Below, one piece after another: positions 1 through 64,000 of a DNA stretch of 64,000 nucleotides. A program made the position numbers and the translations under genes. Source of the stretch: Lophium mytilinum (taxonomy: Eukaryota); contig MU004181.1 of assembly GCA_010093605.1 (NCBI GenBank), positions 806,001 to 870,000 on the forward strand, given 5' to 3'. The notes under the pieces were generated by a model. It was not told the origin of the DNA, did no database searches, and saw nothing but the letters and a program-made list of their open reading frames with translations. The stretch's first letter is position 1; each line of letters starts with the position of its first letter.

Positions 1-927
1 TTGTTCAGCCTGTTGCTTGTCTTCCGCAAGCCATGGCAGAGTACGTCGCTTTGTCCGCGGCTTTTCCTCCTCTTTCACCACTGGCTGCGCTGGTATCCTC
101 CCTGGTTCAATATAGCCGAATTTGCGGATTTGGGCGACTTTTGGCGGCGTTTTGAAATGTTCCGCTGGAGATGATGACCATGGTAGCGGCAGGCTGCTAT
201 CTGGAACTTGCGGTGGGGATGACGGGATGGTGGGTAGTTCGGTGACGGGCAAGCGCTGGGGCGCTGGCTTAGTGACCGGATCTTTGGGTAGCGGATTGTG
301 AAAGGCTCCTGGCATTCGTCCTAACATCTGGGTCCCGTAACCAGAGTCCTGGCTGGTTCGCCTATTATGAGATGCCGCTGCGGCAGGGAGAGCTTTCGAG
401 TTCTGGAAAGCAGAAATGGTCGTTGAAGCATAGTTTGTCTTAGGTGGATCAGGGACCGTTGGGAGCTTGGGGTAGGTGACTGTGGCCTTCGTAGCAGGGT
501 TCTCCTCTTCTAGGTCAATCTCGCTATCGAAGTCATCCTCATCGAACTCAAAGCCCAGATCCTCGACTCCCATCTTCTTGGTCGGCGACTCGCGGATATA
601 CGTCGGATTGTGGTAAGAATTGCGCGGTGGCAACGTCGCGTTCTCGAAGTCGTTATCCTGGGCAATCAGCGCTTTTGCCAGTCCACTCGAATTCCGCTTG
701 CTCCCAATGGTCGGTGCCACGTTCCGTCCAAAGTCTGGTGCTTGACTCGGCCTCGTAATATTCCCTGTGCTAGTGTGAAGGGGGCGTGTTCCGTTGCGGG
801 GGATGTATTGTGGCGGGCTCATAGCATTCTGGATCGTTGGCGGGCTCGAAGAGAAGTGTTTGTCTATCTTGGTGATTTTTCGGGGCGGTTGGGAAGGTTT
901 ATGAGCAGCGACGGCTTGCTTGAACAT
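1..927 (-). CDS. 5' part of a protein running off the window edge; tentatively the N-terminus of a Pif1-family DNA helicase
   Basis: ATG at 927 (MFKQAVAAHKPSQPP...) is in frame with YIRESPTKKMGVEDLGFEFDEDDFDSEIDLEEE, and a KRRTLPW motif is encoded near the window start. This resembles my recollection of the disordered N-terminus of filamentous-fungal Pif1. No helicase core is visible in the window. Confidence 0.45.
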   Translation of the reverse strand, partial: MFKQAVAAHKPSQPPRKITKIDKHFSSSPPTIQNAMSPPQYIPRNGTRPLHTSTGNITRPSQAPDFGRNVAPTIGSKRNSSGLAKALIAQDNDFENATLPPRNSYHNPTYIRESPTKKMGVEDLGFEFDEDDFDSEIDLEEENPATKATVTYPKLPTVPDPPKTNYASTTISAFQNSKALPAAAASHNRRTSQDSGYGTQMLGRMPGAFHNPLPKDPVTKPAPQRLPVTELPTIPSSPPQVPDSSLPLPWSSSPAEHFKTPPKVAQIRKFGYIEPGRIPAQPVVKEEEKPRTKRRTLPWLAEDKQQAEQ

Positions 928-1109
928 GGTGGTGGTGGAGTGCCGGCGCGTAAGGAGTGGGGGGTGTGTTGGTGGAGAATTTGGCGTCCAGTGTTGTCGA
1001 GCGGCGGACCTTGTACCAGGCGATCGCAGCCAAGCGGTCAATTTAGTGAATGCGGAGAGCATACAGTATAAAAAGGAAAACACAATGAAACAGAGCAGGT
1101 AAAGGAAAA

Positions 1110-1215
1110 GCGAGTCGCGCGACGGCATCAAACGATGAAGTGCAGACGGCTTCGCGTCTGAGGGGGGAGACGCGATTGGGACGATCCACTTTCGCCGCCA
1201 AGAAGGTCGTCGCGC
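1110..1215 (-). promoter_or_regulatory. Cluster of CGCG-core (MCB/SCB-like) motifs upstream of the 1-927 gene
   Basis: GTCGCGCGAC (~1114), TTCGCGTC (~1151), GACGCGAT (~1169) and GTCGCGC (~1209) within 100 bp, about 190-290 bp upstream of the ATG. Confidence 0.3.
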
Positions 1216-1757
1216 TATGCTCGATTCAGTGCGCTATCAACGACGTCTAGCATTCACCAGAATCCAATTTGGAGCAGTAGTCTCTAAACACTAGTTAATT
1301 AACACTGCCTTTAATGCGTGGATCTGTATCTAGATGAGCCTATCTATGCTAAGCGCCCGCGACAATATACACCCCTCCAAAGTGCCAAGTTAACAAGAGT
1401 TTCAGGTTGGGAGGGTTTTGGGCATAGCCACAACTCCGCCCTCCGTGCCTCACAACCACCGCTCAGTCCTTTTGCATAAGTATAGGTTCAACTCTCTTCT
1501 ATAAATCAAATCTCTCGATCATTCAACTTCATGTCCTTTCATCCCAGAGAGTAAAACGAAACTGCGCTGCCTTCATCGCGCATCAGTCTTTCGCTGCTTG
1601 CATCCCATCTTATTTTCGCAAAGAAGTTTTAATAAGCTACAACCATTGAGAACCAGCTGCTCAATCACTCATCACCTGCTGTAAACCAAGCTCGCACACC
1701 TGGAAATATATAGAAAAAGCGTTTATACATACCATCCGTCACGCGGTTGCAGCACAA

Positions 1758-3275
1758 ATGGCCTCACCAGTCGAAGTATCATGGACCACTGTCCTCCTTG
1801 CTCTCCTGCCCGCTGTGATCACCGGCATCACCCGTCCCTCCGGCCGCATTTGCCGCATGTATCCAAGTTCTAGCGTCTATCTCCGCATCTTCCCCGTGCT
1901 TTCTGCCCTGGACGCCCTATCAAGCCTGCTTATAATCTCAAGCTGGGCAGTCTACAAACAGTACCGCTGTAGTCTGCTATTCGCCTTCCGGGGGCGCTTC
2001 GATGGCACTGATTGGGGCTCCTGGCGATGGCAAGAGAAGCTCGTTATTCCGAGGTGTCTATTCTTCCTGGTGGCGACGCTGCCTCAATTTGTGAAGCTAT
2101 TAACATTTCCCGGGGTCCTATGGGCGAAGGCAATAGCCACGTGCTTCGTGCTCTCCTTCCTCGTGGCCGAGACTCTTTTCGCGTGTCGGGTCATGCAGAT
2201 TCCAGACTTCGAAGCCGACGTCGAAGCCTGTAAAGTTTCGACCGACGCCGCCAAGCTTAAAGAAAATGATGCCAGCAAACCCGACAGAGTCTTCGGCAAC
2301 TTCTTCAAATACATCGAGCTGTCCGCCAGAGAACTCAGCCAACCTGCTTCCTCTCCTCCTGAACCATCCACGAACCGGGGGCCCTTCGTGCCGGAATGCA
2401 AAGGTGCCCACCCTCGGTGTTACATCAGCATGCGCATATCCAGCGCTGCCTACCATATCTGGATCCCAGCCTTCTTTTTCCAGGCCATGCAAATATCCTG
2501 GCACTTCCACGTCCTCGTGCACCCCTACCTTCACATCCTCGCCTCTTCGCTCTGCAAATATTCTATCGTTTTCACCCCCATGGTCGTCTTGAGCATGGTC
2601 GATTCCATGGTCACCGTCTTCTTAGCTCTCATTGCCTTGCTCCTCGGCTGCAACATACTCATAGTACGACTCTCCCGCTACTTCAACTTCGAACTGCGTG
2701 CCAGCATCGACGCCATGAACCCTGTACTAGGAGCCATGTGCGAGCTTGTGCGACTTGCAGTACTGACAGCGCCATTTATACTGCTATATGGACCTGTTAT
2801 CAAACCGATATATGATTGGTATCTGGGATTTTTGGACTCAACGCGGGGAGTTTGTACAACGACCTCAGTTGGGATGGTAGAGTGGAGTATTTTCACGGTG
2901 TACTTGCTATACGTGTGTTTGTATATCCGCGCTCTTTATCGGCACAATCATCCGGTTGAAAAGACAGCTGATGGAAAAGCCACTGATGGAGAAGCTGCTG
3001 ATGGAGAGGCTGCTGATGGAAAGACTTCTGAAGAAGAAGCTGCCGATGATAAGGGTCCTGATAAAAGGGCTACTGACGGAACGACTGCTGATGGAAAGGC
3101 GGTTGACGGAAAAGCTGCTTACGTAAACGTTCATGATGAAGCATTTGCCGGCCGGGAAGAGGGTGGTCGCATTGACGGTGGTAGAGACATCGAAGGCGAG
3201 ACATTGGAAGATAAGGATGAGGATCTTGGGCTGTCGGTTTCTGTTCAATCACCGGTGCTACCGCATACAAGCTGA
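1758..3275 (+). CDS. Hypothetical multi-pass membrane protein with an acidic repetitive C-terminal tail
   Basis: 505-aa ORF with good ATG context (CACAAATGG), several hydrophobic segments and (A/T)DG(K/E)A repeats; the true 3' end is uncertain. Confidence 0.65.
   Translation: MASPVEVSWTTVLLALLPAVITGITRPSGRICRMYPSSSVYLRIFPVLSALDALSSLLIISSWAVYKQYRCSLLFAFRGRFDGTDWGSWRWQEKLVIPRCLFFLVATLPQFVKLLTFPGVLWAKAIATCFVLSFLVAETLFACRVMQIPDFEADVEACKVSTDAAKLKENDASKPDRVFGNFFKYIELSARELSQPASSPPEPSTNRGPFVPECKGAHPRCYISMRISSAAYHIWIPAFFFQAMQISWHFHVLVHPYLHILASSLCKYSIVFTPMVVLSMVDSMVTVFLALIALLLGCNILIVRLSRYFNFELRASIDAMNPVLGAMCELVRLAVLTAPFILLYGPVIKPIYDWYLGFLDSTRGVCTTTSVGMVEWSIFTVYLLYVCLYIRALYRHNHPVEKTADGKATDGEAADGEAADGKTSEEEAADDKGPDKRATDGTTADGKAVDGKAAYVNVHDEAFAGREEGGRIDGGRDIEGETLEDKDEDLGLSVSVQSPVLPHTS
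2966..3117 (+). repeat. Coding 15-bp tandem repeat (ADGKA/TDGEA pentapeptides)
   Basis: Repeated GCTGATGGA(A/G)A(A/G)GC units. Confidence 0.75.
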
Positions 3276-5211
3276 TAGAGAGAAGGGCACCCACGGCGTT
3301 CCTTGCTCGCGACAGATACATGCAATATAAACAGCAACTATCACTGTTCTTGAAATGTATGCCTTGACAGCTGATACTAACCCAATGGATACTGCCGTAT
3401 GTCAGTCGCTTTGAATAACGATCAATGCAGGTATAGTGCGGCGGATGGGTCCGAACACGTCCTCTATCCATCTCACGTGTGAGCTTACCAATCTTTCATC
3501 CACGACTATAAGAGCTTTCCCTGCTTGCCTTTTGTTCTCCAGGAAAGTCCACCCTTCAACTCGGTACAAAATCGAGGAACCAATTCCTCATGGAAATCGG
3601 GGGCATTGGGGCTTGAGTTTCAAACAGTGTCGACAGATGGCATCAATGCAGTACATGTGTTCGCGCATCCTCAATGTGGAGGAGTAAAGCTCGATCTTGC
3701 AACAAAGGACCGCGGTACGGATTATGGTGGAGTGTGAAATGTGTGGGGCCGAGTTAGCGGTTGATGATGAAGAAAGTCGAAATTTTGAAATATAGGTAGG
3801 AGGCAGCACCGTTCGAAGATCTTGATAATACAAATCTTTCAATGCGTTACGGCAAGCCACGGTGAGACGAGATAATAAGGGATATTGCCGATGTCTAGCA
3901 CCTCCTAAAGACGATGAGCATCGAACCAAACTCGAGACCGCAACATACCCGCTCCAGTCCATCAGCAGCTTGCGGATGAGTCGTTGAACTTCATCCCAAA
4001 TTGCAGCGACTCCATTCTTAACGATATCAAGATCGTTTTGATCCCTACCCCAATCTCCCACCGCCACATCAGAAGTCTCCACCTCGATGTTAATCCAACA
4101 ACATTGCTCGACTAGTCGCACTGGTTTACTCCCCCACAGCAACATGCAAGACCGCAAGGAGCGTATCCTTTTCTCGCGAGTGGAAGGTTTTATTACCCCA
4201 TCTTGCACCCCTACCACATGAACTCCCACCACTCCCTTGACTCGGCGCGAAGGCTCGACGGCGAGGACTCGATCACGAGACTGAGCCCAGCCCACGTGCA
4301 ACCAACGTGACAAACCTTGCTGAAGGATATGAAACCTTCTGCCTTGCCTTCAGTTGAAGACATGAAGGAGAAAGCAGTGCACTTGGGGTTCTCTGGCTTG
4401 TGTGAATTCTCTGACTTGTGTGAAAGATGTGCACATGGATCCTGGTGGTGTGTGGTAGAGGGGATCAAATGATTCTCACTCGAGCTTCATGGTGTCTGCA
4501 AACTCGGGGTGAGTGTATGGATTAGGGCAAACGTGTGAATGTGATCGGTGATGCTGTTAAGCAAGGGAATAAAACGATGGAGGATATGGGTATCTCAGTT
4601 TGAAAAGAGATGGCAGGTAAATCGTAGAGATGAGGCTTTATGTATCGTGAGTACAGGTCGGAGGCACTCACCATCACTACTATCAACTTCAGCGACTCGT
4701 TCAAGTTCTCGCGCCAAGATGGTTTTGATCCCACCCAGCCAACCACCACCACATGAAAATATTGTGCCTAATTCACCCCCCTGAGCAGAAGATTCCAAAT
4801 TCGTCTCAAACTTGATTGAACAATGCCATTCTAGTCATGTCGCATCATCAGTACGCTCGAGAACATGAAAGTGCCTTAGCATTTCATAGCTGTTATGAAT
4901 GAGATGCAGAAGCTGTAGGGCGTACTTTCGATATGTGATAAATCTCGGGCCGTGCGTTTCTCCGACGCCTAACCCGATTCAATCAGCGAATCAATTCACC
5001 TCAGAGAAACGACCTGTCCGACTGAGCACTCTCTGCGCGGCTAGCAATCGGAATCTGCTGCGGACTTTTAGTACATCCAATTAATACGACGAGGGAAACG
5101 CTGCTCGAAACGCGACAGGACAACCGCGGGCTTGTGCATCTTGCTCCTCCAGCCCCATCAGTTATCCGCCTTGCATGCGGCGCTGCTAGCTGTGCCGAGT
5201 CCGCCACAACG

Positions 5212-6079
5212 ATGAATAACTTCCCGTCCTTCCTCGACACCTCCCAGGGAGTGGGCCCCAACGTCCCCCGCCAGGCTCCCTCACCCAGCTCCGCTTCCCA
5301 CCAAACCAACGGTATCGGCGGTATCAACAACAACATACCAATGGTGAACGGAATGCCGAGTGGCGGTCAGCAGACCGACATGAACCACCTGTGGGGCATC
5401 GTACAACAGCTCAGCGAGGTGCTGGCAGAGAACAGAGCGCAGACGGCGGGGATCGTGAACGGAGTGCAGCAGCTGCAATCGCGAGCGGCGCAAGACGGGG
5501 TATCGCCGACCATTGCGCAGGTCAATGGAGAACTGAATAGTATGCGCTCGACATCTCCGTTGAACTCGTACCGGACTGAGGACTGACGAGATATTTGTAG
5601 CAAATCGTGCTGCCGAGATCACAGCACTCCGCACCGAACTCAACGCAACCCAATCAGCACTCCAGGCCTCGTCCTCGCAAGCATCGTCTATGCGCGGCCT
5701 CCTCCTTGACTACGAAAACGCGCTTACTTTGGTGCTCGATAAGCTGCGCCCCTACGCGTATAACCACACCCAAGCCACCCTGGCACTCCATAAGCATTAC
5801 CAGCACCTGCTCGAGCAGGAGCGCGCTACAAGCCTAGAATTACGGCTGGAGCATGCGGAGTGGCAGGCTGGACTGGGACGGGTGGCAGATTATGCGCGGT
5901 TGGCTCTCAAGGCACAGAACCAAGGCGATTTGCCAGCAGCGAGGAAGATACAAGACCTGAAGGCTGAAAATCGGGTATTGCGGCGGCTAGCCGGCTGGGG
6001 AGATGCGAGTGATAGTGAGGAAGAAGAAGGAGAAGCGAGGGGACTTGGGCCGAGTCCCATGCCCTCGCAGCAAAGTTAG
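5212..6079 (+). CDS. Conserved coiled-coil protein, possibly a SIKE/SCI1-like STRIPAK subunit (2 exons)
   Basis: Exon 1 5212-5539, intron 5540-5600 (GTATGC..CTGAC..TAG), exon 2 5601-6079. Heptad-rich segments MNHLWGIVQQLSEVLAENR and DYENALTLVLDKLRPYA. The family call is inference. Confidence 0.55.
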
Positions 6080-7097
6080 GAGGTTTGGGGCACTTTAGCA
6101 AGCTGTGGGTGTGAACATTCATGCATAGCGCGGCGTTTTTGGGTGGATGGGTGATCTTATATGGATCGGGTGTTCTTCAAGTAGGTATTATGACATTAGG
6201 TCGAAAAGAAGCTGATAAGTGACCCCGTGGAGGGTGTGTAGTGCTAGTCTCTTCAGACGAATTGAAATCTATCTGGGCACAATGGTTCACCACTGCTTGG
6301 TGTACCCCCACAAGATTTCCAAGATCCAGCGGCCATGTCGAGGCTCAAGCATTACAGAGTAGACTACCTGTTGACTATCTGGTTGTTCAGCCACCAGGCT
6401 ACCTCCGACAGTGGTGTCGAGTGAGCAAGTTGAAGCTAAGCAGCAACAAATTCATGTGCCCAGACTTATGGCCCAGTACTGTACTTAACGGACATGACTA
6501 CTCGGGCGTCACTTCTGCTCGCTCGATTCCACTGTGAGGAGCTGCCCGACTCGCACGTTGTCAATCGATCAAAAGTTAAACTGCTTTCCACTGCATTGAT
6601 CTTCACATCGCATCTAAAATTTTGAAATCCATGGGGGTATCCTTAGCAGCGGTAAGAGGTAATTAAATACTTTTCCCATTGAGGTTGTTCCGTATGGCTC
6701 TGATGTTGCTTTCGTTGTAAGGAACAAATGATCTCTTTTATCACGGTACCGTGGTTTGGAGGTCCGCTCTGCGTTCTCATTGATTCTCCCAACTTTGGTT
6801 GACTGGACGCTTTGGGTTGCGCTCTGATGTGGGTCGCGCTCTGATATCGCTCTGATGATACAGAAGTATAAGTATTCGGCCCCCCGCCTCTTCGCTGTCT
6901 ACTACACCCACCTGCTCAATACTACCTCTTTGGCCGCTTCTTCCGCTATAGCAGAAAAAAACGGGACCGCTTCGTTACTTTTCGACGCCTTCTTCCGCAC
7001 CAGCAGCAAAGAACAAGCTACCTTCACGACCTCGTGTCTCGTCAAGCCCCGCCTCCTTCCCTTTTTCTTTACTTACTAGCACCTACCAACATCAACA

Positions 7098-9059
7098 ATG
7101 GAAGGTTTTGACTACGGTTCGTACCCCGCCGCTCCCGCATCTGGCAATACTTCTCGCCGTGGTAGACGCCGTGGCCACGTTGATCACTTCCGGCAGCAAG
7201 CCCTCGCGCCTGCTAGCCAAAGTACCCCTTCCGATTTGGACGGCGGAATGTGGATGCCCAATCAGCTTCCATCAGCCTGGTCTATGCCAGCCTCTCCGGG
7301 GTTGGAACATCGTCCTTTTCCCGAAGGACAGCAACAAGGGCAGCATCACGCCCCGCAGCCCTTGCCATACGGTGAGATTCTAGCGTACGGTCCAACTCTT
7401 TCTCACCCTTTGGGACCATTAGTCCCTTTTCACCATCTTCAAGAACAAGGGCGGCAAGTGTATGCGCAGCCCTCGTCACACGTCGGGTTACCAATGTACA
7501 GTCGCCCGCTTTCTCAGTCTTTGGGAGTACCAGTGCATCTTGTACCTTTTCAAGAACAGCGACAAGGGCCAGCATATCAGCCCCTGGAGCACTACGCTGC
7601 GTATCAACCTCCCCAGCCAGGCCCACCCAGAGGCCAAAACCAGCAACAAAGGCGCCCGCGTCCCCAATACGACCAGGGCAATGCGTTCAACTATCTTCCG
7701 CCACAAGGTCAATACGAACAGCAGCAAGGGTACACCCAGAGAGGGTTCCCTAATTATATTCCCACAGACCAGGCAGGCTACCTTACACCACAGCAGCAAT
7801 TGCAAGGAGGGTTCCCTATTCTGGCACCTAATCAAGAAGTAGGGCCGTTAGGGTATAATCAACATTTCTACCGCGACCAAGGCGCCTTAGTCCAGGCAGA
7901 GGCCCCTTTGCTGCAAAATGAATACCACGGAGAGCGCGGTCTACTGGCACAAAGTCAAGTTGAAGGGCAGCAGGGCTATGCCCAACCGGCCTCCCAAAAC
8001 AAGCACTCCGAGGGTCATGCAGTTCACCATTTACCGGCACAACTTCCAGAACAAGGGGTGCCCGAGGCTTTCAACCTCAACACCACGTTGTTAGATGTCG
8101 TCGCGAATATAGATCTAACAAAAGACGACGTAGACGCCCGTACTCTGTACTTCAGTGTCTTCAACCCAGGCTTCCTAGTCCAGGGAGTCGCCCCTCTTGG
8201 GGGACAATATCAAGAACAAGGACCGCAAGGGCTCGTGCCGCCGACCCCCCAACTTGCGCACTACCCGGGGTCTATAGAGGTTGATACGGATGCTACGGTG
8301 GACTATGGTTTTGGCCCTATCCATCGCGCCGTTGATCTAGGTTTTGCCATAGGCTTGCCTAATCTAGAACAAGTTGAGGAAGAAGTGGAACAAACGACCA
8401 CACAGGGTGAGCCCCAACTGGCGTCCTCCGAGGATCAGGCAGCGAATTTTCTTTCTCCACAAGATGGAGAAGAAGGACACCTTTTGAACCCCGAGCCCAC
8501 TTACTTTGAAGACGCCATGGACACAGATCAAGTGGAAGATCCAACAAAAGCTGACACTGAAGGTGACCTTGATTCGCTTTTCAATAGCAGTCCGGCACCA
8601 CAAGATGCGGAAGAACGGCAGCAAGTAACTGCACAAAGCGGCCCTCAAAATGGCGGCCACGCACAGGACGCCATGAACACCACTCAGGCGGAAGATTCAA
8701 CAATCTTCTCTCTTCCCGCTCCGGTCAGGAACAGTAACATTCCTCAAGACCAAGCCTTAGAGGACCCGTCGGCCGCCCCTCTCCCCCCTCCACAAATTGG
8801 AGAACAACACGTAAATCCACAAGTAGTCCCCCAAAATAACCACGCAGCGCAGGTCATAGCGCCCACTTTGGTTAGATTTACTCCTCCGGGTCTCTCTGAT
8901 GTAGACCTTTGGGATTATGGCTTGGTAGACCATGAAATTGGTGGCTGGGACCTCATGGAGGCCGACAACGTCGAAGATTTTCTTGATTTGGATAGGTTTG
9001 ATGGTCCATCCCTCAATCCCCCTCTTCGGGACCTGGATATCTTGGAAGACCAATGGTAG
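7098..9059 (+). CDS. Orphan low-complexity protein (Q/P/G/Y-rich N-terminal half, acidic C-terminus)
   Basis: Single 653-aa ORF, CAACAATGG start context, TATA-like motif (~6878), internal repeats; no recognisable domain. Confidence 0.65.
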   Translation: MEGFDYGSYPAAPASGNTSRRGRRRGHVDHFRQQALAPASQSTPSDLDGGMWMPNQLPSAWSMPASPGLEHRPFPEGQQQGQHHAPQPLPYGEILAYGPTLSHPLGPLVPFHHLQEQGRQVYAQPSSHVGLPMYSRPLSQSLGVPVHLVPFQEQRQGPAYQPLEHYAAYQPPQPGPPRGQNQQQRRPRPQYDQGNAFNYLPPQGQYEQQQGYTQRGFPNYIPTDQAGYLTPQQQLQGGFPILAPNQEVGPLGYNQHFYRDQGALVQAEAPLLQNEYHGERGLLAQSQVEGQQGYAQPASQNKHSEGHAVHHLPAQLPEQGVPEAFNLNTTLLDVVANIDLTKDDVDARTLYFSVFNPGFLVQGVAPLGGQYQEQGPQGLVPPTPQLAHYPGSIEVDTDATVDYGFGPIHRAVDLGFAIGLPNLEQVEEEVEQTTTQGEPQLASSEDQAANFLSPQDGEEGHLLNPEPTYFEDAMDTDQVEDPTKADTEGDLDSLFNSSPAPQDAEERQQVTAQSGPQNGGHAQDAMNTTQAEDSTIFSLPAPVRNSNIPQDQALEDPSAAPLPPPQIGEQHVNPQVVPQNNHAAQVIAPTLVRFTPPGLSDVDLWDYGLVDHEIGGWDLMEADNVEDFLDLDRFDGPSLNPPLRDLDILEDQW

Positions 9060-9071
9060 GCTGTAAATATA

Positions 9072-9371
9072 GGCACCCGGATATCATCACTGCTCGATTC
9101 CGGCCTTGCGCACTGGACACCACTGTGAGGAGCAGCCCAGATGGTTAATAGCTCGTGACTCAAGGAGTAGTCTGGTTTGCGTTGCTCAGAACTTGACATC
9201 GCATTGGGAGGCCATAAGTCTGGGCACTCGGATATCAGCACTGCTCGGATCTAGTCTTGCTCACGGGACACCACTGTGACGAGCAGCCTAGATGGTTAGT
9301 AGCTGATGAGCCAAGGAGTAGTCTAATTTGCAGTGCTCAAAATTAACATCGCATTGAGACTTTCAAGTCTC
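9072..9371. repeat. Tandem duplication of a ~151-bp unit (2 copies; related partial copies at ~6500 and ~11030)
   Basis: GGCACCCGGATATCATCACTGCTCG..GACACCACTGTGAGGAGCAGCCCAGATGGTTA..CAAGGAGTAGTCT at 9072 versus GGCACTCGGATATCAGCACTGCTCG..GACACCACTGTGACGAGCAGCCTAGATGGTTA..CAAGGAGTAGTCT at 9223. Confidence 0.85.
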
Positions 9372-9600
9372 ATAAGGGATACCCCGAGAAGTAGTAAACG
9401 GGTGTGTGTAAAAATAGGGCCTGTTACTATCTCTATTGCAAGACAAGAAGCTCCAGAAGGCCCCTCGGCGGCAGCCCTTCTTCCTTTAAAAGAAGGCCAG
9501 CACGTAGTCACAGAAACATAGCCTGAGGGGGCGGTAACCTATCATGCCGCCCTTCTCCATCAATAGGAACACCGAGAAGAAAGAGACCATTAAAACCATC

Positions 9601-9690
9601 GAGAAGAAGGAGAAGAAGGAGAAGAAGGAGAAGAAGGAGAAGAAGGAGAAGAAGGAGAAGAAGGAGAAGAAGGAGAAGAAGGAGAAGAAG
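9601..9690. repeat. (GAGAAGAAG)10 perfect 9-bp tandem repeat
   Basis: Directly visible. Confidence 0.95.
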
Positions 9691-9899
9691 ATGTCGCTAC
9701 CGTTCACTCTCCCTACCCTAAGACCATGGATTGGTAATTCCAGGAGATCCGACGATGTTTTGAACACGGGGTAGCGGCGTCTGAGTGCTCTCAGCCTAGA
9801 AATCGAGAACTACACGGGATGTCAAAGTTGCGAGTGCGTGAATTGGAGCTGGATTTGCTTTGTAGAGTTCGATCATGCGAGATGCCCCTAAAGTGTGGA

Positions 9900-10500
9900 G
9901 CACAAAAACACCATCGATGTCACATCTCTGTGAGCACAGGAACTTTTGTGAAGCACCCCCGGCAATCGAGCACGAAGTAGTCATAGATGTCAGATCCTAA
10001 GGCTTTTAAATTGGACGTTCGATGTCAAATCTCTGCCAGTACAGGAAAAACTGCGAAGCACGCCTGGGGTATCGAGCAAGAGATAGTTACCAACGTCCGA
10101 CTTTGAAGCTCCTAAATCGCGAGCCTAGATTTCAGTACTGCACACATAGGCAATGCTGCAAGACACCCCGATAGTAATTAGCACAAGAAAATTCTAAGTG
10201 TCAAATTACAAATCCCCTAAATCGCACATGTCATTAAAAAATTCTGCTCACTCAGGAAACTCCTCAAGACACCCTAGGCCTATCGGACTTCACGCGATCA
10301 AGCATGTCAAATTTCAAAGCTCCTAGATTGCATGGGCGAACTTGCAATCCCGCACACATCGGAAAGATAGTAAGACACGCCAAAGCTATCGAATCTAAAC
10401 CGTCAAGAATGTCAAAGTCCAGAGCTTTCGAATCGAATGTCTGAATTTTTCAACCTGCACACCTAGGCAATAATGCAAGACACCCCAGGACTATCTATAA
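9900..10500. repeat. Degenerate tandem array, ~105-bp period, ~6 units
   Basis: Anchor AAG(A)CAC(C/G)CC recurs at 9951, 10056, 10160, 10266, 10372 and 10477; TGTCAAA and CCTAAAT motifs also recur. Confidence 0.75.
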
Positions 10501-10509
10501 TTTTACCAC

Positions 10510-12360
10510 TCAAAGCTGGCTCTCCTTCCCCTGCAATTCACAGAACGCCTTGAACGTTACCATTTCCTCCCCCTCATCGGCTTCGATCACCAGCTCCGCG
10601 GTCGCCCCCACGAAGTATACCCATCCCGTCTCGCATCTCTCCCTCTTCGGGCCCACGCTCACCCATCCGTTCCCTGATGTGCATAGTAGCACGCTCGGTC
10701 CCTGAATGGGCTCAAATGTGGCTTTTGCGCCTTTCTTGTTGAGCGAGGTGCGCACGACGGAGAACTCGTCGATGGGCGGGTCGTAGAGGATAGCGGCTGA
10801 GGAGGAGCTGTAGGCGGCAGCATTCAGGGTCACGTAGGGGTAGTCGGCGGGCGACATCTTTTGTGAGGTAGGCGAAGCGTAGGAGTAGGTGAGCATGGAG
10901 GTCAGGGTGGAGACGTCTTTGAATTTTGGAGTGAAGCCGGCGCGAACGACGTTGTCGGAAGAGGCCATGCATTCGATGATGTCTGGATGTGTTAGCTTGG
11001 AGCCGGAGTGATGCGATACTAGGTCGTAAGTTTGGGCGTATGGATATAGCACTGCTCAGGCTCCACTCTTGCTTGCTCGATAACACTGTAAGGAGTAGCC
11101 CAGCTAACAGATAATCAGTCGGCCAGAAGGCAGCCTGTTTTCTACTGCGTCGACCTTTGTATTGTGTTCGGAGTCTGAAAAGCGTATTGGGACACCCCAA
11201 GCAGTGATGAATGAATGTGCCCAAACTTGGGCAGGGGCACTGGTTTCAAGAGGGCCGGATACTTACCACCAGAAAGATACGCGTGGATGTCATCAGCCTT
11301 CAAGAACATCCCCTCGCCGACTTCCAGCTTCACATAGTTGAGGAAGAACTGCACGAAGAGGCCAATGTCTCCAGGGAACTGGCTGTTAAGACGAATGACG
11401 AGGTCCGCTAGCTCCTTGCCGCCGTTGGAGGGTCCGCCCTCGCCAGCGAATTGGGCACCCTCAGACTTTGCTGATTCGAGGAGCGAATACGTAGCCGATG
11501 CTAGAGCATCCTTATCCGCGTTCATGAGCGAGGTAAACGCTTCGCGCAAAGCCTTCTTATTGGCCTCTACATCCGCTTCCTTCTCGGATGTCTCCTGGCC
11601 TTTGATTGTAGACTCAAAGTTCTTAGTCTGCTCCTCGCCAACGAGCTTGCGGAGGGAAGGGATGGTATCGAGGAAGTGTGCGATTTCGTTCAGGGGTCGG
11701 AAGCCGCAGAGGCCGTCGAATGGGGTGACTGCGATAGTCATCTCGGGCTTGTGGTTGTCATCTATTCGAGGTGAGCGAAGACCAACGTCTAGAAACAGAC
11801 TGAAAACATACCCGGGTAGTTCTTAGGATCTTTGGCGTGTAGTTGCTCTGCAAGCTTCTTGTTCGGGTGTGCTTGTATGCTCAGAGCTTTATTGATTGAA
11901 AGCACCTTGAACAGGAAAGGCAGCTTGTGGCCGAATCGCTCGCTGATCTGTGTGGAGAGCAGAGCTTGGTTGTCTTGTACCATATCAAGAAGAGTTCGTT
12001 GCGTCTCGAGGTCCTTGGAGGGGAGGGAGGGGTGTGTTCCCATCCATAGCTACACCAGGTGTTAGTTGAGCTCCATAATCCCCTTACGATGTATTGAGCA
12101 TGCGAACCTCAGCATATGGCTTTTCTTCCTGGATGGAGAAGTCGTCTGAAGGGGTTGCGGCTGCGAATTTGGCGGCGGCAGAGTCCTTGCCGACCTTACC
12201 TGGATAGCTTCAGCCCATCCAGTTCTTGAGGTCATGGTGGGGTAATTGGAGGAACCAACCCCAGTCGTAGCTATTCACACCTATAATCAATTAGAGAAAT
12301 GAAGCTTCAGAGTACTGTGGAAGCCATACCGCATTGGAGACGAATCAACGGAATCTGCAT
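10510..12360 (-). CDS. manA: Mannose-6-phosphate isomerase, type I (multi-exon)
   Basis: Spliced translation [18 protein letters not shown]/..[59 protein letters not shown]. Confidence 0.95.
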
Positions 12361-12706
12361 GGTAATTGAAGTGCGATTGAAGCCTGAATGAAGAGTGAAC
12401 AAGTGGTGTGGAAGGAATTGATATTGAAATGTAACGTCACCGCCCAACGAGAGCCCTGGTGTTCTAATAAAGTGTGGCCCGAGCTGCGCAAGGGGAGGCG
12501 TTTCCCGTTAAAGGCAAGCTCCTGCCGCCTAAAGTAACCTCATCTGTGCCTCTCCAGCAGAGCATTAGTGAACAAGGCACGCTCTGCACGGCTCTGAGTT
12601 CTTCACCTGCCTCTACCATTACAATCGGAAGATTTCAGCTTGCACCAACCTGGAGCAATTTACACAGCAAAGGGGGCGTTAGGACGCACCGGTCCGCGTC
12701 TACATC

Positions 12707-14336
12707 ATGGCCGCTCGCAATCGACCACGGGCTGGCCAGGTCAAGGACGAGGTAGATGAAGAGCGGAGCATATGGAGCCAGATACGGAGTGATGCCAAGA
12801 GAGGAGATCAGCTTCTGGTGAGCGCTTGTCCTCCATATCATGAAATTCAGAAAGAGACGGCAAGCCAGCACGTGATATCCTCTTCCTTAGGATGCTACAT
12901 ACTCGCGGCTTGTTCTGAAGGCGCATTGCTAACATGGGATACGATAGAAAACCTCGAATGAGCTCACAAAGCAGATTGTTGAACTGTATGAGAAGCAAAG
13001 CACATTGACAGGTATGTGCTGAGGCTTATAATCTTTGGACTCAAAGATATATAGCCTCCAAGACATCCTTCATCCTAGACCATCGCGTTTATCAAAATGC
13101 TAACAGAGACTCTTTCTAGCACGCGGCGAATCACCTTCCGCAGGCGTCGATACCGAGCTAGAAGAGCGCCTCCGCGCAAACATCAAACTGACCGAAGAGC
13201 TACAAGAGCTGATCGAAAGCGAAAACGGCAACGACATCCTCAAATCCCTCGAAATCCTAGCCGCCCTCCGCGATGCCCACGAACCAGATCCATCATCACG
13301 TGCTGGCAGCGCTGGCAAATCCCAACGCGACCGCAACACGAAGCGGAAGCACACCGAAACTCTCGAAGACCGCGAGAGCATAGAGTCGCCCGGCGTCTCA
13401 TCCCCGAAGGTCATGATCCCAATATCTGCCAGCAGGTTGGTGAAGAGTGCGGCTTCCAGGGCTAATTCCGTACCGGTTGCGCGAGAGGGATCTGTGAAGG
13501 CGGACGACGGGGGTGAGAGTGCGGATTCCTTGAAACGTAAGGCTCGTCTTTAGCTTGCCCTCTCTTATTCGCTTTTCTGCGAATCGCTTGTACAGGTTAG
13601 GCCGGATTGTGATGTACCAGATTCTCCAGTCCAAGGCTTCTTCAATTGCAATTCAAATCTCCTGCTCTACTGTTTTCCTCGCAACCTCGCCTCTAAACCA
13701 CTGCTGATAACACCCACCCCAAACTAGTCGCCTCCGAGAAACACAAACTCCACGTCCACACCGAAGTGCTCTACCGCAACAAAGCCAAAGCCGCCGAAGG
13801 CGAAGGGATCCTCTGCAGAGTCACGTCCGTGATAGGGGAGGGCAAGCAGCGCCGGTATAGCCTCCTTTCCATTATGTAATGCAAAACTCCGTCCCTTTAA
13901 CATCGATCCTCAAACCCTCTCCCTATCCTCCGCTCTTCAAAACACTTTACTAACACAGTCCATCAGCTATGAAATCATCGACTCAGACCCGGACCCCCCA
14001 ACCCCCTCCCTCCCCTACCGCGCCTCCGTTAACCACCTCGTGGCGATCCCCCCTCCCAGCGCCAACACCACCCTGCCTGACCTCCCCGCCAAGCGCCACG
14101 TGCTCGCGCTCTACCCGGGCACTACTACGTTCTACAAGGCCGAGGTGGTCGCTACCTGGACGTTGAAGAACCGGAAAGAGGAGAAGAAGGGCGACGGGGA
14201 TGTGAAGGAAGAAGAGGCGACTGGGACAGTGCCCGCGCCGGGGCCCGAGTATTTCGTGCGTCTGAGGTTTGAGGGCGAGGATGAGGCGGATCGGGAGTGT
14301 AGTGTGGAGAGGAGGTATGTGTTGCCGGATAGGTAG
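12707..14336 (+). CDS. SGF29: SAGA-associated factor 29 (tandem Tudor-like C-terminus), multi-exon
   Basis: Starts MAARNRPR..EERSIW; coiled-coil region; C-terminal EGEGILCRVTSVIGEGKQRR/YEIIDSDPD and VLALYPGTTTFYKAEV..LRFEGED. Confidence 0.85.
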
Positions 14337-15055
14337 CGGCGTTGAAGGCTGGGATTAGAGGGATTGAGACAGGGGTATCTGTTACTGAGGTAGGGGCTAT
14401 ATGTAATTGGGGATAGGATTGGGTAGGTTATTATTCAATGTGTTCCTCATACCCAACATGCAGAATGAGGCCAGAAGTGATGCTTTCTTGAGTTCGAGTT
14501 CCATTTATTGTGCGCAAACGTATAGCCATGACCATGCCCTTTGCAACCCCGCAAACTCTAGCAGCAACTTCGGTCTTCCGCAAATCACAACCACGGAAAC
14601 AGGAAACAGCACGCAATACGAAAGCAGGCGCACCCAATCTACACGTCATATAGTCTCGAATAAAGGGGGGGAAAGTAGGTATAATGAGGAGGAGGGGCAC
14701 GCCAGGGGTATCGATCACCCAATCCTTCGCCAAAAGACAGAGAAGACAGCGGAGAACAAGCTCACCGATTCGCCCGCGGAAAAACACGACCGAAAGAGTC
14801 GCCAACGAAAACGAAGAAGAAAAGGGACAATGGAACCCGAAAATGCGCTTTTTAGTCGCACGCAATGCAGAGTCCGTTTCTGTTATTACAAGGTGTAAAG
14901 GGGGTGTGCCGCGGGGGCTGACGAGATTTATAGCAATGGAATGTGGCAAGTGGGGAGGAGGAACGGAAGACAGGGGGGCTTGGGGATGGGTATTATGCTG
15001 AAGAGGAGAGGCGCATGCAAGTCGTAGAAGGGACGTGTCGGGAGGGCGTGGTTGT

Positions 15056-15956
<901 letters not shown>

Positions 15957-16344
15957 ACTGTCGAAGTCGAGTTCTACGGTGCTCCAGTGGCCAGGAAGAC
16001 GATTCTGCGCAACTGTCGATCCGTTCGAGAGTAATTGGAGTGTAGAGAGCGCGAGGAGCGGAATCAGGCGGACGTGTTGATAGGGCTCGGCAGGACGCGA
16101 CGGTCGCGAAGGATGATTCCTGGGTGAGAGCGGGCGGCGTCGCACAATTGGACACGACAGGCGGGCCGGAGAATTTAGTAGGGTGAGAAAGTTGGGGGAG
16201 TGGGATGTTTTGGTGTTGTGTAAGGTGCTTGGGCTCTCTAGGAGGTCCTAGAGGTGCTGGCCCAGGGGCTAGCCGCCGCGTGTGGTTCAATCTGCGGCCA
16301 AGGCTAGAGAGCCCCGCTGAGCTTTGCATCTACCTATTCTCCGT

Positions 16345-17076
16345 GGGCAATAGAATAACATGCCAGCAAAAATCAGCTTGGCGAAATAACATGCCAGCAA
16401 ACGCATTGCAGACGCCACCGGCCTTGAGCGATGCCAAATCCAGTGTAGACCACTGCAAATCAGCATTACACCCCGGCCCTCGGCGTCCACAATTTGTTTT
16501 CCGGCATGCACAACTTACAACAGCTGCTCAGCCATCACGTGAGAGCTGAAAGCACCCACCAGCGACACACAACTTAGGAAATCCACCTTGCAGCAGCTGG
16601 TTTCCCCGGTCGCATGTCCTCTGTGAGTGCCTGTAAGGTAAGTAGGATAGAAAATTAGCTGAGGGGGACAGGAGAAGATAAGGGGAAGGCGTGCACGTGC
16701 ATGGCACGTGCTGAGTTGGCCGAGCAACCGCCAAATAACATAACACTCAGCCGCCCCCCAACCCTCTTCTTTCCCTCTTACACACCTTACGGGCACTCAC
16801 AGAGGACATGCGACCGGGGAAACCAGCTGCTGCAAGGTAGATTTCCCAAGTTTTATGTCGCTGGCGGGTGCTTTTAGCCATCACGTGATGGCTGGGCAGC
16901 TCTGCGCCGGTGTGCCGGGGCTGTGTGAGTTGTGCATGCTGGACGATTCTGCATAGACGCTGAAGTTTAACGCTACAGCCAAATCTGGCTTGGAGCGGCA
17001 ACGGAGGCGTCTCGCTTGAATTTCTGGCATGTTGTTTCGCCAAGCTGATTTTTGCTGGCATGTTATTCTATTGCCC
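16345..17076. mobile_element. Non-autonomous Mutator-like (MULE)/foldback MITE, 732 bp
   Basis: TIR GGGCAATAGAATAACATGCCAGCAAAAATCAGCTTGGCGAAA.. matches the reverse complement ending ..CTATTGCCC at 17076. Perfect 9-bp TSD ATTCTCCGT at 16336-16344 and 17077-17085. A second, inner inverted arm pair lies at ~16520-16640 and ~16785-16900. Confidence 0.9.
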
Positions 17077-17340
17077 ATTCTCCGTGCGACGACATCCTGG
17101 CGCCACTGATTAAACATGTACGATACAGGGGCAATTGGGTGATCAGAGGTGTTTGGCATTCACACTCGCGAATGCTTGCTGCAGCAGAATGGTGCCTCCT
17201 CCTGCATCAACCGGGGCGGGACCCCTATCTCGAGAATCTACCAAATTTCGCCCTGCATATAGGAGAGCCTCAATTGACCGGGGTACCTATATGCGAATTA
17301 CGGGACTTTGCAGAGACGTCGTCATGCGTCATCTTGCAAC

Positions 17341-18399
17341 TCAAAATCCATCCTCCAAGCCGGTGCTCTTCTCCTTATTAAGCCGTTCTTGGTTTGATTT
17401 CCACCACCATGTATGCGTCTCTTCAGACTCCGCACCCATCTTCTCGTCCCACGGCTTGGGACTGAGGATGTAGTGGATGTTCTTGACCTCGTTATCGCGC
17501 CATATCTGGTGATGTACGCCCTCCCGCCGCAGCGTCTTCAGGGCATTGTAGATGTACGGTATCGCAACCCATCGTCCCGAGAACAGATCACCGAGCAGCG
17601 ACTGGTCCGCAAAGTCATAGCTCGTGATTGCCGTGTCCTTGGACAGTTGCTCTGATATAAGGGCGTATACTTCAGCAGACGGGTTCACCACCTGCAGACC
17701 GCCGTTGGGGATACCGAGACCAAAGGAAGAGGGCGCGCCGTGGATCTGCGCATCGCCTGGGGTTTCGTGTTGAGACGTGAAAGCACAGTTCTCGGGTACC
17801 CTGTGCTTGCTGTCAGCTCAAGGTCGAGGGCATGCGGGTGTCACTGTACGTACCAGTCTTTGGGGTAATGGGGCTTCTTCAAGGGATTACAGACACAGGC
17901 ATGGCTTGCGCCAAACACCCGATTGCCTTTCCCTGCGAGACTTGGCGGATCAAGCTCGAGCTCCATCAGCTCATCCATGTTCCGCAGCACGAGCATGTCG
18001 CTATCCAGCTGCACCACCCGATCATATTCGACAAGTGAGAAGGGCGTCAGTTTGCTCCAGCAGTCGTAGAAGCGCGGGTCCTGGCTGAAATCTTTGTGTA
18101 CTGCCGGGAGCAGGTACTTCACATACTGCTTGGGTATTCCTCGAATATCCAACGCCTTGTGGCCCTCGGGAGGGAATGTGTCTGTGTAGAGCGCGACCAG
18201 TGGGTACTTGGAGCCATGCTTTTTCAGCGAATAGTCGAGGGTTAACAGGCCAGTCAAATACGCGGTATTGGTGATCAGCGTGGTCCACACTGTTGCGCCG
18301 AGTTAGCTACAGTGCATGAGAGCTAGTAGAGAGGGCTGGATTGCCTTTCTTGCTGTCCACGGCGCGAGGGGTCGCGGCATGTGCGGAAGGAGTAGCCAT
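17341..18399 (-). CDS. Glycosyltransferase family 8 protein (glycogenin/galactinol-synthase-like)
   Basis: VWTTLITNTAYLTGLLTL, WSKLTPFSLVEYDRVVQLDSDMLV (DxD), ASHACVCNP, FADQSLL, YNALKTLR, HYILSPKPW; 3 exons. Confidence 0.9.
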
Positions 18400-18765
18400 C
18401 GGAACTGCGGGTATCTTGCTTGAAGCAATATAAGACGGGCAGGAATCTTAGTTGTTTTCGCGCGGCCGGGGACCACGATGCGTTTCCGAGAGCTACATGG
18501 TTGTAGTTGTGGTGGAATAGTCGAGTCCAGCACCATAGCGCCCACGCCGATTCGCTGCTGTCCGATCTCGGGAGCGCGATATGCAGTCGTCATCGGCGCG
18601 TTTAACCAGCATCAGCACTATTATTTTGGACCCTCGTTATCGCCGATATTTCCAATGATCGCGGCTGACTGAGTCAATGCCAGCCTGCCTGTACCCGCCC
18701 TTATACATGCTGAGCTCCTCCAGCGGCATGATCGCGAAACCCAAGCTACTGCTCCCTGGCCACCA

Positions 18766-19937
18766 ATGTCCGCGGCGGTGAAGAGTTCTGTCAAGGATGG
18801 GCAGACTGCTCCGTCCGACAAGCAGCAGGTTGCTAGCCAAGGAGCAAAGAGCTACAAAGGCTTCGTAGCTGGAGTCTTTTCTGGCATTGCCAAATTATCA
18901 GGTATGCAATGGCCGAACAGTTTTCTAGACTAAGCACTGACTGTACGCAGTTGGGCATCCGTAAGCTCACACCTCACTCAAACACGCTTCACGCTCCTAA
19001 ACCGTTACCCACAGCTTCGATACTATCAAGGTTCGCCTACAGACCACGGACAAGTCGCAGTTCAAGGGGCCCTGGGAGTGCTTGAGCCAGACGGTCAAAA
19101 ATGAGGGCATCAAGGGTTTATACAAGGGTGCCACTCCACCGCTAGTTGGATGGATGTTTATGGACTCGCTGTATGTTGATAGCAGACGCGTCAAAAGCAT
19201 GGACTAATGGCATGGATAGGATGCTGGGCTCCTTGAACGTATATCGACGCCTGTTGAACGACAATGTCTTCAATCCGCGGCGAGCCTCGGCCGACTCAAA
19301 CCTAGGACATAAGCATTTGCCAACCATAGGCCACGCAATGGCGGGAGTGATGGCAGGAGCCACTGTGAGCTTCATTGCGGGTCCCGTTGAGCATATCAAG
19401 GCACGATTGCAGGTGCAGTATCAAGTGGAGAAGTCGAAAAGGCTATATACAGGACCCATTGACTGCGTCAAGAAAATGGTAAATACCTCGGCGATTCAAT
19501 TAAGCATATTAGCTAACAATATGCTGTAGTTCGGCGGATATGGTATCAGAGGAATCTACCATGGTTTAACAGCCACTCTTATCTTCCGGACATTCTTCTT
19601 CTTCTGGTGGGGTAGCTACGATATTTTTACACGAGCGTTGAGAGAGAACACTCACCTATCAGCCCCGGCCATCAACTTTTGGGCTGGTGGCGTTTCTGCT
19701 CAGGTGTTCTGGTTAACATCATACCCGTCCGACGTGGTCAAACAGCGCATCATGACAGACCCACTTGGGCCCGAACGGAAGTTTCCGCGATGGAGAGATG
19801 CTGCTAAAGCCGTGTATAGGGAGAATGGCTGGAGAGGTTACTGGAGGGGCTTCACACCTTGCTTTTTAAGAGCGTTTCCAGCGAATGCGATGGCTTTGGT
19901 AGCGTTCGAAGCCGTGATGAGAGGATTGCCGGAGTGA
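18766..19937 (+). CDS. Mitochondrial carrier family protein (YMC1/carnitine-carrier-like), multi-exon
   Basis: Three PxD/ExxKxRxQ-type signatures: HPFDTIKVRLQ, GPVEHIKARLQ, YPSDVVKQRIM; also LRAFPANA. Confidence 0.9.
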
Positions 19938-20861
19938 AAACTGCTGGTCGCATCTGGTATCTGTAAGTATATACCCACATAAAGCCTCGCGTCATGAGCG
20001 AGTTATCTGTAATCTTAGGGCGATTCCACTCAAACACATATGTACTCATATAGTCCATATCACGTGCCATTTTGTAATGGACTGCGGCCGACGCCCAGAA
20101 ATAGTCATGTCTCTGAACTGTCTTCCATCATTCCATTCATCACTATCCATCTCCTTCCAGCGTACTCACTCTCTAGTTGCTCTGCCTGATCGATAGGAGT
20201 GTTCTCAACCAGCACGTTTTCGCACACAAACGGGCTTCGTCGAAACGACAACAAACGCTTACAAGTGTCTCTCATAGGTTCAAACCCCTGTGTTGTTATG
20301 TCTCTAGCTACTTGTATGGTAAAGCTGCACTCACTAATCATGTTTTCTTTCATGTCCGAACAATGGCAGTATCCTAGACAGTATGCTACGCGGCTTCAAC
20401 CTTATGATGAGAGCGCCATGTTTGACGCATCGAGAATCGTCCAGTACGACCTCAAACTGTCACAATATTTCGTTTGTAACCCTTGATCAAGCTCATTTTC
20501 ATTATCACACAACCTCATATCTGGCTCTGTGGCTCAAACTATCGTCCCGCAAGTCTTTGCTCCGTTTGAGACCTGGCACCGTGCTCAGATTGCTGACTCC
20601 AGCTTTGTTAGTAACTTACATATCCCAAACGCCCAATGCGGTGTATATAGGGCAGTCATCAACAGTAAATTGAAAGTCCGTTTTTACTTCGTTTGTACGA
20701 CCGTCAAGACCCGTTTCTTTCGGCAGCTGAAATCTAGCATCGCGGGCTCTCTCAAGTTCAGATCAGGACTAAGCTGTCAGTATTTCAAGACCGTCCCCCA
20801 TTTCTTTGACCCACCTTCTAACTACTTGACAAGTAGGAAATACAGCCTCAGAACACCGCCA

Positions 20862-23800
20862 ATGGCCTATCGCGGAAATGGTCGGGGTGGTTCAGGGCCT
20901 CAGCCCTGTTATCAATGCGGCAACCTAGGCCACTTCGCTCGTGAGTGTCCACAGAATAGCCGGGGTTTTCAGGGTGGAGGTCGCGGTCAAGGTGATTCAG
21001 TGCGTGGTCTAGCTTCGCGGGGCGGATTCCCACCAGGATGGCGTGGACCATCTACAGATCGAGGTGGCAGAGGCGGTTACCAAAGCGGTTCTAACGGTCG
21101 AGGCCGTGGCGCTCCAAATGGGCCATACGGTCGGCCAGGTTCTGTCAATCATGGGGCCTCAACTGATATCCCCTTGCAGCAACGTCCACCATTGGAATTC
21201 CCTCAGACCCCAAGCACATGGGCCGAGAAAATTGCGAAGCTTGAGAAGATCGAACTAGACCAACTAGCCTCATTCGAGATACCCACGGCACCAACGGGTG
21301 GTACACGCTTACCGCCCAAAACATTCGTCTTATCCAACAATCTCCAGACTTCCCTAGCGAAGGTCAAACAAGAGATGCAGGAGAACGAAGAGAATTTTGC
21401 TGTACACACCATTCGGCCCTCGTTCGTCACCGCAGGGTCAGAGAGACAATCATCAATGTTGACGAATCACTTTCAAGTCACGCTCCCGACCAAAACGCTC
21501 TATGAGTACGCTATCCATGGATTTCCAGATGACAAGACCCGTAGGGCTAAGAAGCACATCGTCCTCGATATGATAAAAAGCTGTCCTCTTTTGCAAGAGG
21601 ATAACTTTGTTACTGACTTTGATGGCACAGTTGTCTCATGGGTCAAATTGCATGATCAAGAGCCTAAGAAAGATGAACACGTTAAAGGCAGCCACTGCCT
21701 CGTAGAGAGGAGACCTACCAACCTCGACATGAGCCTGCAATTCAAAGGCGAAGTCAAATTTGACGCCCTACTTCAACATACCAAGAGCAGCACCAATCCC
21801 GAGCATCTCAAACTTGACGCAAATCCAATAGTGAAGGCTTTGAACATGCTCATCGCTGACAAATCTTTCTCGTCTGCCGTCGGTCTTGAGACTGTGCAAG
21901 TGGGAGCAAACAGGTTCTTCCTCAAATCCGGAGCCAGGGCTCTCAAGGGCAGGAATGACAGCACCGAGAGTCCGCTGTGTACCATTCGAGGATACAGCTT
22001 GAGCACCAAACCCGCGATGGGCAGTACTCTGGTCAACATCAACACCGTTACCAGTGCGTTCTTTCGGCCGATTCTAGTCAGCGAGTTCATGATGAACTAC
22101 AGCAAAGTGCTTGCTAAGACAGACGCAGAGCTCTACGAGCTTCTTGTGGGACGTCGCGTCTATATTCTCTATGAGCGCGGCGACCCGAAACTTGATGCTC
22201 CTGAGGGTAGAGTGAGGACTATCCAGCGTGTTGGCAGAGACACACCCGGTGCAACCAAGTTTATAAAGAAAGGCACAACAGAAGAAATCACGGTTCAAAA
22301 GAACGTCGAAGAAAGTAAGCTTGTCTCCTTGCCACAACGTCCATAACTTACCTATACAGAGTCGATGAAGAAGCTTCAGCATCCCCATCTATACTGTGTC
22401 AATCTTGGGGGAAAGGACGAAAAGAAAGAGGCATGGTTCCCTCCGGAATCCCTTCGATTATTGCCCTACCAGCCGTACAATCGATTGCTTCCTGCCAACT
22501 TGACTTCGGCCATGTTGGACGCAGCATGCCGCAAGCCCGAGGAGAATCGGCACGCAATCATCGAAGAGGGCCTGCCCGCACTTGGAATTGACCCTAGTGG
22601 GGCTGCCTCCCCTGCTGGTGACGACAGTCTCTTCAAGGTCGATCCGGCCATGCTATCGGTACCCTCGCGTATCTTGGCCAAGCCAACGATACTATACACC
22701 GAACGACAGGCAACCCCTAGCGATAGTGCCCGGTGGAGCCTAGAAAGCCAAAGATTCCTGAAAACCACAGACGACGAGATCAAAATGCATGTCATCTTAG
22801 AGGGTGATAATCACAGGAACAAGCTCATCTACCACGAGGCGGAATACGTTGAAAAACTCATCGAAAGCTTGAGGAGTTACGGTCTGAAGGTGGTAGATGA
22901 TTACAAGGATACTTCGAAAAGCTGGCTTGGTTCTGGCAACTTCCTCGACAGCTTTCAACGTGAGCTTGACAAAGCAAAGAAAAACGGCTGCGACATTGTC
23001 TGCTTAGTTCTACGCAAAAAGAGCACCGATGTATACTCAGAGTTCAAAGTCATTGCGGACAGGGCGACGGGTGTGCACACGATCTGTCTGTGTGAGGATC
23101 GGTTGTTGAAGTTTGGCGGGGTGAAGAAAGATGTGATGGGACACCTCGCAAATGTCGCGATGAAGGTATGACTTTCTCCTCCATAAAGTGTCTTCTATGC
23201 TCTACTAAACCTATTAGGTCAATCTCAAATTTGGTGGCACCAATCATTCCGTGGCTGGCATCACGCCCTTTCTGAAGGATACCTTGGTACTCGGTGCAGA
23301 TGTCACACATCCCACAGGAGGCTCTGTCAATGGAACACCTTCTATTGCTGCAGTCGTTGGAAGCGTTGACGAAAATGGAGGCCGGATGTTAGGGTCCATG
23401 AGACTTCAACTTGAAGCAAGAAATGAAGTAAGTGCACCAGTCACCTCCGATTTATTGAAAGATTAGCAGACACTAATTCGTTGGGTACCAGATGATCGAC
23501 GAGATGGAATCGATGGTCAAAGACCGCCTCCATGCCTGGAAAGAGGCTAACGAGGGCAAGTGGCCACAGAACGTCCTGTACTATCGCGATGGTGTATCCG
23601 AATCCCAGTACTCGGCGGTCCGCAGAAAGGAGATCGGGGCAATTCGCGATGCTTTTGCAAACACCACTGACGTGAAGCCTCGCATCACGGCTGTGGTCGT
23701 AGCGAAGCGGCACGGAACTCGATTTTATCCCACTGACGATAAAGATCGAGTTCGTCATAATATGAACTGCCTTCCAGGAACGCTAGTAGAGAGCGGTGTC

Positions 23801-24295
23801 ACGTGAGTACACTTTACAATCCCAGAGAGTTTATCTGGGAGCAGCTATTGACGCGTACACAGGTCTCCGTATTACTTCGACTTCTACCTCCAAGCCCACA
23901 ACGGACTCCAGGGTACCGCAAGGCCTGCTCACTACTTCGTCCTCGAGAACGGCATGGATCTAAGCGCGAAGGACTTGCAGGATCTGGTAAACAGCCCCGA
24001 TCTCTACATCTCCCGATCTCCAATCATCTAACATCACACCCAGACATTCCGCCTCTGCTACACCTACGTCCGAGCCACCCTCGGCGTCTCGTACGCTCCC
24101 CCGGCTTACTACGCCGACCGGCTTTGCGAGCGCGGTCGCACGTATCTGAGAAACTACTTCAATGCGAAGCCACAGATGAGGGGCATGGACAAGGATACGA
24201 TTGATGCTGAGGCGAGAAGGTTGTGGGCTCGTGCGGGGAACAGTCGTGGTGATCCGTGGCATGAGAATCTTGACGATACGATGTTCTGGATGTGA
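20862..24295 (+). CDS. Argonaute A, with N-terminal CCHC zinc knuckle and RGG region (6 exons)
   Basis: N domain (TNHF), L1 (VGANRFF..RGYSLS..LVNIN), PAZ (WFPPE), MID (YSEFK..HTIC..NVAMK/VNLKFGGTNH), PIWI (GADVTHP, YYRDGVSE, KRHGTRFYP, GTARPAHY, YYADRLCER, TMFWM*). Introns at ~22315-22359, 23166-23217, 23428-23491, 23804-23862, 23987-24043. Confidence 0.95.
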
Positions 24296-25259
24296 AGGCG
24301 TTCGGGATGGCGTGTGGACGTGTTCTCGGCTAAAACGTGGGAAACTGGCAGCGTGGAGGAGAGGATGGAGGTTTGTTCTGATAATTTGGCCCATTTGAGG
24401 CTCTCGGAGGATGAGATGATTGAGGCGGCTCTGGGATAGAGATTTGTTTAATCCGGAGTCGAGTCTGATAGGTAATGGTGAAGAGGAGATCAAAGAGTGT
24501 ATAATTCAGAGGTCATGCTCGGATCCATAGCGTGGTAATTGTGCAAGCAATCATAGGTAATCTAGGTATGTGTTCAGGCTAAGCTACTCGTTTTCATTCA
24601 TACATTCACTCACTTCGCAATTGAATTCAAACAAGTTTCCAGCCCGTATAGTATACGGCTTTACTGACTGGTTGATGAGAAGCGCGCAATAGATTTCCTA
24701 GCGATTTCGACTGTAGGCAAAGAAGTGCTTTCGCGTTTTCAACGCAGCAAACGGAGCGCTTCGCCAGCTGACCCTGTATCAAACGACGCCCTGCCAGTAA
24801 GCCTCTTACGCCGCGGCCTTGTTGTCTGACGTCTTTCAACGTGTTTCCAAAGCGCATACCAACCGTGAGTTTCCTATCTTTACCCTAACGAATCAGATGC
24901 TAATGCGTGCAGGTAAATTTGCCTATAATGCGGGCTTGCTCCGAGCTTCACTAAGAAACACTTGAAGCAAGCCCCGTGTTTTTTCCACGGATTTCTGCTT
25001 TGCCTTCTCAAACATCACGTTTTTTTCCCGGTTGCGCCCAACAATCAAGCCTTGCTCTCCTAGAGAGTTTTCTGCATTGGCTCATCAAACGTCAAGCTCC
25101 AAGTCGGGCCTTTCGATATAAAGACACGAGCATTGAGCCGCTCGGAGTCTTTAGATTAGAACTTCGTCATCATTGAAAGCTCACCGACGGATTTGTTTTT
25201 GATTACCTTCATTCAAGACTCCACTCCCACAAGACATCGCTCACCCCAGATCGACTCCC

Positions 25260-28200
25260 ATGGCTCGGAAAAAAGGGATTGCCAAGCCCAACGATGACAA
25301 CTCAAGGTTGCTACGCGAAGGTATGAGGAAGACCTGGGATAAATCTCCATGCTTCAGGTGTAACAACGCGAGCCACCCTTCCAACCAATGCAGTGCAAAT
25401 GCCGATGCCACAACCTTCTTTGCCGAAAAGGACGGCGCCGTCGATACTGTCCACAAGAAAGAAGCAGATGAATGGTTCAAGACCTACGTTCTCAAGAATA
25501 AGGATGGGAAGTTTCCGCCGGAGGTAGCGCCCTCGATAAATACCCCAGCCGCTGCTGGTTTGTCTTCCACGTTACCGATTCGTGGATCCGGGAATGTTTC
25601 ACAGCAGACGTTCGGAGGAGCTTCTGCGAATGTATCAAGCCAGAGCCAGACACGTGTTCAGCAGCCCGATGAACCTCTTTTGTATGAGGAGTTTACCAAG
25701 GGGCGTTGGGAACGAGAAGATCCCATCACAAGGGGTGAAGGGCCGAAGGGTAATGAGCCATACGCAGGGGGAACTCATATTATCGAGCAGCCAAAGAACC
25801 CAAACAGAATAGGGGAAATCGTCAGAGTCATCGCGAATCACCTTCTCATTGAGAAGGTTCCAGAGTTGCTTAACGAGTATTCTATCGATTACAATCCGAC
25901 CAAAGGCCGCGTTGAAAAGCGAAGAATTTTCAATGCTTTGTTGGACTCGAAACTATTGGACCTGGACGGACTTGCTTGGGCCACTGATCATGAGAGACTG
26001 TGGATCAAAGATAAGACTCTTCCAAAAGAGTTAAAAGAGTTTTTGGATTTTCCATATACGAAGCCAAGCGGAAAGGAGGGAACAATGATCAGTGTGAACT
26101 TTAACTTCGACCGGGAAATCAAACCAAGAGACCTTCAAGATTCTGCAAAAAACGCCGAATTCCAGACGCAGACCACCACTATTCGAGCGCTGAATGCGAT
26201 CGTTTCTCGAAAGCTTGTTGAAGAGATGTTCACCAACAAGGACCAGCCAACTTTAAAGGGCATTACAATGACGAAAGCGAACAAATGTTTTATCAACAAT
26301 GGCATCAGCCCTCTCAAAGGAAGAGGCCTCGTTGCCGTTCGAGGATACTTCTTTTCCGTCCGGCCTGGAGAAAAGAATACTCTGCTGAACATCAATACCG
26401 CGACCTCTGCCTTCTTGTCGCCAATTCTGGTATCTCATTTCCTTCAATTGACCGGGAACAATAAAGCAGCAGCTGAAAAGCTTCTCAAAGGCGCGAAGCT
26501 CAGAGTGACTTACAACCGGATGGACAAGGCCGACGATTCTATCAAGGGTAGCCGGAACGATGAAGTGAACCGGGGAAAGATCTTTCGCCAGTTCGGTAAA
26601 GCGGCCCAAGATCAGGATTATTATATCGGAGAGAAGGGATCAAAGACACTAGGTGGGAAGGTCCTCGACTACTTCAAAGGTACGAATACGAAGACCGCTG
26701 TGCAAACCTGTCCTTGCAATTGGCTAATTCTGCTGGTTAGATTTGGGAGTGTCCGTAACCTCCGGATGTGCCTGTGTCAATGTTGGGCCTTTTTTTGATC
26801 CCGACGATAACGACGCAGCGAAAAACGCAGTCTGGGTTCCCGCTGAATGCCTCGAGATCCTACCAATGAACCCGGTCAAAACCACATTGGATACCGACCA
26901 TACTTCAGCAATGATGAACGTCGCAAATCGAGAGCCGGCAAAGAATGCCCGTCTGATTGTGAAAGAAGGCATCCGGCGCCTTGGAATCGACCAAAAGGAT
27001 GAACTAGTAAGTACAAGACCATTCACCTCAATCTCTGACTTGACTAAGCTTGAACACACATACTAACAAGCCGTAGGAAGACATCGGTTTCTCGATCCGT
27101 CCTGAACCTATCGAATTCGACGCTCGAATCCTTCCGCCGCCACAGTTATATTACAACGTCAACGGGCGCATCCGCTCGGTGGATCCCAAATTTGCAGCAT
27201 GGAATCTGAAGGGCGTCAGGTTCCAAGGGGCGGGGGTTGCAACAGCCTTGCACGTGGTGCACGTAAATGGTGGTCAAGAAAACCTTAAGCCATGCGAACC
27301 AGAGAGCCTCGGTCATTGGCTTCAAGAGAGTATGAAGGGACATGGAATGAAGATCCCTGGTACTTTCGACAAGAAAAAGGTGCATCACTTGTACGCTGAG
27401 GGCTCAACAAAATTCGCAAATTCTTTCCAGGATCTTTTGAGGTCTTTCGATGAGAAGGCTGTAACTTTGGTCATTCTACCTTCCCCAGATCAGCAACTCT
27501 ACAGCACGATAAAGCGCATAGGCGACACCAGTGGCGTTATAACTGTATGTTGCCAGAACGATAAGTACGACACGCAGACACTACGGGACAGGAAGCCATT
27601 GGGCAGACCGCCGCAAGACCCTAAAGATGCGCTGGAGCAACAACTCTCCAATCTCTCGCTCAAATTCAATCTCAAACTGGGGAAGGACACGCACCATTTT
27701 GACTCACATTTCATCAGAGACATGGATGGCACGATCATCATGGGCGCAGACGTCGGACACCCTCCTGTCGGAGGACCCGCGGCAAGCCCGTCTATCGCTG
27801 CGTTGGTCGCGAGCATCGACGGTAACATGATGAATTATCCAGCATCCATACGTCTGCAAGCGGGACGACAAGAGGTAAGCCTAAAGCTAGATTCTATGTT
27901 TCACATCGCTCACTATATTCAGACAATAGAAGATCTTCGCGGCATGGTCTCGGAGCGCCTCCGTGCTTGGAGAGAGAACAACAATAATAGCCTCCCTGAC
28001 CAAATCGTGTTCGTAAGTTAGCTCGACCAGGTTTTTATTCAAGATGATCTCTTACATTGACATCAGTTCCGAGATGGTGTGGCCGAAAATCAATTTGCAG
28101 ATATCAAGGAGAGAGAGGTAAAGGCCATCAAAATGGCTTACGATGATCTGAACGTCTCGAACCAGGCATATGCCGTCACATTCATCGTAGTCGGCAAGCG

Positions 28201-28848
28201 GCATCATACTCGGTTTTATCCCAAGCACTCAACAGACGCGACAAAAAATGGAAACTTGAGGCCAGGTCTCGTGGTTGATTCTGTTGTCACGACGCCAGGC
28301 CAGCAGGATTTCTTTTGTCAGGCACATGCAGCTATAAAAGGTACGGCTAGGTCCGCTCACTATCATATACTAGTGGATGAGATAAATTGGACCTTCGATG
28401 TCCATCAAGAAGTTGTAAGATACCGCGATTTCTTGTTCAATCTCCATGAATCTAACACCGTCAGGCCCACAAACTCTCCTATGCCTTTTCCCGCGCAACT
28501 AAAGGTGTCTCGTATTGCGCTCCTGCGTACCTTGCGGATCGTCTCTGCGAGCGCGGCCGTTGTTATTTGAGAGCATGGAAGCCGGGACCATCCTACGACA
28601 TACCCAAGCACAAGGAGCTCATTGACTGGTACAACAATGTCAAGCGGCAAGATCCAAAGCCAATGGGCAGGACTGTGAAGACAGGCGCCAAAGGAGAGGA
28701 ATTCCCAATCCTTACAAAAGTGGGGATGCAAACGTGGAGGAAAGAAATGGCTGCTCGATTAGCTAGGAGCACTGATTGGAATCCGAATGGAGCAGCCAGA
28801 ACGAATCCTTGGGACGCAAAGTTTGATAAAGTCATGTTCTGGATCTAA
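25260..28848 (+). CDS. Argonaute B, with N-terminal CCHC knuckle (6 exons)
   Basis: ANHL, RGYFFSVRPG..LLNINTA, VWVPAECL, LYSTIKRIGD..ITVCC, GADVGHP, F/FRDGVAE, KRHHTRFYP, GTARSAHY, AYLADRLCER, NPW..VMFWI*. Introns at ~26680-26740, 27007-27076, 27875-27922, 28013-28065, 28415-28464. Confidence 0.95.
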
Positions 28849-29214
28849 CGGAGCTGGGAATTGGCGCTGAGCATCGTTCACCACCTATTCAACTAGGTGT
28901 GCCCAGGAGAGGATCGGGGTCCTCCATGTATCAGTCGAGTTTGGTTGGAGGTTCTGATGTGACAGTGACACAAGAGACCAATGTAGGGCATTTGGTCCTT
29001 TTGTAGCTTGCTGAAGGTTCAGCACCGCATGATAGTAGCTAGATGTTGGAGAAGCGATAATTACGTTGGTGTTCATGTTTTGAACTCTTCTCTCACAAAA
29101 CTCTTCGTACTCTAGACATGTGCACGAGTAGTACATTATGCTCACGGGACATAGGTTTGCATGCAAGCTATGTCGGACATTTCCTGCCGAGTTTGGCTCT
29201 CCTGAAGCATCACA

Positions 29215-29406
29215 GTTTGCACTTATTGCCGAGCTACGGTCGGAATTTCATACGCTTCGCCATCGTACTACGCTGACAGGCATTGTGAACGGGGTAAGGC
29301 ATATCTGAGGAGGTGGTTAGTTCAGGGTGAACTGGGACAGCTACCTGCAAATGCTGATATCGACATGTCGATAGACGCGCATGCACGGGGAATGTTTGGA
29401 ACCTGA
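29215..29406 (+). pseudogene. Isolated Argonaute PIWI C-terminal fragment
   Basis: Translates as VCTYCRATVGISYASPSYYADRHCERGKAYLRRW..FGT*; in-frame TGA at 29203 just upstream; no upstream exons recognisable. Confidence 0.85.
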
Positions 29407-30350
29407 ATAGATATCGGTATCAAATTCTCTTCCTTGAAGAATTCAGACCTTAGTAGCAACGTTGAATCGCTGGGTGCCCTCATGTGACGTAATACTTTCT
29501 AGCTCTAGCGATCCCGCACAGACTCCGACTCCCACGTCCCCACGTCCCCTATCCCGCTCCATCCCGACATTTTACACTTAATTCTTTCAGCCTCAGACCC
29601 CTTGACTTTGGGATTCTGGGTTAGCACTCATTATTTATTCGATCGATGAAGTATTCTAGTTCACGTGCTGCTAACAATTCCAGCCAACGCCCAAGAATAT
29701 GTTATTTCTGCAAGATAATTCGCCAGACACGTTCAAATTGCCTCAAGACCCAGTCATCGACTACTCGGAATTGCTATACCACCACAGATTTGATTCCTCT
29801 TGATTGGAGCAAGAGTGTGTCGAGCCTTTGCTAATGGCTCGCAAAAGGTTTTCGATCAAGGGGGGAGGGGGCAAATTCCTCGTACGCCAAAGCTTTTCGC
29901 ACGCAGCGAACTGTATAACGAGCCTGAAGCATATTTGGTATCCGGTTTGACAGATGGGAACTCCGAGAGGGCTCTTCCAATGCCAAATACACTGTGACCT
30001 CTCTCGCAACCGTTTGACGCTCAAGCGCGCCCTTCCAGAGGCGCTGCTGTTTTCTTCGACCCAAATAGACTACGAAACTGTCAAGCCCATTGCCTGTGAA
30101 TTGCGAAAAGAAAATCAGGTTGCTTGCTCGGTTTGTACATCTTGTCTAGCTCTTTCGATCAATCACCTGGACATGTGGTAGGCAACTGGGGCAGCTACGT
30201 TGATGGCTATATAACAGAGCATTCTTTCATCTTAAATGCTCCTCATCACGCTCGCCCTTTTCAGCGAAACTAGCTCATCAAAGCCAGCCTTCTTTCAATT
30301 TCTCAGCTTTCTTCGACTAGTCGAGCTTCTACCAGTATTTCCTCCTCAAT

Positions 30351-33300
30351 ATGGGAAAGAACAAGGGGGGTAAGGGGGGTAACCAGCGAGGTGGTTCTCA
30401 AAATGCCGCAGTAAATCTTTCAGACTATTTTGGAACCCGAGATAGGTTCGAAAAGAAGCTTCCAGGTCTTCAAAAACTCTTCGATCCTTCGAATTGCGAG
30501 ATTCATGTCGTTCGGCCTTCCTTCAACCGGCCGGTCCAGAACGAGCGTCACGCTGTCTATTCCAACCATTTCCAGGTCACTCTTCCCAAAGAGCAGCTCT
30601 ACCAGTACCACGTTGTTGGAATGGATCCGCCGCCCCCCGAGAAGAAGGACCAATCGAAGGAAGAAGAGCCACCAAACGATGGAAGCGACTCTGAGCAGCA
30701 GGGTGCATCAAAAGAAGAAGAATCACCAGCCGCTGGAAGTAACTCTGAGCAGCAGGGTGCGTCGACAGAAGACAAATCACCAAAAGAAGAAAGTGACTCT
30801 GAGCAGCAGGTTGCGTCAGAGGAACCTGAAGAGGAGTCCCTCTCCCGACGAGCCAAGAGACTTCTCCTAGACTCATTCATCAAGAAGTCCCCTGTTCTAA
30901 CGGCAGAGAAAGCTAATTTCGCAACGGACGACATGTCAGTCATCGTTGCCTGGAAGGACTTATCCGCAATCTATCAGAAAGATTCCGCAGAGGAGACCAT
31001 CCTGGAAGAACACGACGTCAAGCTCGGGTCGTCAAGCAAAGCACATACTTACAAGCTTCAGCTGAAGTTTATCGGTGAAGTCGATACGAAGTCGTTTCAA
31101 AAGATCTGTGCCGGAGATGTTTCGAAATTGCCATACGAGTTGTCGACGAAGAACACCGTTCCACACGCTCTCAATATCATCATATCACACGCAACGAGGA
31201 ATAACAAGGACCAGAGAGCCGAGAATTTCTCGGTAGGCGGGAAGAAGTGCTATCAAGTGAACACGAGGAAGCCATCGCATGGTCTAGAAATCTACAGCGG
31301 GTTCTTCTCCACGATCAAGACTTCAATGGGCACACCGTTGCTCAACGTGAACAGGACCACAGGCCTTTTCCTGCCGGGGAACAAGCGAGTCGACACCTTT
31401 GCGGCGGAGTACAAGGCTGGATGGCAGAAGGCACTCATCGGCACGAGGGTGGCTGTTCTTTATCAAAAGGTGAAAAAGGCAGAAGAAATTGCTAGACTTC
31501 ACCCTTCGAATCAGAATCTCTTCAAGGAGCGAACCATCAAAGGATTCGGCTTAATACCGTCAAAACAGACGTTCACGATGATTGACGCAGACAAAAATGA
31601 GACAGTTACATCTGTCAGGAAGTACCTGAAGGATAGTAAGTTTTCATCACTCACGAGTTAGGAAGAATGGCATTGACCAAGAACAGGGTACGAAATTGAT
31701 TTCACCGACAACCTTCCGTGCGTAGACTTAGGCTCGGGAAAGAAAGACGACCACGCCTGGTTTCCCGCTGATAAACTCGAGATTCTCCCATACCAGCCTT
31801 TTCGACTAGCCGCTCCACCCGATGTTACGTCTGACATGATAGCGCATGCACGCAAAAGCCCCGCTGAGAGTTGCATAGAGATCCTCGACAGTAAACTCAC
31901 ATTCCTGGGACTCCAAAATCGGAGTGACGGTACATCTCCTGTAAGCATATTAATCAATGTTCTGTTGTGTGCAGCATCTCACGAGATCAAGGTACCCGCC
32001 GACTTCGCCATAAAACCAGACATGGTCGCGATCCCCGTCAAGGTAATGAATGCGCCCAAGGTAACCTATGTTGATGCCAAAGGCCAGGAGAGCAAAGCCG
32101 CCGTCGAAGTAGGCGCATGGAATCTGAGCAATCAGAATCTTCTTTCCCCAGGCCGTCTCCGAGGCGACGTTTGGGTTGTCCATTCAAGCCCGGTTGATGC
32201 AGGTCAAGCCCAAAATTGGGGCAAAGCACTCTTCACAGAAATGAAGATTTACAAGATCAAAGTCCCAGCAGACACCAGAATCAGAACTATTGAGCTGCCT
32301 GATCTCAAGCGCAGTAACTTCGACGATGCGTTCAAACAAATACCTCAAGGGTCGCTGGTCATCTATCTAAACCCCGATAACAAAGCTCAACACGCTTCGA
32401 AGTTTGCGTATTCGAAGCAATGTGGAGATCAGACCTACGGACTGCAGACGATATGTCTCACTGCGGACAAAATGACAAAACTGGACAGCGGCGAGAGCAA
32501 AGCCAAATTCAAGGACTATATGGCCAACGCCATATTGAAAATCAACCTCAAGCTAGGAGGTTACAATCATAAAGTTGAACTGATAGGGTTCAATGCCAAT
32601 GGTCAGAATAAGAATTGGATGAAAGAGAGAAACAAGCTTGAGACCATGATCCTGGGCGCGGATGTTACCCATACAGGTCCTAAAGCTACGCCTAAGACCC
32701 CCTCTCTTGCCTCAGTTGTCGGCAGCGTCGAAGGTGACTTCGGGACGTACGGGGGGTCAATGAGGGCGCAAAGAGCCAACTCTGAGGTAAGTTTGAACCA
32801 AACATACTTGGGCCAAGTCGATTCTAAGTTTTAAACTAGCTTATTGCGGACTTCAAAGGAATGGTGATCGAGAGACTCCAAGCCTGGAGTAAGAGAAACG
32901 AGAACCGTTGGCCAAGCCAGATCCTCTATTACAGAGACGGCGTCGACGAAGGACAGTATTCCCAGGTTCGCAAAGAGGAGGTAGAAAAGATCAAGGATGC
33001 ATTCGCGGAATGCATCGAGCTTGATAAGAAGGAGCGCGAAATGAAGGAGGGCAAAGAGAAGAAGGGTAAAGGGAAGAAAGGCAAAGAGGAGACACCCGAA
33101 CCACCTAAGGTCACAGCCGTCATTGTCGCAAAGCGACATCATACACGCTTCTATCCTACGCAGGTCATGAATAAGGGTACCGGAGGGAATTGTGAACCAG
33201 GCACTGTTATCGATGTCGGGGTGACTGACCCCGTTTACTTCGACTTTTGTGAGTTCTTCTTCAGCGCCTCGCTTCAGTCCTACTTCACTACCCTTAGAAT

Positions 33301-33734
33301 GTAGTAAACTAACCTTCTTCACAGTCCTTCAGAGCCACGATGCAATTCAAGGGACCGCAAAGCCTTCGCATTACTTCGTCCTCAAGAACGAAATCGACCT
33401 GACAGCGGAACAACTACAGGAATTCGTAAGTTGATCTTCCTCGTACCCCGAGTAGCTCCCTAGTTCGAGACGCAATGCTCACCCAGTAACTTTAATCAAG
33501 ACATATCGCCTCTGTTACACGTATGTGAGAGCCACGAGAAGCGTATCATATGCGCCGCCTGCTTACTACGCTGATCGTCTTTGTGAGCGAGGCCGTAGTT
33601 ACTGCAAGGACTTCCTCGACGGAACTTATCGAAAGACGAGCAAGCAGTCGACAGACCACGCATGGAAAGAGGCATGGGGCCCCAACAAAAACCCTTGGCA
33701 CAAAAACCTCGACGATACTATGTTCTGGATGTAG
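30351..33734 (+). CDS. Argonaute C, with acidic repeat insertion and Lys/Glu-rich PIWI insertion (about 6 exons)
   Basis: YSNHFQV, GFFSTIK..LLNVN, AWFPAD, QTICL..NAILKINLKLGGYNH, GADVTH, YYRDGVDE, KRHHTRFYP, GTAKPSHY, YYADRLCER, NPWHKNLDDTMFWM*. Introns at ~31636-31686, 31941-31991, 32787-32839, 33249-33324, 33427-33500. Confidence 0.95.
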
Positions 33735-34562
33735 ATCTTGGCAATGATATCGGCGATCGGCTCCCGGGATGGGCTGCTTCAACAGCTGCTCTGAAAACGC
33801 GTATGCTACGGGCTTGCGATTGTGGTTGGTAGCTGTCGTGATAGGCTTCAGTAGTGGGATGTTATGATATGGTGCGTTGTTTCGAATTAGCATTTCGGAG
33901 TTTGGGGGTAGTGGTTAATTGCTGATGGTTCAACACCCTCGAAAAAAATGGTCTGAAGCAAAGGGGTTGGATTGTGACTAGATGGTTCTTTTTTCTTTTA
34001 GCAAGAAAATGATTTCCCTTACCAAATTCCGAGCTACGTGTTTCAACATCTGACAGGACGATCACGTGGAAGTTGAGGGGACATGTCTTGGCGGACTTGA
34101 CGTCACAGCTCTCTCCCAACGTCACTCCGCAAACCAAGAGAATGAGGCCTCTCCAAGCCTGCTAAAGACAGAACACCACATAAGCAAGGCGGTACCAAGA
34201 GCCAGACACCCAATTGCAGCTAAATTAGGGTACAGGAGCAACCGCAGCCTAAAGCCTGATCGATCTGGGCATGCAGCACAATTGGGTGTATGACAGGCCG
34301 GTAGAGCTAACAGCCCGCGTAGAATAGCCAGCGCCCCCGCCTGTGACGCACTTGAACTAGATGGCAGGTGCGGGTTTGCGTTGTGGCAGGCTAGCAACCG
34401 GGTGTTCTGCTATAGCAACGTCATGGCCTGAGACCCTTACTTAACCAAACCCTTTGTCTTGCGATTGAGAAACAACCACAACCACCTCACTACCCAAACC
34501 CCATTTCTCACAAGCACCACCTTACACCTCTGCACTTTAGAATACCTGACCGAGCAATCACC

Positions 34563-36188
34563 ATGGAAGCCATTAGCAATGTCACCAGTGCTGCGAGCAA
34601 GCTTATCTGGGGGGAGGGCGAGCAGGCCCAGGAGCGTACCGCTACAAACGAGACTGGCGGTTCAGAACCCGTCTCAGGCGAGCAGGGCAAGGGCACTGTG
34701 AGCGAGCCGTTCGACAAAGGCAACGAAGGTAAGTTCGAGCACTCAAACGTGACTGCCCCGCATTCCATCCACGGATATCGCTGCGGGGCGTACCACATGA
34801 GAAAAGAACACGGTTACGAGCAATTGGCTAATTGAGATGTCTACAGAAAACCCTATCTCCGGTTAGTAATATCCAGCTTTTTTGAGTTGTGAGCCCATCC
34901 CGAGCTACGCCGGCATCACCACCGCCTTTTGGATTCGAAGCGACGTCCCCAATGAGACCCCCATAGAAGGCACAAACGGTCTCTTGAGCAGGAGAGGATC
35001 TATAGAACGCCTCCCCAAAGCGCTCCCTCCCTCTCCAAACAACACCCGTCGATCCGAAGTCAACATTCCATTATTCTACCCACTTCGAACGACATTGTCC
35101 CACCCTCACCATGCCGTTCTTCCACCAAACCGAACGACGACTACGCAACAGCACCTCTCCCCTGGTTGACCGTACCCGTCCGCGGCTCGACCTCCTCATC
35201 CACGACAACTTCCACGAGTATACCGACTGTGACGGTTACTTTCATCTCAACATCTCCTCTCAACCCATCACTAACAGCTTCCGTGCCTTAGGCGAGCCCA
35301 CCCCCTCAACATCAACCTCAAACCCCACTTCCGGTCCTGATTCCACCTCCGCTACAACCAGCGAGATTCCGATCCGAGCGCACGAGACCTCCAAGACTGG
35401 CGACTTGTCCACTCCCTCTACGTCCACCTCAACCACTACTCCTGGCCCTAATCCCACCTCCGCCGCTGCCGGCGGTGTCCCGCACCCCGAGCATGAGACC
35501 TCCAAGACCGGTGTTGTAGGCAGCATGGGCTCTGACCCCAAGGGCAGCGACGTACGGCCCTCCGAGTCCACCGCCCACACCGGTCCCCCCGAAGCCGGCG
35601 CCGCCCCTACTCAGAAGCAGCAGGGTGCCGCGAACCCAACCGACGAGCCAGAGAAGGGCGAGTCGAAGTCGAAGTCGACCCTGAACATCGACGACATCGA
35701 CGGCGAGGAGGCGCTGAAGAAGAAGGACCCGAACGACCACTCGGGCGAGCCGATGCACATGCACGGTGGCGACGGAGCTGGCAGCGAGGAGAAGAAGGCG
35801 ACGAAGGCCGAGGAGAGGCGGGAGAGCAAGGCAGGGCAAGCGGGCGGACAGGAGCTTGGGAAGGAGGAGCATGGGACTGGGGAGCAGTGGGTGAAGGTAC
35901 GTTATCCCTTAACCCCTACAGCCGCCGATGTACGACATCCAGCTAACACGATACCAGACCTCCGGCCTCCACGCCGAAGGCGGCGACTTCGATGCCACCA
36001 AGCCAGGCGCCGGCCGCGAAGCCGACCGTCTGATGGAGCAGAAGGGCATCCACAAGACCAAGCCCGGCGAGGTTGCGAAGGACGACGCCTCGACCGCCTC
36101 CCCGACTCCCTCGAGCAGCAAGGAGAAGGTCAGCGTGGCCGACAAGATCAAGAACAAGCTGCACATTGGCCACAAGGACAAGCCGTAG
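34563..36188 (+). CDS. Hydrophilic conserved fungal hypothetical protein (multi-exon, probable 15-nt micro-exon)
   Basis: MEAISNVTSAASKLIWG..EPVSGEQGKGTVSEPFDKGN; candidate micro-exon 34847-34861; large exon from ~35292; final exon TSGLHAEGGDFDATKPGAGREADRL..KIKNKLH. Confidence 0.75.
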
Positions 36189-39100
36189 ATGGCGACCCTT
36201 GGCGGCCTACTTCACATACCCATACCCATACCCATGCTTTTCCTATTCTGGCGCTGTGTTAGTACGATTACGAGACCCGGGTGATTGGCAGAGCTGCGAA
36301 TCCGACAGGGAAATCATGACGGCGGCGACGGCCTAGCGTGGGTTTTCTTCTCTTTTCTCATGAATTACCTCTGTACAATTAGTTTCTTACTTCGATAATG
36401 AAGCTATGGTTAAATGATCAGTGCTATCTTGTGTATACACCTGGCGTCTTCAGGACCCTTGCCATGACCAGAGCTGTATTGCCTTGAATGTTGGAAGTTT
36501 CGTTTATCTTCTTTGGAGTCCTCGCAGATTGACTACCTTCATGATGGAGATCTACTGGTCTTTGTTTCATTCAAAAGCTCGAGAGTTGAGGCTAGGTACC
36601 AGGAATTTTACCCGTGACTTGAAATTATCTCACGTGCGCGCTTAGTAACCACCCCCCTCCGACGCCTATAAAAGCCTCTCCGGCTCTGCTTTGTTTTTTC
36701 TCTTCGTGGGAGATCAAGTTTTGGGTCGGAACAACATCGCCTTCTGTAATAATTAATGGTGTCGGGTCGGTTGGGTCTGAATTTGAAAGTCCCAATGCGA
36801 AGATCGCATGGGAATCGAGCATTGGTGGTCTGAGTTCAAAACCTTCAGACGCACCGCATGATGTGGAGGATTCGGGGTGGGGGTCTGTAAAACGTGACTG
36901 CGCATCCTTTAATGTGGTGGAGCTGTCGCGGGGGTGGAGTAAAAATCACCACACAGATAACTGATGGGAAGAAGGGTGTGCTCGGGGAGGAGTTTCAGTG
37001 GATGTGGTGATGGAGGTCAATGGATTGGCTCAACGGAGGTAAGTATTGTCTTAAGAGACGTTGACTATACTGGGTTTCTTACAGTGTCGATGATGTGTCA
37101 GGGGCAAACTGGAAATTGAGCCAATCCGTAAGTGGTAGTGTTGATATTCAGCACCATCCGGCAGTGATGGCAATCAAATCTCACCGCAAGGCCACCAAAA
37201 CACCAGTTCCGCACCCAGCTCCATGTCTAGTTGCTGCCTTTTTTGATCCCATCCAAAACACCGAGACCGGCTCCAACTCCATCGCATTCTTTCACATATT
37301 TCGTTGATCTCCCCCCGAAATCCCACAAACTCCACCGACTCCATGTGGTCTACAAATCCTCAATTTTGATCCAACCCGACGAACAACCACCCCATCGGGT
37401 TGTAGTCAACTTGATTTTGATCGCCCTCCATTCAATCTCGCTCTCTGGGGTTTTGCTCCACCCCCGTCTCCATGCAAGACCATGAAAAACCCATCTGCCC
37501 CCTTCGAGCGAAAGATTTTATACCCCTTCTCGAACGCCCGTCACGTGGATCCACACCGTTCACCTGACGCAAAGCGAAAACGGAACTCAATGCGAAGACT
37601 CTGGACTCATTCATGACCGAGGTCCGGGATAGACCACGTGCAACCAACGTGACCCAGCTCCCGCGACGGTATAAAACCTTCTGACTCTGCTTTTGATTCT
37701 CAGTATGGAGGAGGGGGAGTTGGGGGATCAAAAGACGGGGAGAACCAGTCCAATGGCTCTGCTTGTGCAAACACCGGTCACTAAGAGCATTCATGTTGGT
37801 GGTGTGGCGGGAGATGAAAATAAGTCATGGAGTGGTTCGATGGTTGGAGTGTGGTTGCCGGGTGTGCAACAGTAGGCAAAGAGCGAAAGAATGTTGGGGT
37901 CGCGGTGGGGGATCAACTGTGATATGCCTCGGACCATACAGTGTTTGCGAGTGCGGTCCGTGGGGGGAAGCGATGGTGGTGTGCTTCAGGTTGGTTCGTT
38001 GATGCTGTTTGGTGGGGAAGGTTATTGCGAGAGATTGGTGTTGAATCGGAGAATAGTGAGTGTTTAGAAAGAGGACGTCCTACGCAGCTTCGATCAGGGA
38101 CCGAGATATTGATCATCATTATGAATTCTGATGGCCCCACCTCCCCCCAATCACTTCCTCTCCATGTATGAAAAGTGTTGTCCGAGTGTGTTCGGGCCCC
38201 TCTCCAGATCTCCCATCAGGCGAGAACTACGCGTGTTTTACACACTCCCACCATTGGGGGTTGTCGAATTCCCATTTGAAAGCCTGAATCCCACCCCAAG
38301 TCCACCACGCTCCATGTACGGAATGGCATATCGATTTTGATAAGTCTCCCACAAGACAAGCACAAGCCCATAAAATGTTTGAGATTAAGGGTTGCATCGC
38401 ATACCCAAGAAACTGACCGACCTCTGACTAAAGGAAAGAGTCCAGTGATGAGGAAGCTTTTATACCCTCAGAAGGAAGAACTTTAGTCTAGCACGTGATA
38501 CAGCTGATAAGCACATGCCACTAATTCACCTGCCCGTGTTCTCACATGCAGAGGAGAAACAAGCATCTAGCTAGTATATCGAAGACATGTGACGAAGCTT
38601 TGGCAAACAGATGTTTTGAGAAGACAATAGAATAGTGGTAGAACATTAAATCTGCTCGCGCACGTTGCGTAATCTATGTATCCCCTTTATCTTGTGTATA
38701 CCATACCATCTAATCCGTCGGGTCGATAATCGATATCTTCAATCACCCTCATTCTCAGAGAAAGATAGAAGCAATCGACAGTAGGTACCAGCTACATAAG
38801 AGACCAAACATCATTAGTTCCTAAACTCCTTCGCAATGAAATAAGGACAACTGGGTAGGGATATCTGATACAAAGATAGGAAGTAGCAAAGAAAGGGAAA
38901 CTGTGTCCCTTGAGGAAGATCGTCAAGGAAAGTCGTGAAATTTATATACAAGAGGTCTGGGTTTCGTTGAAATATTGGGATAGGAATGTTAGGCGAGTTG
39001 ACTCCGTTGAAGGAAGAGTGGCAGTCCGAACCCGTCTAGGGTATCCTAGACGGCTATCATGCATTCTCAATTAAAGGTATTCAGGTCTTTGGAGAGGGCT

Positions 39101-39538
39101 AGGCGAGTGTGCAAAGGCCTAGAAAGCGAATTGGAGAGCTGAACCACAGCGGTGGTCGGGAAGAAAGGTTGGCAACGACGTCCAAGAAGGTAAGATCCAG
39201 ACACAAACAGCAAGGACGAAAGAGACCTCGGAATATCTTTCGGACGATGAGAATAAAGGGTGATGATGCAGGACGTCATGCAACCCCGCGAACCACTCAT
39301 TAGCTCGCGGACAGGCCTCCGCAGGAAATAGTTGACGAGGCCTCCACACCAAATCGACAGCTGCCAAACTCGATCCGCAGTCCACTTTTTCTCCAGACAG
39401 ATCCAGCCAGGCCCTAGCGCTACCACCATCTCGGGTTCAGATGGGCAGATTACCACTTCATGCAAAAATGACAGATTTCAGCCCAATGTCCCTTCTTTCA
39501 CATGCCTAACGTGGTGGGACATGAGATTGTAGCTCGGC

Positions 39539-39967
39539 TCACAACTCTACGCCCTCCATATCCCGCATCAGCACTGCCATCTGGGCGCGTTTCGCCGCTT
39601 CCGCGACAAGGGCGTACTCGGAAAGCAGGTTCTTCGTCTCGCCGTTTGTGCGGCCGGCACCGTCGCGGTTGGGGCGGTAGTCGAAACTTGACTGTCTTTG
39701 CTCAGCGGCGTACTGCGGCTGCTGTGGTTGCTGAGACTGATTGTAGGAGGCCTGCTGTTGCTGCGGTCTTATCGCGCCGAAGAAAGGTTGCTGCGATTGC
39801 TGTGCTGATGGTGAAGGCATCGGAGCGGACGAGGAGGAGGGCGCTGTGAGGGAAGAGAGGGAGCTGCAGCTCTGGAAGGCAGAGCTGGACGCGCTGGATG
39901 GTGCGTTGGAGGACTGGAGGTGCGGGTAGGCTGGGCGAGTAAAGGGACTTGGGACGGTTGAGGACAT
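39539..39967 (-). CDS. Small S/Q-rich conserved hypothetical protein
   Basis: 142-aa ORF ending in a motif I recall from filamentous fungi, LVAEAAKRAQMAVLMRDMEGVEL. Confidence 0.7.
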   Translation of the reverse strand: MSSTVPSPFTRPAYPHLQSSNAPSSASSSAFQSCSSLSSLTAPSSSSAPMPSPSAQQSQQPFFGAIRPQQQQASYNQSQQPQQPQYAAEQRQSSFDYRPNRDGAGRTNGETKNLLSEYALVAEAAKRAQMAVLMRDMEGVEL

Positions 39968-41014
39968 GTTGTGAGGTATGGCTGATTTGGTTCCCGTGGG
40001 CGAGGTCGAAGCTTAGAGCTGTCGGAGAGATGAAGAGATCTTCTTTCAGGTTCCAGGTGTCAGACTGTGGTGGCAGGTGGTGGTGTGGTATGTGGGGGTA
40101 GTATTTTCTGTGGAGGTGAATAGTGGGGTGGGTATATGAGCTGGCTGATGGAGCTTGAGACGGATCAGACAGCGTCCAGAGAGGATCTGGATGGGGAACG
40201 GAGCAAGAGAGACGGGCACGGAGAGAGGTAGGGAGTTGCAGTGTGGCAAGAAGGAAATATCTGGTGTCTCTGTCGCACGGCTAATGACACCGGGAGCTTT
40301 ACCGGACGCTCTTTGATGAGAGGCCGCGAGCTCATCCGAGGCTGCGTCACGCCGCCGCACGCCGTCCCGACTCGGCAAGACGGGCAGCGCGCGCCTTTCC
40401 CAGCACTGCAACCCGGGCGCCCTGAGTGTGCGATCAGCAGCGACAACCACGCCAACCTCCGCAAACAGCTGGAGATTCTGGGGATGAGGTGAGACTCAGG
40501 AGGGAGCGGATCGCAAGCCCGAACCGGACGACAGCAGCCCGTTCCAAGAGCGCGGAGGCGCGCTTCGGGGGCTGCTATACTGAGGGCTCTTGGCCTGAAT
40601 AGAATTGGGATTATGCACCAGTAGCGATGGGCAGATGCGGCTATAGAAGGCGGTAACACTGTGATAGCGGTAGCTCTTTTACGCAGACCTATATTCCGGA
40701 CATTCGACGATTCAAGTGCATACGAATGGCTATTACTCTGTGAAGTGGCTCAATACCAAGGGTCTACTGATTATCTAGTGACGGAAAAGAATCTATCATG
40801 TGGAACAATCTACTGATCTATGTGCACCTCAAGCGACGTTATTCTGCAGTTGTGAATGAGCTTGTGAAAGCCCAATGCGGCCAGGTTACTAGCCCCCCAC
40901 TTCGGGCGGCCTGCCCCGCCAAATCTGTGGTGTTCCGCCCGTGATACCGAGGAAAATTATTGAAGCGCAGACACGGAGCCGCCTCGAAATCTCCAGCTGC
41001 TGAACGTCGCAGCC

Positions 41015-42089
41015 ATGCCGGTGAGTACGCTTCTCTATTACTCCGTGTGTATCGGGAGCAGCTAGTCCGGGGATCCACGCTGATCGACCGAACAGCTCGT
41101 CCTCATCTCAGGCTACCCGTCGTCCGGCAAAACACAGCGCGCTCGCCAGCTACAGGCCTTCTTCGCGCAGAAGATTGAACAGGCTGCCGATTCTAGAGTC
41201 GCCCGACTCAAGCTCCATCTCATCAACGACCAGACCCTCGGCGTGGCTCGCGAGGTCTACCATACCGCCAAGGTAGAGAAGGATGCGCGTGCCGAGGAGT
41301 ACTCGGCCATCAAGCGCGTGCTGTCTCGGGACGACATAGTCATAGCGGATGGCATGAACTATATCAAGGGCTTCCGCTACCAGCTCTTCTGCGAGGCGAA
41401 GGCCGTCCAGACGCCCAGCTGTGTTGTACGTGTCGTCTGTCTTGGTCCCAGCAGCTCAAGCTGACATCCCAGAGGTGCATATAGGAACCCCCATCGAAAA
41501 GTGCAGGGACATAAATAAGAAGCTCCTGGCTGATAGAGACACCGATGGCGGATACGTGGAGGAAGACTTCGAGAATCTGATATTCCGATACGAGGAACCC
41601 AATGGCATGACCCGCTGGGACAGTCCGCTGTTCACAGTCCTCGACGAAGACGACACCCCTCCTTTCGACCAGATATGGGAAGCCATGGTAGGAAGTGACG
41701 GCAAGACGAAAGTAGTGAGACAGAACCTGGCTACTGTGCTGGTCAGTAGTCCCACAATTAAACTTCTACCTACCGTCAGCTAGGTACTGACTCTAAGCCA
41801 TTAGAAACCTGCCACGGAGCAGAACTACCTCTACGAACTCGACAAATCCACCTCGGACGTCCTCTCCCAAATCCAAACATGGCAAAAGGACCACCCAGGC
41901 GAAGAAGGCGGCACTATTCCCCTCCCAGACATTGGGAAGTTCATCGAGCTCCCAGCTTCGACTACGACACTCCCCCAACTTCAGCGCATTCGGCGGCAGT
42001 TCATTTCGATGAACCGGCAGCATTCGCTCTCGAAGGCACGGGTGAAGGACCTCTTCGTCGACTACCTGAACGATCAGTTCTTGCAATAA
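41015..42089 (+). CDS. KTI12: Elongator-associated P-loop protein Kti12 (4 exons)
   Basis: MP/LVLISGYPSSGKT, IVIADGMNYIKGFRYQLFCEAK, RYEEPNGMTRWDSPLF, YLYELDKST, LPQLQRIRRQF. Confidence 0.93.
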
Positions 42090-44649
42090 TGCAGCACTAT
42101 GACATTAGTTTGTGGACGCTGTTTTGACGCGGTTTGAAGTGCTTCAAGAAGCTTTCGGCAATAGAAAGAAGCCTCAGATCTATCTTTACCAGGCCTGAAA
42201 CCTAGCCGAGCTAACTCCGACGGTAGTAGAAGGATGCACACAGATTGAATCTGTGCACTATTGTTTCGGTTCCCATCAGTACGTTGAAGCACCACAACTG
42301 GTGTCAAAAGGCGTATGCAAATTCCATCCTAGTACTGCACCACAGCACTGGATTGGCCTGCTCCCTCGAGTTACACTAACGAATTCGAACCCACTGCGCG
42401 ACCTGAATAAATAATCCCCAGACCCCGGACGCAATGCTGTGGGATCAAACGCGTCTTTACCAACATATGCATCACGATAATTTCCCGCCCGCAAAGTCTG
42501 CAAGGGAGCAGCTCCTCAAGCTATGCGTCGGAGAGAGTTGCCTTTTAAATCCAAAGGATCAAAATTTAGAGGGATCCCCAGTCTTCGACCCCAGGGCTGA
42601 ACCTAGGCCAGAATTGTCAGCGTTACGAAGAATTTGTTGGTGGCGGATGTCGCCGCATCATGGATGGCGTGACACAACATCAAAACAAAAGCCTGGGAAA
42701 GGGTCTGGACAATGCCCTGTAAGGCCCCTTCCCGGGAATGATAATGGCAGTGAATTTCGGCACTTGGGATGCTAAGTAAGGGCTTCTAGGAAAGTAAATA
42801 CGTAGGTATCTGGGGGTGAGGTTTTCCCTCTACCGAAATGCCGATGAGACTTGAAAGGAATCGGAATATATCATCCACAACACGGAATATACTTTACCTA
42901 TATGTCTGATTCAATCTCTACAGCTTGAACTCCCCTCTTCTCCACAATCCAGCAACTCAATAATCCCCACAGCCCACGTTCTTGTCCTCCCCACCACGAT
43001 CCCCAGACCCAGGTCTCGACACCTCAAAAGCAGGCCATGATCGTACGACCGTGGCCCAGCCCGACGACCGCCCAGAGCCCTACCACTCTAATCCACGTGG
43101 AGATCTCAACCGCTCGCTATCTCGCTATCTCGCTCGAGCATACCTGATCTCACCGATCATGCATCTAGGATTCTCAACAGTCTCAGAATAACCAAGCTGC
43201 CTGCGCGTCTTCAATGGTCGCTGCACATCTTTCCACCAATCAGCTGTTCTTACGTGCTGACCTCAACACGCCCTCTCCAAGCCAAGGATATCGCATCCAC
43301 ACGCGTGGTTTCTTTCACGCTTCGTGGAAAACCAGGTGGGTAGGTAGGACCTCCCAAATCAGTCCTCTTCATCTTTCCTCCTACGTATCAAAAAAATCAA
43401 AGAGAAAAACCCCTCACGCGACGTCCTGCACTCTCCACCCTGCCACGCATCCAGTAATCCAGTTCCATCTCGCTTCCCCTCCCCACAGCCCCACCATCTG
43501 CATCTCGCACCACGCCCACTCCTTCCCCATTCCAGACTCTCTATAATCGCTACGAAGTCTTAAAACCTTCAAAAACCCCCCTCACGTGCTCCTCCATTCC
43601 GCCACTAGCCCTCCCCGACCTCCGACCCTCCGCCCCGGGCGAATGGGGAGTGATCGTCGCGAGTCAGCGGAATTACGCCCGCCCCGACGCCACGTGGAGA
43701 TCTCGTCTGTCTCTTGCCGCATCGCGCCTAGCGCGTGAGATTGGGGCAGCTAGAGCGCTTGCGATTGCTTGGAGTCGGTGATCGCAAAAGCCTTGATACC
43801 AGTAAGCGAGCGTGATGCGACTCAGGGTGGAGCATAGCGGCGCTACTATTCCGCCGCGCGCGACGTATCCACCGAGGTTGTGCCGGGGCTAGAAAAAGGT
43901 GCGTCCGGGTTGATGGATGAGGCTGAGGGGGGCGGTGAGATTGGGTGAGGGAATGATTGTGCATGGAGGCGTTTTGCGTTGGGGAGAGGGGATGGGTGAG
44001 CGGGAGTCAGGGACGGCATTGGATTAAGGTTTCGCGCGGCGACATGGAGAGCCAATGATAGGGTTTGAGATGTGGAAAAGCAAGTTTTGATTGTCTTGAT
44101 AGTGGCTATTTTGGGGGGATGGTGCTGGATAGCGATAGAGTTTGAACGCCGTGGGCTACAGGGGGAATACAGAGGGGTACAGAGGTCTGTTGACGACGAA
44201 AGAGAGCTACGGTGGGTCAAGGGAACGTGGGCGTAGAGACACCCCGTGAATCCGGGGCTAAGGAGACGAAAACGAAAAGGAGACAGCACGGTGGTATCTT
44301 CCCCAAAACCCGCGACAGAGGAACGAAAGAGGATATCAGGAGATTATGAACAGACGAATTAGATAGTGGAAACAAAATGTACTTGGTAGCAACCAATGGA
44401 AACGACTCAGACTCTCAACATAGAGTTGGTTAGATCCAATAAAAATATAGCAAAATTGCTCCAGAACCATCCCCTCCCCACAAAACCCCCCTAGCAAAAC
44501 ACCAGATCCCAGGAAAGATGTGAGGGTTTCCAGACAACACAACCCTACACTAGTGGTATACCCATCATGTCGCGTAACACCTTCGTACTCCTCTAAACCC
44601 AGCTTAAACCCTCTCTCCTCTGTTGGTCCTTTTTTGATATACTTACTCC

Positions 44650-47435
44650 TTAGATCCCATAGTTCCTGTCCAGCCCCGTCTCCGGAATCATGATCCCGTG
44701 AAACACCTGCTCCCCACCAGCCTGCGTCCCAAACTCACAATTCCCGAAATCCTCGCCGCTCGTTAGGCTCTCGTCGCTGAAGCTCAGCACACTCTGCGGC
44801 GGCTGCTGCGCGCCCATGTCGCCGAGGCCCCAGACGCCCGGCGCCCACGCGAGGTGCGCCTCCGCGCCTGCGCTGAGCGGGGGGACGTCGAGGAGTCCGT
44901 CGACAGGCGGGCCGCCGTAGATGGTGTCGTAGATATTCGTCTGGCCGTTGTCGAGGGAGGAGAGCAGGCGCTCCCAGTCGGTTGGCGAGACCTCGGATTT
45001 ACCGCCGATTGTGGCGGTGAACGGGTACGATGATAGAGGGTCTTGTGCGAAAGAGAGGTAGTCGAGGTTCGGGTTTTGGCGGAGGGCGCTGGTGCTGGGG
45101 CTGGCAGAGGGACGGCGCTTGGAGTTGTTAGACGGGATGGAGCTGCGGTGGGTGAGGGGGCTCATTGTGGGCTCGGAACGGGCGTGGCCTTGTTCGGAGC
45201 GGATTGAAGAGATACTGGAGGAGGATTGGTTGGTGTGCTGGGTCATTGAGGGAGTGATGGTGGCCAGGGTGGCGCGGCGGGATTCGTTGGAGCCGTTGCG
45301 GATATGTTTTGGGGTAAAGCGAGAGGCAATGGCTTTTAGGTGCTTTTGGGTAGCCCTGAATGTGTCTACAGGAGCAGGCATGTTGCCTTCGGAGTTGTGG
45401 CGGGATAACGAGATGGGCAGAGCTTTCTCTGCGCGGGGAACAGACACCATGGAGCAGCCTACGCGACGGAAGTCTGCCGCACCGGTCGCTGAGTTGCGGT
45501 CAAGCATCTCGATGACAGAGCATACTGTCCTCTGGCAGTCCTTGATTAGCTTGCCATCTTGGCTCAGAGTCAGGGTCTGGAACAGGAGACCAAATCCGGC
45601 CTGGACAAGGACCTCGTTCCGGTTGAGGCAGAATGAGAAGCTGAGGTTTCGCTCGTCCAGCAGCTGAACAATCTGTACGATGCTCTTGCTAGAGTCCGCA
45701 ACAGCAACAAGAGCCGATGATCCTCGGTCACCAATATTGGCAAGAACCGCTGGGCGATATACTAGCGAGCGAATATGGTGATATGCGAGCGACTGTCGAA
45801 TGTTAGCTGCGTGTTCCAGAAGTCACTGGCATGTGACACGTACCAGAATCGGCGACCGGCTACTCGTCACGTTCGTGCTCGGCTTATCCTGTTGGAAGTG
45901 TAGTCTGAGATGAGGAGCGAGGTTGTTCAACCAGTCCTCGAGCTCGTCGGCAAGCGACGTTAGTGCGCGGAAAGAGATTTCATGTGACGCCGACGCAGGG
46001 TAGAGTTCCTGGAGGGTTTTGGCGAGCACGCGAGTTACTCGGAACAGCGCGAGAGCACTGGAGAGTTTCGTAAATTCGCCGGGTAAAGTTGGCAAAAAGC
46101 CCTTCTCCGTGACATATTCGTCATCGGCATCCGCCGGGTACTCGCACTCGACATCTTCTTCCCGGAGTAGTTTGGGCAGTCCGAGATGCGCGGCGGAAAA
46201 GCTTTGAAAATTAGCGACAAGCCCCCAAAACTGGGGAAGATGCGTTCCTACCAATCGACCGTGTACAAGGTCCAGAACACCTTCTTTCTAGTCTCGCTAG
46301 TCAGAGCACCAAGCGCGAACCGTTTTTGGGACTGGTGAAGGCCTAAGCGTTGAGCCAGACTGACAGCCAGCCCCTTATACTTGAGAAGCCTGCCGAAATC
46401 GGACCGCAGGAGACTGTGGATTTGCGCAAGAATAAGGCATTGCAGTGTCTGCATGCAATTATCCATCAAAAACGAATCGAGCGCACTCTGCCACTGCGAC
46501 TCAAACGAGTCGAAGTCTTGACCCTCATGTGACTGTGAAAATTAGTAAGAGCTTTCACTATAAGCGACTGGTAACTTACATCGCTTGACAGTGCCGCGAT
46601 GCCAAATACCAAGTTAAGTTGCGCGATTGACTTTTTGTCGGTCATCGTTTCGGGGCTCGTGACGTACTTCTCGTACAAGTGGAGGAAAGTCGGCCGGTGG
46701 AGAACCGGGAACAGCGGCGCCCACTCTTGGAAGAAAATGTTGATCATCTGGTCAGACACCAGACGCGGCGGCGCTTTCCAGGAAACTGTGCGTTCTCGTG
46801 AATTGCTCGCTGATTCTTTCGAACCGTTGCCGAAAAAGGCTCCAGAGTGGATGTCTGCACATGGACGGCCTGTTTCTTGCACCTTGTGCTTGAAGGCGTC
46901 TACTGCTAGTTAGAATGCGACCTGAAAGACTGTTCCTGATAAGCATACCAATGAGTGTCCTCCCGCTTGATGTTCCAACGAAAAACGAATCGCAGTTCTC
47001 ATCGTCCAACAGCAGCGGGCTCTGCTGCACCTTGAACACGTCCTCTTTGTCGACCGTCTCTTCCCGACTTTCCATCTCTGGGCTTGTCGACGGCCTCCTC
47101 GGACTCAGCACCGGCTGCGGCGAATGTGAATGTATCCGGCTCAACATATCGATCTTCTCATCTTTCTCGTCGAGCAAATCCTTCAACTCCCTCACTTCGG
47201 CCTCGAGTGCCCTTACTCTCTCCTCTAATGACTCAGTGTATCCTCTCGGGAAGGCTCTGCGGCTCAGCTTGTCGCTCGTCTTGCACTCGAAGCCGACATT
47301 GACGCACTGCGAGCAGCTCGGGCGGATGCCGTCGCAGCGTATCTTTTTGGAGCGGCAGCGGTCGCAGGCCTGCGCGATGCGGGCCTGGGCGCTGCTCCCG
47401 ACCTTGATGACCTTCATGGGGAGAATGCCGGGCAT
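44650..47435 (-). CDS. facB: Zn(II)2Cys6 acetate-utilisation regulator FacB/Acu-15 (Cat8 family), multi-exon
   Basis: [62 protein letters not shown]; middle homology region ([16 protein letters not shown]); [18 protein letters not shown]. Confidence 0.92.
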
Positions 47436-49084
47436 GTTGGCGGTCGACGGGCGGATAGTGCGGTATATATGGCGCTCAGAAGAGTGAGTGCGTGGTTTAG
47501 TCCCGCAGGACGTCGGGTGAAAGTGCGGTAATTCGGCAGAGCACCATTCAGCGGTTCCGGGGGGCTGACGCGTGCGTTATTCGACGGTTATCGTGATAAA
47601 ATTGTGGTGTTGGGGCAAGAATATCGTGTGGTGAGGTGTGCGAAATGGGATGGGAGAAGGTATGTAGCAGATCAGGCGAGCACGAAACGGCGCTGGTGCA
47701 GCGCATATGAGTACGGGCTGGCTTCTTGTGGCGGGAGAGGGTTCAGCGGAGGAGCCGGCGGCGTCGTTGTGCACGCCTTACCCAGAGTGCGCTGGGTCGT
47801 TCAGCACCCCAGGAATGCATCACTTCGCGGGGAAAAGGGCCTTCTGCAGGCTGCGAATCAGCACACCCCCATTGCTGGCCCGCCCAACGTGCCCTCCCGT
47901 TCCTTTTTCGTCGCCAGAGCCCGGTCGCCTGCTGCCCCAGACTACTGCACCCTCCTCCAGGTCTCCGCAGCCTCTCCGCGTTTGGCCCTGCCGCACCCTC
48001 GAATGTGTTCCAGCGCCGAAACACGAGGCGCCGCGGCCACCCACGCTGGGGTTTTGCGGGGAAGCACCTGATGGGCTTGAAGAGACGGCGGGGAGCCGGT
48101 AATACTGGCTTTGTCCATCTCGATAGTGTCCCCATTTGCATCGTCATACACCAGATCTGCCGTCCTAGCTCTGGTAGCAGGCAAGAGGAAGCAGCTCCGA
48201 TCGAGAAAGAGGACATTCAGTTGGCCAGCCATGACAGCTGCGCGGGGCAAGGATTAGCCCCGTAAAGGGGTTGCCGCCAATGCTCACTGCGCCCATATGA
48301 CTTCCATCATGAAGCCACTTTGGGCCACTGTCCTGGGATGATTACGTCCTGCGCCGAATCACCTCGTTTGAGACCCTGCGCCGCGCGCCTTTCCAGAAGG
48401 TCGAGCAGGCCAGTATGGGCGAGGCCACGACCGTGCAGGTGAACACACGAGATGGCACCATCCTGGAAGCAAGTTGGGCCGGTGGGCTGCCCCACAACCA
48501 GCCAAGCCTGCCAGCGCGGAGTAACTCTTGAAATGTGGAGGTAGCTGCTCCGCCGTGTTGGGTCACTGAGATGTCGAAAGAAAGTTCAGGAATTTGGATG
48601 AAAGGTTAGTGCAAGGTCCGTGTATGTATAGTATCTCAGCGAGTGATAGCTGCTCGGAAGGGCGGCCAGTAGAGCCGGCTGACTGTTATCGCCCTTCATC
48701 ATGTTGGAGACGTGCGTTGGAGACGTGCAATCAAGGATGGAATTGCGAGGTGGGATCCACAGCGCCCAAGATCTTGTGTCTGCACCCGATCGCTGCAGGC
48801 ACCCCTCATGTAGATTCAGGAGAACTGCTGTGGAGCCAACTCCGGCGATAGATAGTCGGACTGATGAGGATCGTCATATATCTTCGCATTCATCTACCAC
48901 CGGTGGTATACATGCACCCGTTAGTCTCCGAAACGAATGAAAAAGTTAGTGTTCGGCCGATGAGAATAGTCGGGCGATGTGTGTATATGTTCGGTGAGGT
49001 GTCATGATAAGTGCTTGTGATATTCTCGAACAGCCGTAGCTATTGCTTTTCTACCGAAAGCAATTCTCTAATAAGCAGAACTGC

Positions 49085-50903
49085 CTAAGTAAAATCTTCT
49101 TCTGCGGCCTCGTCATCGTCTAGGTCGAGATAATCCCTGACGACCTTTGATTGAACGAGGACAAGTTTCTGTATGTGTTCCACCGTCAGTGGCTTCCTCG
49201 GAGTTCGGAGAGCAGGATGCGGGGAAGATGGTGTCGGGAACAAGCGAACACATCAGCGTTGCCTGGTCTGGGGGTGGCAACCGCATGTATCTCTAGGGTT
49301 TGGATATCGCAGATGACGTACCTGGTCTTCGAGGTCTCCGTAGGCTCTCTCTAACAATGCTAGTTCGAGTTCGCGAAGTCGCCCGGCTAGCTTCCACGGC
49401 ATGTCTCTAATGGCGTCTCCTCTTTCGGGATCAACCATCTCGTAGAGCGTCTGAATTTGGGTTTCGACGCGGCCTTGCAGAATGGCAACCGCCCGCAATT
49501 GGTAGACGTCCCAAAGTGCTTCCTTTTGTAAAAGGCCTCTTAGATCTGCAGTGTCAGCCAGCTCTTCGCCTTTCCAAAGAGACTTCATCTCCAATTTGCC
49601 GTCGATTGTCTGCAAAAAGTTGATGCCGAGACCATCCTCTTCATTGATGCAGACCAGCCAAATGAAATCGCTTTCCCAGCCTGTGCGATCACCTTTATCG
49701 AACAGTCGAAATCCCGGTGCAGCGGTACTGACAACTAGCTTCGCTGCCCGAAGAGGGTCATCGTCTGGTATGGTGAGATCAATGAACATAACCCTCGCAG
49801 AGTCCATGGAGTCTTCTATGAATCCATATGAGAATATCATTTCGCACGCTCCTTTTTCGTCGCCATACCTAAGTTTGTCAGCTATCGTATCTCGTACAGG
49901 TACCGTCCCTTACGTGATGGTTATCTCCTCGTCTTTCTTGATAGTTTTGCCGTCGCGCAATATCAGCACTCCGTTTCCATCCTCGTCCTTTTCGTAGAGT
50001 GCGGCTGTCGCATCACCAGATGAATGATTCGCCATATCGACGCAAGGAACCATACAATCTCCTATGCCAGGGAATTCGAGGGCCCTAGATCGATACATTG
50101 CATCGACTTGCATCCAGTCGTCGAAAGTAATCAGGCCGTCGTCTTCATCCCACCAATACTTTCGACACCATTCGATATCAGCTGTGGCAGTCCGAACTTC
50201 TTCAAATTCCCGAAGTAGACTGTTCAGCTTTGCATTGATAGCTGATTTCAGTGTGGTTCCTAAGAGCAGTTCATGTTCGTCTTCGGTCCAGAACGTGGGT
50301 AGGAGCTCCTCAGGAAGAAATTTGATATATCTGTAAAACTCTCAGCCGCATGTTGATACACTCGAATACCAAATGCCGTACTCTGTCAGTGGACATGGCA
50401 CTCCCATACTCTCCGCTATATCTGGACATGATATTGAAGCTTGAAAGAGGAGGAACACCAATATGGCGCCTCTAGCAGTCTAAAATTGACGTCAGGTCTG
50501 ACTTTTGGCAAATTTAATTATCGCGATATTGACGTTGGTCATGGTAGTAAGATGTCTAGGAGATTGTAGGGGTTGAAGTTATGAATCTTGACGTGAATGA
50601 GAACGAACCTACCCTTCCGAACTGGCCTAAGGAGTCAAGGAGTTCTTTCAATTGCTGGTCAGCCTTTGCCGATACATTTACGCCTTCTAGGGAGAGTATC
50701 AGATCCGTGGGCACAACCACAAGAGATGGCCCTTTGCCTGCAGCCAATTCTCGCTCTGCTATAATAGTAGACCCACGGTCCTCAAATCCAGGCAATGGCC
50801 CTATCTTGATGCCGTTGAATGAGACGCCATTGAACTCTGCCCATGGCCGAAACTCGGAAATGGGGCGTCTGAGCCAGCCTTGTAGGCGCCCTCTTCGAAT
50901 CAT
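49085..50903 (-). CDS. SET-domain protein lysine methyltransferase (Rubisco-LSMT/Rkm-like), multi-exon
   Basis: LPTFWTE, YRSRALE..MVPCVDMANHS, EEITIT/YG..EMIFSYGF; last exon KLVLVQSKVVRDYL..EEDFT*. Confidence 0.85.
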
Positions 50904-52007
50904 CTTGGGCGACTGATTATTGAGGTTACGTTGAGGTTCTCTCTTAGCTTGATCGTACCAGGCGGCCACAATACGTAGACCAAGGACAGCCGCTAGGTCG
51001 GACAAACAGCCCGCAGTGTCTATATCAATTCCAAGGTTCTGCAGTCCTGCCAGGGCCTTAAGAAGAGAGCCGTAGTGAATATACAGGGCCGACTGGAAAT
51101 CGCAGAGGCCCGGGGAATCCTTGAAGGTTGTGGCACGGGACCAACCAGGAGACTTTTTGGAAAGGTTACTACAGAAACGAGGCCTTATCCAGATAGAAAT
51201 GAAGATGTTTTTAGGTGGCTGTCAGGTATCGGAGGAAGATCTGGTGGCAACAGATTGTTGGAACCAAAAAATGATGACTACAGTAGAAGGCGTAGTCCTT
51301 ACTTCACACGGTACCCGTGACGGAAGGGGTCGTATCAGGGGTCGTTACAGACGGGACTCCGTATACTTCCTAATACTCTGTACTGATTTGCCTGCTTCGT
51401 ACGAGTGAATCCGATTAGCTGGCTGCTTTCCTCTGTTGTGATGCTGACGAGTGCGGGGGATTCTTCATGCAGTCATGGCCAGCGCATTCCCAGGCCAAAC
51501 AAAGTGTGCCATTGGGTTTGCGATGAAACATGCCTTCCTAGCTCCTAGCGACGAGGTCCCTGGATGTTGTTGTGGCGGATTTTGGCGCACGTGCTTGGGC
51601 GCTGCGTAGATCGCAGCACGCTAAATTCCAATGTTTGTCAACACGGGATCGCCAATGCTAGAAGTGCTGGCCCTCCAGGCCTCTCTGCCTACAACTTCTC
51701 TACTTCTCCCACTCCGCTTCGATCCCACCACATCTTTACAGCTATTGTTTATTGCATGTCGGGACAAGCTCTGGAGACTCTTGCGACCACAACAATAGCC
51801 ACCAGCTCCATACCCACCCACCGCCTCAACACACCGCCGCCGCTCACCATTCTGACACTCTGCCATACTCGCCGTCCCAGTATCTGCTCGCTTCCGATCT
51901 TAGACTGAGACATATCTCACTGTGCGAAGACTCGAGAAAGGGAGGACTCCTCGGTGCTGTGCTTGCTCTCTGCCAACGGCGCATCTCCAAACACTGCCAT
52001 CACAACA

Positions 52008-54042
52008 ATGCCTCCTGGATCTGCGACCAGTTATGGGCAGGTTATCGAATACATTCAAGGTATGTTTGCGCAACAATGCGGATGCGAGACTCTTACCCTC
52101 CAATTGTTGTCTAATACTGACAATGGGACCTGTTAGACCGGCTGTACCTAGCCTCATACACCCATACTCCAGATGCCAACACACCGTTTCCCTACCCCAA
52201 ACAGAGTCGATCCCCCAGCAAGCGATCATCACGAGCGCAAGCAGGCCCCACAGCTACTGGACCGAAAAACCATCCTCCAGTCTATTTCTCCATCGATAAG
52301 AGCCTCTTATACAACGCCTTCCATGCCGACTTTGGTCCACTCCACATCGGACATTTGTACAGATTCGCGGTGCAGCTGCATGAAGTGCTGGGAGATCCGG
52401 GGAATGAGGAGAGGGCAGTCGTTTTCTGGAGCAATGCTGATTCAAGGAGTGAGTCCCCATAGCAACATTTGTTTTGGTCAGATTCTAATGTTTTGAAGGT
52501 CGCGCAAATGCGGCCTGCATCTTGGCCTGCTACATGGTCCTGATACAGTCATGGCCACCACATCTAGCCCTCGCGCCAATTGCACAAATGGATCCCCCGT
52601 GTATGCCGTTCAGAGACGCAGGTTACAGCCAGGCTGACTATGTGATCAACATCCAAGATGTTGTGTACGGAGTATGGAAGGCCAAGGAGGAGGGTCTCTG
52701 TGGGCTGAAGGAGTTCAGTTTGGAAGAGTATGTATAGCCGCCGCCATATCATGTGCGATGCTAACCTAAAGTCAGGTATGAGAAGTACGAGCGCGTCGAC
52801 ATGGGAGACTTCAACTGGCTGACACCAAGCTTCCTCGCCTTCGCATCACCACAACACAAGCCAACCCACGTGATACCACAATCCTCGCCGATGTATGACA
52901 CACTACCCACGAATATCGCCGATGTACAAAAATCCAACCTCCCCACGCCCTTCAAGAATGTGTTATCTCACTTCTCTGCGCGCAATATCGGTCTAGTCGT
53001 GCGACTCAACTCGGAGCTGTACTCGCCCTCATACTTCGAAGCGCTCAACATTCAGCATCTCGACATGATATTCGATGATGGTACTTGCCCGCCACTGTCA
53101 CTGGTGAAGAAGTGGGTCAATCTCGCGCACGAGGTGATTACCGTGCGGAAACAAGGGATAGCGGTCCATTGCAAGGCTGGTCTTGGTCGCACTGGGTGTC
53201 TGATCGGCGCATACCTAATATACAGGCACGGGTTCACGGCAAATGAGATCATTGCGTTCATGCGTTTCATGCGCCCCGGCATGGTTGTTGGACCTCAACA
53301 GCATTGGCTACATCTCAACCAAGGAACCTTCCGGGAGTGGTGGTACGAGGACACGATGAAGGCCAAGATGGCTGAGATGATGCCGTCTACACCCACGAGG
53401 ATTTCGCACAAGCAACGCCTTGCTAGTAACGGACAGACTTTCACACCCCCCAACGGTTCCCAGAAGCGGTCCGCTCTCGGCGAGATCCACTCCAACGACC
53501 AGAACAGCGGCAGCAGCTCCATGGTCCAAGACGAGAACCTTCCTGCTCCCACACCCGGCCAACCCCGGAAAACAAGCAAGCTATACGGCGGAGTCAGCAG
53601 CAGACACCCTTCTCCGCACCGAGCAGCGGAGAACGAGCCCTTTGTGAAGCCCGACGCCGAAATCACTACCATACAGCGATACACCCAAGGCGAGTCTGAG
53701 AGCGAGGAGGAATACCAACTCCGCCTGATGGCTCGGCGAACAGCATCGCGATCACCCATGTCCAAGGAGAAGCGCCGCGCCGTGAGCTGCACTACTACTA
53801 CCACCTCCACAATCACCACAACGGCATGGGTGCCCGGTGGCGAGAGCGACATCGAGAACCAAGGCGTCAACCGCCCCAAGACGCCCGCGCGGGAAAAGAG
53901 CGCAGGCCGCGGCGGCGACCTCAGCATCGGCAAGCGATCCAGCCCGTCACGACGAAGCGGAGAGCACAAGAGCGGTGTTCGCAAGGTCAGCGGGAGAGTT
54001 GGCAGCGTCGGCAACGCTACCCTCGCGCGTACCAAGTCATGA
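52008..54042 (+). CDS. CDC14: Dual-specificity phosphatase Cdc14 (4 exons)
   Basis: YGQVIEYIQ/DRLY, YNAFHADFGPLHIGHLYRF, PFRDAGYS, FDDGTCP, catalytic HCKAGLGRTG. Confidence 0.95.
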
Positions 54043-55418
54043 GAACGAGAGAGTCCAGGTTCTGAATCATCGCGTGCATCATGGCGTCTCCTTCAAGTAA
54101 ACGGCATTGCTGGCGTACACTGGCTACTATGAGCTCATTCTATCCTCCTTCCCCGGTCTGGATGGTGCAACTCATCTCGATCATCTCTCCTCGGCGTGTT
54201 CCCTGGTTTGCGTCGCGTATAGGCGGTGGTGTTCTGGAAATCTTGGTGGCGGGCGTCTATTGTTGTGGTCTGGTCATTCTGCTTTCTTGTACCTTTTTCC
54301 CTCCTTTTCCTTTCCTTTTTTCCTTGTTGTGTTTGTTCATGGATTTCAGTTCATTTTCTGTCTCTTTCTGTCGAGCGACGGGCGTACATGACGTGCATGA
54401 CATTAAATGAGAGCGCGAGACAGTGTAATACTTCACCATGCTTCCCTCGCATGTGCTTGTGATGCGATGATTGATTGGATAGGTTTAGTGATTGGTATTA
54501 CCTGCCAATAGTAAGCTGGCAAGTGGTAAGCTACCTACGCTAGACGGAACTTGTTGGAAGCTCTTCTTGGTATCTCGATTGAGCATACTTCCACCACCAA
54601 TCCGGGACTCACTGCGACGAATTGGCAGTGCACTTGTTGAAGGTGTTTCTGGTGGTCCAAGACGACGCCGTTCTACTCGCAAACGCTGTTGCTAGTACTC
54701 CTCGATCTCCATGTATGTATGAGAGTCTCGTTGCCTCTTCTATGGCGGTGGCCCGGTGTCGCAGCATATCCGATAAAACCAAGGCCTCCGCCGCCCGGGG
54801 AGACTAAGCGGAGAATGTGTGAGTTTTGGGAGGACAATTGATAGTGATATTGAGACACAGATAGCGAGGGGAGAACGCCTGAGTGACAAAGAGAAGGGAA
54901 GGTAAAGAAGAAGCTCGGAACGTGGCAGATAACGGTAGGAATAAGGGGTGAAATGCAGTGCCCGGTCGCTGGCATTCCTTCTATATTCCAAGACACTTAT
55001 GGAGGAACCCTGGATGCGGTAATGAGGTGGCTGAAGAGTGGAATCACGCACCTGATTCGTGCGCGAAGCTAGAGATTAGAATCGAGTGATCAACTGGAGG
55101 CTAGAAATCACTCCTATATCCAGGCCCGAGGAAGGTGTGAGTGGCTTAGGAGGCCTCTCGCTTTTTGGATGCATTCATCGGCGGTGACGGGTTGATACGG
55201 GTAAAGTGACGTGTAAGAGCGAGCTGGTTGAATGCCTCCCGTTTGAAAGAAGATCGAAGGACGCACATTATATCGGGTAAGCTCTGACGATTCATTCGTG
55301 TAGCAAGCGAGTTCTAGTGAATTTGAAATGTAAATGCATTACCGTTGTTCCAGTCCTTCCGAATAATGGATCTGCTTGATCGCCAGCGCCCTTCTTCCAA
55401 TAAAAACATTAAACCACA

Positions 55419-55480
55419 TCCACCAAGTCCACCACGTCCACCACGTCCACCACGTCCACCACGTCCACCACGTCTACCAC
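55419..55480. repeat. (CCACGTCCA)n 9-bp tandem repeat, ~6 units
   Basis: Directly visible. Confidence 0.85.
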
Positions 55481-55553
55481 ATCCACCTGCAGAGCTTTGA
55501 ACGCCCTGGACTGCATCGCTGCTCAATGATTAGCTACTTCAGATACTCTCACG

Positions 55554-56322
55554 ATGACTAAAGACGTCAGCAAGGGGCAAGACGATTCTGAGTTGCCACC
55601 TCTCGACGACAGACTGGTTGCATCAGCAGCTGCAAAGCTTAATGCTGCCAATATTCCCTCTGTCCTCTGGGGTAATTCCATGTCAACTATATTTGGCATT
55701 CTAATTATAGTTAATGTACGTACCTTGCGTTAATTTAAGCTAACCAGCTCTAATATGTGTCCAAGGGCATTGCCTTCGTTTTAATAATGATTTTATGGAT
55801 GCTGCCTTTAACACTCTTTAAGGTGCCGGGTTTAAAAAGTGTAAGTTAGAAGATTACAATAGTAATAAGAAACTTTTCTATGCTCTAACCCCTTACGCCC
55901 ATCTCTATATTACTAAATCCGAACGGCTAGGCCTCTATAAAAAATTTGACATTTTATGGCGGCTCCCAAATCTATTGGACGTAGACGGCGAAAGCATAAC
56001 TCTAGCATCTAATCTTAATCAACTACCCGGACTAGATATCCTAGGAAGAAGAGGGCGATACCAGCAGGATCTGCATCCGGTGCGTGTCCCATGCGTCTAT
56101 TAACTAGTTCAGGCCCTGCTTTTGCTTGTAAAGAGAGACCAGAATACGTACGGAGGATACTGGATGAACTGGATCAGTTATATATTAGAATATTGCACCG
56201 AAAACAGCGTCTTCGATGAAAGCCGACTGACTGGGAATTACAAGACGTACATCAACGCTTTCGTTGAGGGCGATCACAAATTGAGAAAGCAGGCTTTTGA
56301 ACGTATTGGCCTCACAGAGTAG
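55554..56322 (+). pseudogene. Pseudogene of a conserved fungal hypothetical protein with RIP-like damage
   Basis: ATG 55554, intron ~55716-55765, a frameshift near 55780, in-frame TAA at 55819 and 56101, locally AT- and TpA-rich; protein-like remnants IPSVLWGN, RLGLYKKFDILWRLP, LLLVKRD..YWMNWISY. Confidence 0.7.
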
Positions 56323-56824
56323 TTGGGCCGTAGGTGGGTCCTATATGTCCACCAGTCTCATCTTCAACCTTCTTTAGCCTCAAACGAACGTCGTTCAGTA
56401 TTACCATATCCAACTCATTTTCATATTCATAGCTCCTCACGAAACCATCTAGCCTTCATCTTTACAGAGAATAATGTCGTTGACGACGCAGACATCAGAC
56501 TTCTCCCTGCATTTTGAGGTCATCGCGGATTTAACGCACATAACCCCGTTCGTATTTCGGCTTTGCATGTTCGCTTTTCGCATTCATATGTCGATATTCC
56601 AGAACGGATTTGCGAGTACTTATCTCCGCGTAAGAGAAGATGCAGTCTCAGTTCTAGACATCTATATATCTATTTCGCTTTTGCCACCAAACTCATCTCT
56701 TCAGTATCTTCGTAATAGCCTCCACCCCCTTTTCCGGATCATAAACACATATCCTCAGCACGCCCCCATCCGCTCATTAAGACTAAACCCACCATCAAAG
56801 CCTCCACCAACCCCTCACCCCAAA

Positions 56825-57943
56825 ATGCCCACCCACAAAGCCCTCCTCCTCTCCTCCCTCACTACCCCCATCTCCCTCCAAACCCTCCCCACCCCCTCCC
56901 CAACCCCAGGCTCCGCCACCCTCCGCGTCCTCGCCGCCGGCCTCCAATCCTACACCCGCGCCATCTTCACCGGCGCCCTCCCCTACCCCCTCGCCCTCCC
57001 CCAAGTCCCCGGCGCCAGCTGCATCGCGCGCGTCCTCGAACCCGGCCCCGACGCCACCGCCCTCCTCCCGGGCCAGCTGGTGTGGGTCGACGCCACCATC
57101 ACCGCGCGCGACGACCGCGACTGCAGCTTCCTGCTCGGGCTGCACGGCGGCGTGAGCGCGGGCAGCCAGAAGCTGATGCGGGAGAGCTGGCGCGACGGGT
57201 GCTACGCGCAGGTCGTGTGCGCGCCGCTGGAGAACTGCTATGCGCTGGACGAGGCGTTGCTTGCGCGGTACAGCGTCGAGGAGCTGGCGGGGCTGTCGAC
57301 GCTGCTGGTGCCGTTTGGGGGGTTAGAGGAGGCTGGGGTGGGCGCGGGGGTGACGGTGGTGGTGGCGCCGGCGACGGGGAAGTTCTCCGGGGGTGCGGTG
57401 GTGGTTGCGTTGGCGATGGGGGCGAGGGTGGTGGCGGCGGGGAGGAGTCCGGAGGGGTTGGAGAGGTTGAAGGGGTTTCCGGGGGCGGGGGAGAGGTTGA
57501 GGACGGTGCGGCTTGTGGGGGATGTGGAGGAGGATGCGGCGGCGTTGTTGCGGGCGACGGGGGGGAAGGGGGCTCAGGTTTATATGGACTTGTCGCCGCC
57601 GGCGGCTGGGAAGGATGGCTCGCCGACGCATGTTGCGGCGTGTTTGAGAGTATTGAAGAGGGGTGGGACGGCGCTATTTATGGGGGGCATCCAGGGGGTG
57701 GTGGAGGTGCCGTATGGGTTGATGATGTTTAAGAATTTGACGGTTAAGGGGAAGTTCATGTATGAGCGTGCGCAGGCGGAGAGGCTGATTAAGATGGTGG
57801 AGTTTGGGAGTTTGAAGATGGGGGAGGCGAGTGGGATGACAGTAGCGGGCACGTTTGGGCTCGAGGACATTGAAGAGGCTTTAGACTTGGCAAGTCAGAG
57901 GACGGGATGGGGAGGAGATGTGGTGCTCGTGCCGAATCCTTAG
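56825..57943 (+). CDS. Medium-chain (GroES-like) alcohol dehydrogenase/reductase
   Basis: Intronless; PGASCIARVLEPGPDATALLPGQLVWVD, WRDGCYAQ, Rossmann APATGKFSGGAV, KNLTVKGKFMY. The ORF-track extension upstream to 56474 is unlikely to be coding. Confidence 0.88.
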   Translation: MPTHKALLLSSLTTPISLQTLPTPSPTPGSATLRVLAAGLQSYTRAIFTGALPYPLALPQVPGASCIARVLEPGPDATALLPGQLVWVDATITARDDRDCSFLLGLHGGVSAGSQKLMRESWRDGCYAQVVCAPLENCYALDEALLARYSVEELAGLSTLLVPFGGLEEAGVGAGVTVVVAPATGKFSGGAVVVALAMGARVVAAGRSPEGLERLKGFPGAGERLRTVRLVGDVEEDAAALLRATGGKGAQVYMDLSPPAAGKDGSPTHVAACLRVLKRGGTALFMGGIQGVVEVPYGLMMFKNLTVKGKFMYERAQAERLIKMVEFGSLKMGEASGMTVAGTFGLEDIEEALDLASQRTGWGGDVVLVPNP

Positions 57944-58266
57944 GCAGTCATGAAGTGGTGAGATTAGCGCGTGTCGGGGTCAGTGTTCAGGTTCTTCCTA
58001 ACGGGATAATAGTGGAAAGATTGTGTGAAGCTGACCGATGAATGGTGACCGTTAAGGATGCTGGTGCATGACATCCCCCGATGGAAGCGGGATCATTTTC
58101 TCAATATTCGAAATGTTTCCGGCCAGCATTGGATGTAGTTTCCTAGAGGATGGGAGGTAGGCCTTGTACCCAGCCAGCCTGGTAATGCAACGAACTGCAC
58201 TGCGGTAAAGGGACCTGTAATTTCATTACTTTTCTGAACGCTAGCCTTGTCATGCTTTCGATCTCT

Positions 58267-58923
58267 TTACGCTTCCCGCTCCTTTCCCTCGGCAAGCTTC
58301 GTCAACGCGTCCCCATCCACCCTCAATCCTACCCACTCCACCATTCTCTTTGCTCCCAGCGCCTCATAGAACTCTAGGCTCGGCTTGTTCCAATTCAAAC
58401 ACGACCACTCCAACCTCCCGCCTTTTATTCTGACTACCTCCTGCGCCAACTCCCGTATGAGGGCCTTGCCGTACCCCCTCTTCCTGTATTTCGGTTTGAC
58501 AAAGAGGTCCTCGAGGTAAATACCTGGCGCGGCGCGCCAGGTGCTGTAATTGTGGAAGTATAACGCCATACCTGCGACCTCGCCTTCGGGCGCTGTAAGG
58601 AGCAGCGTATTCGCGTAACCTCCAAATGTTTGTAGACGGGGTGCGCTGTCTTCATGCAGTTCCTTGCAGTCATGCGTGTGGTGGGGACAGGGCAAGGTAG
58701 GCGATTGTCGGAGAACGCGAGATGGGGCAAACGAGAGCGTGCGCGCGAGCGACTCTTCTGTCGCTAATACAGAAGATGTCTCGTTTTCATAGGCAGCGAG
58801 CTCGTGAATGAGAGCCAGAATGGTGGGGACATCTGGGGCTAAGGTTAGCGAATATTGCGGTAGACTTGAGCAGGATGGAGGACCTTCGCGTGTCGCAAGG
58901 TGGATTGTCGCCGCAGTAGCCAT
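58267..58923 (-). CDS. GNAT acetyltransferase (polyamine/diamine N-acetyltransferase, ats1-like)
   Basis: LIHELAAYE, GMALYFHNYSTW, IYLEDLFV..RKRGYG, RLEWSCLNWN..FY; a probable in-frame intron at ~58833-58883. Confidence 0.88.
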   Translation of the reverse strand: MATAATIHLATREGPPSCSSLPQYSLTLAPDVPTILALIHELAAYENETSSVLATEESLARTLSFAPSRVLRQSPTLPCPHHTHDCKELHEDSAPRLQTFGGYANTLLLTAPEGEVAGMALYFHNYSTWRAAPGIYLEDLFVKPKYRKRGYGKALIRELAQEVVRIKGGRLEWSCLNWNKPSLEFYEALGAKRMVEWVGLRVDGDALTKLAEGKEREA

Positions 58924-59267
58924 TGCTTAGAATGGGATGGATCGAAGACTATTGAGGAGGTGGAGGTTGAGAGGGAATTCCAAATGGTGGAAGACCTTAC
59001 AAAACACACTTCGCGCACGCCCTATGAGGTCGAATGACGACCAAAGGTGGGTGCTTACATACCAACGGCACCAGCCGATTGGATGCAGACGAGACAGCTG
59101 CAAACACCAAAAACACGCGAAGCTAGTGTCCGCTGGAGAGTTGGTAAAATATATCAGCCACGCGAAGAAGTGGCAAAACACTCTAGCCAGACTGCTGAGT
59201 GTTTAGCTGGTTCTTAAATGCTGTACTCTCCGAAGAGTCTCTCCAAACCTAGCAGAGCTTAATCGTT

Positions 59268-60569
59268 CTATTGCGAATCTTTGTGCTGCAAGTTTCCGTT
59301 GTTCTGCAAAGGTTCGACGTTTCTCGGAGGCATCGGTAATCTTCCGCGTTCATCGACACCGGAAAACAAGAGGTCGGCCTCGACGGGATCAGTCCATACT
59401 CTTCGAAGACGCTCCTTTGCGGCCACAGAACCCCACACAACAGTCCACCTATTCAAGCTCGACTCCCAGACAAGCTTGCAGCAGAGTTGGGCAATACCAT
59501 GGTACAATCTCTGCATGAACCGAGGCGTGATGCGGTTGCGGCTCGTATAGTCTCTCGCATCGGTCGCAGTAGACTTCGGTGGATAGAGGCTATGCAGTAG
59601 ACGATTTTTAGCCTGATCCAGATCGGAGGCTGGGCCTGATTGTTCCAAGAGATGCAATGGTATCTCCGAGCTGAGGTCCGTGTTCGCGCCCTCTGGACGC
59701 ACAGTTCCTATTGAGCGTAGCGAGACCGGCTCCCACTTTATGTCACCAAGAGCAAGGCCGTGGAGTCTATCCCATTCTTGCTCTGGCAGTGGCGGCAGCA
59801 TCCTTTCCATAGCATACTTATACCAGTTTCTGACCATGTTCTTGGCACGTTTGACAGGCATGGGACGGCCCCAGCTGTTCGTGGTCGGCGCAATCAACGA
59901 GACTGACCTCAGAGCATGCCGGGGATTGCTTCGTGGCCGGTATTGACCGTTGGCCTGTATCACTGCCTCCAATTGCGGGTATTCCTTGGAGATTCTAATT
60001 TGAGCCTTGTCGCCTGATTTGCCCCTTGGAGCATCGAAGAATGAAAGCACCCTGCTGTCGTCATGGTAGAGCTCTTGCAGGGGCTTCTTGTTGTTTGCGG
60101 GAGTCTCTTTCAAAATGGCTCCAAGAGCATCCGAACTCTCTGGGATCGCAGGCTGAAGGAGAGGTTGTATCAACTCATGGCGCCGTCTCCCCGTCCGGCC
60201 ATATGCAGCAAGCAAAACTTTCCGAAGAGGGCGGTGTTCGCCATTGTTAGCTTGCCGAAGCAGCGAGAGAGCCTGGCGACCCTTTCGAAGTTTCTCTGAC
60301 GCTCTAAGGTCGATGTTGGCCGCGAGGAGCCGTTGCTTGGGTTTTTCGTTGATCTCCCTGAACGGCCGTGAAGCCTTGTCAATGGGCTGGTAGGATCGAA
60401 AGCGCCATAGGATGAAACGGTGGAAGTACTCGCGGGCAGTCTGGTCGGGCAGATAGGACGCTTCGCGGAGGAGGGCGCGACAGAGCTGGGTCGGCGAGAG
60501 GTGCTCGTTTGGGGGGGTGCCACGAATTTTGCGGGATGTAGCGGAGAGCAGCCGTGCGGTGGGCAGCAT
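59268..60569 (-). CDS. LYR-motif (Cup1-like) probable mitochondrial protein
   Basis: 433-aa ORF; basic presequence; LCRALLREASYLPD..RF; AYGRTGRRR; NSWGRPMP; ITPRFMQRLY. Confidence 0.7.
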   Translation of the reverse strand: MLPTARLLSATSRKIRGTPPNEHLSPTQLCRALLREASYLPDQTAREYFHRFILWRFRSYQPIDKASRPFREINEKPKQRLLAANIDLRASEKLRKGRQALSLLRQANNGEHRPLRKVLLAAYGRTGRRRHELIQPLLQPAIPESSDALGAILKETPANNKKPLQELYHDDSRVLSFFDAPRGKSGDKAQIRISKEYPQLEAVIQANGQYRPRSNPRHALRSVSLIAPTTNSWGRPMPVKRAKNMVRNWYKYAMERMLPPLPEQEWDRLHGLALGDIKWEPVSLRSIGTVRPEGANTDLSSEIPLHLLEQSGPASDLDQAKNRLLHSLYPPKSTATDARDYTSRNRITPRFMQRLYHGIAQLCCKLVWESSLNRWTVVWGSVAAKERLRRVWTDPVEADLLFSGVDERGRLPMPPRNVEPLQNNGNLQHKDSQ

Positions 60570-60987
60570 GAGTGGACAGTACGGCGGACGGGCTTACGGC
60601 AGAGCCATAGACGCGTGTGGAGCGCAAATAGACCCGAGATAGCACGCTGTATGCCGTTTGGAAGGGTGATGTAGGGGCACTTAGCGGTGGATTTATTTGG
60701 GCCACGCTCCGAACTTTGGTTCTTCGGCCCACGACGCGAACCGGGCACGTCCAACCTGAAAGACGTCTTCTTCAACACCACGCCCCCATCACCACTCCCG
60801 CTACCCATCCCGTCTTCGCGCACCCTCTCCCGCCCGTGTCTCGGCCCCCGCAAACGTCTCCGCCGTGGAAATCGTGCTCGTGCCTGTCGCACCACTCACA
60901 TTCCCATCCCGACACCCCTCACAGGCTCGCGCCATGCGCTGAGCGTCTCCCGCCTACCGACTCACCGCGTTCTCCGTTCGCTGCACT

Positions 60988-63721
60988 ATGCAAGTTGCGC
61001 GCTCGTCCTTGGCATCCTCGTTCCCCTCGGGCTCTCCCTCGCAGTCCGCCATGTACAGCAACTCTCCGCACCAGATGATGGTGCAACCCTCGCCATTTAG
61101 GAGTTTTGGTGACTCCAATGGCTACACCCACCCCATGGAGAAGCCGCAGATATACACAGTAAGCCACTCCCGCGCACGCTTCGTTCTCTGCTAATCTGGC
61201 TGCTAAGGCCGTGTATTCGGGCGTCTCCGTCTACGAAATGGAAATCAACCGCGTGGCCGTCATGCGCCGGCGCTCCGACTCCTGGCTGAATGCCACCCAG
61301 ATTCTGAAGGTGGCCGGCGTGGACAAGGGCAAGCGCACGAAAGTTCTGGAAAAGGAGATTCTCACTGGCGAACACGAAAAGGTGCAAGGTGGCTACGGGA
61401 AGTACCAAGGCACGTGGATAAACTACCGCCGCGGGAGGGAGTTCTGTCGCCAGTATGGAGTCGAAGATATCCTTAGGCCGCTGCTGGACTACGACATGAG
61501 TGCCGACGGAAGCGCTGGCCAGGGCATCGATACACCAACAAAGGAGCAAGCCATGGCAGCAAATCGAAAGAGATTCTACACAGCCAGCATGGATGGTCGC
61601 AACTCTACCCAAAACGTCGGCGGCACCTTTTTCTCAAACATCTCCTCAACAGCGACCAGCGCACTCGCTGCTATGAACAAAGTCGCACGTATGAACTCTC
61701 CCGCACCACGACCTTCGAGTTCGTCCCAGCGGAGATCCATGGGAAGGCCGTCGCAAGCACCTGTGGGCAGCCAAGAATCATTTCGGGGAAGCCAACAGAG
61801 CGCTCCAAGTCTTGCTTCTGAGCGGAGCTTTGGTGCGAACGGCACTGGCGATTCGGCCTATGCCACTCAGCGCTTCAGTGGAGACTACGATGGACCTACC
61901 GACTCCCAAGAACCACCCCGGAAAAGGATGCGGCCATCTCAGGAGGAGTCCTATTCCCAGCCAAACGGGGCCGAAGTCTCCATGCGCGAGGGAACGCCCA
62001 CCGAGCCTAGTGACTCTTTCATTTACCACCAGCCAGGACAGCATCTGACCACCGCCGACGGAGAAGTGCCCACTGCTCTAGCTCCACTCCCACCGCCTAG
62101 TGACGAAAGATCGGAACTGAAGCAGGCTATGTTGACTGATCTCTTTGCCGATCAGTCCAGGACCGATTTCTCAAACCATCCTGCCATCAAAGAGCTGTCT
62201 GGTTCTGATTTAGACATGCCTATTGATAATACCGCAAATACGGCATTACACTGGGCTGCTACTCTAGCTCGCGTGTCGCTTATGCGACTGCTTGTCTCCA
62301 AGGGCGCCAACATGTTCAGGGGCAATGCTGCTGGCCAGACCCCGCTCATGAGCGCTGTCCTGGTAAACAACAGTCTTGACCACAATAGCTTTCCTGAAAC
62401 GCTGGAAATTCTAGCACCTCTCATAGAGTTGAGAGACGCTCAAGGCCGAACTATTCTCCATCATATTGCCGTCACATGTGCCATCAAGGGTCGCGCTGCA
62501 TCAAGCAAGTACTACCTCGAAGCGCTTCTGGAATACCTCGTCCGAAGTAATACCGGTTCAAACAGTCAGTCAAACTCTTTCGACGGGAGCGGCAATTTAA
62601 CAACGAAGCCAATAGGCCTGATGAGATTCATGCAAGAAATGGTCAATGCCAGAGACAAAGGCGGTAACACAGCCCTGAATCTTGTAGCACGCATCGGGAA
62701 TCGTAGTATCATCTCGCAATTGATGGAAGTCCAGGCGGACCCCACGATACCGAATTACAAGGGCATGAGACCTATTGACTTTGGCGTGGGAAGCGAACTG
62801 GAACGCCCAGATCCGCCGTCCATGAGCCAGATGAGTTCGCCAAGCAAAAGCAAGGCACCATTGAGTAAGGTTGAGGAAACGAGCAGAGAGATGCTACCGC
62901 GTAAGTACTCCCTGAACCATGTACCACTTGATTGCCAGGCTCTCTTTGAGCGACTCTCCACAGAGACTGAAATACTAACATTCATCGCAGTCTTTCAATC
63001 CTTCCTTTCGCAAGCATCGACTCAATACAACCAAGAATCTCGACTAAAACAAGACGCCATAGACCGCTTGAACGAATCTATAGCGCAACAATCCGCGCTA
63101 CAGAAATCCGAATCGCTCCACCTCGACAACCTCCGCCAGAATCTGCGTGCTCGAACTGATCGCTCCCAACGAATAGTAAACCTCCGGCGCTGGGTAGATG
63201 CACAGCGACGCATGCTCATTCTCGCCGACCCTGCGGGCTTGCAGGGTGCTAACAAGATCCGGGTGGGCGACGCAGACGATCAGGGCGCGGGCGTCTCTAT
63301 CCGTCTCGAAGCCCTACCTGAGACGGCGAAGAGCGCGAGTAGGAGTTTGAATCTTCCGCCGTCATCGTCAACCGACTTTCTCAAGATCCCGCCGCTGCCA
63401 CTAGATGCGTCTAACATGTCTGCCGAGCAACATAACTACCTCTCTCGCTTACCAAGCGCGGCTGTGCTCCGCAGTAAACTGGAATTATATGTCGAAAACA
63501 ATTCCAGTCTCGCTGAGCGCAGCAAAAACCTGAAGAGAACGAACGGCGAGCTGGGGGTTACGTATCGCAAAGTTGTGTCGCTGTGCGCCGGCGTCGCAGT
63601 GGCAGATGTAGACGCAAAACTGACCTCGCTGATTGCAGCCATTGAGAGCGAGGAGGGCGACGCGATTGATCTGGGGCGCGTGAAGGAGTTTTTGAGGAAA
63701 GTTGAAGGGGTTGAAGGCTAA
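60988..63721 (+). CDS. SWI6: APSES/KilA-N plus ankyrin MBF/SBF subunit (Swi6/Cdc10-like)
   Basis: IYT/AVYSGVSVYEM..WLNATQILKVAG..HEKVQGGYGKYQGTWI; ankyrins (TALHWAATLAR, TILHHIA, GNTALN); intron 61159-61208 and a probable in-frame intron ~62901-62990. The Swi6-versus-Mbp1 call is from recalled motif differences. Confidence 0.8.
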
Positions 63722-64000
63722 TCATGCCTCAGTTTCTCCACTCGATTCGATGCGCTTTTGTCTCGGATGTATCGCTCCGTGCTCCGTGAGCTGCAACGGG
63801 TAGGCTGGTTCTGTGTTATGATCCTTTTGTTGCTTTGTTCGTGGGGGGCAGGATCTGCTCCTTTGGATATCCAGGGCTTGCATACTGGCGTTCACTGCTG
63901 CGTTCCATTTTGTGGGATTGCCTTGGTTGTACGGGTTTATGACTACTTCTCTAATGTCTTTATTTCCTGCGATCCACTAACGACTGCTTGGATCTGAATG

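Follow-up and report, generated by a model that had tools for sequence, protein, structure and literature searches.

Three complete Argonaute genes (g1, g2 and g3) were identified head to tail on the + strand between positions 20862 and 33734 of the window, i.e. the whole 64,000-nucleotide stretch of Lophium mytilinum DNA that was analysed. The locus is probably an ancestral tandem of Argonaute paralogues, predicted to be slicers, that has been retained in this member of the Dothideomycetes (Mytilinidiales). It does not represent a new kind of system: the three proteins are ordinary-looking Argonautes which are already annotated in GenBank as the consecutive Piwi-domain proteins KAF2502246, KAF2502247 and KAF2502248. 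Its members are placed in two old Dothideomycete-wide subclades, g2 in one and g1 and g3 in the other.

Argonaute pieces were recognised by translation of the stop-to-stop open reading frames of the + strand from 20487 to 33734. Gene models were drawn from GT..AG candidates and then fixed by spliced contigs, which gave a complete six-exon model with Pfam Argonaute domains for each gene (Table 1). The start codon of g1 and the stop codon of g3 coincide exactly with the limits of the array given in a preliminary description of this DNA. The same description had announced three full-length, same-strand Argonautes about 1–1.5 kb apart and lying between housekeeping genes. This was confirmed throughout, with spacers measured at 964 and 1502 bp, a mitochondrial carrier gene upstream of the array, and KTI12 and other genes downstream. 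The 114 flanking ORFs of at least 110 aa showed no Dicer, RdRP or transposon domain, and a protein homology search with exon 1 of g1 as query returned the self match only. The models of g1 and g3 are identical to the database proteins P0001 and P0062, respectively. The GenBank model of g2 (P0211, 1025 aa) ends in an incorrect C-terminus, its last intron (28415–28464) having been left unspliced, and the public gene model is hereby corrected at this end.

Table 1. Coordinates of the three Argonaute genes and of associated features in the window
Feature	Position	Strand	Description
g1	20862..24295	+	Argonaute, 6 exons, 1051 aa, GenBank KAF2502246
g1 exons	20862..22314, 22360..23165, 23218..23427, 23492..23802, 23863..23986, 24044..24295	+	Spliced contig
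g1 CCHC zinc knuckle	20907..20948	+	aa 16-29, CX2CX4HX4C; regex and Pfam zf-CCHC (1.7e-6)
g1-g2 spacer	24296..25259	.	964 bp between coding regions
g2	25260..28848	+	Argonaute, 6 exons, 1101 aa, GenBank KAF2502247 (differing model)
g2 exons	25260..26679, 26741..27006, 27077..27874, 27923..28012, 28067..28414, 28465..28848	+	Spliced contig
g2 knuckle-like CX2CX4HX4C motif	25350..25391	+	aa 31-44; regex; without Pfam zf-CCHC call
g2-g3 spacer	28849..30350	.	1502 bp between coding regions
g3	30351..33734	+	Argonaute, 6 exons, 1025 aa, GenBank KAF2502248
g3 exons	30351..31635, 31687..31940, 31992..32786, 32840..33248, 33325..33425, 33501..33734	+	Spliced contig
g3 54-nt x3.1 tandem repeat, exon 1	30653..30818	+	TRF score 199, 79% matches

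Splicing was examined in a public run (X1), labelled RNA by guess, whose contigs report the presence of spliced copies and not expression level or stage. Three separate contigs skipped all 15 introns (15/15) at GT..AG, with no other letters or indels. The 3455-nt contig of g1 starts at 20834, skips five introns and ends near 24566, as computed from its length. That of g2 (3911 nt, 24913–29106) displays five joints, including those from 27874 to 27923 and from 28414 to 28465. The 4157-nt contig of g3 starts at 29564 with a leader of about 787 nt and contains five joints as well. The end of the g1 contig and the start of the g2 contig both lie within the g1–g2 spacer, while the g2 contig ends and the g3 contig starts within the g2–g3 spacer; contig ends do not by themselves prove transcript ends. 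The three genes are read as separate transcription units with correctly spliced mRNAs for full-length proteins. The earlier statement that all three copies are intact therefore stands, as no copy was found to be unexpressed or mis-spliced and all frames are open.

Pfam analysis called ArgoN, ArgoL1 and Piwi in all three proteins, with Piwi E-values of 3e-74 (g1), 1.6e-64 (g2) and 2.3e-66 (g3). ArgoL2 was called in g1 and g2 in the per-gene listing, and in all three blocks in the overall Pfam result. All three share the N-L1-PAZ-L2-MID-PIWI architecture, in which PAZ is weak and under the Pfam cut-off in g1 (E=7e-4) and g3 (E=4.6e-4) and without a Pfam call in g2. Among solved structures, human AGO2/AGO3 come closest, scoring 267 bits with g1, 211 with g3 and 193 with g2, and the alignment to these full-length proteins covers residues 185–1003 of g1, 221–986 of g3 and 346–972 of g2. 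The roles of the residues of the catalytic Asp-Glu-Asp-His/Asp tetrad are known from human AGO2, and the corresponding columns were taken here from the alignment. DEDH was found in g1, g2 and g3, as in 65 of the 78 alignment rows, while the Pleosporales sisters of g3 display DEDY and not DEDH. The 5'-phosphate pocket of MID is characterised by Tyr-x3-Lys and by two lysines in LK.N.KLGG. When aligned with a fish AGO and the QDE-2 orthologue, all three proteins display the K..K motif, and g1 and g2 also Y-x3-K; g3 has either F-x3-K or a Tyr shifted by one residue (elsewhere given as two). The C-terminal tails are conserved (...DDTMFWM in g1 and g3, ...FDKVMFWI in g2), that of g2 becoming visible only once the last intron is removed, as in the spliced contig. 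With the DEDH tetrad, the lysines of the MID pocket and the intact tail all kept, each protein has what is required for holding a small RNA with a 5'-phosphate and for cutting a complementary RNA, and the three putative small-RNA-guided slicers are most likely functional.

The N-terminal modules differ from one gene to the next, as the preliminary description had noticed. A Gly/Arg-rich stretch accompanies the CCHC knuckle of g1, and g2 carries the knuckle-like motif of Table 1. In g3, which is without knuckle, the tandem repeat of exon 1 accounts for a Ser/Glu-rich, acidic insert within the N domain, and the ArgoN match stretches over residues 68–278 for a profile of 142 positions; its PIWI domain carries a Lys-rich insert. 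A division of labour, i.e. a putative subfunctionalisation, among the three proteins can reasonably be inferred.

The paralogues are deeply diverged, again as described earlier. Pairwise protein identity amounts to 32.6% (g1/g2), 33.2% (g1/g3) and 29.3% (g2/g3) over 933–965 aligned columns. At the nucleotide level, blastn gave no match for g1/g2 and g2/g3, and for g1/g3 only three short ones of 40–97 nt. Three intron positions are nevertheless common to all three genes together with their phases (columns 561–563 in phase 1, 944 in phase 0 and 1115 in phase 0), and a fourth position is common to g2 and g3. These introns are read as the likely signature of a duplication at the DNA level.

The relationships of the three proteins were analysed in two trees. 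A FastTree phylogeny contained 237 rows, from which 78 were hand-picked and aligned with FFT-NS-i (MAFFT) for an IQ-TREE phylogeny, so the clade sizes of the latter have no meaning. P0002 and P0040 apart, the larger tree left out proteins below 750 aa; it also left out those above 1500 aa and P0211, which was replaced by our own g2 model, then 1117 aa long as it still translated one in-frame intron. Supports are SH-aLRT values from quick trees. All three proteins belong to a Dothideomycete-centred clade of 158 rows (clade X), and the QDE-2 orthologue P0205 to clade Y, with a support of 97–99 for the split. Both trees placed g2 in one Dothideomycete-wide subclade of clade X (C), and g1 and g3 in the other (AB). 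Within these, the sisters of g2 were from Pyrenophora and Clohesyomyces (SH-aLRT 98/96) and those of g3 from Paraconiothyrium and Lophiostoma (98/98); the sister supports of both stayed at 96–98 under LG+G4 and under the default mixture model. Together with its Mytilinidion counterpart, g1 grouped with 19 Pleosporales rows, the direct join being weak (7/22). A single clade of g1, P0002, g2 and g3 was rejected (delta lnL 246, AU p=1.03e-24), and a sister pair of g1 and g3 was not rejected (AU p=0.151). The branch of g3 is long (0.77–0.99), and neither g2 nor g3 has a relative above about 33–37% identity in either search. In Mytilinidion resinicola, the closest relative, only the g1 orthologue (P0002, 612 aa, 79% identical) and one clade-Y protein (P0163) were recovered; no g3 orthologue was found among proteins of 563–1794 aa, and a g2 orthologue could hide inside a 50% cluster.

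Linkage in other Dothideomycetes was judged from the order of accession numbers. This is only a proxy for gene order, validated by the match between KAF2502246–KAF2502248 and the adjacency in the window. Teratosphaeria destructans has its AB member (KAH9842270) and its C member (KAH9842269) next to each other in accession order on a single contig of 73.9 kb. In five Phyllosticta species, the AB member lies 6 accession numbers away from the C member in every assembly listing both (the citrichinensis, citricarpa, paracitricarpa, citriasiana and citribraziliensis-cluster assemblies). The distance is 138–148 accession numbers in P. capitalensis and 272 locus tags, on one contig, in Elasticomyces elasticus; the Tothia and Lophiostoma paralogues are on different contigs. 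The database names of the T. destructans and Phyllosticta members go no further than Piwi-domain, 'argonaute-3' or RNase H-like protein. Since AB and C are adjacent in T. destructans and near each other in Phyllosticta, the Lophium array looks like a retained ancestral tandem. The AB/C pair would have arisen by tandem duplication at the DNA level before the Dothideomycete orders split. It would then have stayed adjacent in Lophium and T. destructans and within a short distance in Phyllosticta, and come apart in other lineages, with g2 as the putative representative of the old C subclade and g1 and g3 as those of AB. The age and the mode of this duplication are inferred. The preliminary description had named, as a case that would refute its proposal, separate ancient clades already known to be syntenic. 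That case largely obtains: g2 on one side and g1/g3 on the other belong to separate old clades, and linkage between the two occurs in other orders too; this linkage was not found in print. A search of an open-access library brought up no paper about linked or tandem Argonautes in ascomycetes and none about fungal zinc-knuckle Argonautes.

The earlier proposal was a lineage-specific expansion. In this reading, tandem duplication within the Mytilinidiales would have been followed by very fast divergence, for instance in an arms race with viruses or transposons. The adjacency of the genes on one strand, their three common intron positions and the AU value for g1 and g3 as sisters are compatible with it, and the low identity of g2 and g3 to any relative fits a fast evolution. 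It is nevertheless improbable. Rejection of a clade of all three already refutes it for g2, which belongs to the other old subclade, and g2 and g3 each have well-supported Pleosporales sisters of their own under two models. In addition, Mycosphaerellales and Botryosphaeriales have AB and C members side by side or nearly so. Long-branch attraction could exaggerate the placement of g3, but it is no explanation for that of g2. In an even less likely scenario, only one copy would be functional, the others decaying or acting as regulatory, slicer-independent paralogues. The features of g3 (acidic repeat in the N domain, Lys-rich insert in PIWI, shifted or substituted MID Tyr, sisters with DEDY) and the missing PAZ call of g2 would suit such a scenario, but the open six-exon frames, the spliced contigs, DEDH and the conserved tail are common to all three, each of which aligns at about 190–270 bits to full-length human AGO structures from N or L1 to PIWI.

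The shared C-terminal motifs had also been described as SMS-2-like, and the array could accordingly be an expanded effector of MSUD acting mainly in the sexual phase. That impression is the only point in favour of this possibility, which is about as unlikely as that of a single functional copy. As stated, the motif argument is not supported: ADRLCERGR and the ...MFW[MILV] tail are common to the entire 158-row Dothideomycete-centred clade, the other clade ending in ...TM[FY]Y[IL]. No SMS-2 sequence is present among the rows, and none of the labelled Sordariomycete (0/17) or Eurotiomycete (0/11) rows fell within clade X. Clade Y contains at least two groups of Sordariomycete rows, the QDE-2 orthologues (P0205) being one and P0157 another, and the group of P0157 would be the likelier home of SMS-2-type genes. 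Against the N. crassa QDE-2 chain 2yhb_A, the Sordariales orthologue P0205 scored 492 bits, P0157 362, g1 226 and g3 166, while g2 gave no match at E<=1e-40. All three genes were present as spliced contigs in the sole run found, which does not tell the growth stage.

Retention of an old tandem is the preferred explanation. The locus points to an old tandem duplication as the source of the extra Argonautes in Dothideomycetes, a class rich in crop pathogens, the products of this duplication being still linked in at least three orders. A broader proposal, doubtful at present, is that clade X constitutes a third old Argonaute lineage of filamentous ascomycetes beside the QDE-2 and SMS-2 types, born in tandem, equipped with a knuckle surface and serving a pathway of its own. 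Its marks may be the ...MFW tail, ADRLCERGR and an ancestral N-terminal CCHC knuckle, and Lophium may keep the ancestral array most completely. An N-terminal CCHC knuckle was detected in 28 of the 158 rows of clade X versus 1 of 75 in the other clade; the former count is likely too low because many gene models probably start downstream of the true N-terminus. If this broader proposal is true, the knuckle would offer a second, guide-independent surface for RNA or partners, and the silencing pathway served would be neither quelling nor MSUD. For fungal RNAi, the value of the locus is evolutionary more than mechanistic. It draws attention to the zinc knuckle as a recurring feature of the Dothideomycete-centred clade, and within its compact 13 kb all three paralogues could be removed one by one or at once to probe the function of the clade.

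Compared with known Argonautes, g1–g3 share with QDE-2 (PDB 2yhb, 2yha, 2xdy) the eukaryotic AGO-clade affiliation and a MID-PIWI unit. The DEDH column pattern is also that of the QDE-2 orthologue P0205, as is a V/I in place of the MID Gln of animal AGO. They differ from this orthologue in the tail (...MFW[MI] versus ...TMYYI) and in the motif preceding it (ADRLCERGR versus ADLVATRAR), and they lie outside the QDE-2 orthologue group (clade X versus clade Y). Zymoseptoria tritici is, like Lophium, a Dothideomycete with several Argonautes, though without a sequence in the present trees. One report lists four, Ago1–Ago4, all with PIWI (PMC8303167), and the funRNA paper gives 1–7 per Pezizomycotina genome and 4 in Z. 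tritici (PMC4290597). Three to four or more copies are ordinary in Dothideomycetes. In Phytophthora, an Argonaute expansion with tandem copies is reported in another filamentous microbe (PMC6284064, with 'tandem' occurring 10 times). Phytophthora species are oomycetes, a lineage unrelated to Lophium, and their expansion is independent. A further parallel is offered by the AB/C pairs of T. destructans and Phyllosticta, whose members fall into the two subclades seen here, that of g2 (C) and that of g1/g3 (AB), but which are pairs where Lophium has a triplet.

Long stop-to-stop ORFs were found in three blocks of the + strand (20.5-33.8 kb of the window), and Pfam analysis of the translated blocks identified ArgoN, ArgoL1, ArgoL2 and Piwi, with a zf-CCHC knuckle opening the first block. 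Gene models were built from enumerated GT..AG introns joining frames without stops; the addition of two short in-frame introns gave six exons for each gene (g1, g2 and g3). The coding regions are separated by 964 bp (g1-g2) and 1502 bp (g2-g3), and the span of the preliminary description (20862-33734) runs exactly from the first ATG of g1 to the last stop of g3. In the public records of Lophium mytilinum (Dothideomycetes, Pleosporomycetidae, Mytilinidiales), the genes carry the consecutive accessions KAF2502246, KAF2502247 and KAF2502248, each named 'Piwi-domain-containing protein'. The g1 and g3 proteins modelled here are identical to the public ones, exon 1 of g1 being 100% identical to the L. 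mytilinum match. Public g2 (KAF2502247, P0211) is different: its last intron was left unspliced, so that the protein closes with about 50 unrelated residues and misses the conserved Argonaute tail.

Splicing was examined in one public sequencing run (X1), whose RNA label is a guess and whose contigs do not tell expression level, strand, the real transcript ends or the stage of growth. In three separate contigs, otherwise identical to the window, 15/15 introns were skipped at GT..AG. Each of the three genes is therefore represented by a spliced copy with an open frame, and the C-terminus of g2 is settled, since the 50-nt intron kept in the public model is skipped. Models, Pfam and X1 contigs together confirmed that the three Argonautes initially recognised are real, intact and spliced. 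None of the listed X1 contigs bridges two of the genes, which agrees with separate transcription units but does not prove them. The contig over g3 begins about 787 nt 5' of the ATG and displays no joint inside that segment (29564-30350); it represents either a long unspliced g3 leader or an overlapping upstream transcript, which the contigs cannot separate.

Features of the Argonaute array and its surroundings (window coordinates)
Feature	Position	Strand	Remark
g1 Argonaute, six exons	20862-24295	+	1051 aa
g2 Argonaute, six exons	25260-28848	+	1101 aa
g3 Argonaute, six exons	30351-33734	+	1025 aa
X1 contig over g1	from 20834		3455 nt
X1 contig over g2	24913-29106		3911 nt
X1 contig over g3	from 29564		4157 nt
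g2 intron	27875-27922	+	skipped in X1 contig
g2 last intron, 50 nt	28415-28464	+	removed in X1 spliced contig
g3 in-frame tandem repeat, 54 nt x3.1	30653-30818	+	acidic insert, N domain
g3 in-frame tandem repeat, 15 nt x3.3	33043-33092	+	Lys/Glu-rich insert, PIWI
ORF, 541 aa	1650-3272	+	no Pfam match at E<=1e-4
ORF, 659 aa	7080-9056	+	no Pfam match at E<=1e-4
ORF, 418 aa, directly 3' of array	35006-36259	+	no Pfam match at E<=1e-4
KilA-N + ankyrin ORF, 852 aa	61163-63718	+	resembles APSES/Swi6-type transcription factors

Each protein can be aligned to the solved structures of full-length human AGO2/3 over a span from N or L1 to PIWI. For PAZ, Pfam gave a weak signal in g1 and g3 and no call in g2. 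In the alignment, the catalytic columns of all three proteins read Asp-Glu-Asp-His, residues whose roles are described for human AGO2, and the C-terminal tails are conserved. The lysines of the MID pocket are kept in g1-g3 and Tyr-x3-Lys in g1 and g2; at the Tyr position g3 shows Phe, or a Tyr displaced by two residues. With these features, g1, g2 and g3 are very probably functional slicer Argonautes. Among the 78 aligned rows, the tetrad variants DEDY and DEDR occur in 4/78 and 3/78, respectively. The nearest relatives of g3, P0079 (Paraconiothyrium brasiliense) and P0133 (Lophiostoma macrostomum), display DEDY, g3 itself being DEDH.

The g1, g2 and g3 proteins share 29-33% pairwise identity and their DNA is essentially unalignable. 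Three intron positions are nevertheless common to all of them in the same phase, and a fourth to g2 and g3, as expected from DNA-level duplication of an intron-bearing gene. Relatives were collected with full-length g1 (best 120 of 269 matches, E<=1e-10), full-length g3 (best 120 of 131 matches) and g2 exon 1 against cluster representatives (best 150 of 312 matches, E<=0.001). FastTree (237 rows, 876 columns) and two quick IQ-TREE trees of 78 hand-picked rows (746 columns; LG+G4 and default mixture model, with SH-aLRT supports) concurred on two major clades, X (158 rows) and Y (75 rows). Every row labelled as Sordariomycete (17), Eurotiomycete (11) or Teloschistales (13) lies in clade Y, which includes the Sordariales QDE-2 orthologue P0205 (492 bits to PDB 2yhb_A) and also one Mytilinidion protein (P0163). 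Clade X consists of Dothideomycete-labelled and unlabelled rows, together with Sclerophora and Pleopsidium rows that originate from lichen metagenomes. Among the fungal clade-Y rows, beside Cercospora zeae-maydis, lies P0097, an 'argonaute mel1' filed under Quercus suber, probably a fungal contamination of a plant record. Extra Pfam domains (PF06985, PF01264, PF11917) occur in three Argonaute models, P0149 (Paraconiothyrium, 1710 aa), P0153 (Geoglossum, 1417 aa) and P0192 (Ophidiomyces, 1285 aa), which may be genuine fusions or the product of neighbouring genes merged in annotation.

All three Lophium genes fall within clade X, which divides into subclades AB and C. In subclade C, the sisters of g2 are Pyrenophora tritici-repentis and Clohesyomyces aquaticus (SH-aLRT 98 and 96). 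In subclade AB, the partners of g3 are proteins of Paraconiothyrium and Lophiostoma (98 and 98). There, g1 forms a pair with its orthologue from Mytilinidion (100), and 19 Pleosporales rows group with g1 through a weak direct join (7 and 22). The lineage-specific burst suggested in the preliminary description was not borne out: forcing all Lophium and Mytilinidion rows together cost 246 lnL units and was rejected (AU p=1.03e-24), and the genes appear as old paralogues of a Dothideomycete-centred clade. From its position in subclade C and the rejected single clade, the split of g2 is judged to be certainly older than the orders of the class. Forcing g1, its orthologue and g3 together cost 26.5 lnL units and was not rejected (AU p=0.151). 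The separation of g1 from g3 was probably earlier than that of Mytilinidiales from Pleosporales, an age that is not secure because g3 has a long branch and the supports are SH-aLRT values of quick trees.

The C-terminal motifs, previously considered to resemble those of the meiotic-silencing Argonaute SMS-2, are real, and the alignment showed them to mark all of clade X (VSY..PAY[YLI]ADRLCERGR; tail W..LDD.MFW[MILV]). Clade Y carries VSIC.PAYYAD[LI], and its tail TM[FY]Y[IL], present in the QDE-2 orthologue, differs from the MFW[MILV] tail of clade X, g1-g3 included. Since the Sordariomycete rows split into two or more groups within clade Y (P0205 with 492 and P0157 with 362 bits to QDE-2) and none occurs in clade X, we infer that SMS-2-type genes belong in clade Y. 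Among the relatives collected, which included no SMS-2 sequence, nothing ties g1-g3 to SMS-2.

The N-terminus of g1 combines a Gly/Arg-rich stretch with a CCHC knuckle (aa 16-29), that of g2 contains a CX2CX4HX4C motif (aa 31-44) without Pfam call, and g3 has no such knuckle. When CX2CX4HX4C was counted inside the first 260 residues of each tree row, it was present in 11/55 C and 17/103 AB rows (28/158 for clade X) versus 1/75 in clade Y. The clade-X proteins with this zinc knuckle carry one to three copies of it (e.g. P0010, P0025, P0033, P0133, P0221, P0247, P0252). This frequency is likely an undercount, as many public models probably lack true N-termini.

Gene order elsewhere was read from accession order, a proxy validated by the consecutive accessions of the three adjacent Lophium genes. 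In Teratosphaeria destructans (Mycosphaerellales), AB and C members have consecutive accessions on one 73.9-kb contig. In five Phyllosticta species the difference is exactly 6 in every assembly listing both, and in P. capitalensis members lie 138-148 accessions apart. In Elasticomyces elasticus they are 272 locus tags apart on the same contig, and, among the matches listed, pairs of AB-type paralogues share a contig in several Pleosporales at a distance of 18-160 tags. The adjacency looks ancestral, and the simplest reading would be an ancestral AB-C tandem loosened to differing degrees across taxa. Lophium would have kept this tandem tight, with a second AB-type copy on the far side of the C gene.

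The surroundings were surveyed with Pfam on 114 flanking ORFs of at least 110 aa. The genes recognised are ordinary ones. Upstream neighbours are phosphomannose isomerase, SGF29, an Arf-like GTPase, GT8 and a mitochondrial carrier; on the downstream side are KTI12, a Zn2Cys6 factor, a CDC14-like phosphatase, ADH, GNAT, a LYR protein and a KilA-N/ankyrin factor. Domains of Dicer, RdRP or transposons were absent from these ORFs, thus the locus is not a wider 'silencing island'.

Multiple Argonautes per genome are normal for Dothideomycetes. Zymoseptoria tritici has four (PMC8303167) and Pezizomycotina have 1-7 per genome according to funRNA (PMC4290597). A Verticillium study divides ascomycete Argonautes into two groups and 'outgroups' from species with at least three, including Z. 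tritici (PMC6572790), which is consistent with an extra Argonaute clade. Neither linked Argonautes in ascomycetes nor zinc-knuckle Argonautes in fungi were found described in the open-access literature searched; tandem Argonautes are reported for Phytophthora (PMC6284064). The Lophium array, already annotated, is a tidy case of a known family, and its novelty is a modest evolutionary angle, namely the conserved linkage and the knuckle-bearing clade.
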